This document shows positions 1 through 64,000 of a stretch of 64,000 bases of DNA, one piece after another. The position numbers were made by a program, and so were the translations under genes. The notes beneath the pieces were generated by a model. The model was not told the DNA's origin and ran no database searches. It saw only the letters and a list, made by a program, of their open reading frames with translations. The stretch comes from Bdellovibrionia bacterium (GTDB lineage Bacteria; Bdellovibrionota; UBA1018), in assembly GCA_045805065.1 (NCBI GenBank), contig JBJMMA010000060.1, forward strand, positions 1-64,000. The letters run 5' to 3'. Numbering within the stretch: position 1 is the first letter of the stretch; every line of letters starts with the position of its first letter.

Positions 1-728
<728 letters not shown>

Positions 729-997
729 ATTATTATTCTTTAGTCAGGATTCATTCTGACTACTGACCTTTCTGATTCTTCCCTATTCTTGGATCTCTGA
801 GGGTTTACGAACCTCTGATCAGAGATTCAAGAATACGGAGAATGAGGGCTCTTGATCTGTCTCAGACAGAGCAGAGCGATAAAAATAGCTAGAAAGCTAA
901 CGCTAATTGAAAAAATTTAAATTTTAGTCTTGATCTATCGAACGCACTTATGGTTTTAGTCACTGCAACCAAAAGATTACCCAATCTGTTATAAGTT

Positions 998-1115
998 TGG
1001 GGGTGTCAATGGCGGCGGGGTTCCACCTGATCCCATCTCGAACTCAGAAGTTAAGCCCGCCCACGGCGATCCTAGTACCGAGGAAGCTCGGCGCTAACCT
1101 AGCTCGATGCCCCCA
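998..1115 (+). rRNA. rrf: 5S rRNA
   Basis: CCACCTGATCCCATCTCGAACTCAGAAGTTAAGC motif; terminal helix TGGGGGTGTC/GATGCCCCCA; lies downstream of 23S. Confidence 0.95.
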
Positions 1116-1126
1116 TTTTTTTATCG

Positions 1127-1172
1127 AAAACCCTGGCTCTCAGTTGAAACACACTGCTGACCCAGGGTTTTT
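1127..1172 (+). terminator. Intrinsic terminator of the rRNA operon
   Basis: AAAACCCTGG...CCAGGGTTTTT inverted repeat followed by a U-tract right after 5S. Confidence 0.75.
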
Positions 1173-1268
1173 GCTTTTTCGATATCTTAAATTCAATGCC
1201 GCTTTTATTTGCTCTGTGTGAAATCTCCTTTATAAAGATAGAACACATACATTTAGGGAGAATCTCAC

Positions 1269-1385
1269 ATGGGTCGTGGACGTAAAAGTAAAGCAATCAA
1301 GATGAAGAACCGTAAAAACCAGGTTGCGAAGAAGGCACGTATTAAAAAGCGCGCCGAAACTGTGCGTAAAGCTCGCGCAAAATAG
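1269..1385 (+). CDS. 38-aa highly basic small protein MGRGRKSKAIKMKNRKNQVAKKARIKKRAETVRKARAK (not in the ORF track)
   Basis: AGGGAG RBS upstream of ATG 1269, TAG at 1383-1385, own terminator at 1414-1453; 18 of 38 residues are Lys/Arg. Confidence 0.8.
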   Translation: MGRGRKSKAIKMKNRKNQVAKKARIKKRAETVRKARAK

Positions 1386-1413
1386 GTTCTAACTTAATAA
1401 AGTTTGAATATTT

Positions 1414-1453
1414 AAAAAAGGGAGAGACATCGTTAGATGTCTCTCCCTTTTTT
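1414..1453 (+). terminator. Intrinsic (likely bidirectional) terminator
   Basis: AAAAAAGGGAGAGACATC-gtta-GATGTCTCTCCCTTTTTT perfect stem with A/U tracts. Confidence 0.9.
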
Positions 1454-1667
1454 GCTTTTCTGCGATTTAAGCGTCATTTTTCCGCCAAAAGCTGATCTAT
1501 TTTCCGGTTCGTCAAAGATCTGGCGCCTTTTCCTCGTAAATTCAGCACTTTCTGCCGTCTTCCGTTCATTTCATGGGTTGTCGCGCGCGATTTGCTGTCT
1601 TAGACTTAAACTATGCGCGGAGCGAGCGGAGCTTGCTACCTGCCTTTGGGTCTTCATGGAGGAAGAT

Positions 1668-1695
1668 TCAATTCTTTTCGGCTATTTGCCGATAA
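1668..1695 (+). promoter_or_regulatory. sigma28 (FliA)-like promoter
   Basis: TCAAT-N15-GCCGATAA; the -10 is a perfect match to the FliA consensus. Confidence 0.7.
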
Positions 1696-1722
1696 GTGTT
1701 CGAGAGGGATGGTAAACAGATC

Positions 1723-3729
1723 ATGAGCTCTTTGCCCAAATATCAGAGGTTCATCGGAAGACTCCTCACCCAAACCTTGGCGGTTTCGCTCTCGTTCTCA
1801 ATGACGTTTGGGACGTTTGGCGGATATGAATTATCGATTCAGAGCGCTCAGGCTGCGACTAAGCAAGAAGTCGATGGCGCCAAAGCAGAAATGCAGCAGG
1901 CTGAAAGAGATCTTAAGTCTCAAGAATCTGAGCTTAAGGAAAAAAAGAGTGAGTTAAAGGCCGTCGAGAGATCGATGGATGACGGCGATAATGCGAACTG
2001 TAGCCTGTGCCGTCCTAGTTGCACTGCAGGTTGTACTGACGAATTCGTGGCCACTTTGACTATCGCAAAAGATGCGAATCAGATGAGAGCCTTTCGTTCT
2101 GGCTCGGTTGATTCTTGCACCCTAATTTACGAAGAAAAGGGCGAAAGTATCCCATCTGCATGTAAAGCTCAGGTCCTCAAATGTACCTCGGTTGCGAAAG
2201 CACGCAGAAAGAAGCAGCTCGAAAGAGACATTAAAGAGCTTACCGACAGCATTAAAGACACAAAGAAAGAATTATCCGTAAAGCGCGAAGCATATAATAG
2301 CGCAAATGGTGATTGCGCCGACTGCGCTCTTGAAGCTCAAAAAGCTCAAATGCGCGCGATGTATCGCGAGCCTTCGACAGGTGAGTTGATTGTTGCAGGT
2401 ATCGGTGCAGCGACTCCTCTTCTGATGGGCGGACTTGGCGCTTACATGGGCATCCGCGGGATGAATCAGTACACCGGGATGTACAACAACTATCTCAATA
2501 CTTGCTCGACGATGGGCATTCCATGCTCCGCTCCAGGAATGGGCGGAATGGGAATGGCTGGCATGATGGGCGGTATGGGCATGGGAATGTACGGAATGGG
2601 CGGCCTTGGAATGCTCGGTATGGGCATGGGCGGCGGCTCACTTCTGGGTGGAATTGTCGGTGGTATCGGCGGCGGCATCCCAGGTTTCGGAATGATGGGA
2701 ATGGGCATGCCAGGTATGGGCATGTACGGTAACGCTCTTGTTGGCGGCGTCGTCGGTGGTATCGGCGGCGGATTCCCTGGTTACGGCATGGGCATGATGG
2801 GCATGGGTATGCCTGGAATGGGCATGTACGGCATGGGCGGTTTCGGAATGCCTGGCCTCGGAATGCTCGGAATGGGTATGGGCGGTGGTGCCCTCGTTGG
2901 CGGAGTTGTCGGTGGAATCCCAGGTTATGGCATGGGCATGATGGGCATGGGTATGCCTGGAATGGGCATGGCCGGTCTCGGAATGATGGGAATGGGCATG
3001 CCTGGCCTCGGTATGATGGGTATGGGCATGTACGGTAACGCTCTTGTTGGCGGCGTCGTCGGTGGTATCGGCGGCGGATTCCCTGGTTACGGTATGGGCA
3101 TGATGGGCATGGGTATGCCTGGAATGGGCATGTACGGCATGGGCATGGGCGGTCTCGGAATGCCTGGCTTCGGTATGCCCGGAATGGGCATGTACGGAAA
3201 CTCCCTTGTTGGTGGAGTTGTCGGCGGTATCGGTGGCGGCATGGGCGGCCTCGGTATGCCTGGCATGGGCATGTACGGCATGGGTTTCCCTGGCATGGGC
3301 ATGGCCGGAATGGGCGCACTTGGAATGGGCGGCGTAGGGATGATGGGCGCACCCGGTATGATGGGTAGCTTGTTTCCAAGCGGTTCTATGACCGGTGGTT
3401 GGGCTATGCCTAATACGGGTTGGGGCACGGGCTTCAATTCGGGCTTATTTCCAAATGGCAACAGCCAGTACGGAAACCTCTATAACCAATCTATGCAGTA
3501 CGCGATGCAACAGGCTCAGCGTCAGCAATCCGATCTTATGCTTGCTCAACAACAAGCCTGGGAAGCTCAGCAGCGTGTAGGCCAGATCATGTCCAGTGGC
3601 GCCGGCTATGGCGGCGGTGGCATCGGTTTCGGAAATATCGGCGGAAGCTTTGGTGGCAGCTTTGGAGTCGGCGCAGCCGGATTCATGGGCTACGGCTTAG
3701 GCACCGGCGGCGGAATGCGCTCCTTCTAA
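1723..3729 (+). CDS. Secreted protein: signal peptide, Cys-rich/coiled-coil N-domain and long Gly/Met-rich glycine-zipper repeat region; putative precursor/substrate of the downstream SdpAB-like proteins
   Basis: ORF 1696..3729 with likely start ATG 1723 after GAGGGA; AQA|A cleavage site; 11 Cys; five L(V/L)GG(V/I)VGGI motifs in GMG-rich sequence. Confidence 0.85.
   Translation: MSSLPKYQRFIGRLLTQTLAVSLSFSMTFGTFGGYELSIQSAQAATKQEVDGAKAEMQQAERDLKSQESELKEKKSELKAVERSMDDGDNANCSLCRPSCTAGCTDEFVATLTIAKDANQMRAFRSGSVDSCTLIYEEKGESIPSACKAQVLKCTSVAKARRKKQLERDIKELTDSIKDTKKELSVKREAYNSANGDCADCALEAQKAQMRAMYREPSTGELIVAGIGAATPLLMGGLGAYMGIRGMNQYTGMYNNYLNTCSTMGIPCSAPGMGGMGMAGMMGGMGMGMYGMGGLGMLGMGMGGGSLLGGIVGGIGGGIPGFGMMGMGMPGMGMYGNALVGGVVGGIGGGFPGYGMGMMGMGMPGMGMYGMGGFGMPGLGMLGMGMGGGALVGGVVGGIPGYGMGMMGMGMPGMGMAGLGMMGMGMPGLGMMGMGMYGNALVGGVVGGIGGGFPGYGMGMMGMGMPGMGMYGMGMGGLGMPGFGMPGMGMYGNSLVGGVVGGIGGGMGGLGMPGMGMYGMGFPGMGMAGMGALGMGGVGMMGAPGMMGSLFPSGSMTGGWAMPNTGWGTGFNSGLFPNGNSQYGNLYNQSMQYAMQQAQRQQSDLMLAQQQAWEAQQRVGQIMSSGAGYGGGGIGFGNIGGSFGGSFGVGAAGFMGYGLGTGGGMRSF
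2713..3144 (+). repeat. Near-identical 126-bp internal duplication (2713-2838 and 3019-3144, offset 306 bp)
   Basis: The two copies differ at one synonymous position (ggc/ggt). Confidence 0.9.
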
Positions 3730-3779
3730 GCAAGCCAGGCTAAGCAAGCCAGGACTGGATTTTAAATTGGAGGTCCCCC

Positions 3780-4310
3780 ATGGATGGCGGAGCCTTAAAG
3801 TGGATCAAGGCCGCGCTCTCAGTCTTTGTTGTATTTCAGCTGACTGTGGTCTTGCTTGCCCCGAATGGCGATCATTATGTGGGGGCGACTCTCGAACCAT
3901 TCGTCGAGCCTTACGCGAATTTCTTTGAGCTCACCAATAAATGGAGCTTCTTTGCTCCAGAGCCAGGGCCTCCTCCTGTCTTTGTCGAATACGAGATCCT
4001 GGGCGCAAATGGCGAGTCGATTCACAAGGCACGTTTTCCGGAAGAGAAGAGTCCTTACTTCCTAAGAGATCGGCAAAACCGCCGGATCGCATCCGTTGAG
4101 TTCATGATGCCGGGCGAGGACCGCGTGGAGAAGGTGATGGTGCCGTATCTTTGCGGGAAGAACCCTGAGGCGCAAGCCATCAAGCTTTGGCGCGTGGCCT
4201 ATACCGTTCCTTCCATGGAAGATGTCGCCAGCGGAAAACGCCAGTTTGGCGATGAGGTCAATCTCGAGCGCCGGGTGGTTTCTCATACTTATTGTGAGAG
4301 GAAGATATGA
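3780..4310 (+). CDS. SdpA/DUF5819-like membrane-anchored protein
   Basis: N-terminal hydrophobic helix then WSFFAPEP motif typical of SdpA/DUF5819 proteins; GGAGG RBS; overlaps the next gene (ATGA). Confidence 0.7.
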   Translation: MDGGALKWIKAALSVFVVFQLTVVLLAPNGDHYVGATLEPFVEPYANFFELTNKWSFFAPEPGPPPVFVEYEILGANGESIHKARFPEEKSPYFLRDRQNRRIASVEFMMPGEDRVEKVMVPYLCGKNPEAQAIKLWRVAYTVPSMEDVASGKRQFGDEVNLERRVVSHTYCERKI

Positions 4311-5299
4311 TTTCAATGCTGAGAGCGCAGGCGGGTCGTGCGGGAGCAGCTTGGAATCACTTCTGGTTTGAGGCTGAAACGGGTCCGCAGATGCGGGTGT
4401 TTCGGACCTGCTTTGCGACGCTGCTTTTTATAGCCTATTCAATCCGAAGCCTCGATCTTGAGCTCTTTTACTCGGATCATGGCCTGATCAAGCTCTCGGT
4501 CTTGGATGAGCTTGTTCCGATGAGTTACCGGTATTCGATCTTCCAGCTCTTTCCAAGCACGACGGCGCTTTGGATCGGGAATACGGTTTTTCTGGGAAGC
4601 CTTCTTGCGCTCATCTTTGGATTTTACCCAAGGGTTGCGGCGCTGGTGGCATCGATTCTTCATATTTCTTTTTTGCATCGCAATCTTGGGGCCTCTTACG
4701 GGATGGATACGATTGCGACGTTCTATCTGCTCTACCTTTGCCTGGCTGATTACCGTGACCGTCCCCAGGCCAGCGCGCTGGCCCGTTCTACGACGGAGTT
4801 TGTTCCTGACTTGCGATCGGTTGTGGGATCCATGGCTTTCAGGCTGTCTCAAATCCAGCTTTGCGTGATCTACGGGTATTCCGGATTACATAAGCTTCGT
4901 GGAATTTATTGGTGGAAGGGTGAGGGGATCTGGAGCGTTCTGGCTAATTTCCAGATGGCCCGCTTTGATTTCAGCTGGACCGCGCACTTTCCGTTCTTGC
5001 TGACTTTCATGAGCTTTGTCAGCCTGTTCTGGGAAATCTATTTTCCAGCCCTGATCTGGATCCGCCCTCTGCGCTATCCGCTTTTGGTCTTTGGCGTTTT
5101 ATTCCATCTGGGGATTGGAATTTCGATCAGCATTCCATTCTTTGCCGCAGTCATGATTCTGATCTATATTCTCTACGTTGACGCAGCGCATTGCGCTATG
5201 GCGGAGCGTTATTTTCTAGCGAAGATTCAATCGATTCACTTTTTTCGTAAAGGTTTTCGTAAAGTTTCTTTGGGACACACCGAAGAGATCAGTGTCTAG
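4307..5299 (+). CDS. HTTM-domain (SdpB/vitamin K-dependent carboxylase-like) membrane protein
   Basis: WNHFWF start, HRN...GMD, QIQLCVIYGYSGLHKL..YWWKG, WE..FP and FHLGI motifs; multiple TM helices. Confidence 0.85.
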   Translation: MISMLRAQAGRAGAAWNHFWFEAETGPQMRVFRTCFATLLFIAYSIRSLDLELFYSDHGLIKLSVLDELVPMSYRYSIFQLFPSTTALWIGNTVFLGSLLALIFGFYPRVAALVASILHISFLHRNLGASYGMDTIATFYLLYLCLADYRDRPQASALARSTTEFVPDLRSVVGSMAFRLSQIQLCVIYGYSGLHKLRGIYWWKGEGIWSVLANFQMARFDFSWTAHFPFLLTFMSFVSLFWEIYFPALIWIRPLRYPLLVFGVLFHLGIGISISIPFFAAVMILIYILYVDAAHCAMAERYFLAKIQSIHFFRKGFRKVSLGHTEEISV

Positions 5300-5462
5300 G
5301 CTAGAGGACTTTGGTGGGTACTCGAAGTCTAGGCCACTTGACTGAGGACCGCTGCCGCTTGCCAAATCGCTGAGGAGGCGAAATGGGTACAGCAACAAGA
5401 GGTGGTGGTCCTCAGACGCTTTTCAGGGTAGTCTGAGCCCCGGGACCTTTCCCAACTCACTT

Positions 5463-5879
5463 ATGATCAGACTCAATCACATTGGAATCGCCGTTGCCGA
5501 TCTGCCAGGGCTGAAAAAGCTGTTTGGTATTTTGGGCGTTGAAGTGAATCACACTGAGCCAGTCCCTGAGCAGGGGGTAAAAACCCATTTCCTGCCGATC
5601 CAGCCTGATGCGGGCGGAAGTCATCTTGAGTTCCTGGAAGTCCTGGATCCTCAAGGAACTGTCGCGCAGTTCATCAATAAGCGTGGACCGGGAATTCATC
5701 ATCTTTCTTTTACCGTTCCTCAGGGCGAACTCGACGCGCTTTGCGATCGACTTCGATCCGAGGGTTTTCGTCTGATCTATGAAAAGCCCAAAGCAGGGGC
5801 CCATCAGATGAGGATTAATTTCATTCATCCCGCCTCTGCAGGCGGAATGCTTATTGAAATCATGGAGCCAAACTCATGA
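5463..5879 (+). CDS. mce: Methylmalonyl-CoA epimerase (VOC family)
   Basis: HIGIAV, EQGV, GPGIHHL, FIHP..AGGMLIE motifs. Confidence 0.85.
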   Translation: MIRLNHIGIAVADLPGLKKLFGILGVEVNHTEPVPEQGVKTHFLPIQPDAGGSHLEFLEVLDPQGTVAQFINKRGPGIHHLSFTVPQGELDALCDRLRSEGFRLIYEKPKAGAHQMRINFIHPASAGGMLIEIMEPNS

Positions 5880-6634
5880 TGCCGATTCGCCTCACGCCTA
5901 CCGTCAAAGCCATCATGATCGCTTGTTTTGCGGCGTTTGTGATCCAAAAGACCGGGGATGGCTTTTTTCACACAAGCATTGGGTACTACTTTGCGCTGAC
6001 GCCTGATCTGGCGGTGAAGAATCACTATCTTTGGCAGCTGGTGACTTATGCGTTTCTGCACGCTGACGTCATGCATCTGTTCTTTAACCTCCTGATGCTC
6101 GCCTTTATTGGAAGTGAGCTCGAGATGATCTGGGGACGCGCCAAGTTCCTTCGGTACTACTTCTTTTGCTCGATCATGGCAGGGATCACCTATCTGGTGA
6201 TCGCGCTCCTGGCTGACCAGACTTCCACCGCGATGGTTGGAGCTTCGGGGGGCATTTACGGGCTTTTGATGGCCTATGGCCTGATTTTCAGTGAGCGCGT
6301 CCTTTTGTTCATGATGCTCTTTCCGATGAAGGCCAAGCAATTTGTCTGGGTCTTGGCCGGGATTGAGTTCATGTCCTCTGTCTTTTCAGCTCATAACGCC
6401 TGGGGAAGTGTGGCGCATCTGGGCGGTATGGCGGCTGGCTTTGGACTTCTTTGGGGTCAGGCTGCATGGCGCGTTTATAAAAGACAGCGTTCCGAGTCAG
6501 CCGAGCTTCGTCGCCGAGACAAGCGTCGGAAGTCATCGAATCACCTTCGCCTGGTGGTTAACAAAGACAAAGGTGGCTCTAAATCCAAGTCAAATGATCA
6601 GGATTCGGACGACTCGCCCAAAACGTGGCACTAA
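5876..6634 (+). CDS. Rhomboid family intramembrane serine protease
   Basis: WQLVTYAFLH, HLFFN, GASG and AHLGG catalytic motifs. Confidence 0.92.
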   Translation: MMPIRLTPTVKAIMIACFAAFVIQKTGDGFFHTSIGYYFALTPDLAVKNHYLWQLVTYAFLHADVMHLFFNLLMLAFIGSELEMIWGRAKFLRYYFFCSIMAGITYLVIALLADQTSTAMVGASGGIYGLLMAYGLIFSERVLLFMMLFPMKAKQFVWVLAGIEFMSSVFSAHNAWGSVAHLGGMAAGFGLLWGQAAWRVYKRQRSESAELRRRDKRRKSSNHLRLVVNKDKGGSKSKSNDQDSDDSPKTWH

Positions 6635-6706
6635 TGGGCACTGATTGAAGAGTCCCCCGGCTTGGGGTTGACATGAGAGTGACCGGCGATCTAATAATGA
6701 CTCCCT

Positions 6707-6895
6707 ATGACACTCCTCCACGAAGCTGTAGAAGCTAAGAAGTTTGATGTTCGTGTAATTGAAAGAAACGTTGCTCGCGGTGTTGTCCCTGACGCTGATG
6801 CGAAGAAGGTAGTGCAATCCCTTCCGGATGACGCTGAAGCAGGCGAGTGGGTTAGCATTGAATCCATCGCTGGCGAAACGCCATCCAACTCCTAA
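6707..6895 (+). CDS. Small conserved hypothetical protein (62 aa)
   Basis: TTGACA-N18-TAATAA promoter just upstream; FDVRVIERN..RG...LPD pattern; codon usage like highly expressed genes. Confidence 0.7.
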   Translation: MTLLHEAVEAKKFDVRVIERNVARGVVPDADAKKVVQSLPDDAEAGEWVSIESIAGETPSNS

Positions 6896-7054
6896 GCTCG
6901 AATTCATTCAGCTTTTCATCTGAAATAAACTTTTAGCGGTAACCCCCGATTGAGTTCGGTGATCTATTCGGGGTATACCGCCATTCTATTTTGCCTCTAC
7001 AGCTCGCTGTAGTGCGCTTTTATCGATGCGGATAAGCCGCATCGCCTATGCAAG

Positions 7055-8002
7055 GTGGCTATGTCGAATTCATCGTCTGGTGTTGAATCGGTTGTCATCG
7101 TCGGTACTGGACCTGCGGGTCTTACGGCCGCGATCTATACTGCACGCGCGAATCTGAGTCCGTTGTGCATTGAGGGTGAGCAACCCGGTGGACAGCTGAC
7201 CATCACTAGCGATGTGGAAAACTATCCTGGATTCGCAGAGCCAGTGACGGGACCGAATCTGATGTCGGCGTTCCGTGAGCAAGCAGCGCGTTTCGGCACG
7301 CGCTTTCTGCAAGGCCACATCAACAAAGTCGATCTCTCGAAGCGTCCGTTCAAGCTTCAGCTTTCGGACGGAAAAGAGATTCTCACCGAGACGTTGATCT
7401 TGGCTACTGGCGCATCAGCCAAGTGGTTGGGCCTTCCAAGCGAGCGCAAGCTCATGGGCAAAGGCGTCTCCGCATGCGCGACTTGCGACGGATTCTTTTT
7501 CCGCAACATGGATATCATCGTAGTTGGCGGTGGTGACACCGCAATGGAAGAAGCAACTTTCCTGACTCGCTTTGCGAAAACGGTCACGATCGTTCATCGC
7601 CGCGACAAGCTCAGAGCAAGTCGCATCATGCAAGACAAGGCGGCAAAGAATCCAAAAATCAAGTTCATCTGGAACACAGGCATTGATGAAGTCTTGGGCG
7701 ATCAGGCTGTCACCGGTGTACGTTTGAGAAATCTTCAAACGAACGAAGTGACGGATATGCCTGCTCAAGGCCTTTTCATTGCCATCGGACATGAGCCAAA
7801 CACGGGCCCATTCAAAGAATTTTTGAAAACGGATGAGTCTGGCTACATCATTGTTGAGCCAGGAACTACCAAGACCAATATCCCAGGTGTTTTCGCAGCT
7901 GGCGACGTGGCAGATAAAGTCTATCGCCAGGCGGTTACCGCGGCAGGCACCGGATGCATGGCTGCAATCGACGCTGAGCGTTTCCTAGAGTCTGTCGAGT
8001 AA
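7055..8002 (+). CDS. trxB: Thioredoxin-disulfide reductase
   Basis: GTGPAG, ENYPG, CATCDG, GGGDTA, FAAGDV.D..YRQA motifs. Confidence 0.97.
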   Translation: MAMSNSSSGVESVVIVGTGPAGLTAAIYTARANLSPLCIEGEQPGGQLTITSDVENYPGFAEPVTGPNLMSAFREQAARFGTRFLQGHINKVDLSKRPFKLQLSDGKEILTETLILATGASAKWLGLPSERKLMGKGVSACATCDGFFFRNMDIIVVGGGDTAMEEATFLTRFAKTVTIVHRRDKLRASRIMQDKAAKNPKIKFIWNTGIDEVLGDQAVTGVRLRNLQTNEVTDMPAQGLFIAIGHEPNTGPFKEFLKTDESGYIIVEPGTTKTNIPGVFAAGDVADKVYRQAVTAAGTGCMAAIDAERFLESVE

Positions 8003-8041
8003 GGCTCATCGGTCGAGTAAGACCCCAGGAGTTTAATTTTT

Positions 8042-9640
8042 ATGTCTACTTCCCAAAAAGATTCTACCTCAAAAGAGTCTACAAAGACGAATCCGGCAAC
8101 GCCAGCAACGGAGAGTGATCTTTCCGAACAGGTTCAGGTTCGCTTTGATAAACTTGCACGCATTCGCGATCGTAAAGAGAATCCATATAAGAATGGATTC
8201 AATCCAAGCGCACTGGCTTCCGAGCTTCACTCCTCCCATGGCTCCAAATCCAAGGAAGAGCTTGAAGCTGCTGCGATTCCAGCGTCTGTTGCCGGACGCA
8301 TTATGGCGATTCGTGATTTCGGGAAGGCATCTTTCATTCGCTTGAAGGATCGCACGGGCCTGATTCAGCTCTTCGTCCAGAAAGATAAGATCGGTCCTGA
8401 GAACTATGCTCGTTTCAAAGAGCTGGACCTCGGCGACATCGTTTTCTCAAAGGGCACGGTCTTTAAGACCAAGACCGGCGAACTTTCGGTGAACTCGGAC
8501 TCTGTTGAGCTTGTGACGAAGTCGCTTCGTCCGATGCCAGAGAAGTTCCATGGCATTTCTGACGTTGAGATCAAGTATCGCCAACGTTATCTCGATTTGA
8601 TCGTTACGGAAGAAACGAAGGAAACTTTCCGGAAGCGCTCCAAGATCGTTGAGACGATTCGTCGCTTCTTTGTCGATCATGACTTCATGGAAGTCGAAAC
8701 GCCGATGATGCATCCAGTGGCTGGCGGCGCAACGGCTCGTCCTTTCAAGACGCATCACAATGCACTGGATATGCAGCTTTTCCTGCGTATCGCACCTGAG
8801 CTTTATTTGAAGCGCCTGGTGGTGGGTGGATTTGAGCGTGTGTTCGAGATCAATCGCAACTTTCGTAACGAAGGCATTTCGATCAAGCATAATCCAGAGT
8901 TCACGATGCTTGAGTTCTATCAAGCGTACGCGACCTATGAAGACTTGATGGATCTCACCGAAAAGCTTTTCCAGAAAATTGCTGACGATGTGGTCGGCTC
9001 CCGCAAGATCACTTATCAAGGCACCGAAATCAACTTGGATGGCAGCTGGGAACGCATCAGCGTTGAAGACGCGATCATGAAGTATTCCGGATTCGGAAAG
9101 TTTGCTGACCGCTCCAAGCTTCGCGATCGCGATACGCTCCTTGCCTACGGCAAGGAGAAGAAGCTTTCGATGAATCCAAAGGATTCGACGGGCGGCCTCA
9201 TGATGGTGATCTTTGATGAGGAAGTGGAGTCCAAGCTCATTCAACCAACGTTTGTGACGCTTTATCCGTTGGATATTTCGCCGCTCTCTCGTCAGAACGA
9301 GAAGGATCCTTTCCTGGTTGATCGTTTCGAGATGTATATTTATGGCCGCGAGATGGCGAATGCCTTCTCCGAGCTCAACGATCCAATCGATCAGAAGCAG
9401 CGTTTTGAACATCAAGTCGATGCCAAGAACGCAGGTAATGAAGAAGCCTGCGACATGGATGAAGACTACGTTACCGCTCTTGAGTACGGCATGCCTCCAA
9501 CAGCAGGTCAGGGAATTGGCATTGATCGTCTGGTCATGCTCTTCACGGATTCGCCAAGTATTCGTGACGTGATTCTCTTCCCACTGATGCGTCCTGTGAA
9601 GACTCACAACGTTGAAGTAAAAGGTGACGGAGAAGCCTGA
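8042..9640 (+). CDS. lysS: Lysine--tRNA ligase (class II)
   Basis: YRQRYLDL, RIAPELYLKRL, FRNEG, HNPEFTMLE, GMPPTAG.GIGIDRL. Confidence 0.98.
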   Translation: MSTSQKDSTSKESTKTNPATPATESDLSEQVQVRFDKLARIRDRKENPYKNGFNPSALASELHSSHGSKSKEELEAAAIPASVAGRIMAIRDFGKASFIRLKDRTGLIQLFVQKDKIGPENYARFKELDLGDIVFSKGTVFKTKTGELSVNSDSVELVTKSLRPMPEKFHGISDVEIKYRQRYLDLIVTEETKETFRKRSKIVETIRRFFVDHDFMEVETPMMHPVAGGATARPFKTHHNALDMQLFLRIAPELYLKRLVVGGFERVFEINRNFRNEGISIKHNPEFTMLEFYQAYATYEDLMDLTEKLFQKIADDVVGSRKITYQGTEINLDGSWERISVEDAIMKYSGFGKFADRSKLRDRDTLLAYGKEKKLSMNPKDSTGGLMMVIFDEEVESKLIQPTFVTLYPLDISPLSRQNEKDPFLVDRFEMYIYGREMANAFSELNDPIDQKQRFEHQVDAKNAGNEEACDMDEDYVTALEYGMPPTAGQGIGIDRLVMLFTDSPSIRDVILFPLMRPVKTHNVEVKGDGEA

Positions 9641-10875
9641 TGTCGAACCGAAGCGTCTCGGCAGTGGGATTACTGGCCAGGCGCTTTCTTTTATCCAAAT
9701 CGTCAGACGGCTTTTTGTCGCTGATTGCCTGGGTATCGGTGGTCGGAGTTGCTTTAGGGGTTCTTGCGCTTGTCGTTGTCACGAGCGTGATCAATGGCTT
9801 TGAAGGCGAGCTTGCTCGAGTCATCACCGGGATGAACGGGGATGTCGTTCTCTATACGCGTACCGATCCGTTGCGAGACGTGGATGCGATCGAGCGTCGT
9901 ATTCGGGATGTCGTTCCTGAAACTCAAGCCATCACAGATCTCTTTGTGACTGAGCTCATGGCCGCAGGGCCTTCAGGTGTCGCTGGCGCGATTCTCGAAG
10001 GCCTCGACATGCGCACTGTGAATCTGGTGACCGAGGAGTCCAAGCATCTCACAGAAGGGCGAATGCCTTCGGCTCCAAATGAGGTCGCTTTAGGTTCCTT
10101 CATTGCGGATCGATTGGGTCTGCACCCAGGTGGAACGGTGCGCCTGATTATTCCGACATTGAATGAAGAGGGGCGTGAGGGTGAGGTCGAGGCTCCACGC
10201 GCCGCTGAGATGAATGTCACAGGTGTCATCAGAATGGGTCTGTATGAGTACGATTCCAAGTTCGTCTACGGCACATTGGAAGGCGTTCAAAAGCTTTTGA
10301 ATTATCCTGATCGGGTCACGTCCTTCAAAATCAAACTGACTCCTGGATCCAATAGCACCCGGGTCGCGGAGCGTTTAGGCGATCAGTTTGGATATCCATT
10401 CCGCGCCAAGAACTGGGCGATGCTGAATAAGAACCTTCTCTATGCCATCTCCTTGGAGAAGGCTGTGATTGCCATCATTCTCACAGTGATCATCATTGTG
10501 GCTGCGTTTAACGTGGTGAGTACTCTCATGATGATGATTCATGACAAGACCAAGGAGATCGCCATTCTTAAGGCCATGGGGTTTAAGCCAAGCCAAAGCT
10601 TTGGTCTTTTCTGCATGATCGGCGTGGGAATGGGGATTGTCGGGACGTTCTTTGGGGTAGCGATTGCTATGGGCGTCAATACCATCCTGGCCAAAACGCA
10701 TCTGATTCGTTTGCCGGCAGATATTTACTATATCAGCTTTCTTCCGGTCATCGTACGTTGGAAAGAGGTGGGAATGATCGCATTGGTCGCGATCAGCATT
10801 TCATTCCTGGCAACGCTTTATCCGGGTTGGAAAGTGGCAAGAAGATCCCCGCTGGATGGCCTCAGGTACGAATAG
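9640..10875 (+). CDS. lolE: Lipoprotein-releasing ABC transporter permease LolC/E
   Basis: GVALGV.ALVVV.SVINGF, AAFNVVSTL, K.KEIAILKAMG, ATLYP; upstream of lolD. Confidence 0.9.
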   Translation: MSNRSVSAVGLLARRFLLSKSSDGFLSLIAWVSVVGVALGVLALVVVTSVINGFEGELARVITGMNGDVVLYTRTDPLRDVDAIERRIRDVVPETQAITDLFVTELMAAGPSGVAGAILEGLDMRTVNLVTEESKHLTEGRMPSAPNEVALGSFIADRLGLHPGGTVRLIIPTLNEEGREGEVEAPRAAEMNVTGVIRMGLYEYDSKFVYGTLEGVQKLLNYPDRVTSFKIKLTPGSNSTRVAERLGDQFGYPFRAKNWAMLNKNLLYAISLEKAVIAIILTVIIIVAAFNVVSTLMMMIHDKTKEIAILKAMGFKPSQSFGLFCMIGVGMGIVGTFFGVAIAMGVNTILAKTHLIRLPADIYYISFLPVIVRWKEVGMIALVAISISFLATLYPGWKVARRSPLDGLRYE

Positions 10876-10878
10876 AAT

Positions 10879-11565
10879 ATGGGCGAGATTCTCTTACGAG
10901 CACAGGGCATTAAGAAAAGCTTCATTAAGGGCAAAACGGAAATTCCGGTTTTGCGAGGCGTCGATGTCACGATTCAGGCCGGAGAGATGGTTTCCATTAT
11001 CGGCTCGTCGGGCGCAGGTAAAAGCACGCTTCTTCATATCTTAGGCACGCTTGAAAAGCCTTCGGCAGGTTCTGTTCATTTTGGAACCAATCCAAAGAAT
11101 CTTTTTGCTTATTCAGAGAAGGAACTCTCCACTTTCAGAAATCGAAGCTTGGGCTTTGTTTTTCAATTTCATTATCTTTTGCCGGAGTTCACAGCTCTTG
11201 AGAACGTGATGATGCCTGCCTTGATCGCGGGTTATCCGCGCGAAACTGCAGAGCACCAGGCGCGTCAATTGCTTGAGTTTGTCGGCGTCGGGCATCGGCT
11301 GACGCATCGGCCTTCCGAGCTTTCGGGAGGGGAGCAGCAGCGCGTGGCCATTGCGCGAGCAGTGATCTTGAGGCCGAAGCTTTTGCTTGCTGATGAGCTG
11401 ACGGGAAATCTGGATTCAGCCAATCGCGAGCACGTGATGGAGCTTCTCACGCGACTGAATCAGACAACGGGTGTTGCCATTCTTTTGGTCACTCATGATC
11501 TTGAACTGACAAAAAGGATGCACCGCGTCCTTACTATGCGTGACGGAACTTTCGTCTCTCAGTAA
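10879..11565 (+). CDS. lolD: Lipoprotein-releasing ABC transporter ATP-binding protein
   Basis: [37 protein letters not shown]. Confidence 0.92.
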
Positions 11566-11599
11566 TTGTCTCCATTCATCGGGTTAAGCCGGATAATCA

Positions 11600-11628
11600 T
11601 TGACAGCTGCTCTTGGCCCACCTAGACA
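11600..11628 (+). promoter_or_regulatory. sigma70-like promoter of bamA
   Basis: TTGACA-N17-TAGACA ending 9 nt before GTG 11638. Confidence 0.55.
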
Positions 11629-11637
11629 TGAGAGGCT

Positions 11638-14001
11638 GTGAATTCACGTACGCTTCGGTCGCGCCTTGGCATCATTCTGATTTCAGTTCTCGTCTGTGCT
11701 GTAGGCGCGGGTGCGCTTCCTTCGCGTGCTTTTGCTGCAAATCCTGGCACCGCGGCGATTCAAGCTTTTAATGGTAACAAGGTCGTTCAGATCAACGTTC
11801 AAGGATTGAAGCGAATTGAAAAAGACGCTGTTCTTGCGAAGATCGTCACGAAGGTCGGAGAGACTGTTACCCCAGATCGTGTGCGTGCGGACATTCAAGC
11901 GCTTTACAGCATGGGTTACTTCGATGACATCGAAGTTCGTGCGGAAACGGTTGAGGGCGGTGCGCGACTGACCTACACGCTGCGCGAGCGCCCTGTGATT
12001 TCAAAGATCAGTTTCGAAGGCAATGAGCGCATCGCGACTTCAGATTTGAAAGAAGTCGTTAAGATCAAAGAGTGGTCGATTCTTGATATCAACAAGGTCA
12101 AAGAAGACATCGCTCTGATTCAGAAGCATTACGAGGACAAGGGTTTCTTTCTTGCGAAGGTCAGCTACACGCTCCGCACTCCAAACCCTGAAAAGCCCGA
12201 CGAAGTCGAGCTCGTCTATAAAATTTCAGATTACGAAAAAGTTCAGATCAAGAAGATCACCTTCTTGAATAATAAACGTTTTACCGATGAGCAGCTCAAA
12301 GGGGTACTTCAAGAAACCCGTGAGGGCGGCTTCTTGTCGTTTTTAACGAGCTCCGGAAATTTCAAAGAAGCGTCCTTTAAGCAAGATCTTCAGCGCCTGA
12401 CGTACTTCTATCTGGATCACGGCTACGTGAAGTTTAAGTACGAAAACCCTGTGGTCACAGTGAGTGATGACAAGCGATGGCTCTTCATCTCGATTTATGT
12501 CGATGAAGGAGACCAATACTCGATTGGCACGAAAGACTTTTCTGGCGATCTTCTTTTCTCTAAAGAAGAGCTTGGAACTGAAAATCAACTCAACTCGGGT
12601 GATGTGTTCAGTATCTCAAAGCGCAATGCCGATATTCAGAATCTGACCGAGAAGTATCAGGATCTGGGTTATGCGTTCGTGAACGTCATTCCAAAGATGA
12701 ATATCCATGACGACACGAAGCTAGTCGATTTGGATTACAGCTTTGAGAAGGGCAATCTGGTTTACTTCGGCCAGATCAATGTCGTTGGGAACTCAAAGAC
12801 TCACGATAAAGTGATTCGCCGCGAATTGAAGATTCATGAAGGCGAGCTCTACAGTGGCTCGAAGCTTCGTCAGTCCCGTGAAAACGTGGAGCGTCTGGGC
12901 TTCTTTGCTCCGGGCGAAGTGATCTTCAACACGGTAAGCCCCAAGGGTCAGCCGGATGTTCTGAACGTTGACATCACAGTGAAAGAGCGTTCGACCGGAA
13001 CGATCACTCTTGGAGCAGGTTACGGAAGCGTTCAGAAGTTCTTCCTGACCTCGACTATTTCTGAGATCAACTTGTTTGGGCGTGGTCAGTCGCTCTCGCT
13101 CTCGGGGCAGTATGCTGCCGATCGATTGAACAAGAGCTTGAACTTGGGCTTCACGGATCCTTACGCCTTTGACTCGAAGTGGTCGCTGGGCTTTGACCTT
13201 TTTGCGGTCAATCAGGTGATCCCAAGCCGCTATACGACTCGTAAGCTAGGCTTTGACCTGCGCGCAGGTTATCCGCTGGCTGAATACGTTTACGGCTACA
13301 TCACGTATAAGAACGAAGGACTTCAGATCGAAGATCTTGCTGAAGATGCCGCGCTGACTCCTGACCTGGTGAATCCAGATATCGGGGTCCTCTCAAGCGT
13401 GGTCTGGAGCGTGGTCCGCGACAAGCGTAACAATCGTTTTGAGACGACGGGTGGTGACTACCAAAGCGTTTCGCTGGAAACAGCCGGGCTGGGTGGTGAC
13501 AAGAAGTTCATCAAAGCGGAAGCCAATAACCGATTCTATCATAAGATCGTAGGCGACCTGGTTTTCCGTAATAGTACCGATATTGGACATATCGAAGCAC
13601 TCGGTGGTCGCACTCTTCCGCCATCCGAAAAATTCTACCTCGGCGGTCCAAACAACTTGAAGGGCTATGAGTTCTTTACTGTCGGTCCAAGAAAAGCGAG
13701 TGCGGTTTCTGAACTTGGAATTCCGCTGGGCGGCGTCCTGCAAATGTACTCGCTCTTTGAAATCGAGTATCCAATCATTCGCGAAGCCGGGTTGAAACTC
13801 GTTGCGTTCTATGACGCAGGTAATGCGTTTGCTCGTTGGCCAAAAGACGGCGATCCGTTCACGATTCGCACCGACGCAGGTTTTGGTATTCGCTGGTTCT
13901 CTCCAATCGGTCCTCTCCGCTTTGAGTGGGGTTTCCCATTCAATGCTAAGCCGGGTGAGAATTCACCGAACTTCAACTTCTTCATTGGACCACCTTTCTG
14001 A
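11638..14001 (+). CDS. bamA: Outer membrane protein assembly factor BamA
   Basis: Signal peptide, POTRA repeats, FYLGG..LKGY, SPIGPLRF, C-terminal Phe. Confidence 0.97.
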   Translation: MNSRTLRSRLGIILISVLVCAVGAGALPSRAFAANPGTAAIQAFNGNKVVQINVQGLKRIEKDAVLAKIVTKVGETVTPDRVRADIQALYSMGYFDDIEVRAETVEGGARLTYTLRERPVISKISFEGNERIATSDLKEVVKIKEWSILDINKVKEDIALIQKHYEDKGFFLAKVSYTLRTPNPEKPDEVELVYKISDYEKVQIKKITFLNNKRFTDEQLKGVLQETREGGFLSFLTSSGNFKEASFKQDLQRLTYFYLDHGYVKFKYENPVVTVSDDKRWLFISIYVDEGDQYSIGTKDFSGDLLFSKEELGTENQLNSGDVFSISKRNADIQNLTEKYQDLGYAFVNVIPKMNIHDDTKLVDLDYSFEKGNLVYFGQINVVGNSKTHDKVIRRELKIHEGELYSGSKLRQSRENVERLGFFAPGEVIFNTVSPKGQPDVLNVDITVKERSTGTITLGAGYGSVQKFFLTSTISEINLFGRGQSLSLSGQYAADRLNKSLNLGFTDPYAFDSKWSLGFDLFAVNQVIPSRYTTRKLGFDLRAGYPLAEYVYGYITYKNEGLQIEDLAEDAALTPDLVNPDIGVLSSVVWSVVRDKRNNRFETTGGDYQSVSLETAGLGGDKKFIKAEANNRFYHKIVGDLVFRNSTDIGHIEALGGRTLPPSEKFYLGGPNNLKGYEFFTVGPRKASAVSELGIPLGGVLQMYSLFEIEYPIIREAGLKLVAFYDAGNAFARWPKDGDPFTIRTDAGFGIRWFSPIGPLRFEWGFPFNAKPGENSPNFNFFIGPPF

Positions 14002-14002
14002 G

Positions 14003-14160
14003 GTCCAGGGCCGCTTTTGGCTCGAATACTTCGTCAGCGCCTGCAAAAAAATGCTCACGTACTTTATTTAATCTCGGCCCGGTTCTACCGGGCCTGGTCA
14101 AGTACGCTCCGCTTTTTTTGCAGGCGCTTCCTCGTCTCGAGCCAAAATCGGCTCCTGGAC
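14003..14160. repeat. ~158-bp nested palindromic (REP/REPIN-like) element between bamA and skp
   Basis: Nested arms GTCCAGG/CCTGGAC, TTTTGGCTCGA/TCGAGCCAAAA, AGCGCCTGCAAAAAAA/TTTTTTTGCAGGCGCT, CGTACTT/AAGTACG and GGCCCGGT/ACCGGGCC. Confidence 0.8.
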
Positions 14161-14360
14161 TCTTGAGCGCGGATCATCGTGAGGCGCTGTGGTGAATTGG
14201 ATGTGCGAAGTGTTGCACTTTTCACACACCTCTAACGCTTGCCGTTCGCTCGGAACTCGTTGAAATTCTTGTTTGATTGTGTTGTTCTGAGTCGGTTGTC
14301 ACGATTTGCTGCGCATTACGGCTTTCCCTGCTTTACGGGCTTTTGAAGGAGATAAATCTC

Positions 14361-14918
14361 ATGAATTTTAAGAGTTCTATTCGTATGAATCGGTTGAGTA
14401 TGGTGTCGTTGGCTGCTGCTTTTGGAATGAGCGCCGCTTTGGTGAGCCCTGTTGCGCACGCTGCAGATGATTTCAAGATCGCAGTTGTGGATATGCAGAA
14501 GGCCCTTCAAAACGTTGAAGCTGGCAAGAAAGCAAAAGCCCAGCTTGAGAAGGAAGTCGAAGCTAAGAAAAAAGACTTCGACCATGAGAAGGCTGCCATC
14601 ACCAAGATGGGTGAAGAATTCAAGAAGCAATCGCTCGCTATGAGCGATGAAGCCCGCGCGAAGAAGCAAGGCGATCTTCAGGAGCGCATTGCTAAGCTTC
14701 AGCAAAAGGGAATGGAAACTGAGCAAGAGCTTCGCATGAAAGAGCAGCAGCTCACTCAGCCAATCATCAATAAGCTTCGTGGAGTCGTTACTGAGCAGGC
14801 TAAGAAAAAAGGCTACTCTATGGTTCTTGAGAAGAACGAAAACACCGTCATCTTCTCTCAAGAAAAAGATGACATGACTCAAGAAGTAATTAACGCTTTC
14901 AATAAATCGAGCGGCTAA
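14361..14918 (+). CDS. skp: OmpH/Skp periplasmic chaperone
   Basis: AAGGAG RBS before ATG 14361; signal peptide, KIAVVDMQ, coiled coil, DMT..VI end; bamA-skp-lpxD synteny. Confidence 0.92.
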   Translation: MNFKSSIRMNRLSMVSLAAAFGMSAALVSPVAHAADDFKIAVVDMQKALQNVEAGKKAKAQLEKEVEAKKKDFDHEKAAITKMGEEFKKQSLAMSDEARAKKQGDLQERIAKLQQKGMETEQELRMKEQQLTQPIINKLRGVVTEQAKKKGYSMVLEKNENTVIFSQEKDDMTQEVINAFNKSSG

Positions 14919-14934
14919 GAGTTTCCCCTAAGAG

Positions 14935-16050
14935 TTGCAATTGAAATCATTCTCTGTTCAAGAAGTTGTGGAATGGGTTGGGGGGCGAGTCGCCAATGCG
15001 ACAGCCCTTCAGCCATCTGATTTGGAAAAGATCCGCATTGATAGCCCTTCGGAGCTTGGGAAGTCGAAGGCCAATCACATCGGATTCTTCTTTGCAAAAA
15101 GTTATCAGAACGAACTGATGACGGCAGCGCCCGGCATTCTGATCACGGCAGACCCTTTTGTGGGTCCACTGCAGGCATCGGGTTTGCCGCTTTGGAAGAA
15201 GTCAGCCATTATTTCCTGTCCGGATCCTTATCTGGCCATGGCGCTGATCTCCAAGAAGCTGGCGCCGCAACTTTCCGCAGTGGCCCATATCGATGAGCCG
15301 ATCGGAAAGACCGAGATTCATCCGTCCGCGGTTGTGGATTCAAGTGCAGAGCTCGCCGAAGGCGTCATCGTTGGCGCTCACTGCGTGATCGAAGATGGAG
15401 TTCGAATCGGAGCTGGGACCCGGCTCTATCCGGGCTGCTACATCGGCAAAGGCTCCGTGATCGGCCGCCAATGTGTACTCTTCCCGCGTGTCACGCTCTA
15501 TGAGCTGACCTCCGTTGGAGATCGAGTGCGTTTGCACGCGGGTGTGGTGCTTGGAGCCGACGGGTTTGGCTATGCTCCTCGTCGTGAGAATGGAAAAGTC
15601 GTCGGACACGAAAAGATTTATCATGTCGGTCGCGTGATCGTTGGCAACGACGTTGAAATCGGTGCAAACACTTGTGTCGATCGCGGCACGATGGGTGATA
15701 CGGTTATTCGAGACATGGCCAAGATCGATGATCAGGTCATGATCGGCCACAATTGCCGCCTCGATGTCGGGGCTGTGATTTGCGGCAACGCGGGGCTTGC
15801 AGGTCGCGCGAAAATCGGCAAGTTTACTTATATAGGTGGAATGGCGGGAGTTGGGAATGACACCGAGATTGGCGATGGAGCCATGGTCGGTGCGCTCTCT
15901 GTTGTTGCTGCTGATGTTGAACCAGGCGTCTCCATGATTGGAAATCCGAGCCGCACGGTACGCGATCACAACCGGATTCATGTGCTTTTGAACCGGATGC
16001 TGAGGGAGAAAGAGAAAAATGATTCATCCAAGCGCAATCGTTCATCCTGA
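14935..16050 (+). CDS. lpxD: UDP-3-O-acylglucosamine N-acyltransferase
   Basis: Hexapeptide repeats, GADGFGY, VEIGANTCVDRG, KID..V.IGHN. Confidence 0.95.
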   Translation: MQLKSFSVQEVVEWVGGRVANATALQPSDLEKIRIDSPSELGKSKANHIGFFFAKSYQNELMTAAPGILITADPFVGPLQASGLPLWKKSAIISCPDPYLAMALISKKLAPQLSAVAHIDEPIGKTEIHPSAVVDSSAELAEGVIVGAHCVIEDGVRIGAGTRLYPGCYIGKGSVIGRQCVLFPRVTLYELTSVGDRVRLHAGVVLGADGFGYAPRRENGKVVGHEKIYHVGRVIVGNDVEIGANTCVDRGTMGDTVIRDMAKIDDQVMIGHNCRLDVGAVICGNAGLAGRAKIGKFTYIGGMAGVGNDTEIGDGAMVGALSVVAADVEPGVSMIGNPSRTVRDHNRIHVLLNRMLREKEKNDSSKRNRSS

Positions 16051-16792
16051 AGCTCAAATTGACCCTTCGGTTGAAGTGGGCCCAATGTGCATCATTGGAC
16101 CGAAAGTGAAAATCGGTCGTGGCACCAAGCTGATGGGCCATGTCGTCATCGAAGGTCGCACGACGATCGGTGAAAACAACACCATCCATGCTTTTGCTGT
16201 CCTGGGTGGCGTTCCTCAAGATTTGAAATACAAAGGCGAAGATACCGAGCTGATCATCGGTAACAACAACACCATTCGCGAGTCTGTCACAATGAACCTT
16301 GGAACTGTTCAAGGCGGTGGCAAGACGGTTCTCGGTGATCATAATCTGATCATGGCTTATTCCCACTTGGGGCATGATTGCATCGTTGGCAGCCATTGCA
16401 TCCTCGCTAACTCTGCGGGACTTGCAGGACATGTGATCCTGGAAGACTACGTGACGCTTGCTGGTCTTTGCGGTGTATCTCAATTTGTTCGTGTTGGTGC
16501 GCATTGCTACATTGCGGGCTACACGGGGCTTGAGCGCGATGTGCCTCCCTATTGCCTGGCTATGGGTCTTCGCCCAACCTCGATCAAGGGCGCCAATATT
16601 GTCGGACTCCGCCGTCGCGGAATGCCGGCAGAAACCATTCAGAAGATCAATGAAGCAATCAAACTCTGGATGCGTCCGGACATTCAAAAGGATCAATGCC
16701 TGCTTGAGATCGAAGCTCAGTATGGCGAGTACCCAGAGATCCAGCGCTTTGTCGCGTTCATCCGCGCAAGCGAAGCTGGAGTTTGCCGCTAA
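16019..16792 (+). CDS. lpxA: Acyl-ACP--UDP-GlcNAc O-acyltransferase
   Basis: IHPSAIV, PQDLKYKGE, MAYSHLGHDC, NIVGLRRRG. Confidence 0.97.
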   Translation: MIHPSAIVHPEAQIDPSVEVGPMCIIGPKVKIGRGTKLMGHVVIEGRTTIGENNTIHAFAVLGGVPQDLKYKGEDTELIIGNNNTIRESVTMNLGTVQGGGKTVLGDHNLIMAYSHLGHDCIVGSHCILANSAGLAGHVILEDYVTLAGLCGVSQFVRVGAHCYIAGYTGLERDVPPYCLAMGLRPTSIKGANIVGLRRRGMPAETIQKINEAIKLWMRPDIQKDQCLLEIEAQYGEYPEIQRFVAFIRASEAGVCR

Positions 16793-16801
16793 ACTCGATT
16801 T

Positions 16802-18028
16802 GTGAAAATCCTGATCTCAGCCGCAGAGACCTCGTCGGATCAACACGGGGCACAGCTATTACGTGCGCTTCAGCGCGAATGCGCGCAACGAGGCGAGAGT
16901 CTTGAAGCGTTTGGGATTGGCGGGCCAGCACTCCAGCAGGCAGGGCTTCGTATCCTTGTGGATGCGCGAAGCCTTTTGGTCATGGGGTTTACGGAGGTTT
17001 TAAGCAGGCTGCCGACAATCTTTGCTGCGTTGAAAACCGTGACAAGGTCTGCTGCGCAGGAGAAGCCTGACGTTGCAGTTGTCATTGATTACCCTGATTT
17101 TCATTTTCGTCTGGCCAAGAGACTCAAGCGTCAGGGCGTGCCGGTGATTTATTTCATCCCGCCAAAAATCTGGGCATGGAGAAAAGGCCGGATCAAAATT
17201 CTTCGTGAAAGGTTTGTGCGCGTCTTGAGCATTCTGCCTTTCGAAGTCGACTTTTACAGGCGCGAGAAAATGCCGGTGTCTTATGTCGGAAATCCGCTTG
17301 TCGATGAGTTGCCGTTGAAGCTGACTCGATCCGAGGCAAGGCAGCATCTCGGCCTCACTGAGAAGTGCCCGGTCTTTGTCATGATGCCCGGAAGCAGGCC
17401 AAACGAGCTCAAGTATCATCTGGATTTGATGCTGGGTGCGGCACTGCTGGCATCTCAAAGAATTCAAAAGGAGCAGGGTGAGAGGCTTGTCGCGCTTCTT
17501 CCTCTTCCACAGACTTCCGAGATCGGCCTGATTGAAAAGCGAATCAACGAGTGGAAGGCAAGACATCCTGATCATGCATCGACGCTGGATTTGAGGCTTT
17601 CTCAAGGAAATGCGCATGAGTGCATGGTCGCGGCAGATGCAGGTTTGATCAAGTCAGGAACTTCGACTCTCGAAGCGGGCGTTTTAGGCTGCGTTCACTC
17701 GATCATGTATCGAACGAACAAGCTGACGCATTTTATATTCGACCATCTCATTCGCTACAAGGGCCCGGTGGGACTTGTTAATCTGGTAGCAGGATGGACA
17801 GAGGGAAAGCCTCTTCTGATTCGAGAGATTATCCATCATCATCAGACAGAAGAAGAGCTCTCCGAGGAGCTTTTGTCAATTTATCAGGATCAGGAGCGGC
17901 GCGCTCGGATTCAGGAAGGGCTTGCTCGCGTGCGGCAGATCGTAGTGGGTGAGAACGAAGGAAAAAGTCCAAGCGAAGTGGCAGCGCGGGAGATCATCGA
18001 ATGGGTTCGCTCGTCACCAGCGCGCTGA
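16802..18028 (+). CDS. lpxB: Lipid-A-disaccharide synthase
   Basis: VMGFTEVL, IDYPDF, PKIWAW, ILPFE, VGNPL, PGSR.E, SGTSTLE. Confidence 0.95.
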   Translation: MKILISAAETSSDQHGAQLLRALQRECAQRGESLEAFGIGGPALQQAGLRILVDARSLLVMGFTEVLSRLPTIFAALKTVTRSAAQEKPDVAVVIDYPDFHFRLAKRLKRQGVPVIYFIPPKIWAWRKGRIKILRERFVRVLSILPFEVDFYRREKMPVSYVGNPLVDELPLKLTRSEARQHLGLTEKCPVFVMMPGSRPNELKYHLDLMLGAALLASQRIQKEQGERLVALLPLPQTSEIGLIEKRINEWKARHPDHASTLDLRLSQGNAHECMVAADAGLIKSGTSTLEAGVLGCVHSIMYRTNKLTHFIFDHLIRYKGPVGLVNLVAGWTEGKPLLIREIIHHHQTEEELSEELLSIYQDQERRARIQEGLARVRQIVVGENEGKSPSEVAAREIIEWVRSSPAR

Positions 18029-18969
18029 ATAGTTTTGCCTCTCTGCTTTGGGCTACGGGAACGGCTTGCGCACGCTCCCTCTCAAAATCAAAGACTAGGC
18101 TTCCGGCAAAAGTCATCAGCATTGGAAATATCCAGGTTGGCGGAGCAGGCAAGACTCCGCTTGTCGCGTACCTTGCTGGGCAAGCTCATGAGCGGGGCAA
18201 GCAGGTCTGTATCTTGACTCGTGGATATGGGGCTCAATGGGAAAAAGCAGGCGGCGTGATCACGCCTCAAGAGAGTGATCTGAATCCTGCGGATTGTGGA
18301 GACGAAGCGCTTCTCTTGCATGAGCTTGCACCTTACGCATGGATTGGAGTCGGCGCGGATCGTGCCCGACAGTTTCATGCGGTGGCCGACGCGATCAGGG
18401 CTCAAGGCTTGCCTCAGATTGATCTTGTGATTCTGGACGATGGTTTTCAGAATCATCGCCTGGAGAAGGATCTCGATATTGTCGCTCTGACCTCGGCTCA
18501 CTGGGGGCAGAAAATCTTCAGGGACTTTCGCAGCGCTTTGAAGAAAGCGCACCTTCTGGTCTGGACGAAAGGGGATGAGTGTCCTCGCGCTTTGGCCAAA
18601 TGGGGCAGACCATTTGTCCGGGTTCATATGAAATTGGATCCTCCCTTCTTTGCCTCGCGCTTTCTTCTGATCACGGGCCTTGCGGATGGAGCGCAGGCGC
18701 GCAGATCCATGGAACAAGCAGGATACCGGATCGAAAAGCATCTGACTTTCCCGGATCATGCTCGTTATGCATCCATTGTAACGCAGACGATTATTGATGA
18801 TGCTCGGACGCTGGGATTGAAGCTTTTGATGACCGGAAAAGACTGGGTGAAATGGAGAACTCTTGTAGGAGAGCAACTGAAGGGTTCGATGATCGAAGTG
18901 GTTGAACCTCAACTGCGACTTGACCCCGAGGATGAAAAGATTTGGAATCAGGTGATATGGGAAAGCTGA
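18001..18969 (+). CDS. lpxK: Tetraacyldisaccharide 4'-kinase
   Basis: VISIGNI.VGGAGKTP, RGYG, GDE, LDDGFQ, FPDH, T.KD.VK. Confidence 0.93.
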   Translation: MGSLVTSALNSFASLLWATGTACARSLSKSKTRLPAKVISIGNIQVGGAGKTPLVAYLAGQAHERGKQVCILTRGYGAQWEKAGGVITPQESDLNPADCGDEALLLHELAPYAWIGVGADRARQFHAVADAIRAQGLPQIDLVILDDGFQNHRLEKDLDIVALTSAHWGQKIFRDFRSALKKAHLLVWTKGDECPRALAKWGRPFVRVHMKLDPPFFASRFLLITGLADGAQARRSMEQAGYRIEKHLTFPDHARYASIVTQTIIDDARTLGLKLLMTGKDWVKWRTLVGEQLKGSMIEVVEPQLRLDPEDEKIWNQVIWES

Positions 18970-19868
18970 GCCTGCCTTTATTTTACGCCTTCGGCTGGTT
19001 TTTATATCTTTTGCCCGGACGGCTCCGAATTGCGCTTGGGAATGCCTTTGGCGCTGTCTTGGGCCTGCTGAAGCTTCGTCAAAAAGTTGTGATTCAGAAC
19101 CTGGTGCTTGCGTATCCGGATAATCCTGAAAAGCAGATTGCCACTCTCAAGGGCTCTTACCGCCATCTGGGAAATCTGTTCTTAGAGATTCTTCTTCTTT
19201 TTGGCCCAATGCGAAGATTTGCAACCCATAAGGTGACGATCACGGGGGGCGAGAACTGGAAAAAGGCTCATTCTCAAGGCAAAGGGGTTTTCTTTCTCGC
19301 AAGCCATGTTGGCAATTGGGAGATCATGTCAGCGGGCGGCGGAGTGCAGCTGGGCATGGACCTCATGCTTGTGACCAAGCACTTGAAGCCTGAGTGGCTT
19401 CATCAAGCGGTTGAGAAATGTCGCGGTCGCTGTAATGTCCGTGCGACTTATGAGCCCAAGACTTTGCGAGATGTCCTGGCTCATCTGAAAAGAGGCGGAA
19501 CGGTAGGATTTGTTCTGGATCAATATGCCGGGCCTCCGGTGGGAGTCCGAGTTCCTGTTTTTGGTGTTCCGGTTGGAACGACAACGGCAGTTGCAATGCT
19601 GGCCAAGCGGACGGGCGCCCCGGTTCTCCCTGTGGTTAATTACCGGGAGCCGAATGGGCGATACCGGATTGAGATCAGGCCGCCCATTCAGTGGGAAGAA
19701 GGGGACGCTACTACGGAGGTGGCCGTTAATACCGCTCGCTTTGCGGCGCTCATGGAGAAAGATATTCACGCTCATCCTGAGCAGTGGCTCTGGATCCATC
19801 GCCGTTTCAAAGGGGATTTGTCTCCTATTCGTGAAGGTGAGTGGGCCGAGGGGCGCGCTCGCCGGTAA
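18957..19868 (+). CDS. lpxL: Lipid A late acyltransferase (LpxL/HtrB family)
   Basis: HVGNWE, DQ, FG, PEQWLWIHRRFK motifs. Confidence 0.88.
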   Translation: MGKLSLPLFYAFGWFLYLLPGRLRIALGNAFGAVLGLLKLRQKVVIQNLVLAYPDNPEKQIATLKGSYRHLGNLFLEILLLFGPMRRFATHKVTITGGENWKKAHSQGKGVFFLASHVGNWEIMSAGGGVQLGMDLMLVTKHLKPEWLHQAVEKCRGRCNVRATYEPKTLRDVLAHLKRGGTVGFVLDQYAGPPVGVRVPVFGVPVGTTTAVAMLAKRTGAPVLPVVNYREPNGRYRIEIRPPIQWEEGDATTEVAVNTARFAALMEKDIHAHPEQWLWIHRRFKGDLSPIREGEWAEGRARR

Positions 19869-19920
19869 GACTTTAAGGGAGCCCTCGACAATCGCGAATC
19901 GATCTCCTAATCTTAAATAT

Positions 19921-21015
19921 ATGTTAAGAAAACGCAGCTGGCTTCCTCTTGCGACTTCACTTTTCTTGAGTGTGGGATGCGCAGGGGGCGCATTCACCAA
20001 GATTGAAAAGAACACCGAACTTCCCAAAGAGCTTTCCTCGGATGTGAAGGAAAAGTTCGAAGTGCGTGATCTCAACCAATTGAAGAGCCAAGGTCCAAGC
20101 GTCGCATCGGCGAAAACTCTCTCTTCGTCCGCGCCAGATGCTCACGCGACCGTAGTTGCGCAAGTCACGGATGCAAAGGCCCCCGAAAAGGTTTCAGCCA
20201 AGCCAGCAGAGAAGATTTCCAAAAAGAAGAGAAAAGAAAAGCTGGCTGCAGCAACACCGGCCCCTGCGTCCGTTGCTCCTTTTGTTTTTCCATCCAGAAG
20301 ACCGGCAAAGGATCCGATCTGGGTAGGTGAGAAGCTCACCTACGAAGTAACCTATCTGGGAATTCCCGCCGGCACATTCACGCTTGAAGCTCTTCCTTAT
20401 AAAGCCGTGGGTGATAGGAAAGTTTATCACATCATGGCCAAGGCCTGGAATTCGGCTGTATTTGGTCTGATGTACAAGCTCGATGACTATATTGAGACGT
20501 ACATCGATTTTGATGGTTTCTTCTCGCATCGGTTCCATCTTCATCAGGACGAGACCAAGCAGGTTCGCGATTCACTTGAGCTCTATGATTCAGAGAAAAA
20601 GCAGAGCTATTGGTGGAACCGCTGGGATCGCAAAGAACGGGGCTATTCAGAAAACAAAGACTTCTATCCGATGGATTCATTTCCGCAGGACACGCTCTCC
20701 TCGCTTTACTACTTGAGAACAGTGGCGTTGCCTCCGGGCGGAACGGTGAGCTTTCCGGTGATGTCCGAAGGCAAGCCGCTCACGGCCTACGTCACGGTGG
20801 TTGGACGCGAAGAGGTGGATACCGCGGCAGGCGTGCTGAGAACCGTGAAGGTCAAACCGGAAGCAGCGACGCGCGGCGTCCTTGAGCGTAAAGGCGATAG
20901 CTATATGTGGCTCACGGACGACGACAGGCGTTTCCTGGTCAAGATTGAAGCAAAAGTCAAAATCGGCTACGTTGTGGCTGAACTCAAAAAAATCGAACCT
21001 GGTACGGCTCCATAA
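19921..21015 (+). CDS. DUF3108-family lipoprotein
   Basis: Real start ATG 19921 after TCGACA-N17-TAATCT; lipobox SVGC; GEKLTY...LGI.AG, D.LS.LY..R and WLTDD..R..VK motifs. Confidence 0.8.
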   Translation: MLRKRSWLPLATSLFLSVGCAGGAFTKIEKNTELPKELSSDVKEKFEVRDLNQLKSQGPSVASAKTLSSSAPDAHATVVAQVTDAKAPEKVSAKPAEKISKKKRKEKLAAATPAPASVAPFVFPSRRPAKDPIWVGEKLTYEVTYLGIPAGTFTLEALPYKAVGDRKVYHIMAKAWNSAVFGLMYKLDDYIETYIDFDGFFSHRFHLHQDETKQVRDSLELYDSEKKQSYWWNRWDRKERGYSENKDFYPMDSFPQDTLSSLYYLRTVALPPGGTVSFPVMSEGKPLTAYVTVVGREEVDTAAGVLRTVKVKPEAATRGVLERKGDSYMWLTDDDRRFLVKIEAKVKIGYVVAELKKIEPGTAP

Positions 21016-21031
21016 GTCCTAAACCCATAAG

Positions 21032-22108
21032 ATGAAAAACATCCTCGTCCGCTCCCCGAACTGGATCGGCGACCAAATACTCGCATATCCCTTCTTTCAT
21101 TACTTGAGGAACGCTTATCCTCGGGCAAGGATCGGCGTGACGTGCGTGCCATGGGTGCAGTCTCTTCAGTTTCGAAATCTGGTGGATGAGGTGATTCCTC
21201 TCGAAAAGCCAGAGGACCCTGGGCTCATGGGCAGGTTCAAGAATCTTGAAGAATCTGCAAAAGCCATTCGCGAGCGCGGCCCATGGGATATGGGAATCAT
21301 CCTTCCCAATTCGTTTTCAGCGGCATGGATGTTTTTTCGCGCGGGAGTCAGTCATCGTCGCGGCTACAATACCGATAGCAGAAAACTTCTTTTAAACGAT
21401 GCAGTCCATTGGCCAACGCAATCCATTGAGCATCGGGCGCAAGCTTATGTGAATCTTTTGCCTGATGAAGTGAGGCCAAAGCGCCCGGTTTCCGAGTTCT
21501 GGGGAATCCCTGCGGAAAATGAACTCGATGATGACATTCCTGGCGAGGTTGAGTTCTTTGACGCGAAAAAGGCTTGGCCTGATGCCGAAGTCCTGGAGCC
21601 ACCCAAAGGCGATTACTGGGTCCTTGCTCCTGGGTCGCAAGCTGAGTCTCGTCGCTGGCCAATTGAGAAGTTCGCGGACCTTGCTCGCGAGATCGCACAG
21701 ACCAAGGGATGGACGGGAGTAGTGGTTGGAGGCCTGGCGGAGTCCAGGCTTGCCGAGACTCTGTGCGAGGATCCGGAACTGAAGCTCATCGACATGACCG
21801 CGCAGGGACCGGTTCCGTCGCTTTGGAAAATTTTCTCCGGCGCCAAATTCTCGGTCTGCAACGATAGCGGTCTTGCTCATGTTGCAGCCCTTTGCGGCTC
21901 ACCTGTGGAGATCGTCTGGGGCGCAGGCGATCCCAAGCGCACGCGTCCGATCGGTCGCAAGAAAGTTCAGATGATTTTCCAGCCAACTGAATGTTGGCCA
22001 TGCGAACGCAACACATGTCGCCTTCCTGCTGGAAGACAGCTTGAATGCCTGCGTGGAATTCAGCCTGAAGCCGTATGGAAGGAGATTCAAAGTGGAATCC
22101 GGCCCTAA
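21032..22108 (+). CDS. waaF: LPS heptosyltransferase II (GT9)
   Basis: RSPNWIGD, LPNSFSAA, APG....RRWP, NDSGLAHVAA. Confidence 0.88.
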   Translation: MKNILVRSPNWIGDQILAYPFFHYLRNAYPRARIGVTCVPWVQSLQFRNLVDEVIPLEKPEDPGLMGRFKNLEESAKAIRERGPWDMGIILPNSFSAAWMFFRAGVSHRRGYNTDSRKLLLNDAVHWPTQSIEHRAQAYVNLLPDEVRPKRPVSEFWGIPAENELDDDIPGEVEFFDAKKAWPDAEVLEPPKGDYWVLAPGSQAESRRWPIEKFADLAREIAQTKGWTGVVVGGLAESRLAETLCEDPELKLIDMTAQGPVPSLWKIFSGAKFSVCNDSGLAHVAALCGSPVEIVWGAGDPKRTRPIGRKKVQMIFQPTECWPCERNTCRLPAGRQLECLRGIQPEAVWKEIQSGIRP

Positions 22109-23339
22109 GGCTTTGACCGAGCTTTCAGCGCTTGTTGATTCGTTGGAAAACAGGCTCAACCTTACGGTGTTCTGTCTGTCACAATCCTGGGGAGGCCTGG
22201 AGCAGGTTGCAGCAAATGATGCTCTGGATGTGGGCTCATTAGGATTAAAGGCGCAGGTCGTGTGCCTGGAAAATTCTCCCATTCATCGTTTTCTCGCTAC
22301 CCATAAAGAAGTGAAGGTATTGCCCATTTCTTTCAGGCCAAGAAATTATTTCGATCTTGGAATGCGCTCGGAGATGAGGCGCATCGTCAGTGAAGGCTCC
22401 AATCTTCTGCATACGCATCAGACGTCGATCCTGGGCTCGATCGTTCCCTGGATTTGGTCCGAGCCATCCGTTGCGATGATCGCAAGCCGGCACATCATGA
22501 ATAACCATCGCAAGAAAAGCTTTCTTCACCGCGCGATTTACAGGCGTGTGGACGCTCTTTTGGTGATGAGCGAGACCTTGCGCCGCAATATCATCGAAAC
22601 GCACGCGATCGCAGAACGGAAAGTGAAAGTCGTTTCTCTTGGACTGGATTTTGATCGCTTTGACCCTGAACGCGTGGATCGTAATGGCCCACGTGCTCAA
22701 TGGGGTGCTGATGCTGACACGACTGTGATCGGACTCGTAGGTCGAATTGATCCTGCCAAGGGACAGGCAACTTTCATCAAAGCTGCTGCAGGTCTTTTGA
22801 AAGGCTCGGACACACAGCAGAAGCTCAAGTTTGTGATCGTAGGGGATGAGACGCGCGGGTCGAACCTCAATTATTTGAAAGATCTGAAGCAGATGGTGGC
22901 TCAGTTCCGCCTGGAAGATCATGTCGTCTTTACTGGTTTTCAAGAGAACATCCCCGAGATCATGAGTGCGCTCGATGTTTTTGTCATGCCTTCGCGACAA
23001 GAGGCTTTTGGTCTGGTTGCAATCGAGGCCATGGCCATGAGTTGCCCAGTGGTCATTTCTCAAGGCGGCAGCGCAGAGGAGATCGTCGGCACCGGGGGAG
23101 CTTTGATGCGTGCTGCAGACCAGAGTGGTGCAACTTCGGATCGATTGGGTCTCATCATGAGGCCTGATGATGCATTCGATCTTCAGCAAAAGCTCAAGTA
23201 CCTGCTCGATCATCCAACAGAGCGAGTGGAAATGGGCAAACGTGCGCGCGCGCACGTGCTGGGACGCTATGATCGAAAGCTAAGACTCAGGCGGACTCTT
23301 GAGATCTATGAGCGTGCGCTACGTCGGCGACGCAACTGA
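22092..23339 (+). CDS. Glycosyltransferase family 4
   Basis: WGGLE, VGRIDPAKG, PS.QEAFGLVAIEAMA; start uncertain (GTG 22092 after GGAGA). Confidence 0.88.
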   Translation: MESGPKALTELSALVDSLENRLNLTVFCLSQSWGGLEQVAANDALDVGSLGLKAQVVCLENSPIHRFLATHKEVKVLPISFRPRNYFDLGMRSEMRRIVSEGSNLLHTHQTSILGSIVPWIWSEPSVAMIASRHIMNNHRKKSFLHRAIYRRVDALLVMSETLRRNIIETHAIAERKVKVVSLGLDFDRFDPERVDRNGPRAQWGADADTTVIGLVGRIDPAKGQATFIKAAAGLLKGSDTQQKLKFVIVGDETRGSNLNYLKDLKQMVAQFRLEDHVVFTGFQENIPEIMSALDVFVMPSRQEAFGLVAIEAMAMSCPVVISQGGSAEEIVGTGGALMRAADQSGATSDRLGLIMRPDDAFDLQQKLKYLLDHPTERVEMGKRARAHVLGRYDRKLRLRRTLEIYERALRRRRN

Positions 23340-23365
23340 GCATATCCGGTTCAGGCTGGTCCGGC

Positions 23366-23893
23366 TCAGGCTGGACGCTTTCTCCAGACTTCGCGGAGCG
23401 TCGTCACGGATTTCCCAAGGACGCGCACAGCCTCTTGAGTGTCACCGCGGAGGCGCTGGATCTGTTCTAGAGGTGCTCGAACAGCCCAAGTGAGCTGGTC
23501 GGCATTCATTTGAACTCGGGAATTGATCTGGCTTGCGACCCTCAAGACCGGAGATGAAGTGGTCTGGCCATACTCATGATCGAGGTAAGCAATGATGGCG
23601 TTTGCTCCATAAAGCTTTGTTCCCGTCAGGTGATCGACCAGGAATGGAACTTCGACCCTACCGCCAGCTTGAGCAAGCTGTTCATTCTTTAAGGCGTCTC
23701 CCATGCGAACATTCCTTAAAAGGTAGTCCAGGCCCAGCTGGGATAGGCGATTCCGGACGGCATGAGAACCTGGGTCGCTCTCACGCTGATAGAGTTCCAG
23801 CTGTGTTTCCGAGCCCGGGTGAGTCTTTCTAGCGGAAGCTCTTTTCTTTGTTTTTTCAGTGGTTTGAGATTTTTTAAAGTTGGATTCAGCCAT
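23366..23893 (-). CDS. GST N-terminal/glutaredoxin-like domain protein
   Basis: LELYQ.E..P.S..VR..L..LGL, GG..EVPFLVD..TG..LY....II.YL; canonical Cys replaced; AGGGG RBS before ATG 23893. Confidence 0.75.
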   Translation of the reverse strand: MAESNFKKSQTTEKTKKRASARKTHPGSETQLELYQRESDPGSHAVRNRLSQLGLDYLLRNVRMGDALKNEQLAQAGGRVEVPFLVDHLTGTKLYGANAIIAYLDHEYGQTTSSPVLRVASQINSRVQMNADQLTWAVRAPLEQIQRLRGDTQEAVRVLGKSVTTLREVWRKRPA

Positions 23894-23985
23894 GATATTC
23901 CCCTGTTCGTAGATCGAAACCTGTCCGGTGGGCTCGACGGCTCGCACAGCGTGCAATAGCAATGCCGGACGCTCCGGTTTTCACT

Positions 23986-24015
23986 TTGACAAACAGGGGG
24001 TTGAATCACTATAAG
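23986..24015 (+). promoter_or_regulatory. sigma70-like promoter of rpsA
   Basis: TTGACA-N18-TATAAG about 100 nt upstream of the start codon. Confidence 0.65.
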
Positions 24016-24113
24016 TAGGGGACTTCGAGGGTTCCACGGTGAGTTCCCGTCTGCGCTGCCTTGCGGCGCTGGGTACCGCTTGGATCTCTCTTAAAGAAAG
24101 GCCTATTTATCCA

Positions 24114-25928
24114 ATGGTAGTTAAACAAGCAACTGGAGCCGAGAGCTCCAAAAAATCCGCTCCAAAGAATCAGAACTGGATGGACGAGTTCCTGAAAGAT
24201 TCTGACGCAGGTGCGGAAGATACGTCCTCCAACCACCTCAGCGGCGAAGAAAACTTCGCTGAACTCTTCGAAGCGTCCCAACGCGAGCAAGAGATCAAGG
24301 AAGGCGAAGTTGTGGACGGAACCGTCGTGGCACTCAGCCCTGAGTACGCAACGGTCGACATCGGCTACAAGTGCGAAGGACTTGTTCCTCTCCAAGAATT
24401 CAAGGACGCTCAAGGCGTTGCTCACGTTGCAGTGGGCGATGTTGTCAGCGTTTACCTCGAGCGCATGGAACTCGAAAACGGCTTCATGCTCCTTTCGAAG
24501 GACAAGGCTGAAATCATCCGCGCTTGGGACGAAATCTCTCAGGCTTGTGAAAAGGATCAATTGGTTGAAGGTACCGTCATCGCTAAGGTGAAGGGCGGCC
24601 TCTCCGTCGACATCGGCGTCAAGGCATTCTTGCCAGGCAGCCAGATCGACACCAAGCCAGTCAAGAACCTCGATAAGTTCTTGGGCAAGAAACTCAAGTT
24701 CAAGATCATCAAGTTCAACAAGAAGCGCGGCAACATCGTTCTCTCCCGCCGTGCAGTCGTTGCTCAAGAGCGCGAACTGCAACGTGCTGAAACGCTCGCA
24801 AACCTCCAAGAAGGCACGATCGTTTCCGGCACCGTCAAGAACATCACCGAATACGGTGCGTTCATCGATCTCGGCGGCATGGACGGCTTGCTCCATATCA
24901 CCGATATGAGCTGGGGCCGCATCAAGCACCCAAGCGAACTCTTCGCTGTTGGCGACGAGATCAAGGTGAAGATCCTCAAGTACGATCGCGAGAAGGAACG
25001 TGTTTCTCTCGGCCTCAAACAAGTTTCTCCGAACCCATGGGACGATGTTGAATACAAGTTCCCAGTCGGCGTCACTGTTAAGGGCAAGGTTGTCAGCCTC
25101 AAGGACTACGGCGCATTCGTTGAACTCGAAGACGGCGTTGAAGGCCTCATTCACGTCAGCGAAATGTCCTGGACGGAGCGCGTGAAGCATCCATCCAAGC
25201 TCATCAACGTCGGCGACGAAGTTGAGTGCAAGGTTCTCGAAGTTGATCCAAAGAACAAGCGCATCAGCCTCGGCCTCAAGCAGCTCCAACAAAATCCTTG
25301 GGACGAGCTTGAAGTGAAGTTCCCAGTCGGAACGATCGTTGAAGGCGAAGTGAAGTCTGTCACCGACTTCGGCGTGTTCATCGACATCGGCATGGGCATC
25401 GATGGCCTCATCCACATCAGCGATGTGGCATGGACCAAGAAGTTTGCTCATCCTTCTGAGAAGTACAAGAAGGGCGACAAGGTCCGTGCAGTGGTTCTCG
25501 GCATCGACAAGGCGAACGAAAAGTTCTCCCTCGGCGTCAAGCAACTCGAGCGCGATCCATGGGAATCCATCAAGTCCCGTTATCGCCAAGGCCAAGCTAT
25601 CGAAGGCGCTGTGACCAAGCTCACCGACTTCGGTGCATTCGTTGAGATCGAAGAAGGCGTTGAAGGCCTCATTTACGTCAGCGAAATCGCTGATCACCGT
25701 ATTGAGAAGCCAGCCGACATCCTCAAAGTGGGCGACAAGGTCCGCGCTGAGATTCTTTCGATCGAACCGAAGGAACGCCGCATCGGCTTGTCCATCAAGC
25801 AACTTGGTCGTTCTGAAGAGCGCGCTAACTACGAAAAGTATGCTGGCGACGCTAACAAGAAGAACACCATGGGCGATCTCTTCGGCGACAAGCTGAAGGC
25901 AGCTCTTAAGCCAGGCAAGGACGAGTAA
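24114..25928 (+). CDS. rpsA: 30S ribosomal protein S1
   Basis: Six S1 repeats (VDIGYK.EG, AFLPGSQID, YGAFIDLGG.DGLLHITDMSW, RISLGLKQ); strong codon bias. Confidence 0.98.
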   Translation: MVVKQATGAESSKKSAPKNQNWMDEFLKDSDAGAEDTSSNHLSGEENFAELFEASQREQEIKEGEVVDGTVVALSPEYATVDIGYKCEGLVPLQEFKDAQGVAHVAVGDVVSVYLERMELENGFMLLSKDKAEIIRAWDEISQACEKDQLVEGTVIAKVKGGLSVDIGVKAFLPGSQIDTKPVKNLDKFLGKKLKFKIIKFNKKRGNIVLSRRAVVAQERELQRAETLANLQEGTIVSGTVKNITEYGAFIDLGGMDGLLHITDMSWGRIKHPSELFAVGDEIKVKILKYDREKERVSLGLKQVSPNPWDDVEYKFPVGVTVKGKVVSLKDYGAFVELEDGVEGLIHVSEMSWTERVKHPSKLINVGDEVECKVLEVDPKNKRISLGLKQLQQNPWDELEVKFPVGTIVEGEVKSVTDFGVFIDIGMGIDGLIHISDVAWTKKFAHPSEKYKKGDKVRAVVLGIDKANEKFSLGVKQLERDPWESIKSRYRQGQAIEGAVTKLTDFGAFVEIEEGVEGLIYVSEIADHRIEKPADILKVGDKVRAEILSIEPKERRIGLSIKQLGRSEERANYEKYAGDANKKNTMGDLFGDKLKAALKPGKDE

Positions 25929-25987
25929 TCGTCTTAAAATCTAAGGACGAGTAATCGTCCTGCGATACTAAGACGAGTAATCGTTCT
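25917..25987 (+). repeat. Three direct repeats of (A)AGGACGAGTAATCGT starting across the rpsA stop; each can form a GACGA-GTAA-TCGTY hairpin
   Basis: Read directly from the sequence. Confidence 0.85.
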
Positions 25988-26008
25988 TAGTTAGTCTGGA
26001 AAAACATC

Positions 26009-26049
26009 AACGCCTCACCAGGGAAACCCGGTGGGGCGTTTGTGTTTTT
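26009..26049 (+). terminator. rpsA intrinsic terminator
   Basis: AACGCCTCACC-AGGGAAACCC-GGTGGGGCGTT followed by TGTGTTTTT. Confidence 0.8.
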
Positions 26050-26094
26050 CTGGGTTGAGTCACGGCTTTGACGCAATTGCTGGAGTCAAAGCCA

Positions 26095-26122
26095 TCAAGT
26101 TAAAAACTTAAATATCCGAAAT
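26095..26122 (+). promoter_or_regulatory. sigma28-like promoter
   Basis: TCAAG-N15-TCCGAAAT, 8 nt before ATG 26131. Confidence 0.6.
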
Positions 26123-26130
26123 AGAATGAG

Positions 26131-27246
26131 ATGAGTCCATGGACAAAAACCATCTATTTTCTGTCTATTCTCTTAGCGCTCTCAAACTCAGTTTGGGCGG
26201 CTACTAAAGATGCTTACGTGACTATAGGCGTTGCCAGAACCGCAACTTCTGACGATATCAAAAAGGCTTATCGCAAGCTCGCCATGAAGTATCATCCGGA
26301 CCGAAATCCGGGGAAAGACGCAGAAGAAAAGTTTAAAGAGATCAAACAAGCCTACGAGCTTCTCTCTGATTTCGATAAGCGCGAAGCATATGACAAGATG
26401 GGATCTGCTCCTGGTACGCTTTTCGACAATCCAAGGCAATTTCGGTTCACCTCATCCAGCTCGTCAAGTACAGCGGATCGACGCACTCAATCTCAAGCGA
26501 ATCCTTCTCAGTCCTCAACATCAAGTCGGGCCAATTCGTCGAGCTTTCAGCAACCTCGCGGTCCCTTTGACCAAACTAACTTCAATAAGGCGTATGCATT
26601 AGCAATAGCTCCGATGTCTGAAGGTGGAATGGGTATGGACGCTTCGAGTGCCAAATTATGGGCCACAGATGTTGCTCACCAGTGGCTTTCAGTCAAGGAT
26701 CTCGAGTTTTGGATTAAGAAGTACAAGGCCGCAGTTCGTGTTGCCTTGGATCCTGTATCAAAAGGCGGAATGGAGTATTCTCCAGAGTACGCAAAGACTT
26801 GGGCGCATGATTGTGCCAACAAATTTGGAACGTTGAAGGATTTCAATTTTGTGATCGAAAGATACAGATACGCGATTCGATTTGCCTTGAGGCCGGTTTC
26901 AGAAGGTGGCTTAGAAGTTGTTCAGGTAAGTGACGCTCGTCAATGGGCTATTGACACCGCTAACAGCATGGGAGCGTTGAAGGATCTCAAATTTTGGATC
27001 GAAAAATACGAGACCGCGATCAAATTCGCCTTGAAGCCCTCTGCAAAAGGCGGAATGGGGTTTTCTCCCATGGATGCAAAAAACTTTGCGATCAATAGCG
27101 CTAACAAATTTGGAACATTGAAGGATCTCAAGTTCTGGATAAAAGATCAAAAGCTTGCGCGTGCTCAGTTAAATAAGGGCAGTGGAAATTCCAATTCGAG
27201 ATGGGGTTGCATTTTCGATAAGTTAATGTCCGCTCTTATGGACTAA
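26131..27246 (+). CDS. Signal-peptide-bearing J-domain (DnaJ-like) protein with four ~47-aa repeats
   Basis: Sec signal (VWA|A); [32 protein letters not shown]; repeats P.S.GG...A..WA...KDL.FWI..Y. Confidence 0.85.
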
Positions 27247-27251
27247 ACTTG

Positions 27252-27542
27252 TCATGCAGCGTTTTTGAGTCCATCTTTGTACTGATCCGGAAGCTTATCT
27301 ACAACTTGTACGTTTTGAGCATTCTCAGGAAGTTCGATTAAATGATGCTCAACGTTTTCTTCTTCAGTGGATGCCGTAGCGACCTGGACGCCGTAAATAT
27401 GCTTTCCTGAAGCGTGATGAAATTCGCCCACTTTCCAGCGGATCATTCGGCCGTCTGTCTTGAGCTCTTTGGCTCCCCGGATTGTGGTCGCTTGTGTGGC
27501 TTTGTCGGTCGGTACTTGCGGAAGATCGTAAGTAATAAACAT
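27252..27542 (-). CDS. Hypothetical protein (96 aa)
   Basis: ORF fills the gap between convergent genes; no recognised motif. Confidence 0.6.
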   Translation of the reverse strand: MFITYDLPQVPTDKATQATTIRGAKELKTDGRMIRWKVGEFHHASGKHIYGVQVATASTEEENVEHHLIELPENAQNVQVVDKLPDQYKDGLKNAA

Positions 27543-27585
27543 GTGCCTATGTGTTGCAAAACCAGCGCTAGGTAGGCGAGCGACT

Positions 27586-28053
27586 TTAGGTCCAGTATTG
27601 ACTCATGAGTTCCGAAATCCATTTAGGCTGAAATACAGAGCCACGGGGAGCGAACTCTTTCACCCAAGGCTTGATGTCGAGAACTGGCGTTCCATCGATT
27701 GCATCGAGTCCCTCCAGCTGTACGGAAAGTCCCTCAACTTTTAAAATTCGACAAATGGTAGTTCCGATTTGATTGGGTCGATTCTTTCCGCGTTGAGCGA
27801 AGATGCCAACTTTTGGCCAATCAGGATTATTGCGTGGATGGCGGGCAGTTTTTTCGACTTTAGCAGGATCGACCTGATTCATGTGAAACAGAATTTCAAC
27901 ATGTGAGAAATCTGAAAGTCCCGCCAAAGACTCTGGAGTAAATTGAGACGCATCCAATTCGACAAAAGCCTTTTCTTTGTCCCAGTGGTCGTCTTCAGCT
28001 TTCTTGCGAGTTGAGTGAACCCAACCAATGATCTTCCAAGTGATGGTTCGCAT
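27586..28053 (-). CDS. TsaA/TrmO (UPF0066)-like SAM-binding protein
   Basis: IG.VHS, L.GL.DFSH, VGIFAQRG.NRPN.IG, GLDAIDGTPVLDIKPW. Confidence 0.88.
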   Translation of the reverse strand: MRTITWKIIGWVHSTRKKAEDDHWDKEKAFVELDASQFTPESLAGLSDFSHVEILFHMNQVDPAKVEKTARHPRNNPDWPKVGIFAQRGKNRPNQIGTTICRILKVEGLSVQLEGLDAIDGTPVLDIKPWVKEFAPRGSVFQPKWISELMSQYWT

Positions 28054-28163
28054 GGCTGCAATATAGACAGACCATCTGCACGAAATCCAGAAGCTTCAAA
28101 AAATGCGAACCTCGCTGTGCAGAGCTGATGGTTATAAATTTATATAGTTTATAATTCTTGTGT

Positions 28164-28221
28164 TCAAGTATCTTTCATGCGCGTTCGAATAATTAAAGCT
28201 TACATTCAATGTCGTCGAAGT
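28164..28221 (+). promoter_or_regulatory. Two tandem sigma28-like promoters
   Basis: TCAAG-N15-TTCGAATA (28164-28191) and TAAAG-N15-GTCGAAGT (28194-28221). Confidence 0.5.
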
Positions 28222-28242
28222 GAAGAATGGGGGAACGTCTGC

Positions 28243-30693
28243 GTGCTGAGAAAAACAAGATTTTTAAATCTATTTTTTAACGCGTGGATTCTAGTTTTCG
28301 CTTCTTTCATTTCCTTTCCAGCTTTTTGCGATGTCTCTCATCTAGGGTACGACGAGTATAAGGCATTGGCTCAGGAACTCGCCCCAAAGGTGAATCTGTT
28401 TCGTGACGCTTGGGCGACGGATCCCAATACGGAGTTCTTTGGGGGTACGGTCCGAGACTATCTCTACTGGCTTAAAGGGCGTTTTAGAAATGCCTCCAGT
28501 TCGGAGGAGGCCCATAAAATCGCTGAGTCCCTTCGTTCTCTACCTATGATTGATATCCGGGATTTCGTGATTGGAGAGTCGGATATCGACGCTGTCAGCC
28601 GAACCGCATTGCCTCTGGATCCCGCTCGGTACGGGGTTAAGAAGATCGATTTTATCGACAAAGAGCGTTTCAATCCTTCAACCGAGCTCGGTGCTTCGGA
28701 GATCCGGCAAGGATTCATTCCCGTGGAGAAAATCCGCCTTGGGAAAAGCGGGTTTGTTCGTTGGGATAATTTTGGCGACGGCATTCGAGAGATTTATGTT
28801 GGCCGGCCCACGGTTCACATGCCGGATCCCGAGGCATTTAAGACTACGTTTTATGCGCGAAAGAAGGCCAACCACCCATTACTCCTCGCCATCCGATATC
28901 TCAGGACGCTTGGGATTAACTATTTTAACGAGAACGGCTCGGAATATCCCAATTTTTCGAAGCTGATGAGCATCGATCCAGAGTCTGAGCGGACCGTGAA
29001 AGAAGCCATCGCGAGGACGATCAAGACCAGGGATCTGGGCGAGTATTTAAAAAATGGACTTTTTCAGCAGCGGTTCAATGAAACGACGCAAAAGGCCTTT
29101 CGCTCCTATACGAATCCCACAGCGACTCATATGCTCTTTAAAGAATTCGGCATGGATCGAATCATTGGTGAGTACTCGGATAAGCTTGATCCTGTGAATC
29201 AGTACCTTTTTGCGCGAGCTCCGAAAGATCCTGCGCGGATGAGAGAGCAGCTCCAAGAGCTCGGAACGACCTCTGAGACCTTGTTTTCAAAGCCATCTCG
29301 AGAGTTTTCCGATCTCAACCTCTATCACGGCACTGAAACCGAGGAAGCTTTCCGCGCGATTCTTTCTCAAGGGATATTGCCATCGACGGCGGGCGCAGCC
29401 GGAAAAGGGCTTTATGCCGTCGATCAAACCAATCTCTCTTTCGCGGCTCAATGGGGCAGGAGTCCCGATCGTGTTGTGCGATTCCAGGTCAGTCCGGATG
29501 CGCGGGTCATCGACACTACCGCCGGCGAGGGTGCAAGGCTTTTGGCAAAGTTTCATGGCGATTTTGACGCTCTGGCCGATGCAACCGGAGCGGACATTCT
29601 GAGGTATCCGTACAGCGTGCGGGCCTATGTCGTAAAAAACAGCGCTGTTCTGGGAAAGCCTTCAGGCCATCTGCGGGAGTTCCTCAGCTATGGGCGATTA
29701 TTGGATCGTGCAAAAGAAGCTGACACAATCGATTCGTCTCTAAACGTAATGAAGAATGCGCAGGTCAGTCATTTCAATCGTGATGAGATATCGCGAATCA
29801 TTGATGAGATTCCGTATTTCAAAAAGCCAGAAAACGCCAAATTGCTGAGCCTTGCGCGCGGTTTGGCTTCTCCCGGATTATCGAACGACGTGATGCTATC
29901 GAGTTTTCGTAGTGCAATCGCATTAACGGCGTTGGCAAAGGATGCTACCAAACAAGTAGCCCTGGAAAAGACGATGGACGGAGCAACGACTGCGATCAAT
30001 GATCTTGTTCGGGTTCTCTCACAGGATCAGCGGCTGACGGACGCGCAAAAGAACGATCTTCTCAAACGATTGGCGGATGCTGTCTTCGATTCGGCCAATC
30101 CCAAGGGAAACCAAGCGGTTCGATCCGCGCTTGTTACACAGATCGTCCGGACGCCCTCTGACTTTGGACAAAGAGTGCGGGTGTATCTGAACAACCCCCT
30201 TCGCAAGATGGTGGCTGGACTGGGCGCTGGGATGGCAACGACATGGGTGCCGCTTGGTCTTCTCTATCATGATTCAAGCTTGATTACGCATACGGGAATC
30301 GGATTGGGTGCGGTCTGGTCCATGTTGTTTGGCGCAACGCTCAAAGATGCAAACGCGGAATACCGCCAAATTTTTGGAGGTAATGACCGTGAACTCCGGA
30401 AAAATCAAGTGCGCGCGATCAAGTCCCTGAAGCAGTATTTTGAGTCGCTGGAGCAAGGAAAATCCTTTTCATTGTCGCCTTATCAAACAGTGGGGCAGAG
30501 TAAGTTTTCACCTGCGTCAGGGGCAAGTTGCATCTCTCGCAATCTCCGAAAGTTATGGTCGTATGACCAGAATATCGCCATGCTGGCGTTCGGCGCGGCC
30601 GGATACGCGGGTTATCATGGGGTAGATGCATTGATCGAATTTATGTCCCAAAAGGTATCACCCAGCCCCGCACCTCAAAAAAAGGCAAATTGA
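28243..30693 (+). CDS. Secreted multidomain protein: nucleotidyltransferase-like domain, ADP-ribosyltransferase (PARP-like) domain and hydrophobic C-terminal helices
   Basis: Likely start GTG 28243 after GGGGG; signal peptide; FFGGTVRDYL...SDID (Pol-beta NTase signature); LYHGT...IL..GI.P...G.GLY (ART H-Y motif). Confidence 0.7.
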   Translation: MLRKTRFLNLFFNAWILVFASFISFPAFCDVSHLGYDEYKALAQELAPKVNLFRDAWATDPNTEFFGGTVRDYLYWLKGRFRNASSSEEAHKIAESLRSLPMIDIRDFVIGESDIDAVSRTALPLDPARYGVKKIDFIDKERFNPSTELGASEIRQGFIPVEKIRLGKSGFVRWDNFGDGIREIYVGRPTVHMPDPEAFKTTFYARKKANHPLLLAIRYLRTLGINYFNENGSEYPNFSKLMSIDPESERTVKEAIARTIKTRDLGEYLKNGLFQQRFNETTQKAFRSYTNPTATHMLFKEFGMDRIIGEYSDKLDPVNQYLFARAPKDPARMREQLQELGTTSETLFSKPSREFSDLNLYHGTETEEAFRAILSQGILPSTAGAAGKGLYAVDQTNLSFAAQWGRSPDRVVRFQVSPDARVIDTTAGEGARLLAKFHGDFDALADATGADILRYPYSVRAYVVKNSAVLGKPSGHLREFLSYGRLLDRAKEADTIDSSLNVMKNAQVSHFNRDEISRIIDEIPYFKKPENAKLLSLARGLASPGLSNDVMLSSFRSAIALTALAKDATKQVALEKTMDGATTAINDLVRVLSQDQRLTDAQKNDLLKRLADAVFDSANPKGNQAVRSALVTQIVRTPSDFGQRVRVYLNNPLRKMVAGLGAGMATTWVPLGLLYHDSSLITHTGIGLGAVWSMLFGATLKDANAEYRQIFGGNDRELRKNQVRAIKSLKQYFESLEQGKSFSLSPYQTVGQSKFSPASGASCISRNLRKLWSYDQNIAMLAFGAAGYAGYHGVDALIEFMSQKVSPSPAPQKKAN

Positions 30694-30715
30694 AATCGAT
30701 ACGGATCTCAGGCTT

Positions 30716-30743
30716 TCAAGTTTCTTCCGCAAATTGACGATAA
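30716..30743 (+). promoter_or_regulatory. sigma28-like promoter
   Basis: TCAAG-N15-GACGATAA, 7 nt before GTG 30751. Confidence 0.65.
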
Positions 30744-30750
30744 ATATGAC

Positions 30751-31677
30751 GTGAGAAATATTCGGTCGACATGCGCTTTTCTTCTGGCTGCGTGCCTAAG
30801 CTTTGCGACTTCGGCAGGAGCTGAGTCGGCGCATCACCAAGAGCCCATCATTGATGTCGTGTTTGATCTCGACGATACGCTCATTCGCTGGGTTCGCCCG
30901 GATGAGGCAAAATCGGGTACGCTGATTCCGGCGATGAGCCAGGGCAAACCTTATTTGTTTCGTGTCCTGGATGGTACGCCAGAAATTCTTGAATCTCTCT
31001 CTCGCCAGCCAGGAGTGCGGATCAGTTTTTTCAGCATGGGGGAGCGCTCCCGCAACGAGACAGTCCTTTCGCAGCTGAAGCTACCGAGTGGTCGGACGGC
31101 GCGCGAGATCGCTTACCGAGTTTTGTCCCTGGAGGATGCTACTCAGGTGAATGGAGAGTCTCACAAGGATCTCCGGCTGGTGAATCCTGATCTTGAACGA
31201 GTTCTGATCGTGGATGATCAGAAAAATGCACCCATACCCGGTCAGGAGAGAAACGTGCTTTGGTTGGGTGGCAAGCCTGAGCACTTTTACGAATCCTTGC
31301 ATGATACTCCTGGCTCGGGTGCAACTTGGAAACCCGCCAGTCCCGAAAAGTTCGTGGAATATCGGAATCGCCTGGCTTACGCACGTGGGCTAATCGACCG
31401 CGTTCTGACTGAATCGAAAAAGTCAGGGTCAATAGGCGTTGTTGAAGCTCTCGCGGCTCAGCAATGGTCTCGGGATTCTGCCGGGCTTCCTGTGTTTCGA
31501 TCCGGACTGCGATCGGATCTGTCACTTTATCGCAAGGGTGCTGCTGAGTTTCACGCCGTCAACTCCCGATATGGTTTTACTACCGCATATACCGGGCCAG
31601 AGCGCCGTGCCTGTCTTTCGGAGGCAATTTCTGAGTTTTTAAAAATCCCGTACGTTGAAAGGCGCGTAAAGCGGTAA
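30751..31677 (+). CDS. Secreted HAD-superfamily phosphatase, FCP1/NIF-like
   Basis: Signal peptide (AGA|E); VVFDLDDTLI, FFS, KDLRLV..DLERVLIVDD. Confidence 0.8.
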   Translation: MRNIRSTCAFLLAACLSFATSAGAESAHHQEPIIDVVFDLDDTLIRWVRPDEAKSGTLIPAMSQGKPYLFRVLDGTPEILESLSRQPGVRISFFSMGERSRNETVLSQLKLPSGRTAREIAYRVLSLEDATQVNGESHKDLRLVNPDLERVLIVDDQKNAPIPGQERNVLWLGGKPEHFYESLHDTPGSGATWKPASPEKFVEYRNRLAYARGLIDRVLTESKKSGSIGVVEALAAQQWSRDSAGLPVFRSGLRSDLSLYRKGAAEFHAVNSRYGFTTAYTGPERRACLSEAISEFLKIPYVERRVKR

Positions 31678-31706
31678 CGATTCAGGAAGCTGCTGTCACA
31701 TAGCCG

Positions 31707-31723
31707 CTGGCTTGGGATTTGCC
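31707..31723 (+). promoter_or_regulatory. sigma54-like -24/-12 promoter
   Basis: CTGGC-TTGGGAT-TTGCC with exact GG-N10-GC spacing, 12 nt before ATG 31735. Confidence 0.55.
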
Positions 31724-31734
31724 AGTTGAGTGGA

Positions 31735-33300
31735 ATGACTAGACTCCTTTTCTTACTGATTTTTATCGCTCAGAGCCAATCAGCTTTTGGGTCAGATTCC
31801 ATTAATGCGTTGCTCGCGCGATTTGACAGGGATCCACGTTCCATTTTGGATGAGCCGCCGCCGTACGTAGACGGAGGCACGCCAGAGAAGAAACGATTTT
31901 CTCAAAAAGCGATTGAAAGCGGTGAAGCCATCGCTGAGCGTAACCGCGAGCGCTCGCGGTTTTGCATGAATTGGAACGGCAAGCAAACTTGCCTGAGCGC
32001 TCGCGCTGGAACGAGAGCAGAGATTCAAGGCTCCGATCTTCCTGAGGCGCTGGTGGATCACGGTCCTTCCAATGGAGCGACAGGGATTGTTCGAGGACTT
32101 GAAGAGCTGGAGAAGCTCGGATTGATGCGAGCGAAGCTCTCAACGCAGCCTTGGTCGGATGACTACTGGGGGCATTATAAAGGGATTGTCGGAGCTCGCT
32201 ATGCTGACCCGGGATTTCCGGGCGCGCATCCTGATCTTGCTGCTGGTTTTAACTGGAAGGCCAATTATCAATATGTGCGTAATCATCCGGCTGAGCAAAT
32301 TGCTCGCAAAGGGACGGACGACGATGTGAAACTTCTTTCTCCCTCTGAAAAGTACGAGCTTCTGATTGGTGACAAAAACTTTTCGATCACCGAAAGGATG
32401 TGGCGGCGAGGTGAGAGATACTATGAGAGCGAAGGCAAGGTGGATCTCTGGATGGGAATCTGTCACGGATGGGCGCCTGCGGCTCTGATGCTTCCAAGAC
32501 CTTCAAACATGCTCCGACTCAAATCAGCAGATGGGACTCACGAAATTAAGTTCTATCCATCAGACCTAAAAGCGCTTGCCGATCTTCTTTGGGCAGAAGG
32601 TGAGTACGATAGCCGTTTTATTGGAGGGCGTTGTGATGAGTCTCACCCGCGCCAGGATGAGAATGGACGAATCATCAGGCAGGAGTGCTTTGATACAAAT
32701 CCGGGATCCTGGCATCTCGCGATCACAAATCAGCTGGGCATTGCTCATCGTGGACTGATCATGGATGCATCCTATGATGAAAGGATCTGGAATCAGCCTG
32801 TTCTGGGTTACACTTATCACTATTTCAATCCCAAGAGTATGAAACAAGTGGATTCATTTGCCGAGGCTCGGGTGTCGATGGATGCATTCGCTGGTGATAA
32901 ATTCAAACGCTATCGTTCGAAAAAAACGAAAAGCGTGGTGGGAGTCGTGATGGATACTACTTATGTGGCTGAAACGCATCCCTCGCATGCGCATGAGGAT
33001 TCAGCGGCAAAGGACCGTCTGCGCACGATTCGCTACATTTACGATCTCGAGCTGGATTCCAATGGGAGCATCATCGGAGGCGAGTGGTACATGAATCAGC
33101 ACCCGGATTTTCTCTGGGTACCTGCCCAGGGTACGCACGCCGTTTCGGATTACGAAAAGCTAGCGACAGGAACATGGGGTGCGAGCGGATTTTTGCCTGA
33201 CTCTTGGCTATCGGCTGCTCGTGAAGCTTCAGAAGATGGGCTTCCTTTGGCAAAAATAATCGAAGTAATGATCTCTAAATCAGCTTCCATGCCGCAATGA
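31735..33300 (+). CDS. Secreted transglutaminase-elicitor-like protein
   Basis: Signal peptide; PWS.DYW, LSPSEKY, WMGICHGWA, D.NPG.WH, IWNQPV, Y.YDLELD..G.IIGGEW, HPDFLW, as in the oomycete GP42-type TGase family. Confidence 0.8.
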   Translation: MTRLLFLLIFIAQSQSAFGSDSINALLARFDRDPRSILDEPPPYVDGGTPEKKRFSQKAIESGEAIAERNRERSRFCMNWNGKQTCLSARAGTRAEIQGSDLPEALVDHGPSNGATGIVRGLEELEKLGLMRAKLSTQPWSDDYWGHYKGIVGARYADPGFPGAHPDLAAGFNWKANYQYVRNHPAEQIARKGTDDDVKLLSPSEKYELLIGDKNFSITERMWRRGERYYESEGKVDLWMGICHGWAPAALMLPRPSNMLRLKSADGTHEIKFYPSDLKALADLLWAEGEYDSRFIGGRCDESHPRQDENGRIIRQECFDTNPGSWHLAITNQLGIAHRGLIMDASYDERIWNQPVLGYTYHYFNPKSMKQVDSFAEARVSMDAFAGDKFKRYRSKKTKSVVGVVMDTTYVAETHPSHAHEDSAAKDRLRTIRYIYDLELDSNGSIIGGEWYMNQHPDFLWVPAQGTHAVSDYEKLATGTWGASGFLPDSWLSAAREASEDGLPLAKIIEVMISKSASMPQ

Positions 33301-33562
33301 TTTTTCGCACTCAGGTGCAGCAGTTTCACTGTTTTTCCAGCTCCGCTGACCCCTTGTGTATGCGCGCTTCAATGAACGCTCCATGCAAATCTGTTGATCA
33401 GCCATGAGCGCTCATCGACAAGTTCGTGCGGACTTTTGATGCGTGCGTTTTCGTCGAGCGTTGAAGAAGATTCGCTCCGTGAACGACAATTCGCATCGTT
33501 CAATCCTTCTCGACAAAAGATCGAAACAAGCGTCTATTCGCACGAACAAGGGGGATTTTTAA

Positions 33563-34102
33563 ATGCGAAATATTGTTGGTTTAGTGGTTGTAGGATTGTT
33601 GACTTCGGTATCTTTTGCGAGCGCAGCTACTCAAACGGGTCCTGCTGCGGCTCCTACTCTGACTCCTGTGCCGTATGGCATTCGATACTTTTGTGAGTTC
33701 GAGGGTAGGGGCTTGAGTGAGCACGGCCATCAAGATCGTGATGTTCGCTGTAAGGTAGAGGGAATTCTGTCCGGCATTACCGTATCGGCTGAATCTGTTG
33801 CGACCCCGGTGATCCCAGGTGGTCCAATCGAAATCAAATGCTCCAATGGATACAAGCTTGAGTCAGAGTACACGGCAATCGCTGCTCAAGGCGGCAATCT
33901 TTGGATCAACGCTGAAAGGCATGATAGGCTTGCGACCATTCGGGTCGAGGACTTTTATGGTCCTGCTGCACAGAACGAAGGCAAGCGATTCAAAGCGGAC
34001 CTTCTTGCTGCAAATTCCGCTGTGATCCACGGTGAAGGAAAGTGCCGCTTTGAATATCCATCGGCTCCAGTTGCACCTCCTGCTCCATCGTTCGCGCAAT
34101 AA
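33563..34102 (+). CDS. Secreted hypothetical protein with 4 Cys
   Basis: AGGGGG RBS, signal peptide (ASA|A); weak sigma28-like motif TCAAT-N15-ATCGAAAC at 33500-33527. Confidence 0.7.
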   Translation: MRNIVGLVVVGLLTSVSFASAATQTGPAAAPTLTPVPYGIRYFCEFEGRGLSEHGHQDRDVRCKVEGILSGITVSAESVATPVIPGGPIEIKCSNGYKLESEYTAIAAQGGNLWINAERHDRLATIRVEDFYGPAAQNEGKRFKADLLAANSAVIHGEGKCRFEYPSAPVAPPAPSFAQ

Positions 34103-34136
34103 CGAATAAAACCCGGAAACTTAAACGGGGGCATAG

Positions 34137-34167
34137 CGGGGAATCAGAAATGATTCCCCGTTTTTTT
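34137..34167. terminator. Terminator between convergent genes
   Basis: CGGGGAATC-agaaat-GATTCCCCG-TTTTTTT. Confidence 0.8.
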
Positions 34168-35111
34168 TAGATTCGAATGACTTCGATTCCTTTGCCCTTC
34201 ACCTTTGGAAGCTCCTCAGGAAGGCATTGCTGGATCTCTCCGAACAGAGCATCCATGATCGGTTGCTTGTACTGAGTTCTTCGATACACGAGACTGACTT
34301 CGCGGCTAGGCACTGGGCTTGAGAAAGGCTTCACCAATCTTTTGGATGTGCGCTGCAGGGAGTGCGTGGCGAGATAGGGAAGAAGCGTGTAGCCATGACC
34401 TTGCTCAACGAGCTGGATCACCGTGCTCAGACTTCCGCTTTCAAATACGACGTTTGGAAATACGCCAGGCTTTCCGCGCAGCGAGCAGACTCTGACTACT
34501 TGATTGCGCAAGCAATGACCTTCGGCCAGAAGCCAGATGTCTTTGGCATCCAACTTGTCTTCGTTCACTGTGTCGAGCTTCAATAGAGGATGATTCTCAT
34601 TTACGAAAAGCAGGAACGGCTCGTAGAAGAGGGGCCTTTCAACCAGGCTTTCGATGTGAAGCGGCGTGGCTAAAATACCCGCATCAATCCGGTCCTCTTC
34701 CAAGGCAGCCATGATGTCTTCCGTCGTCTTTTCTTCGATGGATAGGGTGACGCGTGGATAACGCTTGGCGAAATCCCCGATGAAAAGCGGCAAGAGATAA
34801 GGCGCAATGGTAGGGATCAGGGCGAGCCGGAATTCACCACTGGGCTCGTCTTTACGGGTTTTGGCCAGATAATCCAGCTTTCCCATCTCACGCAAAATGG
34901 CTTTGGCTTGCTGGATAATGGCTTCGCCTTCTTGGGTCGGAAGAATGGGCTGCTTACTGCGATCAAAGAAAGTGATGCCGTACTCGTCCTCCAGCTTCTG
35001 CAGCTGCATGCTCAAAGTCGGTTGAGACACATGACAGGCCTTCGCGGCTTTGCCGAAATGTCTGAATCGATCAACCGCGACCAAGTATTCAAGTTGAGTC
35101 AAACTGGCCAT
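34167..35111 (-). CDS. oxyR: Hydrogen peroxide-inducible LysR regulator OxyR
   Basis: HFGKAAKACHVSQPTLS, IPTIAPYLLP, EGHCLRNQV...C; divergent from ahpC; AAGGAG RBS. Confidence 0.93.
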   Translation of the reverse strand: MASLTQLEYLVAVDRFRHFGKAAKACHVSQPTLSMQLQKLEDEYGITFFDRSKQPILPTQEGEAIIQQAKAILREMGKLDYLAKTRKDEPSGEFRLALIPTIAPYLLPLFIGDFAKRYPRVTLSIEEKTTEDIMAALEEDRIDAGILATPLHIESLVERPLFYEPFLLFVNENHPLLKLDTVNEDKLDAKDIWLLAEGHCLRNQVVRVCSLRGKPGVFPNVVFESGSLSTVIQLVEQGHGYTLLPYLATHSLQRTSKRLVKPFSSPVPSREVSLVYRRTQYKQPIMDALFGEIQQCLPEELPKVKGKGIEVIRI

Positions 35112-35131
35112 TTTACAGCTCCTTGTGGCCG

Positions 35132-35167
35132 ATAGATTAAATCTATTGGAAAATAAAAACAATCGAT
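35132..35167. promoter_or_regulatory. OxyR operator
   Basis: ATAG-N7-CTAT-N6-ATAA-N7-CGAT between oxyR and ahpC. Confidence 0.8.
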
Positions 35168-35225
35168 TTTACATTACCGGCTGATTACCCGATTATGGGT
35201 CTATAAGCGAATAGGAGAATTTAAA

Positions 35226-35792
35226 ATGAATACTCTGATTAATTCAAAAATCCCTGATTTCAAAGTTCAAGCCTTCCACAAAGGCGAGTTCAAGGAAATC
35301 ACCCAAGCTAACCTGAAGGGCAAGTGGTCTGTCTTTTTCTTCTACCCAGCCGACTTCACTTTTGTTTGCCCAACCGAGCTCGGCGACATGGCAGACAAGT
35401 ATGACGCTTTCCAGAAGATGGGCGTTGAAATTTACTCGGTCAGCACCGACACGCACTTCACCCACAAGGCATGGCACGATACTTCTGAAACCATCAAGAA
35501 GATCAACTTCCCAATGCTTGCTGATCCTACGGGATTCTTGTCCCGTGCTTTCGGCGTGCACATCGAAGAAGCAGGTCTCGCATATCGCGGAACCTTCGTT
35601 GTGAACCCAGAAGGCCAGATCAAGATCGCTGAAATCCACGACAACGGCATCGGCCGTAACGCTGACGAGCTCATTCGTAAGGTTCAAGCTGCACAATTCG
35701 TAGCTACGCATCCAAACGAAGTTTGCCCAGCTAAGTGGCGTCCAGGTGAGAAGACCTTGAAGCCAGGTCTCGATCTCGTCGGAAAGATTTAA
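35226..35792 (+). CDS. ahpC: Alkyl hydroperoxide reductase subunit C
   Basis: FYPADFTFVCPTEL, HFTHKAWH, GIGR, VCPAKW, LDLVGKI. Confidence 0.98.
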   Translation: MNTLINSKIPDFKVQAFHKGEFKEITQANLKGKWSVFFFYPADFTFVCPTELGDMADKYDAFQKMGVEIYSVSTDTHFTHKAWHDTSETIKKINFPMLADPTGFLSRAFGVHIEEAGLAYRGTFVVNPEGQIKIAEIHDNGIGRNADELIRKVQAAQFVATHPNEVCPAKWRPGEKTLKPGLDLVGKI

Positions 35793-35895
35793 GGCTTTTC
35801 GGGGCCCAAGGTTCTTGGGCCCCGTTTTTAACCCGTTTGTTTTTAACCATCAACCCTTAACCCGAGCTAATCAGGTACAAACTTTAGGAGCAAAT

Positions 35896-37443
35896 ATGTT
35901 GGATTCTGGAATGATTGAGCAACTCAAAGGTGCCTTCTCGAAGCTTGAGCAGACAGTGGTTTTGAAGGTGAAGCAATCGGCGCATCCGGATCAAGCAGAG
36001 CTGCTGGAACTGTTGAACGATCTTGCAAGTGCATCCGAGAAAGTACGCGTTGAGCAATCCGCGGAACTCTCCGAAGCTCCCAGCTTCCAAATTTTCCATC
36101 AAGGCAAGCCAAACGGAATTGCGTTCCGCGGTGTTCCTGGCGGCCATGAGTTCACGTCGCTCATCTTGTCGATTCTTTATAGCGACGGCAAAGGCAAGCA
36201 ACCTGACGAGGGCATCATCAAGCGCATCAAGGCGTTGAAGGGTCCTGTTCGTCTGAAGACTTTTATTTCTCTGACCTGTGAGAACTGCCCGGAAGTCATC
36301 CAGGCTCTGAACTTGATGGCCACTCATCATCCTGATTTTCAGCATGAGATGGTCGATGGAGGCGTGGCGCAAGATGAAGTCGATGCGCTCGGAATTCAAG
36401 GCGTGCCTGCAGTGATCTGGGACGGGAAGCTTCTCCATTCCGGAAAGATCCAGCTCATTGATCTTCTCGCAAAACTTGAAACTACCTTTGGCGCTCATCA
36501 GTTGAGTGCGCAAGAAGAGGATTTGGGCGAGTTTGACGTTGCCGTCATTGGCGGCGGCCCTGCCGGTGCATCCGCTGCGATTTACAGCGTTCGTAAAGGA
36601 TTGAAGACCGTGATGATCGCCGAGCGTTTTGGCGGTCAGCTCCAGGAAACAAAGGGAATTGAGAACATGATCTCGGTTCCATACACCGAGGGCGCCAAGC
36701 TTGCGGCGCAGCTCAGTCAGCATGTCTCGAGTTATCCAGTTCGCTTGCTCGAACATCGTCGTGTTCAGAAGATCACGGGTGACGATAAGATGAAGCGGAT
36801 TCAACTGGAAAGCGGCGAGCATCTGAACGCCAAAGCCGTGATCATTGCAACTGGCGCAAAATGGCGTGAACTTGGGATTCCAGGCGAGAAAGAGCATATC
36901 GGCCAAGGCGTTGCTTTCTGTGCGCACTGTGATGGTCCATTCTACAAAGGCAAGAAAGTAGCCGTTGTAGGCGGTGGTAACTCAGGCGTCGAGGCTGCGA
37001 TCGACCTTGCTGGCATCGCACGAGAAGTCATTCTCCTGGAATACGCTGGCCAGCTCAAAGCCGATGGTGTTTTGGTTGAGAAACTGAAATCCCTTCCAAA
37101 TGCCACGATCGTGACCCAAGCCAGGACTTCCCAAGTCATCGGTGATGGCAAGAAGGTGGTCGGTCTGGAGTACGTCGATCTTGAAACGGGCAATACCCAA
37201 AAGGTCGACCTCGATGGCGTCTTTGTTCAAATCGGACTTTTGCCAAACACCCAGTTTGTGAAAGGCCAGCTTGAACTGACGCGTTATGGTGAGATTGTAG
37301 TCGACTCCCATGGACGCACCTCTGTGAAGGGCATTTATGCAGCAGGGGACGTCACGACGATTCCTTTCAAACAGATCGTCACGGCCATGGGCGATGGCGC
37401 AAAGGTCGCGTTGACTGCTTTTGAAGATCGCTTGAGAGCATAA
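35896..37443 (+). CDS. ahpF: Alkyl hydroperoxide reductase subunit F
   Basis: GHEFTSL, SLTCENCP, GGGPAG, CAHCDGP, GGGNSG, FVQIGL.PNT; AGGAG RBS before ATG 35896. Confidence 0.96.
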   Translation: MLDSGMIEQLKGAFSKLEQTVVLKVKQSAHPDQAELLELLNDLASASEKVRVEQSAELSEAPSFQIFHQGKPNGIAFRGVPGGHEFTSLILSILYSDGKGKQPDEGIIKRIKALKGPVRLKTFISLTCENCPEVIQALNLMATHHPDFQHEMVDGGVAQDEVDALGIQGVPAVIWDGKLLHSGKIQLIDLLAKLETTFGAHQLSAQEEDLGEFDVAVIGGGPAGASAAIYSVRKGLKTVMIAERFGGQLQETKGIENMISVPYTEGAKLAAQLSQHVSSYPVRLLEHRRVQKITGDDKMKRIQLESGEHLNAKAVIIATGAKWRELGIPGEKEHIGQGVAFCAHCDGPFYKGKKVAVVGGGNSGVEAAIDLAGIAREVILLEYAGQLKADGVLVEKLKSLPNATIVTQARTSQVIGDGKKVVGLEYVDLETGNTQKVDLDGVFVQIGLLPNTQFVKGQLELTRYGEIVVDSHGRTSVKGIYAAGDVTTIPFKQIVTAMGDGAKVALTAFEDRLRA

Positions 37444-37563
37444 AGTTCGCGGAGTCGGCATTTTGACGCGGTAGCTCATTGAAATCTCGGACCGGCTCCG
37501 CCGTTCCTGGTCATGTTTCCGACGTTTGTGTTTTGATTTCAACAGAGTTAAACTGCTGTACAA

Positions 37564-38685
37564 ATGACCGACTCCGATTCGAACTTTCCTACGCCTGAAA
37601 ATTTACCTGGGAATTCACCTGAAAATTCAAATGAGCCCTCACTGAATTTCTCTCCTGCGGGCGCTGGATCTCCTCCACCTGGCCGAGGAAGTGCGCAGCA
37701 TGCGCCACGTAAGTCGGGAATGGGCCCACTGGCTTGGGTTCTTGGCTTGTCTGCGGTCTTTTTCGCTTTGTTTCTCGTCATTTCGGGTGCGATCTATTTT
37801 TCAAAGGGCGGCGCAAAAGGCTCGTCTCACTCCAGTGGCGGAGCTTTCTTGGCTGCTGGAAAAGGTTCCGTAGGAGTGATCGAACTCAACGGCGTCATCA
37901 TGGATTCAAAGAAGACGCTCAAGAAGCTCGAAGACTATGAAGAGTCTCCTGGAATCAAGGCAGTCGTTCTTCGTTTGAACTCCCCCGGAGGAGCGGTCGC
38001 TCCTTCTCAAGAAATTTATCAGGCCGTAAAGAACTACAAGAAACCTCTGGTTGTCTCCATGAGCTCGGTCGCGGCGAGTGGCGCGTATTATGTCGCCATG
38101 GGCGCAAAGAAAGTTTACGCAAACCCTGGAACAATCACGGGCTCCATCGGCGTCATCATGGAGTTCGCGAATTTGGAGAAGCTCTATGAATGGGCCAAGG
38201 TTCAGCGCTACGCCATCAAGACGGGCAAGTTCAAGGACGTGGGCGCCGAATACCGGGAGATGGGTCCTGAGGAGCGCGCACTTCTTCAGACCATGGTCGA
38301 TGATGTTTTGTCCCAGTTCAAGCAAGCGGTCTCGGATGGCCGTAAGCTGACGATGGAACAAGTAACTGAAGTTGCCGATGGTCGCATCTTTTCAGGCAGT
38401 CAAGCCAAGGCCGCAAAGCTTGTGGATGAGCTTGGAACGCTTCAAGATGCGGTCAATGAGGCAGGGAAGCTTGCCGGCATCGAAGGCAAGCCAGATGTTG
38501 TTTACCCTGAAAAGTCTCGTTCTCGTTTAATGGATTTGATTTTGGATAATGGCACAGGTGAAGATCGTTCCGAGAGCTCCAGCAGTTTGGTGGGCGCTCT
38601 GACGTCGATTCTCAATGGCCATGTGGAAAAAGCTGTGACCGGGCTTGAGCCTGGTATCTACTGGATCTGGACCGGAGCTCGCTAA
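37564..38685 (+). CDS. sppA: Signal peptide peptidase SppA (36K type)
   Basis: LRLNSPGG, AASGAYY, TGSIGVI, GKFKD, ADGRIFSG. Confidence 0.93.
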   Translation: MTDSDSNFPTPENLPGNSPENSNEPSLNFSPAGAGSPPPGRGSAQHAPRKSGMGPLAWVLGLSAVFFALFLVISGAIYFSKGGAKGSSHSSGGAFLAAGKGSVGVIELNGVIMDSKKTLKKLEDYEESPGIKAVVLRLNSPGGAVAPSQEIYQAVKNYKKPLVVSMSSVAASGAYYVAMGAKKVYANPGTITGSIGVIMEFANLEKLYEWAKVQRYAIKTGKFKDVGAEYREMGPEERALLQTMVDDVLSQFKQAVSDGRKLTMEQVTEVADGRIFSGSQAKAAKLVDELGTLQDAVNEAGKLAGIEGKPDVVYPEKSRSRLMDLILDNGTGEDRSESSSSLVGALTSILNGHVEKAVTGLEPGIYWIWTGAR

Positions 38686-38687
38686 AC

Positions 38688-39992
38688 TTGACTGCACCTG
38701 CAACGAATTCTGCACCTAATAATAAACCTCGCCCTAGACGTCATCCGCGCGCTGCAGCGGTTCGAATTATCACGCGCGTCCTTGCGGATCGCGAACCCCT
38801 GGATGAAGCTCTTTCACGCGTTGTTGCTGAGCAGAACCTGGATTCCTCAGCACGCGCCTGGCTTCAGGATGTTTGCGCAGGAACGCTGCGCTGGCGCGGA
38901 AGGCTGGATCAGATTCTTGATGCAGCATCTTTCAAGAAGAAGCCAACGGGCTGGCTGAGAAAAGTTCTCATCGTCGCAATCTATCAGATTGTGGCTCAAG
39001 ATCGCGTCAACCCGGGTGCTGTGGTTTCTGAAACGGTCGTGGAAATTAAACGCAAGGAAGGCGAGGCGCCTTCTCGTTTTGCAAACGCTGTCCTGCGAAA
39101 GCTCAGTGAGCATGCGCAAGCAGTCAGAACTCAAGCGTTCCCAGAAGGTGCGCCAGCATCAGAGCAAGCGCTTTGGGCCAGTCTGCCGGATTGGATCTGG
39201 AATCGCCTGGTAGCGCAATATGGACTCGATTGGAGCCGTGCCTATGCTCAGGCTAGTCTTGAGCGTCCAACGGTCTGGATTCGCTCCAGAGAGCCTGATT
39301 TTCAAGCAAGCTGGGCTTCCGAAGCGGGATCCGTTCCAGGGTCCTTCCGCCTGACAGAAGGTGGATCCATTGTGGAGCGTCCTGGCTTTAAAGAAGGCAC
39401 TTTCTTTGTGCAAGACATCTCAAGCCAGGCCTTGATTGCTGAGATCAGCGCAGAAGTGCGAAAGGGCCTGGGCGAAGGTCCTCTAAAAGCTCTCGATCTT
39501 TGTGCCGCTCCAGGTGGAAAGACTGCAGGCCTTTCCTGGAATGGCTTTGAAGTGATCGCTACCGATCGCCCTGAAAAGGGTGGCTCTCGTTTTGCGCTTC
39601 TTGAGCAAACAGTTCAACGTGTGGCGCCAACTGCACGCGTGATTCAACGCGGACAAGTTGCGTCTCTGGAGCCGCTGGATCTGGTTTGGGTGGATTCGCC
39701 CTGCACGGGGTCTGGCATTCTAAGACGCCATCCGGATGTGCGCTGGCTCAGGCAGGAGCGCGAGCTTGCATCGCTTCAGGAAGTGCAGCACAAGCTTCTC
39801 AAGGAAGCTTGGGATAAGGTTCGGCCGGGGGGATATCTTGCGTACTCGGTCTGCTCCATTCTTAAAGAAGAAGGACCCGAGGCGCTTTCCCGTGCTCAGC
39901 TCGGTGGCACTTTCGTGCGCGAATGGCTTTTAACGCCGCAATCGCCTCCATCAGGAGATGGTTTTTACGCAGCTTTGATTCGCAAAGCCTGA
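38688..39992 (+). CDS. rsmB: RsmB/Sun family 16S rRNA m5C methyltransferase with NusB-like N-domain
   Basis: FANAVLR, VQD.SSQ, DLCAAPGGKT, D.PCTGSG..RRHPD, YSVCS. Confidence 0.85.
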   Translation: MTAPATNSAPNNKPRPRRHPRAAAVRIITRVLADREPLDEALSRVVAEQNLDSSARAWLQDVCAGTLRWRGRLDQILDAASFKKKPTGWLRKVLIVAIYQIVAQDRVNPGAVVSETVVEIKRKEGEAPSRFANAVLRKLSEHAQAVRTQAFPEGAPASEQALWASLPDWIWNRLVAQYGLDWSRAYAQASLERPTVWIRSREPDFQASWASEAGSVPGSFRLTEGGSIVERPGFKEGTFFVQDISSQALIAEISAEVRKGLGEGPLKALDLCAAPGGKTAGLSWNGFEVIATDRPEKGGSRFALLEQTVQRVAPTARVIQRGQVASLEPLDLVWVDSPCTGSGILRRHPDVRWLRQERELASLQEVQHKLLKEAWDKVRPGGYLAYSVCSILKEEGPEALSRAQLGGTFVREWLLTPQSPPSGDGFYAALIRKA

Positions 39993-40185
39993 GGCTTTTA
40001 AGCCTCTTTAGGGTTTGTGTGCGCTGCGGTTTCACAGTGAGTCAGCGTTTTGCAATCCCGCTTTTGGCGGAATCTTTGCAAGATGAAACAATACGCCTGT
40101 TTTCATGGGTCTCGGTGCAGCATGACTACTAGGGATAGTGTGAAGTGTAAGAATTGACTTCAGGTGCTGAGATGGCGCATTAAGT

Positions 40186-40514
40186 GCCCCGTGTCAAAAT
40201 GACTCTACTGCTCCGAAGTGGCTCTGGGAGCGGAAAGACACGGGTGGTCTTAATTGAGTTCCGTTGATTGACGCACATGGCGAAAAAGTTCTGTCATCTA
40301 GCGGACAAAGAATGATTCTGATGAGGTGCGGAGGTCAGCCGGCCGCTGGCACGCCGGCTGCAATAACCCCCGCCAGGACCACTGATTCGCGAGTGTGTTG
40401 CGGAACGTATGTTGAGGGGGCGGCAGAGGTCATCACAATAAACGGCTACTATTTTACTTTTCCCAAATTTACCCACCTTTCAGACCGGTGGCTCCCGAAA
40501 GGGAGCCACCTGGT
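40186..40514 (+). ncRNA. Candidate large structured ncRNA of unknown class
   Basis: Non-coding gap after TTGACT(40154)...CATTAA; several nested helices, a 7-bp pseudoknot and a closing GAAA-tetraloop hairpin, found by hand. Confidence 0.55.
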
Positions 40515-40524
40515 ATCCCATTCG

Positions 40525-40648
40525 AAAACCAAACAAGAATAGTTGATAAGATAAAAGACCTCGCTGCGACTTCCTGTCGCATTCCCATTCGGCATCCTGC
40601 CTGGGAACGACTCGGTTTTTATCTTATCGACTATTCTTGTTTGGTTTT
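40525..40648. repeat. Branched palindromic element, copy 1 (32-bp arms, 60-bp structured core)
   Basis: Arms 40525-40556/40617-40648 (one G-T); core TGCGAC-ttcct-GTCGCA and TTCCCA..GGC-atcct-GCC-TGGGAA. Confidence 0.88.
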
Positions 40649-40748
40649 GCGTGTGTTTGTCGGTGAGGGCATGTGTGCTCTGGTGGAGAACGGATTGTGC
40701 TCTATTAGGCTAGACAGATTGTCGGCAGGGGGATATTCGCTGCCGCAT

Positions 40749-41576
40749 ATGTCAGTTCTGGAGTTTGATAACTATCGGCTGTACTTGCGCTCCGTACTTG
40801 CTGATCGGGCATCGACAAATCCGAGGTACTCTCTTCGGGCATTCGCGAAGAGTCTCGAGCTGGCTCCCTCCTATTTATCGGCAGTCATGAATGGAAAGAA
40901 ATCACTTTCTCCTGAGACTGCTTACGCTGTAGCGGAGAAGCTCAGATTAGATGAACAAGAGGCAACGTATTTCCGCATCCTGGCTCAGATGGAAGCCACG
41001 AAAAATCCTGCTTTGAAAGAGAGCTTGCTTCAGCGAGCTCAGACTCTTGCCCCAAGTGTGGTTGTGAATGATCTCAGCGTTGATCAGTTCAAAATGATCT
41101 CTGACTGGCATCACTACGCCATATTTGCGGCGGTCGATCTCTCTGACATTGAGGCGACGCCAGAACGGATTGCAAAAATCCTTGGACTAAACCTTGCTGA
41201 AGTCCAAGTTGCCGTGGAGCGCATGATCCGATTGGAGATGCTCGAGAAGGACGCAGAAGGGCGCTTAAAACAAACGATCTCACATTCAAGGATTGTTTCG
41301 TTGGCGCCCAACAGGGCAGTGAGAAGCCATCACCGTCAGAACTTGGAAAAAGCGATCGAGAGTATCGGATTGCAGAGGCCGGATGAAAGATTCATGGGGT
41401 CTGAGACCTTTTGTATTGATGAATCACAATTTGAGGAGTTTCAGAAGCTCTGCAACCAGTTCCTCGACAGCGCGCTGGCTCTCGCGAAGAAAGCGAAGAC
41501 CAAAAACCAGGTGTACCACTTAGGTGTTCAGTTTTTCAGGTTTTCACAAGAAAAACCAAAGGAAGAAAAAAAATGA
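40749..41576 (+). CDS. TIGR02147/DUF4423 family HTH protein
   Basis: YR.YL......NPRYSLRAFAK.L...PS.LS.V..GKK.LS, F..ISDW.H.AI, HRQ.LEKA..S, VY.L.VQFF; real start ATG 40749. Confidence 0.88.
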   Translation: MSVLEFDNYRLYLRSVLADRASTNPRYSLRAFAKSLELAPSYLSAVMNGKKSLSPETAYAVAEKLRLDEQEATYFRILAQMEATKNPALKESLLQRAQTLAPSVVVNDLSVDQFKMISDWHHYAIFAAVDLSDIEATPERIAKILGLNLAEVQVAVERMIRLEMLEKDAEGRLKQTISHSRIVSLAPNRAVRSHHRQNLEKAIESIGLQRPDERFMGSETFCIDESQFEEFQKLCNQFLDSALALAKKAKTKNQVYHLGVQFFRFSQEKPKEEKK

Positions 41577-42547
41577 GAAGCATGCAATCAGGCTCAGTCC
41601 TTGTAAGTTTGACGTGCGGATTATCACTCATGTTTGCAATTAATGCGATGGCAGGTGGAGGGGGCGTACGCGGCGGCGGCGGCGATATCTGCGAAGATCG
41701 CATCCAGCAGATCCGGGATGATATCAAGTCCTGGATCCATCAAGGTGGCGCGCAGGGATTATCACTTCCGCAAGGAGTCTCCGCAGATCGGTATGCCGAC
41801 CTGATGCTAGATCAAATGAAAACCGCACGCGTGAAATGCGTCGGCGCGGCAGACAAAGGTTACCCGGTCGCGATCGGAAGCACGCCAAAGGTTTGCAAGT
41901 TCTCAATCGATCAATCGGGCTCTCAGATTACTTGTGACTACATCAAGTTTCTCGCGACTAACGAATCGGACCAATACGTTTTGATTCATCATGAGTACGC
42001 GGGGCTTGCGGGTGTCGAGGTCCCTAACCAGGGCGATTCCCGCTACGACGTTTCCAATCAGATCTCCGCCTATCTTGAAGACCAGGTTGTGAAGAAGCTT
42101 GCGGTAAAGCCCGTAACCTCCGAGCTCCAGGTGGGTTCGAGAGTTGTCATCGATGACAATCAATTTGAGACCAAAACCGGCCAGATTACTTCGATCACTT
42201 CCGGAAAGTACACCTATTATCAGGTCAGGCTATCCAATAACTCGGGTAGGGCGGGAGATGAGCAAATCATTGAGAGAAGTTACATCAAGGCGACCGAAGT
42301 CGGCAGTCTGAATGGCGTGAGAAAAGGTCAGAAAGCCATCTGCAGGAATATTTACGACATTTCCGGCAGCGCGTTTGAAGGCAACGTTGCTCATATTTAT
42401 TCAAACGGTTTCGTCGAAATCACTATTTCGACCAAGAAGGCCACTTCGGTTACGTCCACTTCTCAGTTATCTGAAGGACCCCTGTTTTTGTCGTCGGTCC
42501 CAGGCGCTTGGGAAATTCCTCGCTTTGGATACAACTGCTCTTATTAA
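41573..42547 (+). CDS. Secreted hypothetical protein (GG.RGGGGD.C N-motif, HHEYAGL motif, C-terminal beta repeats)
   Basis: Signal peptide (AMA|G); translationally coupled (ATGA) to the TIGR02147 gene. Confidence 0.8.
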   Translation: MRSMQSGSVLVSLTCGLSLMFAINAMAGGGGVRGGGGDICEDRIQQIRDDIKSWIHQGGAQGLSLPQGVSADRYADLMLDQMKTARVKCVGAADKGYPVAIGSTPKVCKFSIDQSGSQITCDYIKFLATNESDQYVLIHHEYAGLAGVEVPNQGDSRYDVSNQISAYLEDQVVKKLAVKPVTSELQVGSRVVIDDNQFETKTGQITSITSGKYTYYQVRLSNNSGRAGDEQIIERSYIKATEVGSLNGVRKGQKAICRNIYDISGSAFEGNVAHIYSNGFVEITISTKKATSVTSTSQLSEGPLFLSSVPGAWEIPRFGYNCSY

Positions 42548-42553
42548 AAATTA

Positions 42554-42683
42554 GAACAAAACAATACGAGTAAAGAACAAAGATAAAAGTCCTCGTTGTG
42601 ACATCCTGTCACATTCCCAGTCGTCTTCCTGACTGGGAACGACTCGGCTTTTATCTTTGTTCTTTACTCGTATTGTTTTGTTC
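42554..42683. repeat. Branched palindromic element, copy 2 (perfect 36-bp arms, homologous core)
   Basis: Arms 42554-42589/42648-42683; core TGTGAC-atcct-GTCACA and TTCCCA..GTC-ttcct-GAC-TGGGAA. Confidence 0.9.
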
Positions 42684-42738
42684 ACGTTTGTTAGACGTGA
42701 CGCGTATGCGCTACAAAAAGGAGGCGGCCACCTTTTGG

Positions 42739-44346
42739 TTACTTCGATTTTTTCTTCACGCGAATGCCGCCGAATTTTCCGCCTGAAGGCTTACCTTCGT
42801 TACGGAAGCTTTTTGGCTTGCCGTAGCTTGGTTTGTCGCCAGATGCGGATCGGCCGCCAAACGCAGGCTTTTTGCCTCTCGGACGCTCATCGAAATCTTT
42901 TGGTGAAGCTTTTGGATAAGCTGCCTTAGCGGTGAAGGACTTTCCTCCGACAGGCTTCGTGCTTGGAGCGCTGGCTCCATCGGCCGAGCCACCGACTTGA
43001 AGAATATCTCCGCGCCAGACTGGGCCAAGATGGGCGGTGTTGATTCGTCCAGGGCGCTCGGGTTCGCAAATCAGAACATCACCGGCTTTTGTGAGCGGAT
43101 CACTGATGACGAGTTTGTGTGTTGGATTGCGCTTTGGAGAACGTTGATCGTTGGATGTGATCCAAAGGTAGGAGAACTTCAGCCACAGGCGCTCAGAGCC
43201 CAGAGCTTTTGAAAACTCTGCGAACCATCTGCCTGGAACGCGCGTTGGAACGGAGAAGTGGCAATAATCTTTTCCATAAGAAAGAGGGCAAGTCTCAGCG
43301 TGAGGGCAGGGGCCCCAGAGCATGGTTGCCGTTTTCTCGATCGTCTCGGTTTGGAAGAGACGGTTTCTTAAACGCGACAGAAACTGAGAAGTGGTTTTCG
43401 CTGCAGGCTCAACAAAGAGCACGCCGCCGCCTTGGGCTTTTTCAAGAAGGTTTGCCCAGATTGTTTCGATCTTTGGCTTCTTCGTTGTTTCGGCTTCAGT
43501 TTCTTCGCCGTCGTAATCTTCATTACCAACTGGACCCTCTCCGCTATCTAAAAGATCGAGTGGTTCTTCATCTTCACGAGCTTTAAAGCGGTTTGGAAGC
43601 GTTTTGGCTTCGTTCATGACATGGCCCAGAAGAATGAGCGACATCGGAGCTTTGAGCTGCGCGGGCGCATCCCACCAGTTTGCTGTCTGAAGATGAACAG
43701 TCACTTTGCCGCGAAGACGTGGGAACTGATCGGAGAGCGCTTGCACGAGCGCTTTTCCGTCTTCCATGATCGTGCGCTGAGTATCGAACCAATAAAGCTC
43801 GATCGGAGGAAAGTCTCCGCCGCGCGCCTGAAGAAGGCGCAATAGAAAACCAATCGATGCAGTGCCGGGGCCTGCGCCAAGATCCGCGATTCTTAAAACG
43901 CCCTGCTTGCGGCCATGCTCAAGCGCTGCTTGAACAGCGGCATTGTGCATTTCAAAAAGCGAGACGAACTTGGCCATTTGAAGAGGGAGGAAATAAAGAA
44001 GGTAAGCCGAGCGAAACTTCGGATGCTGAAAGTAGGCAGGAATCTGCTCGGGGCGCTCTTCGGTGAAAAGCTCAGAAAGATCTTTCACGCCTTTGGAGAA
44101 AAAGCGGACGTCCTCCTTGGCGAACGGTTTATCCTTCCAGCTATCGCGAGGGCTGTAGTGCTCTTTCACGTAGGCTGGAACCATTTCGTCCACAAACCAG
44201 GTCCAGGCGGGGGGGAAATCCAGCTGAGGAGATGCCAGTTTTATGACGCTCAACGGGCGATCACTCGACTGGTTTGAGGTTGGACGGGGGGATATCGGCT
44301 TAGGCAGGGGGGTTTTTGATCGCATGGTGTATCTTACTTGTCGCAT
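42739..44346 (-). CDS. Rsm22/METTL17-like methyltransferase
   Basis: AYLLYF, DLGAGPGTA, VEP, PCPH...CP......CHF, KFSYL; basic low-complexity tail. Confidence 0.8.
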   Translation of the reverse strand: MRQVRYTMRSKTPLPKPISPRPTSNQSSDRPLSVIKLASPQLDFPPAWTWFVDEMVPAYVKEHYSPRDSWKDKPFAKEDVRFFSKGVKDLSELFTEERPEQIPAYFQHPKFRSAYLLYFLPLQMAKFVSLFEMHNAAVQAALEHGRKQGVLRIADLGAGPGTASIGFLLRLLQARGGDFPPIELYWFDTQRTIMEDGKALVQALSDQFPRLRGKVTVHLQTANWWDAPAQLKAPMSLILLGHVMNEAKTLPNRFKAREDEEPLDLLDSGEGPVGNEDYDGEETEAETTKKPKIETIWANLLEKAQGGGVLFVEPAAKTTSQFLSRLRNRLFQTETIEKTATMLWGPCPHAETCPLSYGKDYCHFSVPTRVPGRWFAEFSKALGSERLWLKFSYLWITSNDQRSPKRNPTHKLVISDPLTKAGDVLICEPERPGRINTAHLGPVWRGDILQVGGSADGASAPSTKPVGGKSFTAKAAYPKASPKDFDERPRGKKPAFGGRSASGDKPSYGKPKSFRNEGKPSGGKFGGIRVKKKSK

Positions 44347-44398
44347 ACCTCGTGCTGGAGTGTCTAGCTGACCGGCGAAAACGTGCTACTCTTTATAT

Positions 44399-44911
44399 AT
44401 GAGTTTGAAGGGAAGCCTTAAAGATGTTGGACCGATCGAGCTGAATCTTCCCAAAAGAAGTTTCTGGCGGGATCGGATTCGACAGATTTGGGCATTTTAT
44501 TGTCCACTTTGTAACGTTCCAAGACGAGTTCCTTACCAACCGCGACCGGGCTTCAAGCACATGGCTCAGGTGGGATTAACGGCGGTCGTTTTTATGCTGG
44601 CCACCTGGAGCTGGTTTGAGTGGAAGGGGATTGTCAGCTTCTTTCCTCTTTGGTCCGTTTTTGAGGTGATCTATCGCGCTCGTGTGCGCGCTGCGTTGGC
44701 CTGTGATCGTTGCGGATTTGACCCCTATCTCTACCTGATTGACGTGCCTCGAGCGCGCGAAGTGGTTGAAAATCATTGGCGAAAAAAGTTTGCTGATAAA
44801 GGGATTCCTTACCCATCAAAGCCATCATTAAACCCATCTGGGGCACCGGCAAATGCCAAGCCTGCAGGGGGAGCGGGCACTAAAAGCGGTTCTCCCGAAA
44901 TGGTCACTTGA
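44399..44911 (+). CDS. Membrane protein with zinc-ribbon-like CxxC pairs
   Basis: CPLC, two TM helices, C.RCGFDP.LY; extended -10 TGcTACTCT 6 nt before ATG. Confidence 0.75.
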   Translation: MSLKGSLKDVGPIELNLPKRSFWRDRIRQIWAFYCPLCNVPRRVPYQPRPGFKHMAQVGLTAVVFMLATWSWFEWKGIVSFFPLWSVFEVIYRARVRAALACDRCGFDPYLYLIDVPRAREVVENHWRKKFADKGIPYPSKPSLNPSGAPANAKPAGGAGTKSGSPEMVT

Positions 44912-44944
44912 CAGCTGTTGCTGCGCAACGCTAGACCTTCAGGC

Positions 44945-45460
44945 ATGTCTGTCAATAAAGTTATTTTGGTGGGGCGCTTGGGGCAGAATCCAGAAGTGCG
45001 ATACACGCCGTCGGGCGCAGCTGTCGCAAACTTCAGTGTTGCAACCAACGAATCATGGTCCGATAAGAACGGCCAGAAACAGGAACGTACCGAGTGGCAC
45101 AAGGTTGTCGTTTGGGGCAAGCTCGCCGAGCTTTGCAATCAGTTCCTCGCTAAGGGTCGCCAGGTTTATCTCGAAGGTCGCTTGCAGACCCGCCAATGGC
45201 AGGACAAGGACGGACAGACCAAGTACACGACCGAAATCCAGGCTCAAACCATTCAGTTCTTGGGCGGCCAAGGCGCTGAGCGTGGTCCCGGAATGGATCA
45301 AAGCATGGGCCAAAGCATGGGCGGCGGTAACAGCGGTTACGGCCAAGGCGGCGGTGGCGGTTATAACCGCGGAGCCCCACAAGGTGCTGGCCCTTCGGGC
45401 CCAGGTCCTCAGTTTGGAGCAGAAGAGCCTTCTTTCACTGAAGACGATATTCCGTTCTGA
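44945..45460 (+). CDS. ssb: Single-stranded DNA-binding protein
   Basis: [27 protein letters not shown], Gly-rich linker, DDIPF tail. Confidence 0.98.
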
Positions 45461-45462
45461 AC

Positions 45463-46200
45463 ATGCGCGCGCTCATTGTCGTTCCTACATATAACGAATT
45501 AGAAAACATCCAGAATCTTGCACAATCGGTCATGGCGGTCATCCCACCTAACGTGGACCTCCTGATTGTGGACGACAATTCTCCTGATGGAACTGGAAAG
45601 CTTGCCGATCAGCTTGCTGCACAGGATTCGCGGATTCACGTCCTGCATCGCGCCCGTAAAATGGGCCTGGGCACGGCTTATGTGAATGGCTTTAACTGGG
45701 GACTTGAGCGGGGCTACGAAGCCTTGATCGAGATGGATGCGGACTTCTCGCACGACCCTAAGTACCTGCCGCGCATGCTCGAGCTTCTTGAGATCAATGA
45801 TGTGGTGATCGGCTCCCGTTATGTTCCAGGTGGCGGAACCGTGAACTGGGGAATGGGGCGCAAAGTCCTGAGCCGTGGCGGAAGCATGTACTCGCGTCTG
45901 ATCTTGGGCGCGGGCATTCGTGACTTTACCGGTGGCTTCAATGGCTGGCGCCGTAAGGTGATCGAATCCGTGGATCTGCCATCGCTTCGATCGGACGGCT
46001 ATTCCTTTCAGATTGAGCTGAAGTACCGCGCATTTCTCAAAGGCTTCAAAATTACCGAGTTTCCAATTGTTTTCGAAGATCGGAAAGTCGGGAAGTCAAA
46101 AATGCATCGCCGGATCGTGATTGAAGCGCTTCTTCGCGTTTGGGAGTTTCGCTTCAAATCCCCGTTCCGCCAGGCACTCGTTCAAACTCAGCGTCATTGA
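45463..46200 (+). CDS. Polyprenol monophosphomannose synthase (GT2)
   Basis: PTYNE.EN, VDDNSPDGTG, GLGTAY, MDADFSHDP, GYSFQIE. Confidence 0.9.
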   Translation: MRALIVVPTYNELENIQNLAQSVMAVIPPNVDLLIVDDNSPDGTGKLADQLAAQDSRIHVLHRARKMGLGTAYVNGFNWGLERGYEALIEMDADFSHDPKYLPRMLELLEINDVVIGSRYVPGGGTVNWGMGRKVLSRGGSMYSRLILGAGIRDFTGGFNGWRRKVIESVDLPSLRSDGYSFQIELKYRAFLKGFKITEFPIVFEDRKVGKSKMHRRIVIEALLRVWEFRFKSPFRQALVQTQRH

Positions 46201-46232
46201 CACTTCGAGGTTTACATCCTTAATATTTAAGG

Positions 46233-47150
46233 ATGACCCGAAAACGTTCTGCTGTGTCCGTCATCTCAAGTGCGAAGTCCCTGTTTTTGGCGTTGGGGGC
46301 TTTGGGAGTAACAACGCTTGCGAATGCGGCCACGCCGTTCATTCCGACTGCGATCCTGGTCGATAAAAACACGAACCAGCTTCATGTGACTCGCTATGAA
46401 AACGGCGAGTATCGCATCCTGAAGACCTATCATGCCACTTTGGGAAAAGTGAAAGGCGATAAGCAGGACGAAGGGGACCTTAAAACCCCTGAAGGGATCT
46501 ACACGTTCAAAGCGTTTTTGACGCCGCCATCACTGTCCAAAAAGTTTGGGAAGATGGCTTTTTACGTCAGCTATCCCAATACGTACGATGAGCTTGCCGG
46601 TCACACTGGAAACAACATCATGCTTCATGCGACGGACACGCCCGAGCGTCTGAAGCAGGAGTTCGATAGCCTGGGTTGTGTCGTGGTGAAGGATCAGGAG
46701 ATTGCGGAGATCAAGCCTTACATCAAGTTAGGCCTGACGCCGATCTTGATCTTCCCTGAGTTGACTCCTGAGTACATGAAGCCCGGTCAGGACAATACTC
46801 TGGTGAGCTTCTTTAAGAGCTGGATCAAGTCCTGGGAGACGAAGAGCCTGGATGACTATATCGCTCACTATCATTCGGACTTCTCGGCTCAGGGCAAGGA
46901 CAAGGCCGCATGGAGAGCTTTTAAAGCGACTTTGAATAAGAAGTACGCCAGCATCGAGATCAATCCGGAGAGCGTCCTTTATTACCGCCATCCCAAGTAC
47001 TCGATGATCACTTTCACCCAGAACTATCGCTCCAAGCTGGTGGGCGGAGGCTGGGGACATCGCTCGCATGGGACGAAGATTCTCTACATCGCGGAAGAAG
47101 CGGGTCAGCCTAAGATCATTGCAGAGACTTTCTCGAATCTGAGTTGGTAA
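46233..47150 (+). CDS. L,D-transpeptidase-family (L,D-carboxypeptidase) protein with C-terminal NTF2-like domain
   Basis: Signal peptide; K..EGD.KTPEGIY, YPN, I.LH......SLGCV; W..SWE......YI..Y..DF; TTGACA-N18-TAATAT promoter. Confidence 0.85.
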   Translation: MTRKRSAVSVISSAKSLFLALGALGVTTLANAATPFIPTAILVDKNTNQLHVTRYENGEYRILKTYHATLGKVKGDKQDEGDLKTPEGIYTFKAFLTPPSLSKKFGKMAFYVSYPNTYDELAGHTGNNIMLHATDTPERLKQEFDSLGCVVVKDQEIAEIKPYIKLGLTPILIFPELTPEYMKPGQDNTLVSFFKSWIKSWETKSLDDYIAHYHSDFSAQGKDKAAWRAFKATLNKKYASIEINPESVLYYRHPKYSMITFTQNYRSKLVGGGWGHRSHGTKILYIAEEAGQPKIIAETFSNLSW

Positions 47151-47186
47151 GAGTCGTCCCTGACTCTCGACCTCATTCAGTTCAGA

Positions 47187-48296
47187 TTAGTCTTGCTGGA
47201 CAGGACCATTGATGCCGGAGACGGATCCAATCGTGCCGCCAATGACGTGCACGCCTCCGTCGGCATTTGAAACAGAGTCAACGTTTCCATCGATGACAAT
47301 GATGTGACCGTGAGCTCCTACGATGGATCCTACGTCCATACCGCAGACAAAGATACTGCCATGGTTCTCATTGATTTTCTGAATCCGCGGCTGCTGCTCA
47401 GAAGAAGGTAATTTTCTTCCAACGAGAACCAAGTGGCCATCGCCGTCTGAGATCGAAACCACAGAGTTGGCACTCACAGCAGGTGAGCCATGGACGCTTT
47501 GGATCGAAGCGATCTGTTGAGCAATAATCGTGCTATTGCCGCCGATATCATTGATCGTTCCAACCATGACTGCGTTCAAGTCAGCGCCGCCACTAATATG
47601 AGAAACCTCGAGGATGCTGCGGGCAATGGCTTTGACACCGCCATGGATTTGCGAAATGACGTTGATAGTCTCTCCCGCAGAAATGGATAATGAGCTGTTC
47701 GTGCCCACATAGGATGCCGCTGGCATCTGGACGACGGGCTTGTCTTCGTAGACGATTTTTTGATCACGAAGCTTGATGGCCTTTCTGCATTGTGCGACCG
47801 CTTCATTCGCTTCCGGATCGTTTCCGTAGTTAGGTTTACTCGATGGCGATGCGCTAGGCTTAGGCGAAGGCATGTCAGAAGGCTTAGACGAAGGCTGAGA
47901 TGAAGGTTGGCCAATCGGCTGCGACGAAGGCATGCCAGAAGGCATCGACGAAGGTTGGCCACTAGGCTGCGACGAAGGTTGTGAAGAAGGCATGCCTGAT
48001 GGCATCGAAGAAGGCTGACCCGAAGGCATTGGCATCGGGTTAGGCAATCCCGGAATCGATGAAGGCATTGGCATCGGGTTAGGATGACCGCTCGGCATTG
48101 ATGAAGGCATTGACGATGGAGACGCTGATGGTTCTGGAGCTATGTCTCCAGGAGTGGGAGCTGCGAGATTTGCTCCGCTATTTGGCTGAACGCCAGGGAC
48201 GGATTTTACGTCATAGGGCGTCTCGCAAGCCGTGAGAAGGCCGATGCTTGAAAGCGTCGTGCACATCAACAATGAAAACTTATTGTTCTTCCCCAT
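47187..48296 (-). CDS. Lipoprotein with Pro/Ser tetrapeptide-repeat stalk and a predicted beta-solenoid C-domain
   Basis: Lipobox LTAC; (PSSM/PSGQ/PSSQ)n; ~17-aa I..I.GG-type repeats. Confidence 0.8.
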   Translation of the reverse strand: MGKNNKFSLLMCTTLSSIGLLTACETPYDVKSVPGVQPNSGANLAAPTPGDIAPEPSASPSSMPSSMPSGHPNPMPMPSSIPGLPNPMPMPSGQPSSMPSGMPSSQPSSQPSGQPSSMPSGMPSSQPIGQPSSQPSSKPSDMPSPKPSASPSSKPNYGNDPEANEAVAQCRKAIKLRDQKIVYEDKPVVQMPAASYVGTNSSLSISAGETINVISQIHGGVKAIARSILEVSHISGGADLNAVMVGTINDIGGNSTIIAQQIASIQSVHGSPAVSANSVVSISDGDGHLVLVGRKLPSSEQQPRIQKINENHGSIFVCGMDVGSIVGAHGHIIVIDGNVDSVSNADGGVHVIGGTIGSVSGINGPVQQD

Positions 48297-48323
48297 GAGT
48301 ATAGAACCCCCAGGCGCTTATGC

Positions 48324-48340
48324 AGCAAGCCATATGCCTG
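48324..48340 (-). promoter_or_regulatory. sigma54-like promoter
   Basis: Minus strand CAGGCATATGGCTTGCT (GG-N10-GC); palindrome TCGACaCTTCTcAGAAGaGTCGA at ~48386-48408 upstream could be an enhancer site. Confidence 0.6.
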
Positions 48341-48447
48341 GAGGTTCTGTTCAAAAAGCCTTAGAATTAGAGCGCGTGTACGATTCGACACTTCTCAGAA
48401 GAGTCGACACTGCATAATTCTTAAACGCTTAATTTTATTGATTAAGT

Positions 48448-49749
48448 CTATTGTCCAAGCGCTGAAAGCTGCGCTTGAACCTTGCTTAAAGAGGACTCGA
48501 TCTTCTTATAATAGGCCTCGTAGAAGCGGGCGAACTCTTTTGAGCGGAGCCGAGGAGGCTGAATGGCCGAGCCAGTGGCGCGCGCTTGATAGATCTCATC
48601 GAGCTCATCAATAGAGAGCTTGGAGCTGAGGGCGCTCTCATACTTGGCTTTGAAGTAGCGCAGGTTTTCCACGATATCGGAGTAACGAGCCTCGCGATTG
48701 ATGCGGTTAAAATCAGCGCGCTTTGGGCTTACTCCTGGAACGCTTAAGACAAAGAAATCACTGTTCGTGTCATAAAGCGCGTTGTTCTGATGCATGCGGT
48801 GATTATCCGTCAAAACTCCTGGCTGGGTCATCATCCAGTCCTGCTCAAGAAGCGCTTTGCGTTTGTAGGGATCAAGATAGAACGCAACAACATCGTTCAA
48901 GTCCACGTCGTTTCCTTGGCTTTCGAGATCAATGTACTCGTTGCCTGGGATCGCAAGGTTAAAGGCTTGCTTTGCGATATTCTTATCCGTTGCGTAAGGG
49001 CGAAGAAGTCCAGGTGCTGCAATCGCGTTGTGGGTCGTGTGCGTGCAGTTGTTGTAGACGCCGCTCCACTCGTAGTCGTCATTCTTTTGGTAAAAGTCAT
49101 TGAGCGAGTTGAGATAATCAACCATCGGTTGAAGCATCTTGCGCTCGACTGGAATGCGCGAGCAATAAACGTTGCGGCCGAGGTTCAAGCCGAACTCGGT
49201 CGCAAGCGTGGTGCGTACGATGTACTCATCATCGGACATGCTCTTAGGCTTATCCTTCATGTACTGAGGATGGATTTTGATTCCCTTGAAGAGATTCAGG
49301 GCCTGGACGTGTTGGACGATGCCGTCTTGGGTTGCTTGATCCAGGCGTTGAGCTTCAGAAAGGTTCGCCGTGATGAGAAGGCTCTTTCCGTCCGAGGCCA
49401 TCCAATTGGCGTTTTGAAAAATCTGATCCACGCTGATCGAGGTGCCTGCTTCAGGATTGGAGAGATCGATTGAGCCTTCGTCGCAAAGCTTAAGGCGTGG
49501 GTAACTTGCAGAAGTGTCTCGGCAGACGCCCTTCATATAGAGAACGCCGTGGCCGCCGGTGCCTCCGCCGTTGGTGCCGTCGAGAGGCTTAAGCTGCGTC
49601 ACTGCGCAGAACTCAGCGTAGTAGGGATAAAGCTGATCATAGGAGGAAGCTGGGGAAGCCAGGGATGCCTGTCCCGGGACTGCACTGAGAAGCATCAGTG
49701 GAAGGGCCCAATTTGAATAGGTTTTATTCAGCTTTTGAGACATTTTCAT
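48448..49749 (-). CDS. Secreted hypothetical protein, possible permuted papain-like (His...Cys) enzyme
   Basis: Signal peptide; GGHGVLY and Y.WS..YNNCTH motifs. Confidence 0.7.
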   Translation of the reverse strand: MKMSQKLNKTYSNWALPLMLLSAVPGQASLASPASSYDQLYPYYAEFCAVTQLKPLDGTNGGGTGGHGVLYMKGVCRDTSASYPRLKLCDEGSIDLSNPEAGTSISVDQIFQNANWMASDGKSLLITANLSEAQRLDQATQDGIVQHVQALNLFKGIKIHPQYMKDKPKSMSDDEYIVRTTLATEFGLNLGRNVYCSRIPVERKMLQPMVDYLNSLNDFYQKNDDYEWSGVYNNCTHTTHNAIAAPGLLRPYATDKNIAKQAFNLAIPGNEYIDLESQGNDVDLNDVVAFYLDPYKRKALLEQDWMMTQPGVLTDNHRMHQNNALYDTNSDFFVLSVPGVSPKRADFNRINREARYSDIVENLRYFKAKYESALSSKLSIDELDEIYQARATGSAIQPPRLRSKEFARFYEAYYKKIESSLSKVQAQLSALGQ

Positions 49750-49841
49750 GGGCCGGATTTCTCATGCTGTACTTAATAAGTCAAATATTGAAAAAGCGAT
49801 TATCGTTAAGGGCTTAGGTGTGGTATTTCCGTAGGACTCGT

Positions 49842-51128
49842 ATGTCTACTCAAGTCGTTCAGTCCATTAAAGTGGATACGCTCATTATCGGTGCCGGTGT
49901 TATTGGCAGCAGTGTGGCGATGCATCTTGCTGAGCTCTCATCCAAGCAAGGAGGCGAGGCTCACTCAGGCGAGATTCGCTGCGTGGATTTTGATCTCGAA
50001 GGCGGTCTGAGTAGTTCAGAGCTGAACGCAGGCGGAGTACGCGCAACTTGGAATCAGCCCATCAATATTCGCATGGCGCAGCATACGATCGATTACTTTG
50101 CTGAGAACGCAGAAGCTGTGGGCTACCACGCCTGCGGATATCTCTGGCTTCAAACGCCTGAAAAACTTCCTGCATCGCTCAAAGCTCGCGAGCGCCAGAT
50201 TGCCATGGGTTGGCCTGTCGAAGCCTGGGACCTTTCGGAACTTAAGAGACGCATTCCATTCATTGATAAGACCGATGATCTGGCAGGCGCTGTCTTTGGA
50301 TCTCGCGATGGATTGGTCAATCCTAACCGTGTGAAAAATCATTTCCGCGAAAAAGCTCGTGCAAAGGGCGCGCGCTTTGATGATCGCACGCTGGTGCGCT
50401 CGGCTGAATACCAGGCGGATGGAAGCCTGCGCGTGATTTGCGAGCGCTATCCTGCGGCGATGGATACGGATCAGAAAATTGAAGCTCTTTCGGATCGCCC
50501 CGTTCCGGGCGTCCCTGTTGAGAGAATTGAGTATCATGCGCAACGCGTGGTCAATTGTGCAGGCCCGTGGGCAAAGCCAATTGCCAAGATTCTGGGTTAC
50601 GATAGCCCGGTTTATTCGCAACGCCGCCAAATCTGCATCTTTGATTGCCGGGACGTGGATCTGACCAAGTATGGAATGATGATCGATACGTCGGGCGTGT
50701 ATTTTCATCCCGAGGCGACCAATGGACTTGCTGGATGGGCCAATCATGACGAGCCTCATGGCGTGAATTACTCCTATGATGGCGAGTCATTTTTCATGGA
50801 GCATATCTGGCCTGCTTTGTATGAGCGCTCCACTGCGTTTGAAAAGCTCAAGCACGTGACGGGCTGGGCAGGCCTTTATGAGGTATCGCCGGATGAAAGC
50901 GCGATCATTGGCGCTGTTGAAACAGGTGACCCTGCGCGCGCTGGTGCTCGGGGTCGGGTTTTTGAAGCGCATTCTTTCTCTGGTCATGGCGTCATGCACA
51001 GCCATAGCGCAGGCTTGGCTGTGGCGGAGCTTATGCTTCAAGGCAAGTATTCGAACATGGATGTCTCGGAGTTATCCGCGGCTCGCTTTGCGTTGGGCCG
51101 GGAAGTTCGCGAAACAGCGATTATTTAA
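49842..51128 (+). CDS. FAD-dependent oxidoreductase (DAO/sarcosine oxidase beta-like)
   Basis: IIGAGVIG.S.A, NAGGVR, VNCAGPW, WAGLYE.SPD..AIIG, FSGHG.M. Confidence 0.9.
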   Translation: MSTQVVQSIKVDTLIIGAGVIGSSVAMHLAELSSKQGGEAHSGEIRCVDFDLEGGLSSSELNAGGVRATWNQPINIRMAQHTIDYFAENAEAVGYHACGYLWLQTPEKLPASLKARERQIAMGWPVEAWDLSELKRRIPFIDKTDDLAGAVFGSRDGLVNPNRVKNHFREKARAKGARFDDRTLVRSAEYQADGSLRVICERYPAAMDTDQKIEALSDRPVPGVPVERIEYHAQRVVNCAGPWAKPIAKILGYDSPVYSQRRQICIFDCRDVDLTKYGMMIDTSGVYFHPEATNGLAGWANHDEPHGVNYSYDGESFFMEHIWPALYERSTAFEKLKHVTGWAGLYEVSPDESAIIGAVETGDPARAGARGRVFEAHSFSGHGVMHSHSAGLAVAELMLQGKYSNMDVSELSAARFALGREVRETAII

Positions 51129-51195
51129 TCCCATTCCTGAAGAAGACTCTTCGCTCCGTCTGAGTTGTTGGGTTAGACTTTGAGCTAACTCATTT

Positions 51196-52338
51196 ATGGG
51201 CGCGATCAGCGAACTTCATCCAAGCGAATTCCCAAGAACTCATCAAGTGCTTGAGCAGGGCCTCAAAGACGGCGTTGCTCCGGGATTTGTCGTTGGAGTT
51301 TTGGATATGCGTCGCCCGGATCCATTTTTAGTTACGGCTCGTGGTCAGAGAAGAGTGGAGCCGTCGCCGCTCCCGATGCGTCCTGACACTATTTTTGACA
51401 TCGCGTCCGTCTCAAAGGTTTTTGCGACAGCGACTCTGGCTGGTGTCTTAGTCGAGCGGGGATGGGTTTCTTGGAATACGCGGCTTTCTTCGATTTTTCC
51501 TGATTATCCTTCGCGCAGTATCGAGCTTGAACATTTGCTCTCTCACACGGCAGGATTTCCTTGGTGGGAGCCGTTCTGGGAAAAGCTAAGAGCCCAGTTC
51601 GCGCCTCGATCCCTTTCTGAAATACCGGTCGCCAGCCGGCAGTCCGCCATGAGGAAATGGATCATGGCTTGTTCACCTGCGGTATCTCCAGGCGAGCGGG
51701 TAGAGTACTCGGATGTCTCGTTTCTTCTTTTAGGATTTGCCCTGGAGGAAGTCACCGGTATGCCGTTGGATCGGGCGGTTCGCCGCTTTCTTTGGGAGCC
51801 GATGGGACTATTGGATCAGGGCAGGGGGCCATACTATCGGCGCACAATCACGAGCGCCGCTCAAATCAATGAGGATGTCGCCGCTACTGAGCTCAGTCCT
51901 TGGCACCAAACGGTTCTTCAGGGGCAGGTTCACGATGAGAACTGTTGGGCTATGGGGGGCTATGGCGGGCACGCTGGCGTGTTTGCCAGGGCGGAGGATC
52001 TTCTTCGCTTTTCAAAAGCGCTCTTGGACGGATTTTTGAGCCAGCACACGCTCACGGAGATGTGGTCGCGGGTTTCGCGTCCGGCAGGATGCGAGAGGAC
52101 CCGGGGATGGGATTCTGTGTCCGCCCAGGGATCATCCGCCGGTCGGTATTTTTCAACAAGCTCAGTTGGACATCTGGGCTTTACCGGGACTTCGCTCTGG
52201 ATTGATCCCCAGGCACGACTTGCCGTGACGCTGCTGTCCAATCGTGTTCACCCCACAAGAGAGAACATCAAGATTCGCGCGTTTAGGCCGCTGCTTCATG
52301 ATGCGGTTCGTGAAGATTTTGCGAATCTCGGTCGTTGA
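51196..52338 (+). CDS. Serine hydrolase, beta-lactamase class C family
   Basis: FDIASVSK, LLSHTAG, YSD, VHDEN, GHAG.F, GHLGFTGTSLWIDP, LSNRVHP. Confidence 0.92.
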   Translation: MGAISELHPSEFPRTHQVLEQGLKDGVAPGFVVGVLDMRRPDPFLVTARGQRRVEPSPLPMRPDTIFDIASVSKVFATATLAGVLVERGWVSWNTRLSSIFPDYPSRSIELEHLLSHTAGFPWWEPFWEKLRAQFAPRSLSEIPVASRQSAMRKWIMACSPAVSPGERVEYSDVSFLLLGFALEEVTGMPLDRAVRRFLWEPMGLLDQGRGPYYRRTITSAAQINEDVAATELSPWHQTVLQGQVHDENCWAMGGYGGHAGVFARAEDLLRFSKALLDGFLSQHTLTEMWSRVSRPAGCERTRGWDSVSAQGSSAGRYFSTSSVGHLGFTGTSLWIDPQARLAVTLLSNRVHPTRENIKIRAFRPLLHDAVREDFANLGR

Positions 52339-52369
52339 CTCTCGCCGCAGGACCAGTTCAAGATAAGTT

Positions 52370-53812
52370 ATGGAGCTCACACTAAATAATCTTAAAAAAG
52401 TCCATATTGTCGGAGTCTGCGGAACTCTCATGGGAGCCTTCGCAGCGTTTCTGAAGCGTAGCGGGATCGAAGTTACGGGAAGCGATCAGAACGTTTATCC
52501 TCCGATGAGCGATGTGCTCCGTGATGCCGGCGTCGTTTTGTTCAACGGCTACAGCGCAGAGAACATCACGAAGATGGCCCAAAAGCCTGATCTTGTCGTG
52601 ATCGGGAATGTTATTCAGAGCTCCAATCCTGAAGCGCGCGCGGCCATTGATGGAGGCTATCGCTATTCGTCTCTTCCTGAAGCGATGGAGCAGCTCATGC
52701 TTCCCAAGACGCGCAACCTGGTTGTTTCCGGAACTCACGGAAAGACAACCACCTCAAGTCTTCTTGCGCACACGTTGAACGTCGTTGGCAAGAAGCCCAG
52801 CTATTTTATCGGTGGCGTCTCGCACGACCTTCCTTTCAGTTTCAATGTGGGTAGCGTTGAGCCTGGAAGTCTTTTCGTTCTGGAAGGCGATGAGTACGAT
52901 ACCGCTTTCTGGGATAAGGTTCCGAAGTTCAATCACTACCTTCCGAACGATGTGATCCTGACCTCGGTCGAGTATGATCACGCCGACATCTATCCTGACT
53001 TCCAGGCAGTCGTCCGCGCGTTTGAAGGCCTCATGACTCGTATCCGCGAAGGCGGAAGACTCATTGCCTGTTTTGATTATCCTGTCATCAAGGATCTCGC
53101 CAAGATGGCAAAGGTCCCGACCATTAGCTATGGCGCAAACGCAGCCACTGGAGCGCGTTTTACGCCAGGTAAGATCACCGTGGATGGTGGCTGGACCCAC
53201 TTTGAGATTCTTGAAAACGGAAAGAAAGTGGATGAGCTCACGCTCAATCTTCCTGGCACGCACAATGTCCTGAATGCTTTGGCGGTCTGGATCGAGTGCC
53301 GTGAGCTTGGTATCCCTGCTGATGAGCTTCGTGCCGCGATGAAGTCGTTCCGAGGCGTCAAGCGCCGTCAGGAAGAGCGTGGAGAAGTGAAGGGCGTTCT
53401 GGTGATCGATGATTTCGCTCATCATCCGACGGCCGTGCGCGAAACGCTTCGCGCGCTTCGCAAAAAATATTCAGGCCGCAGGCTCGTTACCGTGTTCGAA
53501 CCTCGAAGCGCGACCTCGCGGCGCAAGGTTTTCCAAAAAGACTATGCCGAGGCCTTCGGAGAGGCTGATGCGATACATATCGCGGTCCCTTATGACCAGA
53601 CCCGGATCAAGCCAGAAGATCAATTCTCAAGTGATCAACTTGTTGCCGACCTCGTGAACGGCGGTAAACAGGCTTATCTCTTCAATTCTGTTGAGGAAGG
53701 TGTCTCTGAGATTGCTCAAAAGTCGCGCTCGGGCGACGTCGTGGCGGTGCTCTCGAACGGGGGATTTGGCGGATTTATCCCGAAGCTTCTCGATCTTCTC
53801 GCTAAGCGCTAA
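52370..53812 (+). CDS. mpl: UDP-MurNAc:L-Ala-gamma-D-Glu-mDAP ligase (murein peptide ligase)
   Basis: GVCGT.MG, GSD.NVYPPMS, GTHGKTTT, EGDEYD.AF.DK.PKF.HY, DDFAHHPTA, SNGGFGG. Confidence 0.92.
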   Translation: MELTLNNLKKVHIVGVCGTLMGAFAAFLKRSGIEVTGSDQNVYPPMSDVLRDAGVVLFNGYSAENITKMAQKPDLVVIGNVIQSSNPEARAAIDGGYRYSSLPEAMEQLMLPKTRNLVVSGTHGKTTTSSLLAHTLNVVGKKPSYFIGGVSHDLPFSFNVGSVEPGSLFVLEGDEYDTAFWDKVPKFNHYLPNDVILTSVEYDHADIYPDFQAVVRAFEGLMTRIREGGRLIACFDYPVIKDLAKMAKVPTISYGANAATGARFTPGKITVDGGWTHFEILENGKKVDELTLNLPGTHNVLNALAVWIECRELGIPADELRAAMKSFRGVKRRQEERGEVKGVLVIDDFAHHPTAVRETLRALRKKYSGRRLVTVFEPRSATSRRKVFQKDYAEAFGEADAIHIAVPYDQTRIKPEDQFSSDQLVADLVNGGKQAYLFNSVEEGVSEIAQKSRSGDVVAVLSNGGFGGFIPKLLDLLAKR

Positions 53813-53828
53813 GTCAGAAAAATGACGC

Positions 53829-53856
53829 TATAGTTTTAGTGATTTTGCGCCGATAA
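53829..53856 (+). promoter_or_regulatory. sigma28-like promoter
   Basis: TATAG-N15-GCCGATAA upstream of the kinase. Confidence 0.65.
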
Positions 53857-53876
53857 TTTCAGGGCGAGGGAACTGC

Positions 53877-55904
53877 ATGGCCGACGGCCCGAAGAAATTT
53901 GGACGCTATTTTCTGCTAGATCTCCTAGCCCAAGGGGGCATGGCAGAGATCTATCGTGCGCGTCTTGCTTCGGCGGACGGCGCAGGACGCGTTATTGTCA
54001 TCAAGAGAATTCAATCGGGACATGGAGCGGACCAGGAGTTCATCCAGATGTTCCGCTCTGAGATCAAAGTCACTATGGGATTCAATCATCCCAATATCGT
54101 GCAGCTTTATGATTTCGGCGAGGAAAACAGCCAGCCCTATATCGCCATGGAGTGGGTGGATGGAAAAAACCTTCGCCAGCTCATGGCGCGCTTTCATGAG
54201 CTCAAACAAAGATTTCCGGTCGATCTTGCAGTCCAGATCATCGAACAAGCAGCGTGTGGCCTCAACTACGCGCATCACTTCAAAGATAAGATCACGGGCA
54301 ATGCGCTGAACATCGTTCATCGGGATATCAGCCCGCAGAATCTCATCATCTCGTTTGAAGGCTCGGTTAAAGTCATCGACTTTGGTATCGCCAAGGCGAG
54401 CGTGAACTCCGAAGCAACTCGCGCAGGCGTCATCAAAGGAAAGCCAAGCTATCTTTCGCCTGAGCAGATCAACGGCGATGCGCTGGATGGCAGATCCGAT
54501 ATTTTCTCGCTGGGAACGGTACTTTGGGAGCTTCTGGCTGGTAAAAAGCTTTTCTCAGGCGATAGCGACCTTGCGATTCTCAAGCAGATTGAGAGCTGCA
54601 ATACGCACGTGAAGCCTCCATCCACCATCAATCCGGATGTTCCCCCTGAGCTGGATTACATCGTTCTCAGGTCTCTCGCAAAACATCGGGACAAACGCTA
54701 CCAAACGGCAGAAGAATTTCAGCGCGCTTTGCATAAGTTCCTTTACGCGCACACGCCGGAGTTCAATCCGTCCGATCTGGCGTATTATGCCAAGGATCTC
54801 TTCAAGAACGAGATCGTCGAGGACCGCAAGAAGATCCAGAAGCTCAACGATGAAGTTGAGCGCCTGATGAGCAGCATGATCGTAGCTGAAGCGCCATTGG
54901 CAATCGAAGGTTTTGGTTCAGCCATGAATCCATCTTCCTCCAAAGTGGAGAAGGAAGGTGATTCGACCATGATTGCCACGAAGGCCAAGCCCGGTCTTAA
55001 TATTTACGAGGCACCGTTGAACGGCGCGCCGATCGATGTGGTTCCGGACGACTCGATCGCAATGACCAGCATTCGTCGTAATTCAACGCCGATGTCCAAC
55101 GGCTCGTTTACCACGACAGTGAAGTCTCGCTCGGTTCAATTTGAGAAATCCAGGCAGATGCGCTCGTCGCCCAAGAAGAGTGGGGGAGGGTTTGCCGGCA
55201 TTGCCGCTGCCCTGGCTCTTGTCGTGGGTGGCGCATTCTTCTTTGGAAAAGATTTGAAGCTTCCATTCATGGATGGCATCCAAGTCGTCAAGAGCACTCA
55301 CACGGGTGAGCGCAATCCTGGAAGTTTGGGAAGTTTGGGAAGCTTGGGAAGTGTGGGAAGTGTGGGAAGTGCGGATGGAAGTCAGACGAGCGCGGACCCT
55401 GCGACCAAAGAAGCATCCAACCCGCATCGGGCTAAAGATATCGTCCTGAAATTGAATTTGACTCCGGGTGGCGGCAGTCCTCTGATCAAGCTCAATGGAC
55501 AATCCATTGATCCGGATAGAGCTGCGGTTCGCGTGCCGATGGATACGCTGCTTGAACTTTCGGTTGAACGAAGGGGTTATAAAGCGGTGAACCGCCAGTT
55601 CTTCATCGAGTCCTCAAAAGTAGGGGATCTGGGACAATGGAACATGGACGTGCAGCTTGAGCCTTCCGAGTTTGGAACGCTCTACATCAGCACCACTCCG
55701 AGCGCAGAAGCCATGATTCTTATGGATGGCAAGCCTTGGGTGAAGAACACGCCATTCGACAAAGAGATCATGCTGCCTGTTGGTACCTACCTGGTCCAAA
55801 TGACCAATAAAGGGCTAGGAATGGGCAAGACGATCAAGGTCTCCATCGAGCGGAACAAGTCGCTTCGATTGGAAGACATTCACCTGGATGACCTCGAGAA
55901 GTAA
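53877..55904 (+). CDS. Hanks-type Ser/Thr protein kinase with TM helix and PEGA-like C-terminal domains
   Basis: GGMAEIY, VIKRI, HRDISPQN, VIDFGIAK, YLSPEQ, SDIFSLG. Confidence 0.95.
   Translation: MADGPKKFGRYFLLDLLAQGGMAEIYRARLASADGAGRVIVIKRIQSGHGADQEFIQMFRSEIKVTMGFNHPNIVQLYDFGEENSQPYIAMEWVDGKNLRQLMARFHELKQRFPVDLAVQIIEQAACGLNYAHHFKDKITGNALNIVHRDISPQNLIISFEGSVKVIDFGIAKASVNSEATRAGVIKGKPSYLSPEQINGDALDGRSDIFSLGTVLWELLAGKKLFSGDSDLAILKQIESCNTHVKPPSTINPDVPPELDYIVLRSLAKHRDKRYQTAEEFQRALHKFLYAHTPEFNPSDLAYYAKDLFKNEIVEDRKKIQKLNDEVERLMSSMIVAEAPLAIEGFGSAMNPSSSKVEKEGDSTMIATKAKPGLNIYEAPLNGAPIDVVPDDSIAMTSIRRNSTPMSNGSFTTTVKSRSVQFEKSRQMRSSPKKSGGGFAGIAAALALVVGGAFFFGKDLKLPFMDGIQVVKSTHTGERNPGSLGSLGSLGSVGSVGSADGSQTSADPATKEASNPHRAKDIVLKLNLTPGGGSPLIKLNGQSIDPDRAAVRVPMDTLLELSVERRGYKAVNRQFFIESSKVGDLGQWNMDVQLEPSEFGTLYISTTPSAEAMILMDGKPWVKNTPFDKEIMLPVGTYLVQMTNKGLGMGKTIKVSIERNKSLRLEDIHLDDLEK
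55320..55373 (+). repeat. 6 x 9-bp in-frame tandem repeat (GGAAGYNYG) encoding GSLGSLGSLGSVGSVGSA
   Basis: Read directly from the sequence. Confidence 0.9.
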
Positions 55905-55933
55905 AACGGAGAAGTGATCCCGAGAAGCCAGTC

Positions 55934-56611
55934 TTACTTCTCGTATTTATAGCCCACGCCGTAGATCGAGATGATGTGCTTGGTGAGCGGCGGGATCTTT
56001 CGACGAAGCGCACGAATATGTACATCGATCGTGCGATCGTTGGTCTTTTGAGACTCATCACGCCAGACATCTTTGAGGATTTCTTCGCGTGAAATCACTG
56101 TTCCTGCTTTGGCAGCGAGGAGCTTGAGAATATCAAATTCTGTCAGTGTCAGCTGCGCGCGTTTTCCGCTGAAGCTGACTTCGCGATTGGTTGGGTCGAT
56201 TCTCAGATCTCCTACCTGAATAGGCTGAACGACAGTCTCAGTCGATTTGCGAAGACGAGCCTTGATGCGGGCCAGGAGTTCTTTGTAGTCAAAAGGCTTT
56301 GGAATGTAATCGTCCGCGCCAGTTCCCAGACCTTGGGTGATGTCAGGAATGCTGTTCTTGGCGGACAGAAAAATGATCGGGATATTGCGCGTGCGATCGT
56401 CTTTTTTGAGCAGGCTGCAAGCGTCATATCCGCTCAGGATAGGGAGCATGATGTCCAAGAGAATCAGATCAGGAGCGCGATTGCGCGCATACTCGATGCC
56501 GATCACGCCATTTTCCGCGGAAATGATTTCAAACTCGCGGCCCAGCATGGCCTCCAAAAAGCGACGAGTGTCCGCATTGTCTTCGATGACCAAGATTCTA
56601 GGTTTTTCCAT
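55934..56611 (-). CDS. OmpR/PhoB family response regulator
   Basis: VIEDN, LLDIMLP, GADDYI.KPF, LT.TEF, RTIDVHIR.LR.K, YGVGY. Confidence 0.95.
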   Translation of the reverse strand: MEKPRILVIEDNADTRRFLEAMLGREFEIISAENGVIGIEYARNRAPDLILLDIMLPILSGYDACSLLKKDDRTRNIPIIFLSAKNSIPDITQGLGTGADDYIPKPFDYKELLARIKARLRKSTETVVQPIQVGDLRIDPTNREVSFSGKRAQLTLTEFDILKLLAAKAGTVISREEILKDVWRDESQKTNDRTIDVHIRALRRKIPPLTKHIISIYGVGYKYEK

Positions 56612-56693
56612 ACTGTTAAGAAAAGTATAGCACCAGGATTGTTAAGACGCCAAGTGGGCTATCTTAAATTTGTTGAAGAATCAGAGAAGGGAA

Positions 56694-57386
56694 CTAGGCA
56701 GATTTTTTCCGAGGGGAGCTCTTTGAGGACTCCATGACAAACTTCTCGGTAATCTCCTCTTCCATGGCTCCCCAGGTTGGATGGGCTTGAAGGAAGACTT
56801 TCACAAGCTGCGTATCGAATTGTCGGCCGGAGAAGAGCTTTAGCTCTTTATAAGCCATCTCAACCGGCATCCCCTTGCGGTAGCTCCGGGTAGTCGTCAT
56901 GGCGTCAAAGGTATCTGAAATCAGGATGATTCTTGCGTTGAGAGGAATCTGATCGCCTTTGATCCCGTCGGGATAACCGATGCCGTCCACGCGCTCATGA
57001 TGGTAGCGAATGCCAGGCAAGGTGGCGCTGAAAAAAGGGATATGAGCGAGAGGTTTGATGATTTCCATGCTCTTGATCGGATGCTCGCGCATGATCTTCT
57101 CTTCTTCCTCATTCAGGCGTCCTTCCTTGAGAAGGATGCTGTCTGGGATTCCGATCTTTCCGATGTCATGGAACATGGCAGAGAACTCGACTACGCGTTG
57201 CTCAAACTCGTTGAGTCCTGCAGCCTGTGCAAGAAGGCGGGCATAACGGCCTACGCGACGGCAGTGACCGTAAGTATAAGGATCGCGTTCACGCAGCGCC
57301 TGCAGCAGGGCGTCCGTTATCGCTTTCCATTCTGGTAGGTCGTTTGATCCCATTCTTTGTGTCTCTCTGTGTACTTCATCGGACAT
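56694..57386 (-). CDS. Stand-alone HD-GYP phosphodiesterase
   Basis: RDPYT.GH, HDIGKIG, HHER.DG.GYP, DTFDAMT..R.YR. Confidence 0.93.
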   Translation of the reverse strand: MSDEVHRETQRMGSNDLPEWKAITDALLQALRERDPYTYGHCRRVGRYARLLAQAAGLNEFEQRVVEFSAMFHDIGKIGIPDSILLKEGRLNEEEEKIMREHPIKSMEIIKPLAHIPFFSATLPGIRYHHERVDGIGYPDGIKGDQIPLNARIILISDTFDAMTTTRSYRKGMPVEMAYKELKLFSGRQFDTQLVKVFLQAHPTWGAMEEEITEKFVMESSKSSPRKKSA

Positions 57387-57450
57387 TCGCGGGAGGGACT
57401 TGAGGAAAGGTTTGTCGTCAAAAGCGTGGCGCTCCTGTTGTCACTTTTTT

Positions 57451-57478
57451 CTACGATTCAGCGCGGGAGTGCCGATAA
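57451..57478 (+). promoter_or_regulatory. sigma28-like promoter (perfect -10, weak -35)
   Basis: CTACG-N15-GCCGATAA. Confidence 0.5.
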
Positions 57479-57521
57479 AGCTAACATGAGGTCTTATAGA
57501 CACAGGGAGGTTAAGAGCGGC

Positions 57522-58646
57522 ATGGGATGGCTGCGCGGACTGAGAATCTCAGTCGGTATCGCGCTGCTTGCCGCATTGATCACCTTTGAAAGCGCTGAAG
57601 CTCGCGATGACGTGGTGCCTGGCTCACGTTACATGCCCGCGGCCGCGCAAGCGATGGGAGATGCTTATCTTCCGGTCGCGGATGATCCTGCCTCAGCGCT
57701 TTTCTACAATCCTGCAGGACTTGGACTGATTCGTGGCGTGCATGCCGATCTGATGAATCTGCAGCTTTACGGCAACAGCAACTATTTCTCAGGAGTGGAC
57801 CTGTCCCATACCGACTTCGTTAAGGTGACAAGTCTCAATTCGTATTCGGCGGCCCTTCAGCGCTCGCCCAATAATTGGCAAGGCGTAGGATACAGTCTTG
57901 TTCCCGCATTCTATGTGAAGGGGATTGCCTTTGGCCTGTTGATTCAGGAGCAGGTTCGCGCAAGGTACAATACCAGCGGAAGCAATCCGGCCATCGATTA
58001 TAAGAGCAACTATCAGATCATTCCTGCCATGGGTGGCGCGCTCCGCCTGGCTGAAGGAATTGTTCGCATCGGTTACAGTCTTCAATGGGTCAATCAGGCT
58101 TCAGGCGAAGTCGATGGATCATCGCCGACAGGGAGCCTGGGTTACAATCAGGGACTTCAAAAGGGATCGGCGCTGTCTCACACTCTGGGGATTGCTTTGA
58201 CGATGCCTTATCAGCACCTGCCTGAGTTGAATATCGTTGGACGCAATCTTTTCATGGCGCGCTTTTCTGGAGCGGCCATGATGCCCTTTGCGCAAAGTTC
58301 GAATGGAACGCCTGGAAATGAAGGAACGTCGTTTGACGTTTCATTGAGCTGGATCGAAAAAATCGGTGCAGGCTCCGAGTTTACCTGGGTGATTGAAGAT
58401 CGCGATGCCGTGAACTCATCACACATCTCGGTATTGGGGCGTCTTGCCATAGGTCTTGAGTTTAACTTTCGGCATGTATTTTTTCTGCGGGGTGGATGGG
58501 GAAGCGGATACCCTAATGTAGGTCTTGGCCTGCGCAGAAAGAAAAGCGAGCTGTCTTTAACCTGGTCGAACGCCGAGATTGGCACTGGCTATCACGACGT
58601 TCAGGATACGCGTTACATTTTGCAGTACCAAGTCAGAGCCTTCTGA
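57522..58646 (+). CDS. Outer-membrane beta-barrel protein (FadL/PorV/TraF-like)
   Basis: Signal peptide; MGDAY..VADD..ALFYNPAGL plug motif; alternating beta-strand C-terminus ending in Phe. Confidence 0.8.
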   Translation: MGWLRGLRISVGIALLAALITFESAEARDDVVPGSRYMPAAAQAMGDAYLPVADDPASALFYNPAGLGLIRGVHADLMNLQLYGNSNYFSGVDLSHTDFVKVTSLNSYSAALQRSPNNWQGVGYSLVPAFYVKGIAFGLLIQEQVRARYNTSGSNPAIDYKSNYQIIPAMGGALRLAEGIVRIGYSLQWVNQASGEVDGSSPTGSLGYNQGLQKGSALSHTLGIALTMPYQHLPELNIVGRNLFMARFSGAAMMPFAQSSNGTPGNEGTSFDVSLSWIEKIGAGSEFTWVIEDRDAVNSSHISVLGRLAIGLEFNFRHVFFLRGGWGSGYPNVGLGLRRKKSELSLTWSNAEIGTGYHDVQDTRYILQYQVRAF

Positions 58647-58660
58647 GGAAAACACTTCCC

Positions 58661-59836
58661 ATGAGTACAATGAGTCTGCATGTCACTATCGTTGCCGCTG
58701 ATGCCTCAGCCGAGATCAAATGGGTTCATCATCTGAAATCCGTTTCTCAGGATCTGTCTGAAGCCAAGTTCGGGCTCGCTTCTCAGGAGCAGAATCCCTC
58801 AAACTTTGGTCAGGTCATTTTTGTCGATGGCCTCACGCCGAACTTGGAAACGGTTTTGGAAAGACTGGATCGTTCTGGACGCGCGGTGTTCCTGATCGCA
58901 AGTGATTCTTCTTCAAACGTTGGTCATGCCACGATATGGTCTGATCTGATTTCAGCTGGAAAAGTGGATGATGCCCTCATCTATCCTTTTCGCGCGCTAG
59001 AGGTTCAAAGCAAGCTCAGGCACTATCAGCAAATTTTAATGTGGGAAGAAGTCTCGCGCCTCAATGCCTCGTTTTCAGGACTGATTGAGAGACTTCAGGA
59101 AGATCTTCGCCTTGCTGAAAGACTTCAGAAGTCCAAATCGCCGATTCGTTTCCCTGAGGTCAAAGGCTTTCAAGTGACTAGTCGCTATCTGGCCGGAATG
59201 AGATCGGGCGGAGATCATCTGGATCTCGCTGAGTCCAAAAGCGGGAATCAGCTTTCGGTCGTTCTTGCAGACTCGTCGAGCTATGGTCTTTCCAGCTCGC
59301 TTCTTTCTGTTCTGATGCGTGTTGCAATGAAGCTCAGTCAGGAAGAGGTGAGGTCTTGCGAGGATACGGTTCGCCGCATTCATGAAGAGCTTTTGCTGAC
59401 TCTGAACGATAAGGACAAGCTTTCGCTTTTTTACGGGATCATTTCGAGAAAAGATTATTGCTTGCGCTATGTGAACCTTGGCACATCGACTGCGTTCTAT
59501 GCGCAGCCTGGACAAAACTTCAGAGCACTTCCCTCACAGGGCGAACAAATCATGCGCTCTTCCTCAGGCCTTCCTAAGCAGGAGTTTCAGGCAGAGCTAC
59601 CACTGGAACCGCAGGGTAGACTTGCGCTCATTTCGGATGGGTTTCTGGAAGTCATGGGGGGCGAGGCTCAGGTGCTCAAAGCCCTGAATCAATATCGTGA
59701 TGCTGAGTCAGCTGACTTTTTGAATGAGCTCGTTTTTCAGCTCAAATCCAATTTCAATGAACCAGACGATATGCCTGCGCAGGATTGCACGGCGGTGCTT
59801 TTAGACGTCGATTCGCGGATTCTCAGAAAGATTTGA
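58661..59836 (+). CDS. SpoIIE/PP2C-family phosphatase-like protein with degenerate receiver-like N-domain
   Basis: LAERLQ, SGGD..D, LADSSSYG, ISDG, QDCT; several metal ligands diverge from consensus. Confidence 0.8.
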   Translation: MSTMSLHVTIVAADASAEIKWVHHLKSVSQDLSEAKFGLASQEQNPSNFGQVIFVDGLTPNLETVLERLDRSGRAVFLIASDSSSNVGHATIWSDLISAGKVDDALIYPFRALEVQSKLRHYQQILMWEEVSRLNASFSGLIERLQEDLRLAERLQKSKSPIRFPEVKGFQVTSRYLAGMRSGGDHLDLAESKSGNQLSVVLADSSSYGLSSSLLSVLMRVAMKLSQEEVRSCEDTVRRIHEELLLTLNDKDKLSLFYGIISRKDYCLRYVNLGTSTAFYAQPGQNFRALPSQGEQIMRSSSGLPKQEFQAELPLEPQGRLALISDGFLEVMGGEAQVLKALNQYRDAESADFLNELVFQLKSNFNEPDDMPAQDCTAVLLDVDSRILRKI

Positions 59837-59944
59837 GAAATTAAGCGAGCGCAAGGCGCGAATTGGACGATGGACGAAGCATGCGCTTCAAAATCTCTTT
59901 AAGTTTTCGCATGCTGAAATTACTAAACGATCAAAGTCAGGAAA

Positions 59945-60781
59945 TCAACCAAAAACGATCGTCCTTTTGCCGTGCACAACTACTCTATCCTCCAAGATCA
60001 GCTGTAGAGCACGGGCTAATACGACGCGTTCGACATCACGTCCTGACCTAGCAAGCTCCAACGCGCTTTGTGTATGACTCACAGGCAAGACGGATTGCGT
60101 AATAATGGGCCCTTCATCGAGCTGATCATTTACAAGGTGCGCTGTGGCCCCAATGATTTTCACACCGCGATCATAGGCCTGTTGATAAGGGTTTCTGCCA
60201 ATAAAGGCCGGCAAAAAAGAGTGGTGGATATTGAGAATCCGATTCTCAAATCGCTCCACAAAGGCCTTCGTCAGGACACGCATATATTTAGCGAGGACCA
60301 GGTAATCCGGATTATAGCTTCGGACCACTTTGAGAATCTCTGCCTCATGTCGCTCGCGGGTGAAATCCTCCGCGGGCACATGATGAAAGGGAATCTTAAA
60401 GCGCTCAGTGAGCTCTTTGAGGTCCGGGTGATTAGCGACAACGCCCAGGATGCGCGCTGGAAGCTCTCCTGATGCATGTCTTAAGAGAAGGTCTCCTAAG
60501 CAATGAGGCTCCTTCGTTGCAAATACCAGAAGCCTGCGGGGGGTCTGCTCATGCAAATCGAGAAGGTGAATGTTCGGGAGTGACTCGCGAAGTTCGTTTT
60601 CGATCTCATAAAGATCGACATCCCCTGTGAACGCGGTGCGAACAAAGAACATCCCGTTCTGGTGATCGACGAACTCGCCGTTCTCCGTAACGTTTAAATC
60701 GCGGCGATAGATCGCGCCTGTGATTTTATGAAGGAGTCCCTTTTGATCACCGCAGCAAATGCGCAGCACATAGTTTTTCAT
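59945..60781 (-). CDS. purU: Formyltetrahydrofolate deformylase
   Basis: ACT domain, TKEPHCLGDLL, VLAKYMR.L, NIHHSFLPAF.G..PY.QA..RGVKIIGATAH, LDEGPII.Q. Confidence 0.96.
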   Translation of the reverse strand: MKNYVLRICCGDQKGLLHKITGAIYRRDLNVTENGEFVDHQNGMFFVRTAFTGDVDLYEIENELRESLPNIHLLDLHEQTPRRLLVFATKEPHCLGDLLLRHASGELPARILGVVANHPDLKELTERFKIPFHHVPAEDFTRERHEAEILKVVRSYNPDYLVLAKYMRVLTKAFVERFENRILNIHHSFLPAFIGRNPYQQAYDRGVKIIGATAHLVNDQLDEGPIITQSVLPVSHTQSALELARSGRDVERVVLARALQLILEDRVVVHGKRTIVFG

Positions 60782-60821
60782 GACACGCGCCCCCGGCCTT
60801 CGGGACAAGCATTTGGCGTGC

Positions 60822-62210
60822 CTAAAAACTTGCCGGGTGTCGTCCTAATCTTCCTGCCGGTACGTTCCAAGCTCCTTGCAAGCCTTGAATGCGTCCGGGG
60901 TTCCTCACCCGATGGAGTGTTCCCCATTCAGTTTGGGTTGGGATTAAGGTGCTGCTGAAGTCTGCCATCGTTCCATTTGGATCGCCCGCGCGATATTCTG
61001 AACGCAGAAAATTTGATGCACCAACGAGTGAGGCTCTGACTAACTGATTTTCTCCGCATGTCCAAAGCCCGTGGAGGGCACGGCAGATCCCTGCAGCCAG
61101 AGCATATCCAGCTCCATGATCAAGCGCCTGTGCCGGAAGAGGATGGGGTTTTGAAGTCGCCAATTCTTTCATTCCACGGGCAGCGATACCGGTTTTCATC
61201 TGCATCAGGCTATCAAAGCCGCGTTGATTTTTAAGAGGGCCACTCCATCCATACGCGTTCAGTTGGGCGAGCACGAGATTAGGATTCAAGCTGTAAAGAT
61301 GATCAGGAGTCAAGTTGAAGCGATCCAGTGCATCGGGTCGATATCCAATGACTAACACGTGCGCCAGACGTACCAGCTCCTCAAACTTTTGAAGGTCTTG
61401 TTGCTCATGGAGAGAAAGCGAGGCGCAGTGTTTTCCTGCGGTAACATCTGGAAGAAGGGCGGGAACCTCCTGAAAGCCTGGAGGATCGATTCGAAGGACA
61501 TTTGCACCCCATGCCGCTAGAAATCGAGTGCATTCAGGACCGGCAATCACTCGGGTCAGATCCAAGACCCGAACGCCAGAGAGGGGGGCTTCATTCTGCT
61601 TCCACGGAGGCGCGATCGCGCGGGTCGTATGCCGCAAGCTCAGTGCGACGATCGGTTCAGAGAGCGTCGTGGATCCCTCCTGATCCTTGGACCACTCGTC
61701 TTCAGTGAGCATTCGGGCCGCGCAGCCTCCTTGTGCCATAATCGTTTTTTCCAGCTCAGCTGCATTCCATCTTGAAACTGCTTGAGTCACTTGAGCGCGA
61801 TCAGCGCTTGAAAGCCCTAGTGCAGAAAGAGCGGCATCTCGATGATTTTCATAGTTGGTGTGGATGCGAATCCATCCATCCTGGGCGCAGTAATCGCCCG
61901 CAATGGGATCCCATGGAGGAGGAATTTCCCAACTTACAGGCCGCATGAGCGCCTCCGTGCGGAAGGCAGCGGATGCTTCCAATCCATCGATTTCGATTTC
62001 AGGCAATCGCGCATCGCCTCTCCGCAGCGCAAGTAGCTCTCCTACCGCAAGATGGGCCGCTGCAATCGTGGATGTTGCCATGCCTGATACATCGTATACA
62101 GACGGAAGGTAATGACCTGAATGCGAAATTCGTACGCCGTGGATGCGTTTTGGGTCACTGCCAAGGCTCTTCCAAAGGGTCATGAGGCCACGACCCTGAT
62201 CTAACAGCAT
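60822..62210 (-). CDS. CoA-transferase family III (CaiB/BaiF)
   Basis: PL.GVRVLDLTRVIAGP, GA.VLRID, GYRP, AYGW.GP....RGFDS, QALDH; GGAGA RBS before ATG 62210. Confidence 0.9.
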   Translation of the reverse strand: MLLDQGRGLMTLWKSLGSDPKRIHGVRISHSGHYLPSVYDVSGMATSTIAAAHLAVGELLALRRGDARLPEIEIDGLEASAAFRTEALMRPVSWEIPPPWDPIAGDYCAQDGWIRIHTNYENHRDAALSALGLSSADRAQVTQAVSRWNAAELEKTIMAQGGCAARMLTEDEWSKDQEGSTTLSEPIVALSLRHTTRAIAPPWKQNEAPLSGVRVLDLTRVIAGPECTRFLAAWGANVLRIDPPGFQEVPALLPDVTAGKHCASLSLHEQQDLQKFEELVRLAHVLVIGYRPDALDRFNLTPDHLYSLNPNLVLAQLNAYGWSGPLKNQRGFDSLMQMKTGIAARGMKELATSKPHPLPAQALDHGAGYALAAGICRALHGLWTCGENQLVRASLVGASNFLRSEYRAGDPNGTMADFSSTLIPTQTEWGTLHRVRNPGRIQGLQGAWNVPAGRLGRHPASF

Positions 62211-62260
62211 CTGTTTCTCCCATGTTGGTTTAGGCCGAACGATCATGCTAGGTTTAAGGC

Positions 62261-63037
62261 ATGACGATCGACATTTTGTCTTATAATCGCGAAGCATGGA
62301 ATCGCAAAGTCACTCAGGGAAACGAATGGACCAAAGCCGTATCCACTGAGGAGGTCGATCAAGCGCGTCAAGGTAATTGGAAAATCGTTTTGACGCCTTT
62401 GAAGCCAGTTCCTCGCGATTGGTTTCCAAATCTGAAAGGCACAAAGGTTCTCGGACTTGCTTCAGGCGGTGGTCAGCAAGGGCCCATTCTTGCTGCAGCA
62501 GGAGCCGAAGTGACGGTATTTGATAATTCACCCGCGCAACTTGCTCAGGATGCACAGGTTGCCGCGCGCGATGGACTCAGTATTAAAACCGTACAAGGTG
62601 ATATGAAAGATCTGTCTTCTTTTGAAGACGAGAGCTTTGATCTCATCGTTCATCCTTGTTCAAACTGCTTTGTTCCGGATGTGAAGCCTGTTTGGAAAGA
62701 GGCGTACCGGGTTTTGAAAAACGGCGGGACGCTGATCTCAGGCTTTACCTATCCGATTGTCTTCACACTTGATCCTGAGCTTGAAGCGAAAGGGATTTTC
62801 CAAATTAAGTATAAAATCCCTTACTCGGACCTTGATCTCACCGAAGAAGAGCGCAAGCGCTACACCGATAAAGGCGAGCCGCTGGCTTTTGGCCATACTT
62901 TGGAAGACCAGATTGGCGGTCAGATTGCGGCAGGATTTTCGATTACTGGCTTTTATGAGGACAAATGGAGTCCTGATAAGAGCCCGCTCTCTGCGCTGAT
63001 GTCTTGCTTTGGCGCCACTCGGGCTCTAAAATCTTGA
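62261..63037 (+). CDS. Class I SAM-dependent methyltransferase
   Basis: VLGLASGGGQQ, VFDNS..QL, GDM.DL, FDLI.HP.SN.F, HTLEDQIGGQ. Confidence 0.9.
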   Translation: MTIDILSYNREAWNRKVTQGNEWTKAVSTEEVDQARQGNWKIVLTPLKPVPRDWFPNLKGTKVLGLASGGGQQGPILAAAGAEVTVFDNSPAQLAQDAQVAARDGLSIKTVQGDMKDLSSFEDESFDLIVHPCSNCFVPDVKPVWKEAYRVLKNGGTLISGFTYPIVFTLDPELEAKGIFQIKYKIPYSDLDLTEEERKRYTDKGEPLAFGHTLEDQIGGQIAAGFSITGFYEDKWSPDKSPLSALMSCFGATRALKS

Positions 63038-63045
63038 CTCATAAA

Positions 63046-63080
63046 TAAAAACGCCTCCAAGCCAAAGGCCAGGAGGCGTT
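63046..63080. terminator. Terminator between convergent genes
   Basis: AAAAACGCCTCC...GGAGGCGTT. Confidence 0.7.
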
Positions 63081-63108
63081 CTAATAAATATCAGCAGTAA
63101 AAACCGGA

Positions 63109-64000
63109 TCAGACTTGAGCGAGCGCTTGCTCGAGATCAGCTTTGAGATCCGCAAGATCTTCAATGCCGACGCTTACGCGCACCAGGTTGTCATGAATGC
63201 CAAGCGCTTTGCGGCTTTCTGCCGGAACGCTTGCGTGAGTCATGATCGCTGGATGCTCGATGAGCGATTCAACGCCACCTAGGCTTTCAGCCAGGGTGAA
63301 AAGCTTCACGTTCTCTAAGAAGGTGCGAGCTTGTGGCAAGCCGCCTTTGATGAAGAAGGTGATCATTCCACCAAAGCCCGTCATCTGCTTGCGAGCCAGC
63401 TGATGCTGAGGGTGAGACTCGAGGCCTGGGTAGACGACGCTCTCAACTTTAGGATGCTTCTCCAGATACTTGGCGATTTCCATGGCGTTCTCTGCGTGGC
63501 GCTCCATGCGAACATGGAGGGTCTTGAGACCGCGCATGACGAGGAAGCAATCCATCGGAGCAGGGACTGCGCCGACAGCGTTTTGCAAGAACTTGAGCTG
63601 CGTGTAGAGTGCGTCGTTGCTGGTGACCAGAATGCCGCCGACCACATCGCTGTGGCCGTTCATGTACTTGGTGATGCTGTGAACGACAACATCAGCGCCC
63701 AAGGACAATGGCTTCTGGAAGTAGGAGCTCATGAACGTGTTATCAACAACCGAGATCACACCGCGCTTCTTGGCCATCGCTGCAATTGCTGCGATGTCGA
63801 TGAGCTTGAGCATTGGGTTGGTTGGTGTTTCAACCCAGACCATCTTGGTGTTTGGGCGAAACGCGGCTTCTGCCTTGGCGAGATCCGAAAGATCCACAAA
63901 GGAGAATTCGATTCCGTAGTTCTTGAACACCTTATCGAAGATGCGGAAAGTGCCGCCGTAGACGTCATCCGAGCATACGACATGATCGCCGCTCTTGAGC
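63109..64000 (-). CDS. Cystathionine gamma-lyase/synthase (Cys/Met metabolism PLP enzyme), 5' end outside the window
   Basis: DDVYGGT, ETPTNP, VDNTF, HSITKY.NGHSD, LAESLGGVESL.EHP, RVSVGIED. Confidence 0.93.
   Translation of the reverse strand, partial: LKSGDHVVCSDDVYGGTFRIFDKVFKNYGIEFSFVDLSDLAKAEAAFRPNTKMVWVETPTNPMLKLIDIAAIAAMAKKRGVISVVDNTFMSSYFQKPLSLGADVVVHSITKYMNGHSDVVGGILVTSNDALYTQLKFLQNAVGAVPAPMDCFLVMRGLKTLHVRMERHAENAMEIAKYLEKHPKVESVVYPGLESHPQHQLARKQMTGFGGMITFFIKGGLPQARTFLENVKLFTLAESLGGVESLIEHPAIMTHASVPAESRKALGIHDNLVRVSVGIEDLADLKADLEQALAQV

Follow-up and report, generated by a model that had tools for sequence, protein, structure and literature searches.

A short helix bearing one cysteine was found in 52 proteins of the source genome, near the C-terminus in 31 of them and just past the signal peptide in the other 21. 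This Cys-helix is probably, though by no means certainly, a portable sorting tag that reacts through its thiol and directs proteins into prey in two steps. Whether it belongs to an undescribed Bdellovibrionota pathway, in which a one-Cys helix at either end would bind enzymes exported by Sec covalently to a route of injection (Tad, perhaps) and the reducing prey cytoplasm would release them, appears evenly balanced. A sequence-only reading of the window (the whole stretch of 64,000 nucleotides that was analysed) had placed the tag at the C-terminus, which describes the 31 proteins and fails for the 21. It had also proposed the Cys-helix as a sorting, lipidation or translocation tag; the tag-like statistics on exported proteins with cytoplasm-type enzymes agree with a sorting tag, while we infer the delivery into prey and the chemistry of the Cys.

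Three genes on the forward strand of the window were each confirmed to combine a sigma28-like site with an N-terminus resembling a signal peptide and with a Cys-helix where that reading had placed them. Gene 1 (26131..27246, 371 aa) is preceded by a sigma28-like promoter at 26095..26122 (TCAAG-N15-TCCGAAAT, matrix score 14.8). Its ATG lies 8 nt downstream of the site, and the transcript is therefore presumably leaderless or near-leaderless. The product has a predicted signal peptide (residues 1-23) and is a J-domain protein, with a DnaJ match at residues 27-88 (26209..26394; Pfam PF00226, E 9.5e-25) in which HPD is intact. Four uncharacterised repeats of about 47 residues follow (aa ~143-330, 26557..27120); the tag is at 27208..27243 (Cys360, 12 aa from the end). 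The repeats also occur in two paralogs of the same genome and in one database protein, and the Cys-helix tag ends all three. A search of the ESM Atlas with the repeats gave no usable match, which indicates neither absence nor novelty.

Gene 2 (28243..30693, 816 aa) encodes a predicted signal peptide, nucleotidyltransferase and ADP-ribosyltransferase-like (ART-like) folds, a helical region, hydrophobic segments and the tag. Upstream of it are two weaker tandem sigma28-like sites (28164..28221), at 28164-28191 (score 8.1) and 28194-28221 (9.2); the latter reads TAAAG-N15-GTCGAAGT, and the gene starts 21 nt later. The protein had no match in Pfam, and a PDB sequence search with its alignment returned nothing informative. 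Its structure was studied in an alignment-based model (mean pLDDT 79.7), the single-sequence fold (pLDDT 39.9) being unusable. Residues ~41-321 of the model were superimposed on 4wby with Z 11.0 and rmsd 3.8 over 192 aligned residues, and CCA/poly(A)-polymerase-type nucleotidyltransferases made up six of the top eight structure matches. GG..RD and S-D-x-D were invariant, or almost so, across 81 family sequences. With the head-neck fold, GG..RD and DxD all present, the N-terminal part (aa ~35-323, 28345..29211) is, as modelled, a class II (CCA/poly(A) polymerase-like) nucleotidyltransferase fold. The ART-like region (aa ~340-478, 29260..29676) gave a weaker structure match: Z was a middling 7.3-7.8 in the whole-chain model (rmsd 3.7-4.5, 120-131 aligned) and the Foldseek E 0.002-0.1, and H362, G389 and Y391 were invariant in the alignment. 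The tag of gene 2 (Cys763, CISRNLRKLWS, 30529..30561) is atypical, since it lies 54 aa before the end and has a hydrophobic stretch behind it. The only other Cys of the protein is residue 29, at the predicted end of the signal peptide.

Gene 3 (30751..31677, 308 aa) starts with GTG, 7 nt downstream of a sigma28-like promoter at 30716..30743 (TCAAG-N15-GACGATAA, score 18.2). It encodes a predicted signal peptide and an FCP1/NIF-type HAD phosphatase (Pfam NIF, E 3.7e-11) with an intact DLDDT motif. The DxDxT motif I, the motif III Lys and the motif IV DD are all present, and D41, K139 and D156 were invariant in 14 sequences. Cys288, the sole Cys of the mature chain, opens the C-terminal tag (CLSEAISEFLK, 31612..31644) 21 aa from the end. 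Of the domains first read from the letters, the J-domain and the FCP1-like phosphatase were thus recovered by Pfam and the nucleotidyltransferase fold by the model, the ART match being the weaker one.

The three genes had been proposed as a putative effector island. A coherent island did not survive comparison with G001, a genome of the same genus, where a small reverse gene directly follows rpsA and gene 1 is missing between them. The gene 3 family is present in 14 of 61 genomes of the class. Such patchy, fast-turnover genes, together with the possible disulfide pairing of two tags, would suit proteins that either have their role in the envelope of the predator itself or arose by recent fusion and have no function, the Cys-helix being a dimerisation or retention element. 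However, the catalytic motifs are intact and invariant, the tag was kept through domain swaps, and the periplasm lacks cofactors such as ATP, NAD(P) and acetyl-CoA that these enzymes require. Moreover, dimerisation would not demand independent gain of signal and tag in many unrelated families, and this explanation is regarded as very improbable.

Of 45 genes that combine a signal peptide with a sigma28 site in leaderless layout, 27 carried the tag, compared with 29 of the 1150 other signal-peptide genes, signal peptides being called by a permissive home-made heuristic rather than SignalP (1195 of 3722 complete genes positive) and the matrices having been trained on the same genome. The enrichment among signal-peptide proteins, on which the sequence-only reading had staked the motif, was therefore strong. 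In a further comparison set the same tag count was 39/2512, and it was 0/15 for promoter-bearing genes without a signal peptide. When one expanded family was removed, the enrichment persisted (19/35 versus 22/1142, Fisher p 5e-21). A regular-expression test with the motif as first read gave an odds ratio of 60. The count of 52 was reached after two DUF4423-like regulators, C240_5547 and C13_63 (high-scoring, unrelated by eye), and membrane proteins had been left out and three lower-scoring rows had been added by eye.

Cys-hydrophobic patterns carry little information, the matrices had seen the genome that they scored, and loose patterns yielded many false positives. One of these was P0109, an Ntn hydrolase, which was rejected as a tagged protein because the Cys in question is catalytic. 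These points would favour chance or a gene-calling artefact. Against them stand the odds ratio, the recurrence of the tag pattern in 7 of 17 promoter matches of G001 and its retention in gene 2 homologs: a Cys was located no more than 25 residues from the C-end in 70 of 80 of them, against 3-21% expected by chance. Chance is already excluded for the source genome and is given almost no credence overall. In the same homologs the conserved columns stop near residue 515, yet the tag is kept. The portability of the tag is indicated by its natural placement, one homologous protein pair bearing it at opposite ends.

Tagged proteins were found to be poor in other cysteines. Non-tag cysteines amounted to 0.15 per 100 aa, an approximately six-fold depletion relative to 325 other exported proteins (0.94) and 1330 cytoplasmic proteins (0.96). 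The tag Cys was alone in the chain in 29 of 50 proteins, and therefore an internal disulfide is impossible there. The hydrophobic moment was 0.42 at the tag and 0.27 at interior Cys, and the tag Cys borders the hydrophobic face, ~130 degrees off (face centred 82-187 degrees from Cys). A single Cys next to an amphipathic helix resembles S-acylated membrane anchors. The moment at the tag thus lends itself to a different explanation, in which the Cys would be S-acylated or lipidated, the helix would be a membrane anchor, and cargo on the predator surface or on vesicles would be handed to the prey membrane without a disulfide carrier. In favour of such anchoring, cysteine-bearing sorting signals processed for surface attachment are known in related bacteria, according to the accessible text of 10.1101/2023.06.07.544157. 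However, 30 of the 31 C-terminal tags lie 10-21 aa from the end without a membrane helix or basic tail after them, gene 2 being the exception, and the net charge of the tags is mostly 0 to +2. In the 21 N-terminal tags an A-x-A-like site is followed, by eye, by polar, charged or proline residues before the Cys, and there is no lipobox. Furthermore, surface display alone cannot reach DnaK, DNA or tRNA, nor could any acyltransferase candidate be linked to the tag. Anchoring therefore seems unlikely, although it is the alternative to be taken most seriously.

MYXO-CTERM-type sorting signals and lipoprotein signals also differ from the tag. Like the tag, the MYXO-CTERM-type signals have an invariant Cys in a short terminal motif, occur on many unrelated exported proteins of one lineage and have their machinery encoded elsewhere. 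They are, however, built of three parts (motif, membrane helix, Arg-rich tail) and confined to the C-terminus, whereas the tag is an amphipathic helix of 6-12 residues without a membrane segment, is placed at either end and marks cytoplasmic-type enzymes. In bacterial lipoproteins, processed by signal peptidase II, the lipobox Cys directly follows the hydrophobic core, which is not so in the N-terminal tags. Among the NCBIfam matches of 40 proteins at E<=0.05 there was no sorting-signal model, nor any model for the tag. A literature search whose scope excluded subscription journals and bioRxiv supplements yielded no description of it; in the models and literature searched, no bacterial export signal matched a lone-Cys, either-end sorting signal.

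The nature of the cargoes was also studied. They number in the dozens, reach 1594 aa and include kinases, RelA, GNAT, AAA+, UDPGP, Macro, mTERF and J-domain proteins. Of 40 scanned cargoes, 16 had a Pfam match over the cut-off, and 11 of these 16 need cytoplasmic cofactors or targets; no family passed the cut-off in the other 24. Cargoes of the PLD, alpha/beta hydrolase and peptidase types could be active outside a cytoplasm. Three housekeeping paralogs (galactokinase-, UDPGP- and ClpA-like) have neither signal nor tag. Cargoes that act on small molecules (galactokinase, UDPGP, acetyl-CoA transferase), as well as the type II secretion and Tad operons that the source genome carries, would accord with a tag that selects cargo for one-step secretion by either system into the prey periplasm, where the enzymes would use ATP, NAD and CoA leaking from the permeabilised prey cytoplasm without themselves passing the prey inner membrane. 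Macromolecules, however, are needed by the J-domain, mTERF, CCA-like nucleotidyltransferase, Fic, protein kinase and ClpB-like cargoes. In addition, a flavin/Fe-S cargo has, by eye, no twin-arginine consensus, and hence a compartment that supplies its cofactors is needed. One-step secretion is accordingly considered improbable.

Delivery into the prey cytoplasm, the preferred reading, would proceed in two steps. The N-terminal sequences suggest that the enzyme is first exported by Sec into the predator periplasm, where, without ATP, NAD(P), acetyl-CoA, DNA or DnaK, it would be largely inert; inert cargo would explain the absence of visible immunity genes. A receptor or carrier would then grip the hydrophobic face of the terminal helix and react with the Cys, most likely as a mixed disulfide, and as the chain outside the tag is cysteine-poor, only the tag would be expected to react. 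Thereafter, cargo would enter the prey via a contact-dependent conduit, perhaps the Tad pilus, which is the strongest of the co-regulated candidates, and would be freed by the reducing cytoplasm of the prey. The cargoes may disarm or remodel the prey interior by RNA and protein modification, chaperone capture, dephosphorylation, and nucleotide and sugar metabolism. The predatory lifestyle of the source organism is itself presumed from its phylum. For the entry of predator enzymes into the prey cytoplasm, the literature, in its accessible text, describes Sec-dependent export and an inner membrane of the prey that is intact, and names no translocation signal.

In design, the nearest parallel to a thiol-trapping receptor is Mia40 with the mitochondrial MISS/ITS signals that it reads. 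According to the accessible text of PMC2806287, these signals combine an amphipathic helix of about nine residues with a docking Cys and work at the N- or C-end, as the tag may, but they are eukaryotic, belong to twin-Cys (CX3C/CX9C) substrates and have the Cys on the hydrophobic face. The Cys of the tag usually has no second Cys with it and borders the face instead of lying on it, and nothing like a Mia40 receptor was recognised. AB-type toxins of the cholera and typhoid design are assembled in the periplasm, where a terminal helix and a disulfide hold an enzyme exported by Sec until reduction in the target cell sets it free. The tagged proteins share with them the predicted Sec-type export, the terminal helix and, as proposed, the disulfide and the release by reduction; they differ in having no B-subunit-like neighbour, N-end placement as well, and dozens of cargoes of up to 1594 aa. 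Polymorphic toxin systems, including the broken-hairpin and the Bdellovibrionota CapCone-2 types, likewise join a constant trafficking element to interchangeable effector domains in a predatory context, as far as the accessible text of PMC12419801 describes them; in the tagged proteins the element is not a domain but a peptide, is joined to a Sec-type signal and has no linked immunity genes that could be seen.

The machinery that would read the tag was sought around 61 tagged genes and in 34 related loci, and no recurrent family, receptor, carrier or conserved neighbour was found there. No recurrent or co-directional small partner was seen around the 61 genes, a view that unrelated immunity genes could escape. 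Exported CxxC/CPC proteins and four DsbA-like genes were listed in the genome, none of them linked to the tag, and a Pfam scan of twenty untagged sigma28 genes revealed no obvious receptor. Separately, a membrane-protein operon at 1801-5299 of the window, which we take to resemble SdpAB/HTTM by its motifs, had no Pfam match. It was dropped as tag machinery because, by one query, it is present in 30 of 121 genomes of the phylum and in only 3 of 22 of the tag-bearing family f22.

A sigma28 site was present for 28 of the 52 tagged genes. The TTAAG-N15-[GT]CCGATAA-like site is strong before genes 1 and 3 and weak before gene 2. Genome-wide, the loose promoter pattern was not enriched at spacer 15 (560 matches versus 543-570 at spacers 11, 12, 14, 17, 18 and 20). 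When the pattern was restricted to intergenic positions just before a gene start, 34 matches were obtained at spacer 15 and 5-14 at ten other spacers. In the accessible text of PMC3627812, the B. bacteriovorus FliA consensus TTAAG-N16-CCGATA is reported for 92 of 140 attack-phase promoters. The consensus of this regulon, as that text and that of PMC5430801 give it, is the matrix learned here, and Tad is a member. Neither the presumed leaderless arrangement of the sites nor their association with tagged cargo is mentioned for the FliA regulon in the accessible text of the two papers. In PMC5430801, as far as its text is accessible, Tad is under FliA control and Tad pilins are needed for predation, not for adhesion; in the source genome a sigma28 site was located ahead of a Flp pilin gene.

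The tag was found in several families of the phylum and not at one locus. In genome G116, sampled to 40% with about the last quarter thinly covered, the loose tag pattern was not enriched (22/488 versus 34/513); a stricter pattern, chosen after the candidates had been seen, gave 8/488 versus 0/513, two of the eight being doubtful. No sigma28 site was present before six tagged G116 candidates. The predicted co-occurrence of motif and FliA promoter thus held in the source genome and failed in this one (0/6), being lineage-dependent. No clear tag was seen in a 200-kb sample of G038, or at 30 sigma28 loci of family f21 and 12 of f24.

If the reading is true, the tag defines a phylum-wide intracellular effector repertoire with members in the laboratory model B. 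bacteriovorus. A recognisable tag would allow the intracellular effectors of any Bdellovibrionota genome to be listed and would serve as bait for the delivery machinery, and the cargo set would provide new enzyme families, among them nucleotidyltransferase-ART fusions. B. bacteriovorus carries a C-x-x-[VIP]-F form of the tag. Of its tagged proteins, Q6MP29 (the second one of HD100) was absent from the proteome table. An ESM Atlas search with the signal-plus-tag segment of the other, a Fic protein, gave no usable match, which demonstrates neither absence nor novelty. The tag Cys of this Fic protein is its lone Cys, and the protein matches, by name, Bd2033 in the prey-entry peak cluster; the array fold-changes of Bd2033 itself were modest (1.63 and 1.37, p 0.057).

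The terminal tag on exported cytoplasm-type enzymes, a short one-Cys amphipathic helix near the C-end (C-tag) or just after the signal peptide (N-tag), is real. Three promoter sites, three signal-like N-termini and three Cys-helix motifs assigned by the sequence-only reading to genes 1, 2 and 3 (26131..27246, 28243..30693 and 30751..31677, forward strand) were all confirmed at their positions. Gene 1 was found to encode an HPD-containing J-domain and four ~47-aa repeats, and gene 3 an NIF/FCP1-type phosphatase with intact motifs. A Pfam search with gene 2 returned no family. Its alignment-based model resembled nucleotidyltransferases of the CCA/poly(A)-polymerase type (Z 11.0, rmsd 3.8, 192 aligned); the resemblance to ADP-ribosyltransferases was weaker (Z 7.3-7.8; Foldseek E 0.002-0.1). 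The motif residues were invariant in an alignment of 81 sequences.

The genome (4.22 Mb, 262 contigs, 94% complete) yielded 3892 genes with a self-trained model, and 1195 of the 3722 complete genes were positive in our own permissive signal-peptide heuristic. Four gene classes were searched for C-[ILVFM]-x3-[ILVFM]-x2-3-[ILVFM] at most 30 aa from the C-end or immediately behind the signal peptide. The proposed co-occurrence of motif and sigma28-like site was borne out with these heuristic signal peptides: the pattern was enriched in genes with both a signal peptide and a leaderless site, i.e. a sigma28-like site a few nucleotides before the start codon (27/45), versus genes with a signal peptide only (29/1150). 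It occurred in 0/15 genes with a leaderless site only and in 39/2512 remaining genes. When one expanded family (~25 paralogs) was excluded, the counts were 19/35 versus 22/1142 (odds ratio 60, p 5e-21). Chance as the source of the tag was considered extremely improbable.

Profile-based curation, in which some rows were dropped and some added, gave 52 tagged proteins, including 16 members of the expanded family. The motif had been described as C-terminal, which held for 31 of them; the other 21 were N-tagged, so it is not exclusively C-terminal. Ranked against interior cysteines, 8/10 N-tags reached the top 5% with the C-tag matrix and 12/18 C-tags with the N-tag matrix; the seeds necessarily shared the pattern. 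In one homologous pair the tag sat at opposite ends, and paralogs of genes 2 and 3 had C-x3-hydrophobic register variants. The helix was amphipathic, and the Cys bordered its hydrophobic face. The ~25-paralog family itself, located on contigs C247 (four in tandem), C7, C62, C188, C213, C172, C176, C106, C222, C9 and others, had no Pfam match; nucleotidyltransferase-like and ART-like motifs and W-x-x-H-P repeats were seen by eye, and it may be a second NTase-ART family that expanded in the genus.

Outside the tag, the proteins contained 0.15 Cys per 100 aa, versus 0.94 in 325 other exported and 0.96 in 1330 cytoplasmic proteins, and the tag Cys was the sole Cys of the chain in 29/50. With one Cys also removed per control, this contrast gave p 1e-13, paralogs not being independent; the 36 tagged proteins outside the expanded family had 0.17 Cys per 100, with 22 lone. 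This cysteine economy is the strongest hint that a partner outside the chain reacts with the tag thiol itself.

Pfam was searched with 40 proteins (36 of the curated 52 and four variants); 24 had no family over the cut-off, and 16 matched mTERF, a flavin/Fe-S demethylase fusion, protein kinase, Macro, RelA, galactokinase, ATP-grasp, GNAT, PepC, AAA+, C26, alpha/beta hydrolase, PLD, UDPGP, NIF or DnaJ. Cytoplasmic cofactors or targets are required by 11 of these 16 cargoes. Galactokinase-, UDPGP- and ClpA-like housekeeping paralogs had neither signal nor tag. A role of the tagged proteins in the predator itself is considered very unlikely. The mTERF domain is mostly known from organelles; the bacterial locus L012 (contig C202, 8229-10526) combined a strong match to it (E 1e-41) with a signal peptide and a C-terminal tag.

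The tag resembles the design of AB toxins without membership. It failed the defining tests of lipoproteins; a lipid anchor is an unlikely, though credible, explanation. It also failed those of MYXO-CTERM-type signals, as far as given in the accessible part of 10.1101/2023.06.07.544157, and it resembled the mitochondrial ITS signal in design, without being a member, by the accessible text of PMC2806287. One-step secretion into a leaky prey periplasm, for which the accessible part of PMC10482364 was considered, is improbable. The most likely reading, held with moderate confidence, is Sec export followed by thiol/helix capture, contact-dependent passage into prey and reductive release. The enzyme would first be exported by Sec, its terminal helix and thiol would be captured by a putative periplasmic receptor, and it would then pass into prey on contact and be released by reduction. 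The host is presumably predatory as a member of Bdellovibrionota, because the named gene 2 homologs came from Bdellovibrionota MAGs.

The supposed effector island was refuted by the scatter of 61 tagged or variant genes over many contigs (27 adjoined another) and by the arrangement in the same-genus genome G001. There, a small reverse gene directly followed rpsA, without gene 1 between; therefore, gene 1 was inserted or lost separately. Neither around the 61 genes nor in 34 named loci did a conserved neighbour, a carrier or an immunity family turn up. Four secretins, including those of type II secretion and Tad operons, and four DsbA-like genes were present in the genome, and a sigma28 site lay upstream of the Tad pilin. 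In B. bacteriovorus, FliA controls Tad, and predation, not adhesion, requires the Tad pilins (PMC5430801, accessible part).

Within the window, three copies of the 13-mer GACGAGTAATCGT, ~27 nt apart, occupied 25920-25985, the first overlapping the last rpsA codons and stop. Two small untagged genes lay between genes 1 and 2 (27252-28053, reverse strand). One encodes a 96-aa unknown protein, which also adjoins rpsA in G001, and the other a protein with a TrmO N-terminal domain; their G+C was ~46-47%, like that of gene 1. Directly 3' of gene 3, 31726-33300 (forward) encoded an exported transglutaminase-elicitor-family protein with five Cys, without a tag or its own sigma28 site.

The tag was present in several Bdellovibrionota families. 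Gene 3 homologs (34-85% identity) mostly had the terminal Cys-helix, seen by eye in 8/12 database homologs and not in P0007, P0008, P0012 and P0013. Gene 2 homologs (494 to 1357 aa) had Cys within the last 25 aa in 70/80, usually as C-x3-[FLY], with a chance expectation of 3-21%; four of the 10 lacking it were named partial. By eye, 7/17 promoter matches in G001 led to signal-plus-tag proteins, five of the 17 having no usable frame. Unrelated neighbours tagged at either end were found in the 34 named loci, with J-domain, AAA+, ABC1 kinase, acyltransferase and hydrolase cargo. Among 120 promoter loci of 20 genomes, tags occurred in families f22, f13 and f18 and were not clearly present in 30 f21 or 12 f24 loci. 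Locus L079 comprised a gene 2 homolog with tagged neighbours. Its title, Sulfitobacter, is probably wrong, because the promoter matches of its genome were those of G142, of family f22. In 1.6 Mb sampled from genome G116, the loose pattern was not enriched (22/488 versus 34/513); C-x-x-[LVIP]-F, picked after seeing candidates, gave 8/488 versus 0/513 (0.8 expected), and six of the eight look genuine. None of these six had a sigma28 site before it, so the proposed sigma28-tag link, seen in 28/52 tagged proteins versus 65/3892 genes overall in the genome under study, did not extend to G116.

Random samples included tagged proteins with identical database records from P. exovorus, Bacteriovorax stolpii (an acetyl-CoA hydrolase/transferase) and B. 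bacteriovorus (a Fic protein). The tag is directly testable in a laboratory strain. The Fic cluster contains the HD100 entry CAE79880.1, which shares the lone Cys and whose Fic-like motif is intact. Bd2033, matched to it by name, is the only Fic row of the predation-cycle proteome in the accessible supplements of PMC12546842, where it is one of 40 proteins clustered as peaking at entry, with values of 6.27 in attack phase, 8.04 at 45-60 min and 4.83 at 7 h. That table lacks Q6MP29, another tagged protein of HD100. Bd2033 appears on the predatosome sheet of PMC2797640 as well, its changes being modest (1.63 and 1.37, p 0.057). A literature search, with many journals outside its coverage, turned up no description of the tag, nor did term searches within the accessible text of PMC13689555, PMC12419801, PMC12228718, PMC2797640, PMC10482364 and PMC12546842; the tag is apparently undescribed so far.

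The promoter pattern of the sequence-only reading, TCAAG/TAAAG-N15-xxCGAxxx, showed no enrichment alone; in intergenic positions near a start it had 34 matches at spacer 15 versus 5-14 at other spacers. A matrix assigned sites 4-10 nt upstream of the start codon to 71 genes versus 13-43 at six other spacers, a partly circular comparison since it was trained at spacer 15. Its consensus was that of 92/140 B. bacteriovorus attack-phase promoters, TTAAG-N16-CCGATA (PMC3627812, accessible part). The strict form with a start codon 5-9 nt after the -10 box occurred in 224/251 phylum genomes (reversed control mostly 0-1), and in only 4/13 genomes of family f23. This spacing suggests leaderless transcripts, which may be a general trait of the phylum in attack phase.

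A strong sigma28-like site (score 20.9) also preceded a three-gene operon at 1801-5299 (forward), the last two genes of which had no Pfam match and which we take, from their motifs, to resemble an SdpA/SdpB (HTTM) pair. The third gene had relatives in 30/121 phylum genomes, with as many as five copies in genus g100. A membrane hexapeptide-repeat acyltransferase-like gene stood behind a leaderless sigma28 site both in the genome under study (L340, contig C181, 25823-26638) and in genome G067 (L176).

Follow-up and report, generated by a model that had tools for sequence, protein, structure and literature searches.

The locus and its conserved part

The window, that is the whole 64-kb stretch of DNA that was analysed and to whose positions all coordinates refer, carries rsmB at 38688-39992 (Pfam RsmB/F and NusB), upstream of the region under study and on the same strand. 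The next gene downstream on that strand, at 40749-41576, encodes an HTH protein of the TIGR02147/DUF4423 type (164.5 bits to TIGR02147). A 324-aa open reading frame at 41573-42547 overlaps the stop of this gene and has no Pfam or NCBIfam match. An Rsm22-like gene lies beyond both on the minus strand (42739-44346). The window opens with a partial 23S rRNA gene (its 3' part, 1-729), followed by a gene for 5S rRNA (999-1115), and LSU (23S) and 5S rRNA are the only matches to Rfam 15 at gathering level in the whole window.

A dispersed repeat of about 78 nt is present at 40548-40625 and again at 42580-42657. These two copies, both in plus orientation, flank the TIGR02147/DUF4423 gene together with the 324-aa frame, between the predicted small RNA gene described below and the Rsm22-like gene. 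The copy at 40548-40625 has 33 further matches in the genome, including an inverted self-match at 40525-40648 that extends it to a longer palindrome, and a few matches in the genome of the same genus, and it carries a terminator-like hairpin followed by a T-run at 40601-40615. The repeat looks like a MITE/REP-type element and possibly marks an inserted cassette. Since relatives lack it at this locus, it is not part of the RNA family.

A sequence-only reading had proposed that the region between rsmB and the TIGR02147 gene encodes one large pseudoknotted RNA of about 330 nt, at 40154-40514. We compared positions 40100-40700 with 61 related genomes by blastn. The genome of the same genus used for comparison, G001, matches 40121-40522 at 83% identity, and 11 genomes from other genera of the family match solely within about 40337-40522, with 70-84% identity. 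Beyond the genus, conservation is restricted to 40343-40522. The same boundary is seen between the window and G001, which are identical at 145 of 203 positions upstream of 40343 and at 168 of 181 positions from 40343 onward. We consider it probable that the flagged region consists of a conserved sigma-54 promoter followed by a small RNA gene of about 150 nt, and is not a single large knotted RNA. The features on which this reading is built are listed below.

40191-40205, no strand: imperfect inverted repeat GTGTCAAAATGACTC, candidate protein-binding site, identical in G001 where the flanks diverge
40219-40233, no strand: palindrome TGGCTCTGGGAGCGG, candidate enhancer site, related to CCGCT-N5-AGCGG, about 128 nt upstream of the -24 element
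40347-40362, plus strand: sigma-54 promoter TGGCACGCCGGCTGCA, TGGCAC-N5-CTGCA, with GG at 40348-40349 and GC at 40360-40361
40373-40522, plus strand: predicted small RNA of about 150 nt, with a putative start 12 nt past the C of the -12 GC and an end past the terminator hairpin
40377-40390, plus strand: 5' strand of P1, comprising P1a (40377-40384, GACCACTG) and P1b (40387-40390)
40400-40411, plus strand: apical box GCGGAACGTATG, with GCGGnACGUA conserved
40416-40420, plus strand: conserved G-run GGGGG
40420-40435, plus strand: 3' strand of P1, comprising P1b (40420-40423) and P1a (40424-40431, CAGAGGTC), then the conserved AUCA
40436-40471, plus strand: A/U-rich linker, probably single-stranded, whose sequence and length vary
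40472-40477, plus strand: CCYRCC box (CCCACC), with C130, C134 and C135 conserved in at least 90% of 56 sequences
40485-40513, plus strand: terminator hairpin CCGGTGGCTCCC-GAAA-GGGAGCCACCTGG, conserved and covarying
40548-40625 and 42580-42657, no strand: dispersed repeat (about 78 nt) bounded by 10-nt terminal inverted repeats

The Rfam 15 covariance models, including those for tmRNA, RNase P, 6S, riboswitches and ribozymes, gave no match at E<=10 on either strand of 39950-40750. The proposal of a stand-alone, structured non-coding RNA on the plus strand that belongs to no known Rfam class is retained, with a different extent. The RNA is predicted to span about 150 nt, at about 40373-40522, instead of about 330 nt.

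Sigma-54 promoter and upstream DNA

The conserved part was aligned across 56 homologues, 55 of them distinct (alignment A3). The alignment begins with the promoter, in which T5, G6, G7 and C8 as well as G18 are invariant, and A9, T17, C19 and A20 are conserved in at least 90% of the sequences, with a free spacer. The GG-N10-GC spacing is fixed across all 56 homologues, and the alignment consensus TGGCAC-N5-(C/T)TGCA corresponds to the -24/-12 consensus of sigma-54 promoters. The pattern TGGCAYN5YTGCW occurs once in the 64-kb window, at the promoter itself; because 0.32 matches per window are expected by chance, the weight of the promoter call rests on its conservation. Nearly all sequences keep a constant distance of 16 nt between the -12 C and the beginning of P1. 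The genome has one rpoN (218 bits to PF04552) and 24 matches to PF00158, the AAA+ domain of sigma-54 activators, 17 of which are strong (E<1e-40).

The sequence-only reading had placed the transcription start after a TTGACT...CATTAA element at 40154. A scan of 39900-40800 returned no sigma-70 site, and the -10 part of that element differs in G001. Transcription would instead start after the conserved sigma-54 promoter.

We read the palindromes and TGCA pairs upstream of the promoter as candidate activator-binding (enhancer) sites, a class to which the copies in the window are putatively assigned. What is kept upstream between the window and G001 is arranged in blocks resembling protein-binding sites, GTGTCAAAATGACTC and TGGCTCTGGGAGCGG. 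The GTGTCAAAATGACTC repeat forms part of what had been drawn as the P1 helix of the large RNA, and TGGCTCTGGGAGCGG includes its GGAGCGG arm. GTGTC/GTCAAA motifs resembling GTGTCAAAATGACTC are found upstream in several relatives. A strict motif count for such sites was weak (13/55, versus 2/51 and 0/50 in controls); its regular expressions were too narrow, and mismatch counting was used instead. With at most one mismatch, CCGCT-N5-AGCGG precedes TGGCA by 58-134 nt in 12 of 55 upstream regions and occurs in 0 of 51 and 1 of 50 controls. The TGGCTCTGGGAGCGG palindrome of the window has two mismatches to this motif, a level that is also found in control DNA. NtrC-like pairs, TGCA-N9-14-TGCA, are present in 18 of 55 upstream regions compared with 0 of 49 and 1 of 48 controls. 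Two TTGCAA hexamers 20 nt apart (TTGCAATCCCGCTTTTGGCGGAATCTTTGCAA) are located at 40051-40084, just past rsmB and about 290 nt upstream of the sigma-54 promoter; they resemble the TGCA pairs of the 18 relatives, in which the spacing is shorter. None of the 55 loci has an activator gene adjoining the RNA.

A similar arrangement was observed on contig C43 of genome G000 (L204, 5195-5800), where a sigma-54-like site (TGGCACACCTCCTGCT) is preceded, at a distance of 46 nt, by the perfect palindrome CCGCTACCAGAGCGG. This site precedes a small open reading frame with a PilZ domain (22.8 bits, barely above the cut-off), and TGCAA repeats farther upstream are similar to those preceding the small RNA. 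The sigma-54-like site of the PilZ homologues is kept in 12 of the 19 relatives examined. An activator common to the small RNA and the PilZ gene was considered and set aside: the combination of palindrome and sigma-54 site is shared within the genus alone, and other genera lack the palindrome.

Structure and covariation of the predicted RNA

The 5' parts of the homologues in A3, folded one by one, adopt a near-identical shape in which the bases past the predicted start pair with the bases before AUCA. In the window, this helix, P1, joins 40377-40384 to 40424-40431 (P1a) and 40387-40390 to 40420-40423 (P1b). The sequence of P1 varies and its complementarity is kept, as in the strand pairs GACCGUGUUCC/GGAGAACACGGUC, GACUGAGACCCUGC/GUAGGGUCCGGUC and GCGUCGAGGUGC/GCACCUCGCAC from different homologues. 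We performed an alignment-free test of this helix, in which strands from the same genome paired with -13.65 kcal/mol and strands combined across genomes with -8.97 kcal/mol; none of 10000 permutations was as good, and the same result (0/10000) was obtained when P1a and P1b were each tested alone.

Pair counting on A3 agrees with this test. Paired cells amount to 85.9%, compared with 77.8% in shuffles, and 20 of 25 pairs show changes on both sides, compared with 11.6 in shuffles. The covariation score is 0.339, compared with 0.201 in shuffles, and slid controls give a maximum of 0.153. None of 500 shuffles reaches the observed value of any of these measures. Changes on both sides are found in all eight pairs of P1a and in 10 of the 12 pairs of the terminator stem, where 92% of the cells are paired. 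One terminator pair is UA in 22 sequences, CG in 21 and UG in 12, a combination that fits the plus strand alone, since the U-G pairs would be C-A on the other strand; this fixes the strand. The preference of G-U pairs for the plus strand, noted earlier for the large RNA, holds for the two real helices.

Comparison with homologues bears out the terminal hairpin of the earlier fold and not its upstream helices, which are not maintained in G001. The terminal GAAA hairpin at 40485-40513 had been recognised correctly, and it is real and conserved. The proposed closing helix had the right 3' strand, CAGAGGTC at 40424-40431, and the wrong 5' partner, 40312-40320 in place of the covarying 40377-40384.

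Several elements of the RNA are conserved in sequence as well as in structure, namely the apical box, the G-run and the terminator stem. Within the apical box and G-run, G58, G61, A63, C64, G65, T66 and G75 are present in at least 90% of the 56 sequences, and T91 and C92 of AUCA in 90-100%. A local hairpin around the apical ACGUA was tried and rejected, as several registers suit different sequences and none suits all. The linker is unpaired in the consensus fold, and the length from linker to hairpin ranges from 27 to 63 nt.

A GNRA tetraloop caps the terminator stem in most sequences, and one genus has UUCG there. In most relatives, the stem is followed after 3-5 nt by a U-run; the tail in the window (TATCCCATTCG) is U-poor. 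A simple scan of 39900-40800 returned two terminator-like sites, 39948-39961 after rsmB and 40601-40615, and did not call the hairpin at 40485-40513. Because the terminator of the window has no clear U-run, the 3' end may lie farther on here, for example at the terminator-like site 40601-40615.

Assembled contigs from sequencing runs cover parts of the region. In the RNA-seq run X20, a relative's contig of 317 nt, with 16 other letters and 13 gaps, covers 40282-40519; in X16, a run guessed to be RNA, a contig of 171 nt covers 40343-40510; and in the RNA-seq run X19, a contig covers 40436-40577. Such contigs do not give ends or strand and may contain DNA. One of them also spans the promoter and about 65 nt upstream of it, so these contigs cannot show a transcription start.

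Two other accounts of the conserved stretch can be weighed against these data. One is the original model, a single pseudoknotted RNA of about 330-360 nt, ribozyme or riboswitch, transcribed from the sigma-70-like site near 40154. Every complementary segment listed for it is present in the window, with 7-9 of 8-9 positions pairing in each, the minimum-energy fold of 40154-40514 reproduces its P1 and its terminal hairpin, and G001 shares TTGACT and several upstream blocks unchanged. However, the predicted stability of these 361 nt is marginally above that of shuffles (-132.5 kcal/mol versus -118.5 +/- 6; z -2.34; 1 of 100 shuffles equal), and the opposite strand does equally well (-122 kcal/mol; z -2.23; 1 of 100 shuffles equal). 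By blastn, the 5' half is undetectable outside the genus. Across the eight helices that lie upstream or cross the promoter, 18 pairs are changed in G001, of which 14 are broken and four still pair (three of these as wobbles, after a change on one side only), and the arm GCGGAGGT is lost to a deletion of 10 nt. The crossing pair TGGTCTT/AGGACCA, on which the pseudoknot depended, loses a G-C pair in G001, and its 3' arm is actually the 5' strand of P1. In addition, the invariant sigma-54 promoter sits inside the proposed hairpin CAGCCGGC/GCCGGCTG, and nothing points to a ribozyme. The model is largely refuted, and we regard it as highly improbable. The idea that the conserved stretch is a gene for a small protein, on either strand, is even harder to sustain, and we give it almost no credence. 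Open frames do run across the region in the window (40264-40542 on the plus strand, 92 aa; 40294-40476 on the minus strand, 60 aa), and some frame of at least 55 codons is open in 37 of 56 homologues, but the open frame changes between genomes and none is conserved, the commonest anchored frame being open in 21 of 56 sequences. Neither the linker nor the 5' domain shows a bias towards lengths that are multiples of three, indels do not come in threes, the ATG of ACGTATG is not conserved, and the variation tracks base-pairing rather than codons.

The flagged RNA is real, but the wrong molecule had been drawn. The case is a caution on folding by hand: one half of the structure that had been proposed consists of promoter DNA and probable enhancer DNA, with palindromes that fold well on paper.

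Distribution, gene neighbourhood and possible role

We built a covariance model, R1, from 13 sequences, which scores 169 bits at the window locus. Within the family, 51 of the 75 genomes, among them 27 of the 38 of high quality, each have exactly one match to R1. Within the order, 43 of 86 genomes have a match: 36 of 53 in family f1, 5 of 7 in f2, 1 of 1 in f4, 0 of 15 in f10 and 0 of 10 in the other eight families. In an even sample of 151 genomes across the phylum, the full-length matches are eight, from f1 alone, and one extra match in another family covers the hairpin only. A scan of genome contigs with the loose pattern ACGT-N60-90-CCGCTGG-N10-20-CCAGYCGG returned 120 stretches, nearly all of them chance occurrences in G+C-rich genomes; among the 80 loci with DNA, a single one (L144) fits the model, and it is identical to L048, another locus. 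In the genomes searched, no order other than this one yielded the RNA.

The genes around the RNA vary. RsmB is encoded upstream in 26 of 55 loci and a divergent solute-binding protein gene in 12. The downstream gene differs in almost every genus; in 19 loci, a gene for an Rsm22-like methyltransferase converges on the RNA, with its stop codon at a distance of 0-80 nt from the hairpin. These data bear on the possibility that the next gene, here the TIGR02147/DUF4423 regulator, is controlled in cis by the sigma-54 transcript as its leader (an attenuator or riboswitch), as had been suggested for the large RNA. In the window, this gene is indeed next on the same strand and starts 230 nt past the hairpin (at 40749), and the weak U-run of the terminator would permit read-through. 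However, the TIGR02147 cluster follows the RNA in the window locus alone among the 55, and there the dispersed repeat with its own terminator-like site separates the two. Since downstream genes vary and are often convergent, we read the RNA as neither a leader nor a riboswitch, and a cis-acting role is very unlikely. A further alternative keeps the same gene and promoter and lets the RNA work via its fold, as a protein-binding or sequestering RNA that is possibly pseudoknotted between 40416-40420 and 40472-40477. This reading is unlikely, although it deserves clearly more weight than the leader. The terminator stem and GCGGnACGUA/GGGGG are conserved in sequence, neither Hfq nor ProQ was found, and a pseudoknot would result from the pairing of G-run and CCYRCC box given by RNAalifold; 84% of the cells of that helix can pair, and both elements are absent from three homologues of f2 (L071, L074, L076). 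Yet the sequences are compatible with this helix rather than covarying in it, as a change on both sides is seen in just one of the four pairs tested, and the joint loss of both elements is probably a single event in related genomes. CsrA is present in the genome, but the RNA has too few GGA for a CsrA sponge, and the gene neighbourhood of the 55 loci indicates no partner protein. The CCYRCC box is a possible pseudoknot partner of the G-run or a possible target-binding site. A more specific version, which we hold to be slightly less likely still, has the G-run in the internal loop of the 5' helix form the pseudoknot with CCYRCC, while a protein or small ligand recognises the invariant apical ACGU box and the terminator stem, giving a sigma-54-controlled sequestering or sensing RNA of one order, possibly tied to the activator of the PilZ gene. 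If this were true, the order would have a specific RNA possibly linked to the activator of the gene for a PilZ protein (a c-di-GMP receptor) with the same upstream palindrome.

We favour a small RNA that acts in trans. The comparisons across genomes establish that promoter, helix and terminator are conserved, that the gene is kept at a single copy per genome without dependence on a downstream gene, and that no reading frame is maintained. We propose that the sigma-54 promoter at 40347-40362 drives a gene that stands alone and encodes a small RNA of about 150 nt, at about 40373-40522 on the plus strand. Transcription would start near 40373 and depend on an activator, such that the RNA would be expressed solely once an enhancer-binding activator fires. 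Probable binding sites of this activator are the palindromes located 100-160 nt upstream, which had been folded as RNA helices in the sequence-only reading. The predicted transcript would present P1 with its apical box and G-run, followed by AUCA, an A/U-rich single strand, CCYRCC and the GNRA-capped terminator. It would act in trans upon a signal, and its conserved unpaired boxes would most likely pair with mRNAs, without Hfq. By analogy with the small RNA Pxr described below, a signal-induced, trans-acting regulator is the likeliest role; the terminator stem and the apical box, conserved in sequence to an unusual degree, would be equally compatible with protein binding and with pairing.

The host genome, which is 94% complete, has no match to Hfq (PF17209), and ProQ was not found in it either, so that the usual model of chaperone-assisted pairing cannot simply be assumed. 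Considered as an Hfq-dependent small RNA, the transcript would have the A/U-rich linker and, in the window, a weak U-tail, in a genome in which Hfq was not found. A role in sequestering CsrA/RsmA was rejected, as the RNA contains just two or three GGA and none in a conserved hairpin loop.

Small RNAs that depend on sigma-54 and an activator are known from other bacteria, and include Qrr1-5 of Vibrio, GlmY of enterobacteria, and CrcZ and NrsZ of Pseudomonas. They share a logic in which a -24/-12 promoter and an upstream activator site make the small RNA a signalling output that acts in trans. Qrr and NrsZ act with Hfq, CrcZ sequesters Hfq/Crc, and GlmY is a decoy for an adaptor protein. The new RNA resembles them in this promoter and activator logic, with activator dependence predicted here, and differs from Qrr, NrsZ and CrcZ in that Hfq was not found in its host. 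It has no sequence or Rfam similarity to any of them.

A closer parallel is Pxr of Myxococcus xanthus and other myxobacteria. As described in PMC5568312, Pxr is a stand-alone intergenic small RNA of about 100 nt with an apparent sigma-54 promoter and an enhancer-binding site upstream, has a predicted fold of several stem-loops with a terminator at the end, and is encoded next to the gene of its own activator, nla19. The two RNAs are alike in being stand-alone, in their sigma-54 promoter, in the upstream enhancer site (a candidate one here) and in the terminator (predicted in both). Their hosts are both soil bacteria of the former Deltaproteobacteria. They are unlike in that pxr adjoins nla19, whereas the new RNA has no adjacent activator gene in 55 loci. 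Their predicted architectures differ too, with three stem-loops in Pxr and one long 5' helix, a linker and a terminator in the new RNA. We read the RNA as a new family of a known type, the small RNA that depends on an activator and sigma-54, like Pxr.

A full-text literature search on small or noncoding RNA and sigma-54/RpoN in Bdellovibrio and Bdellovibrionota returned no paper describing an RNA regulator, and little is in print on the RNA regulators of Bdellovibrionota/Oligoflexia. The RNA described here occurs once per genome and is retained across an order whose members, relatives of Bdellovibrio, are mostly uncultured bacteria of soil. The invariant sigma-54 promoter identifies it as a signalling output, and the RNA therefore gives regulation in this group a concrete entry point, be it that of lifestyle or of stress responses.
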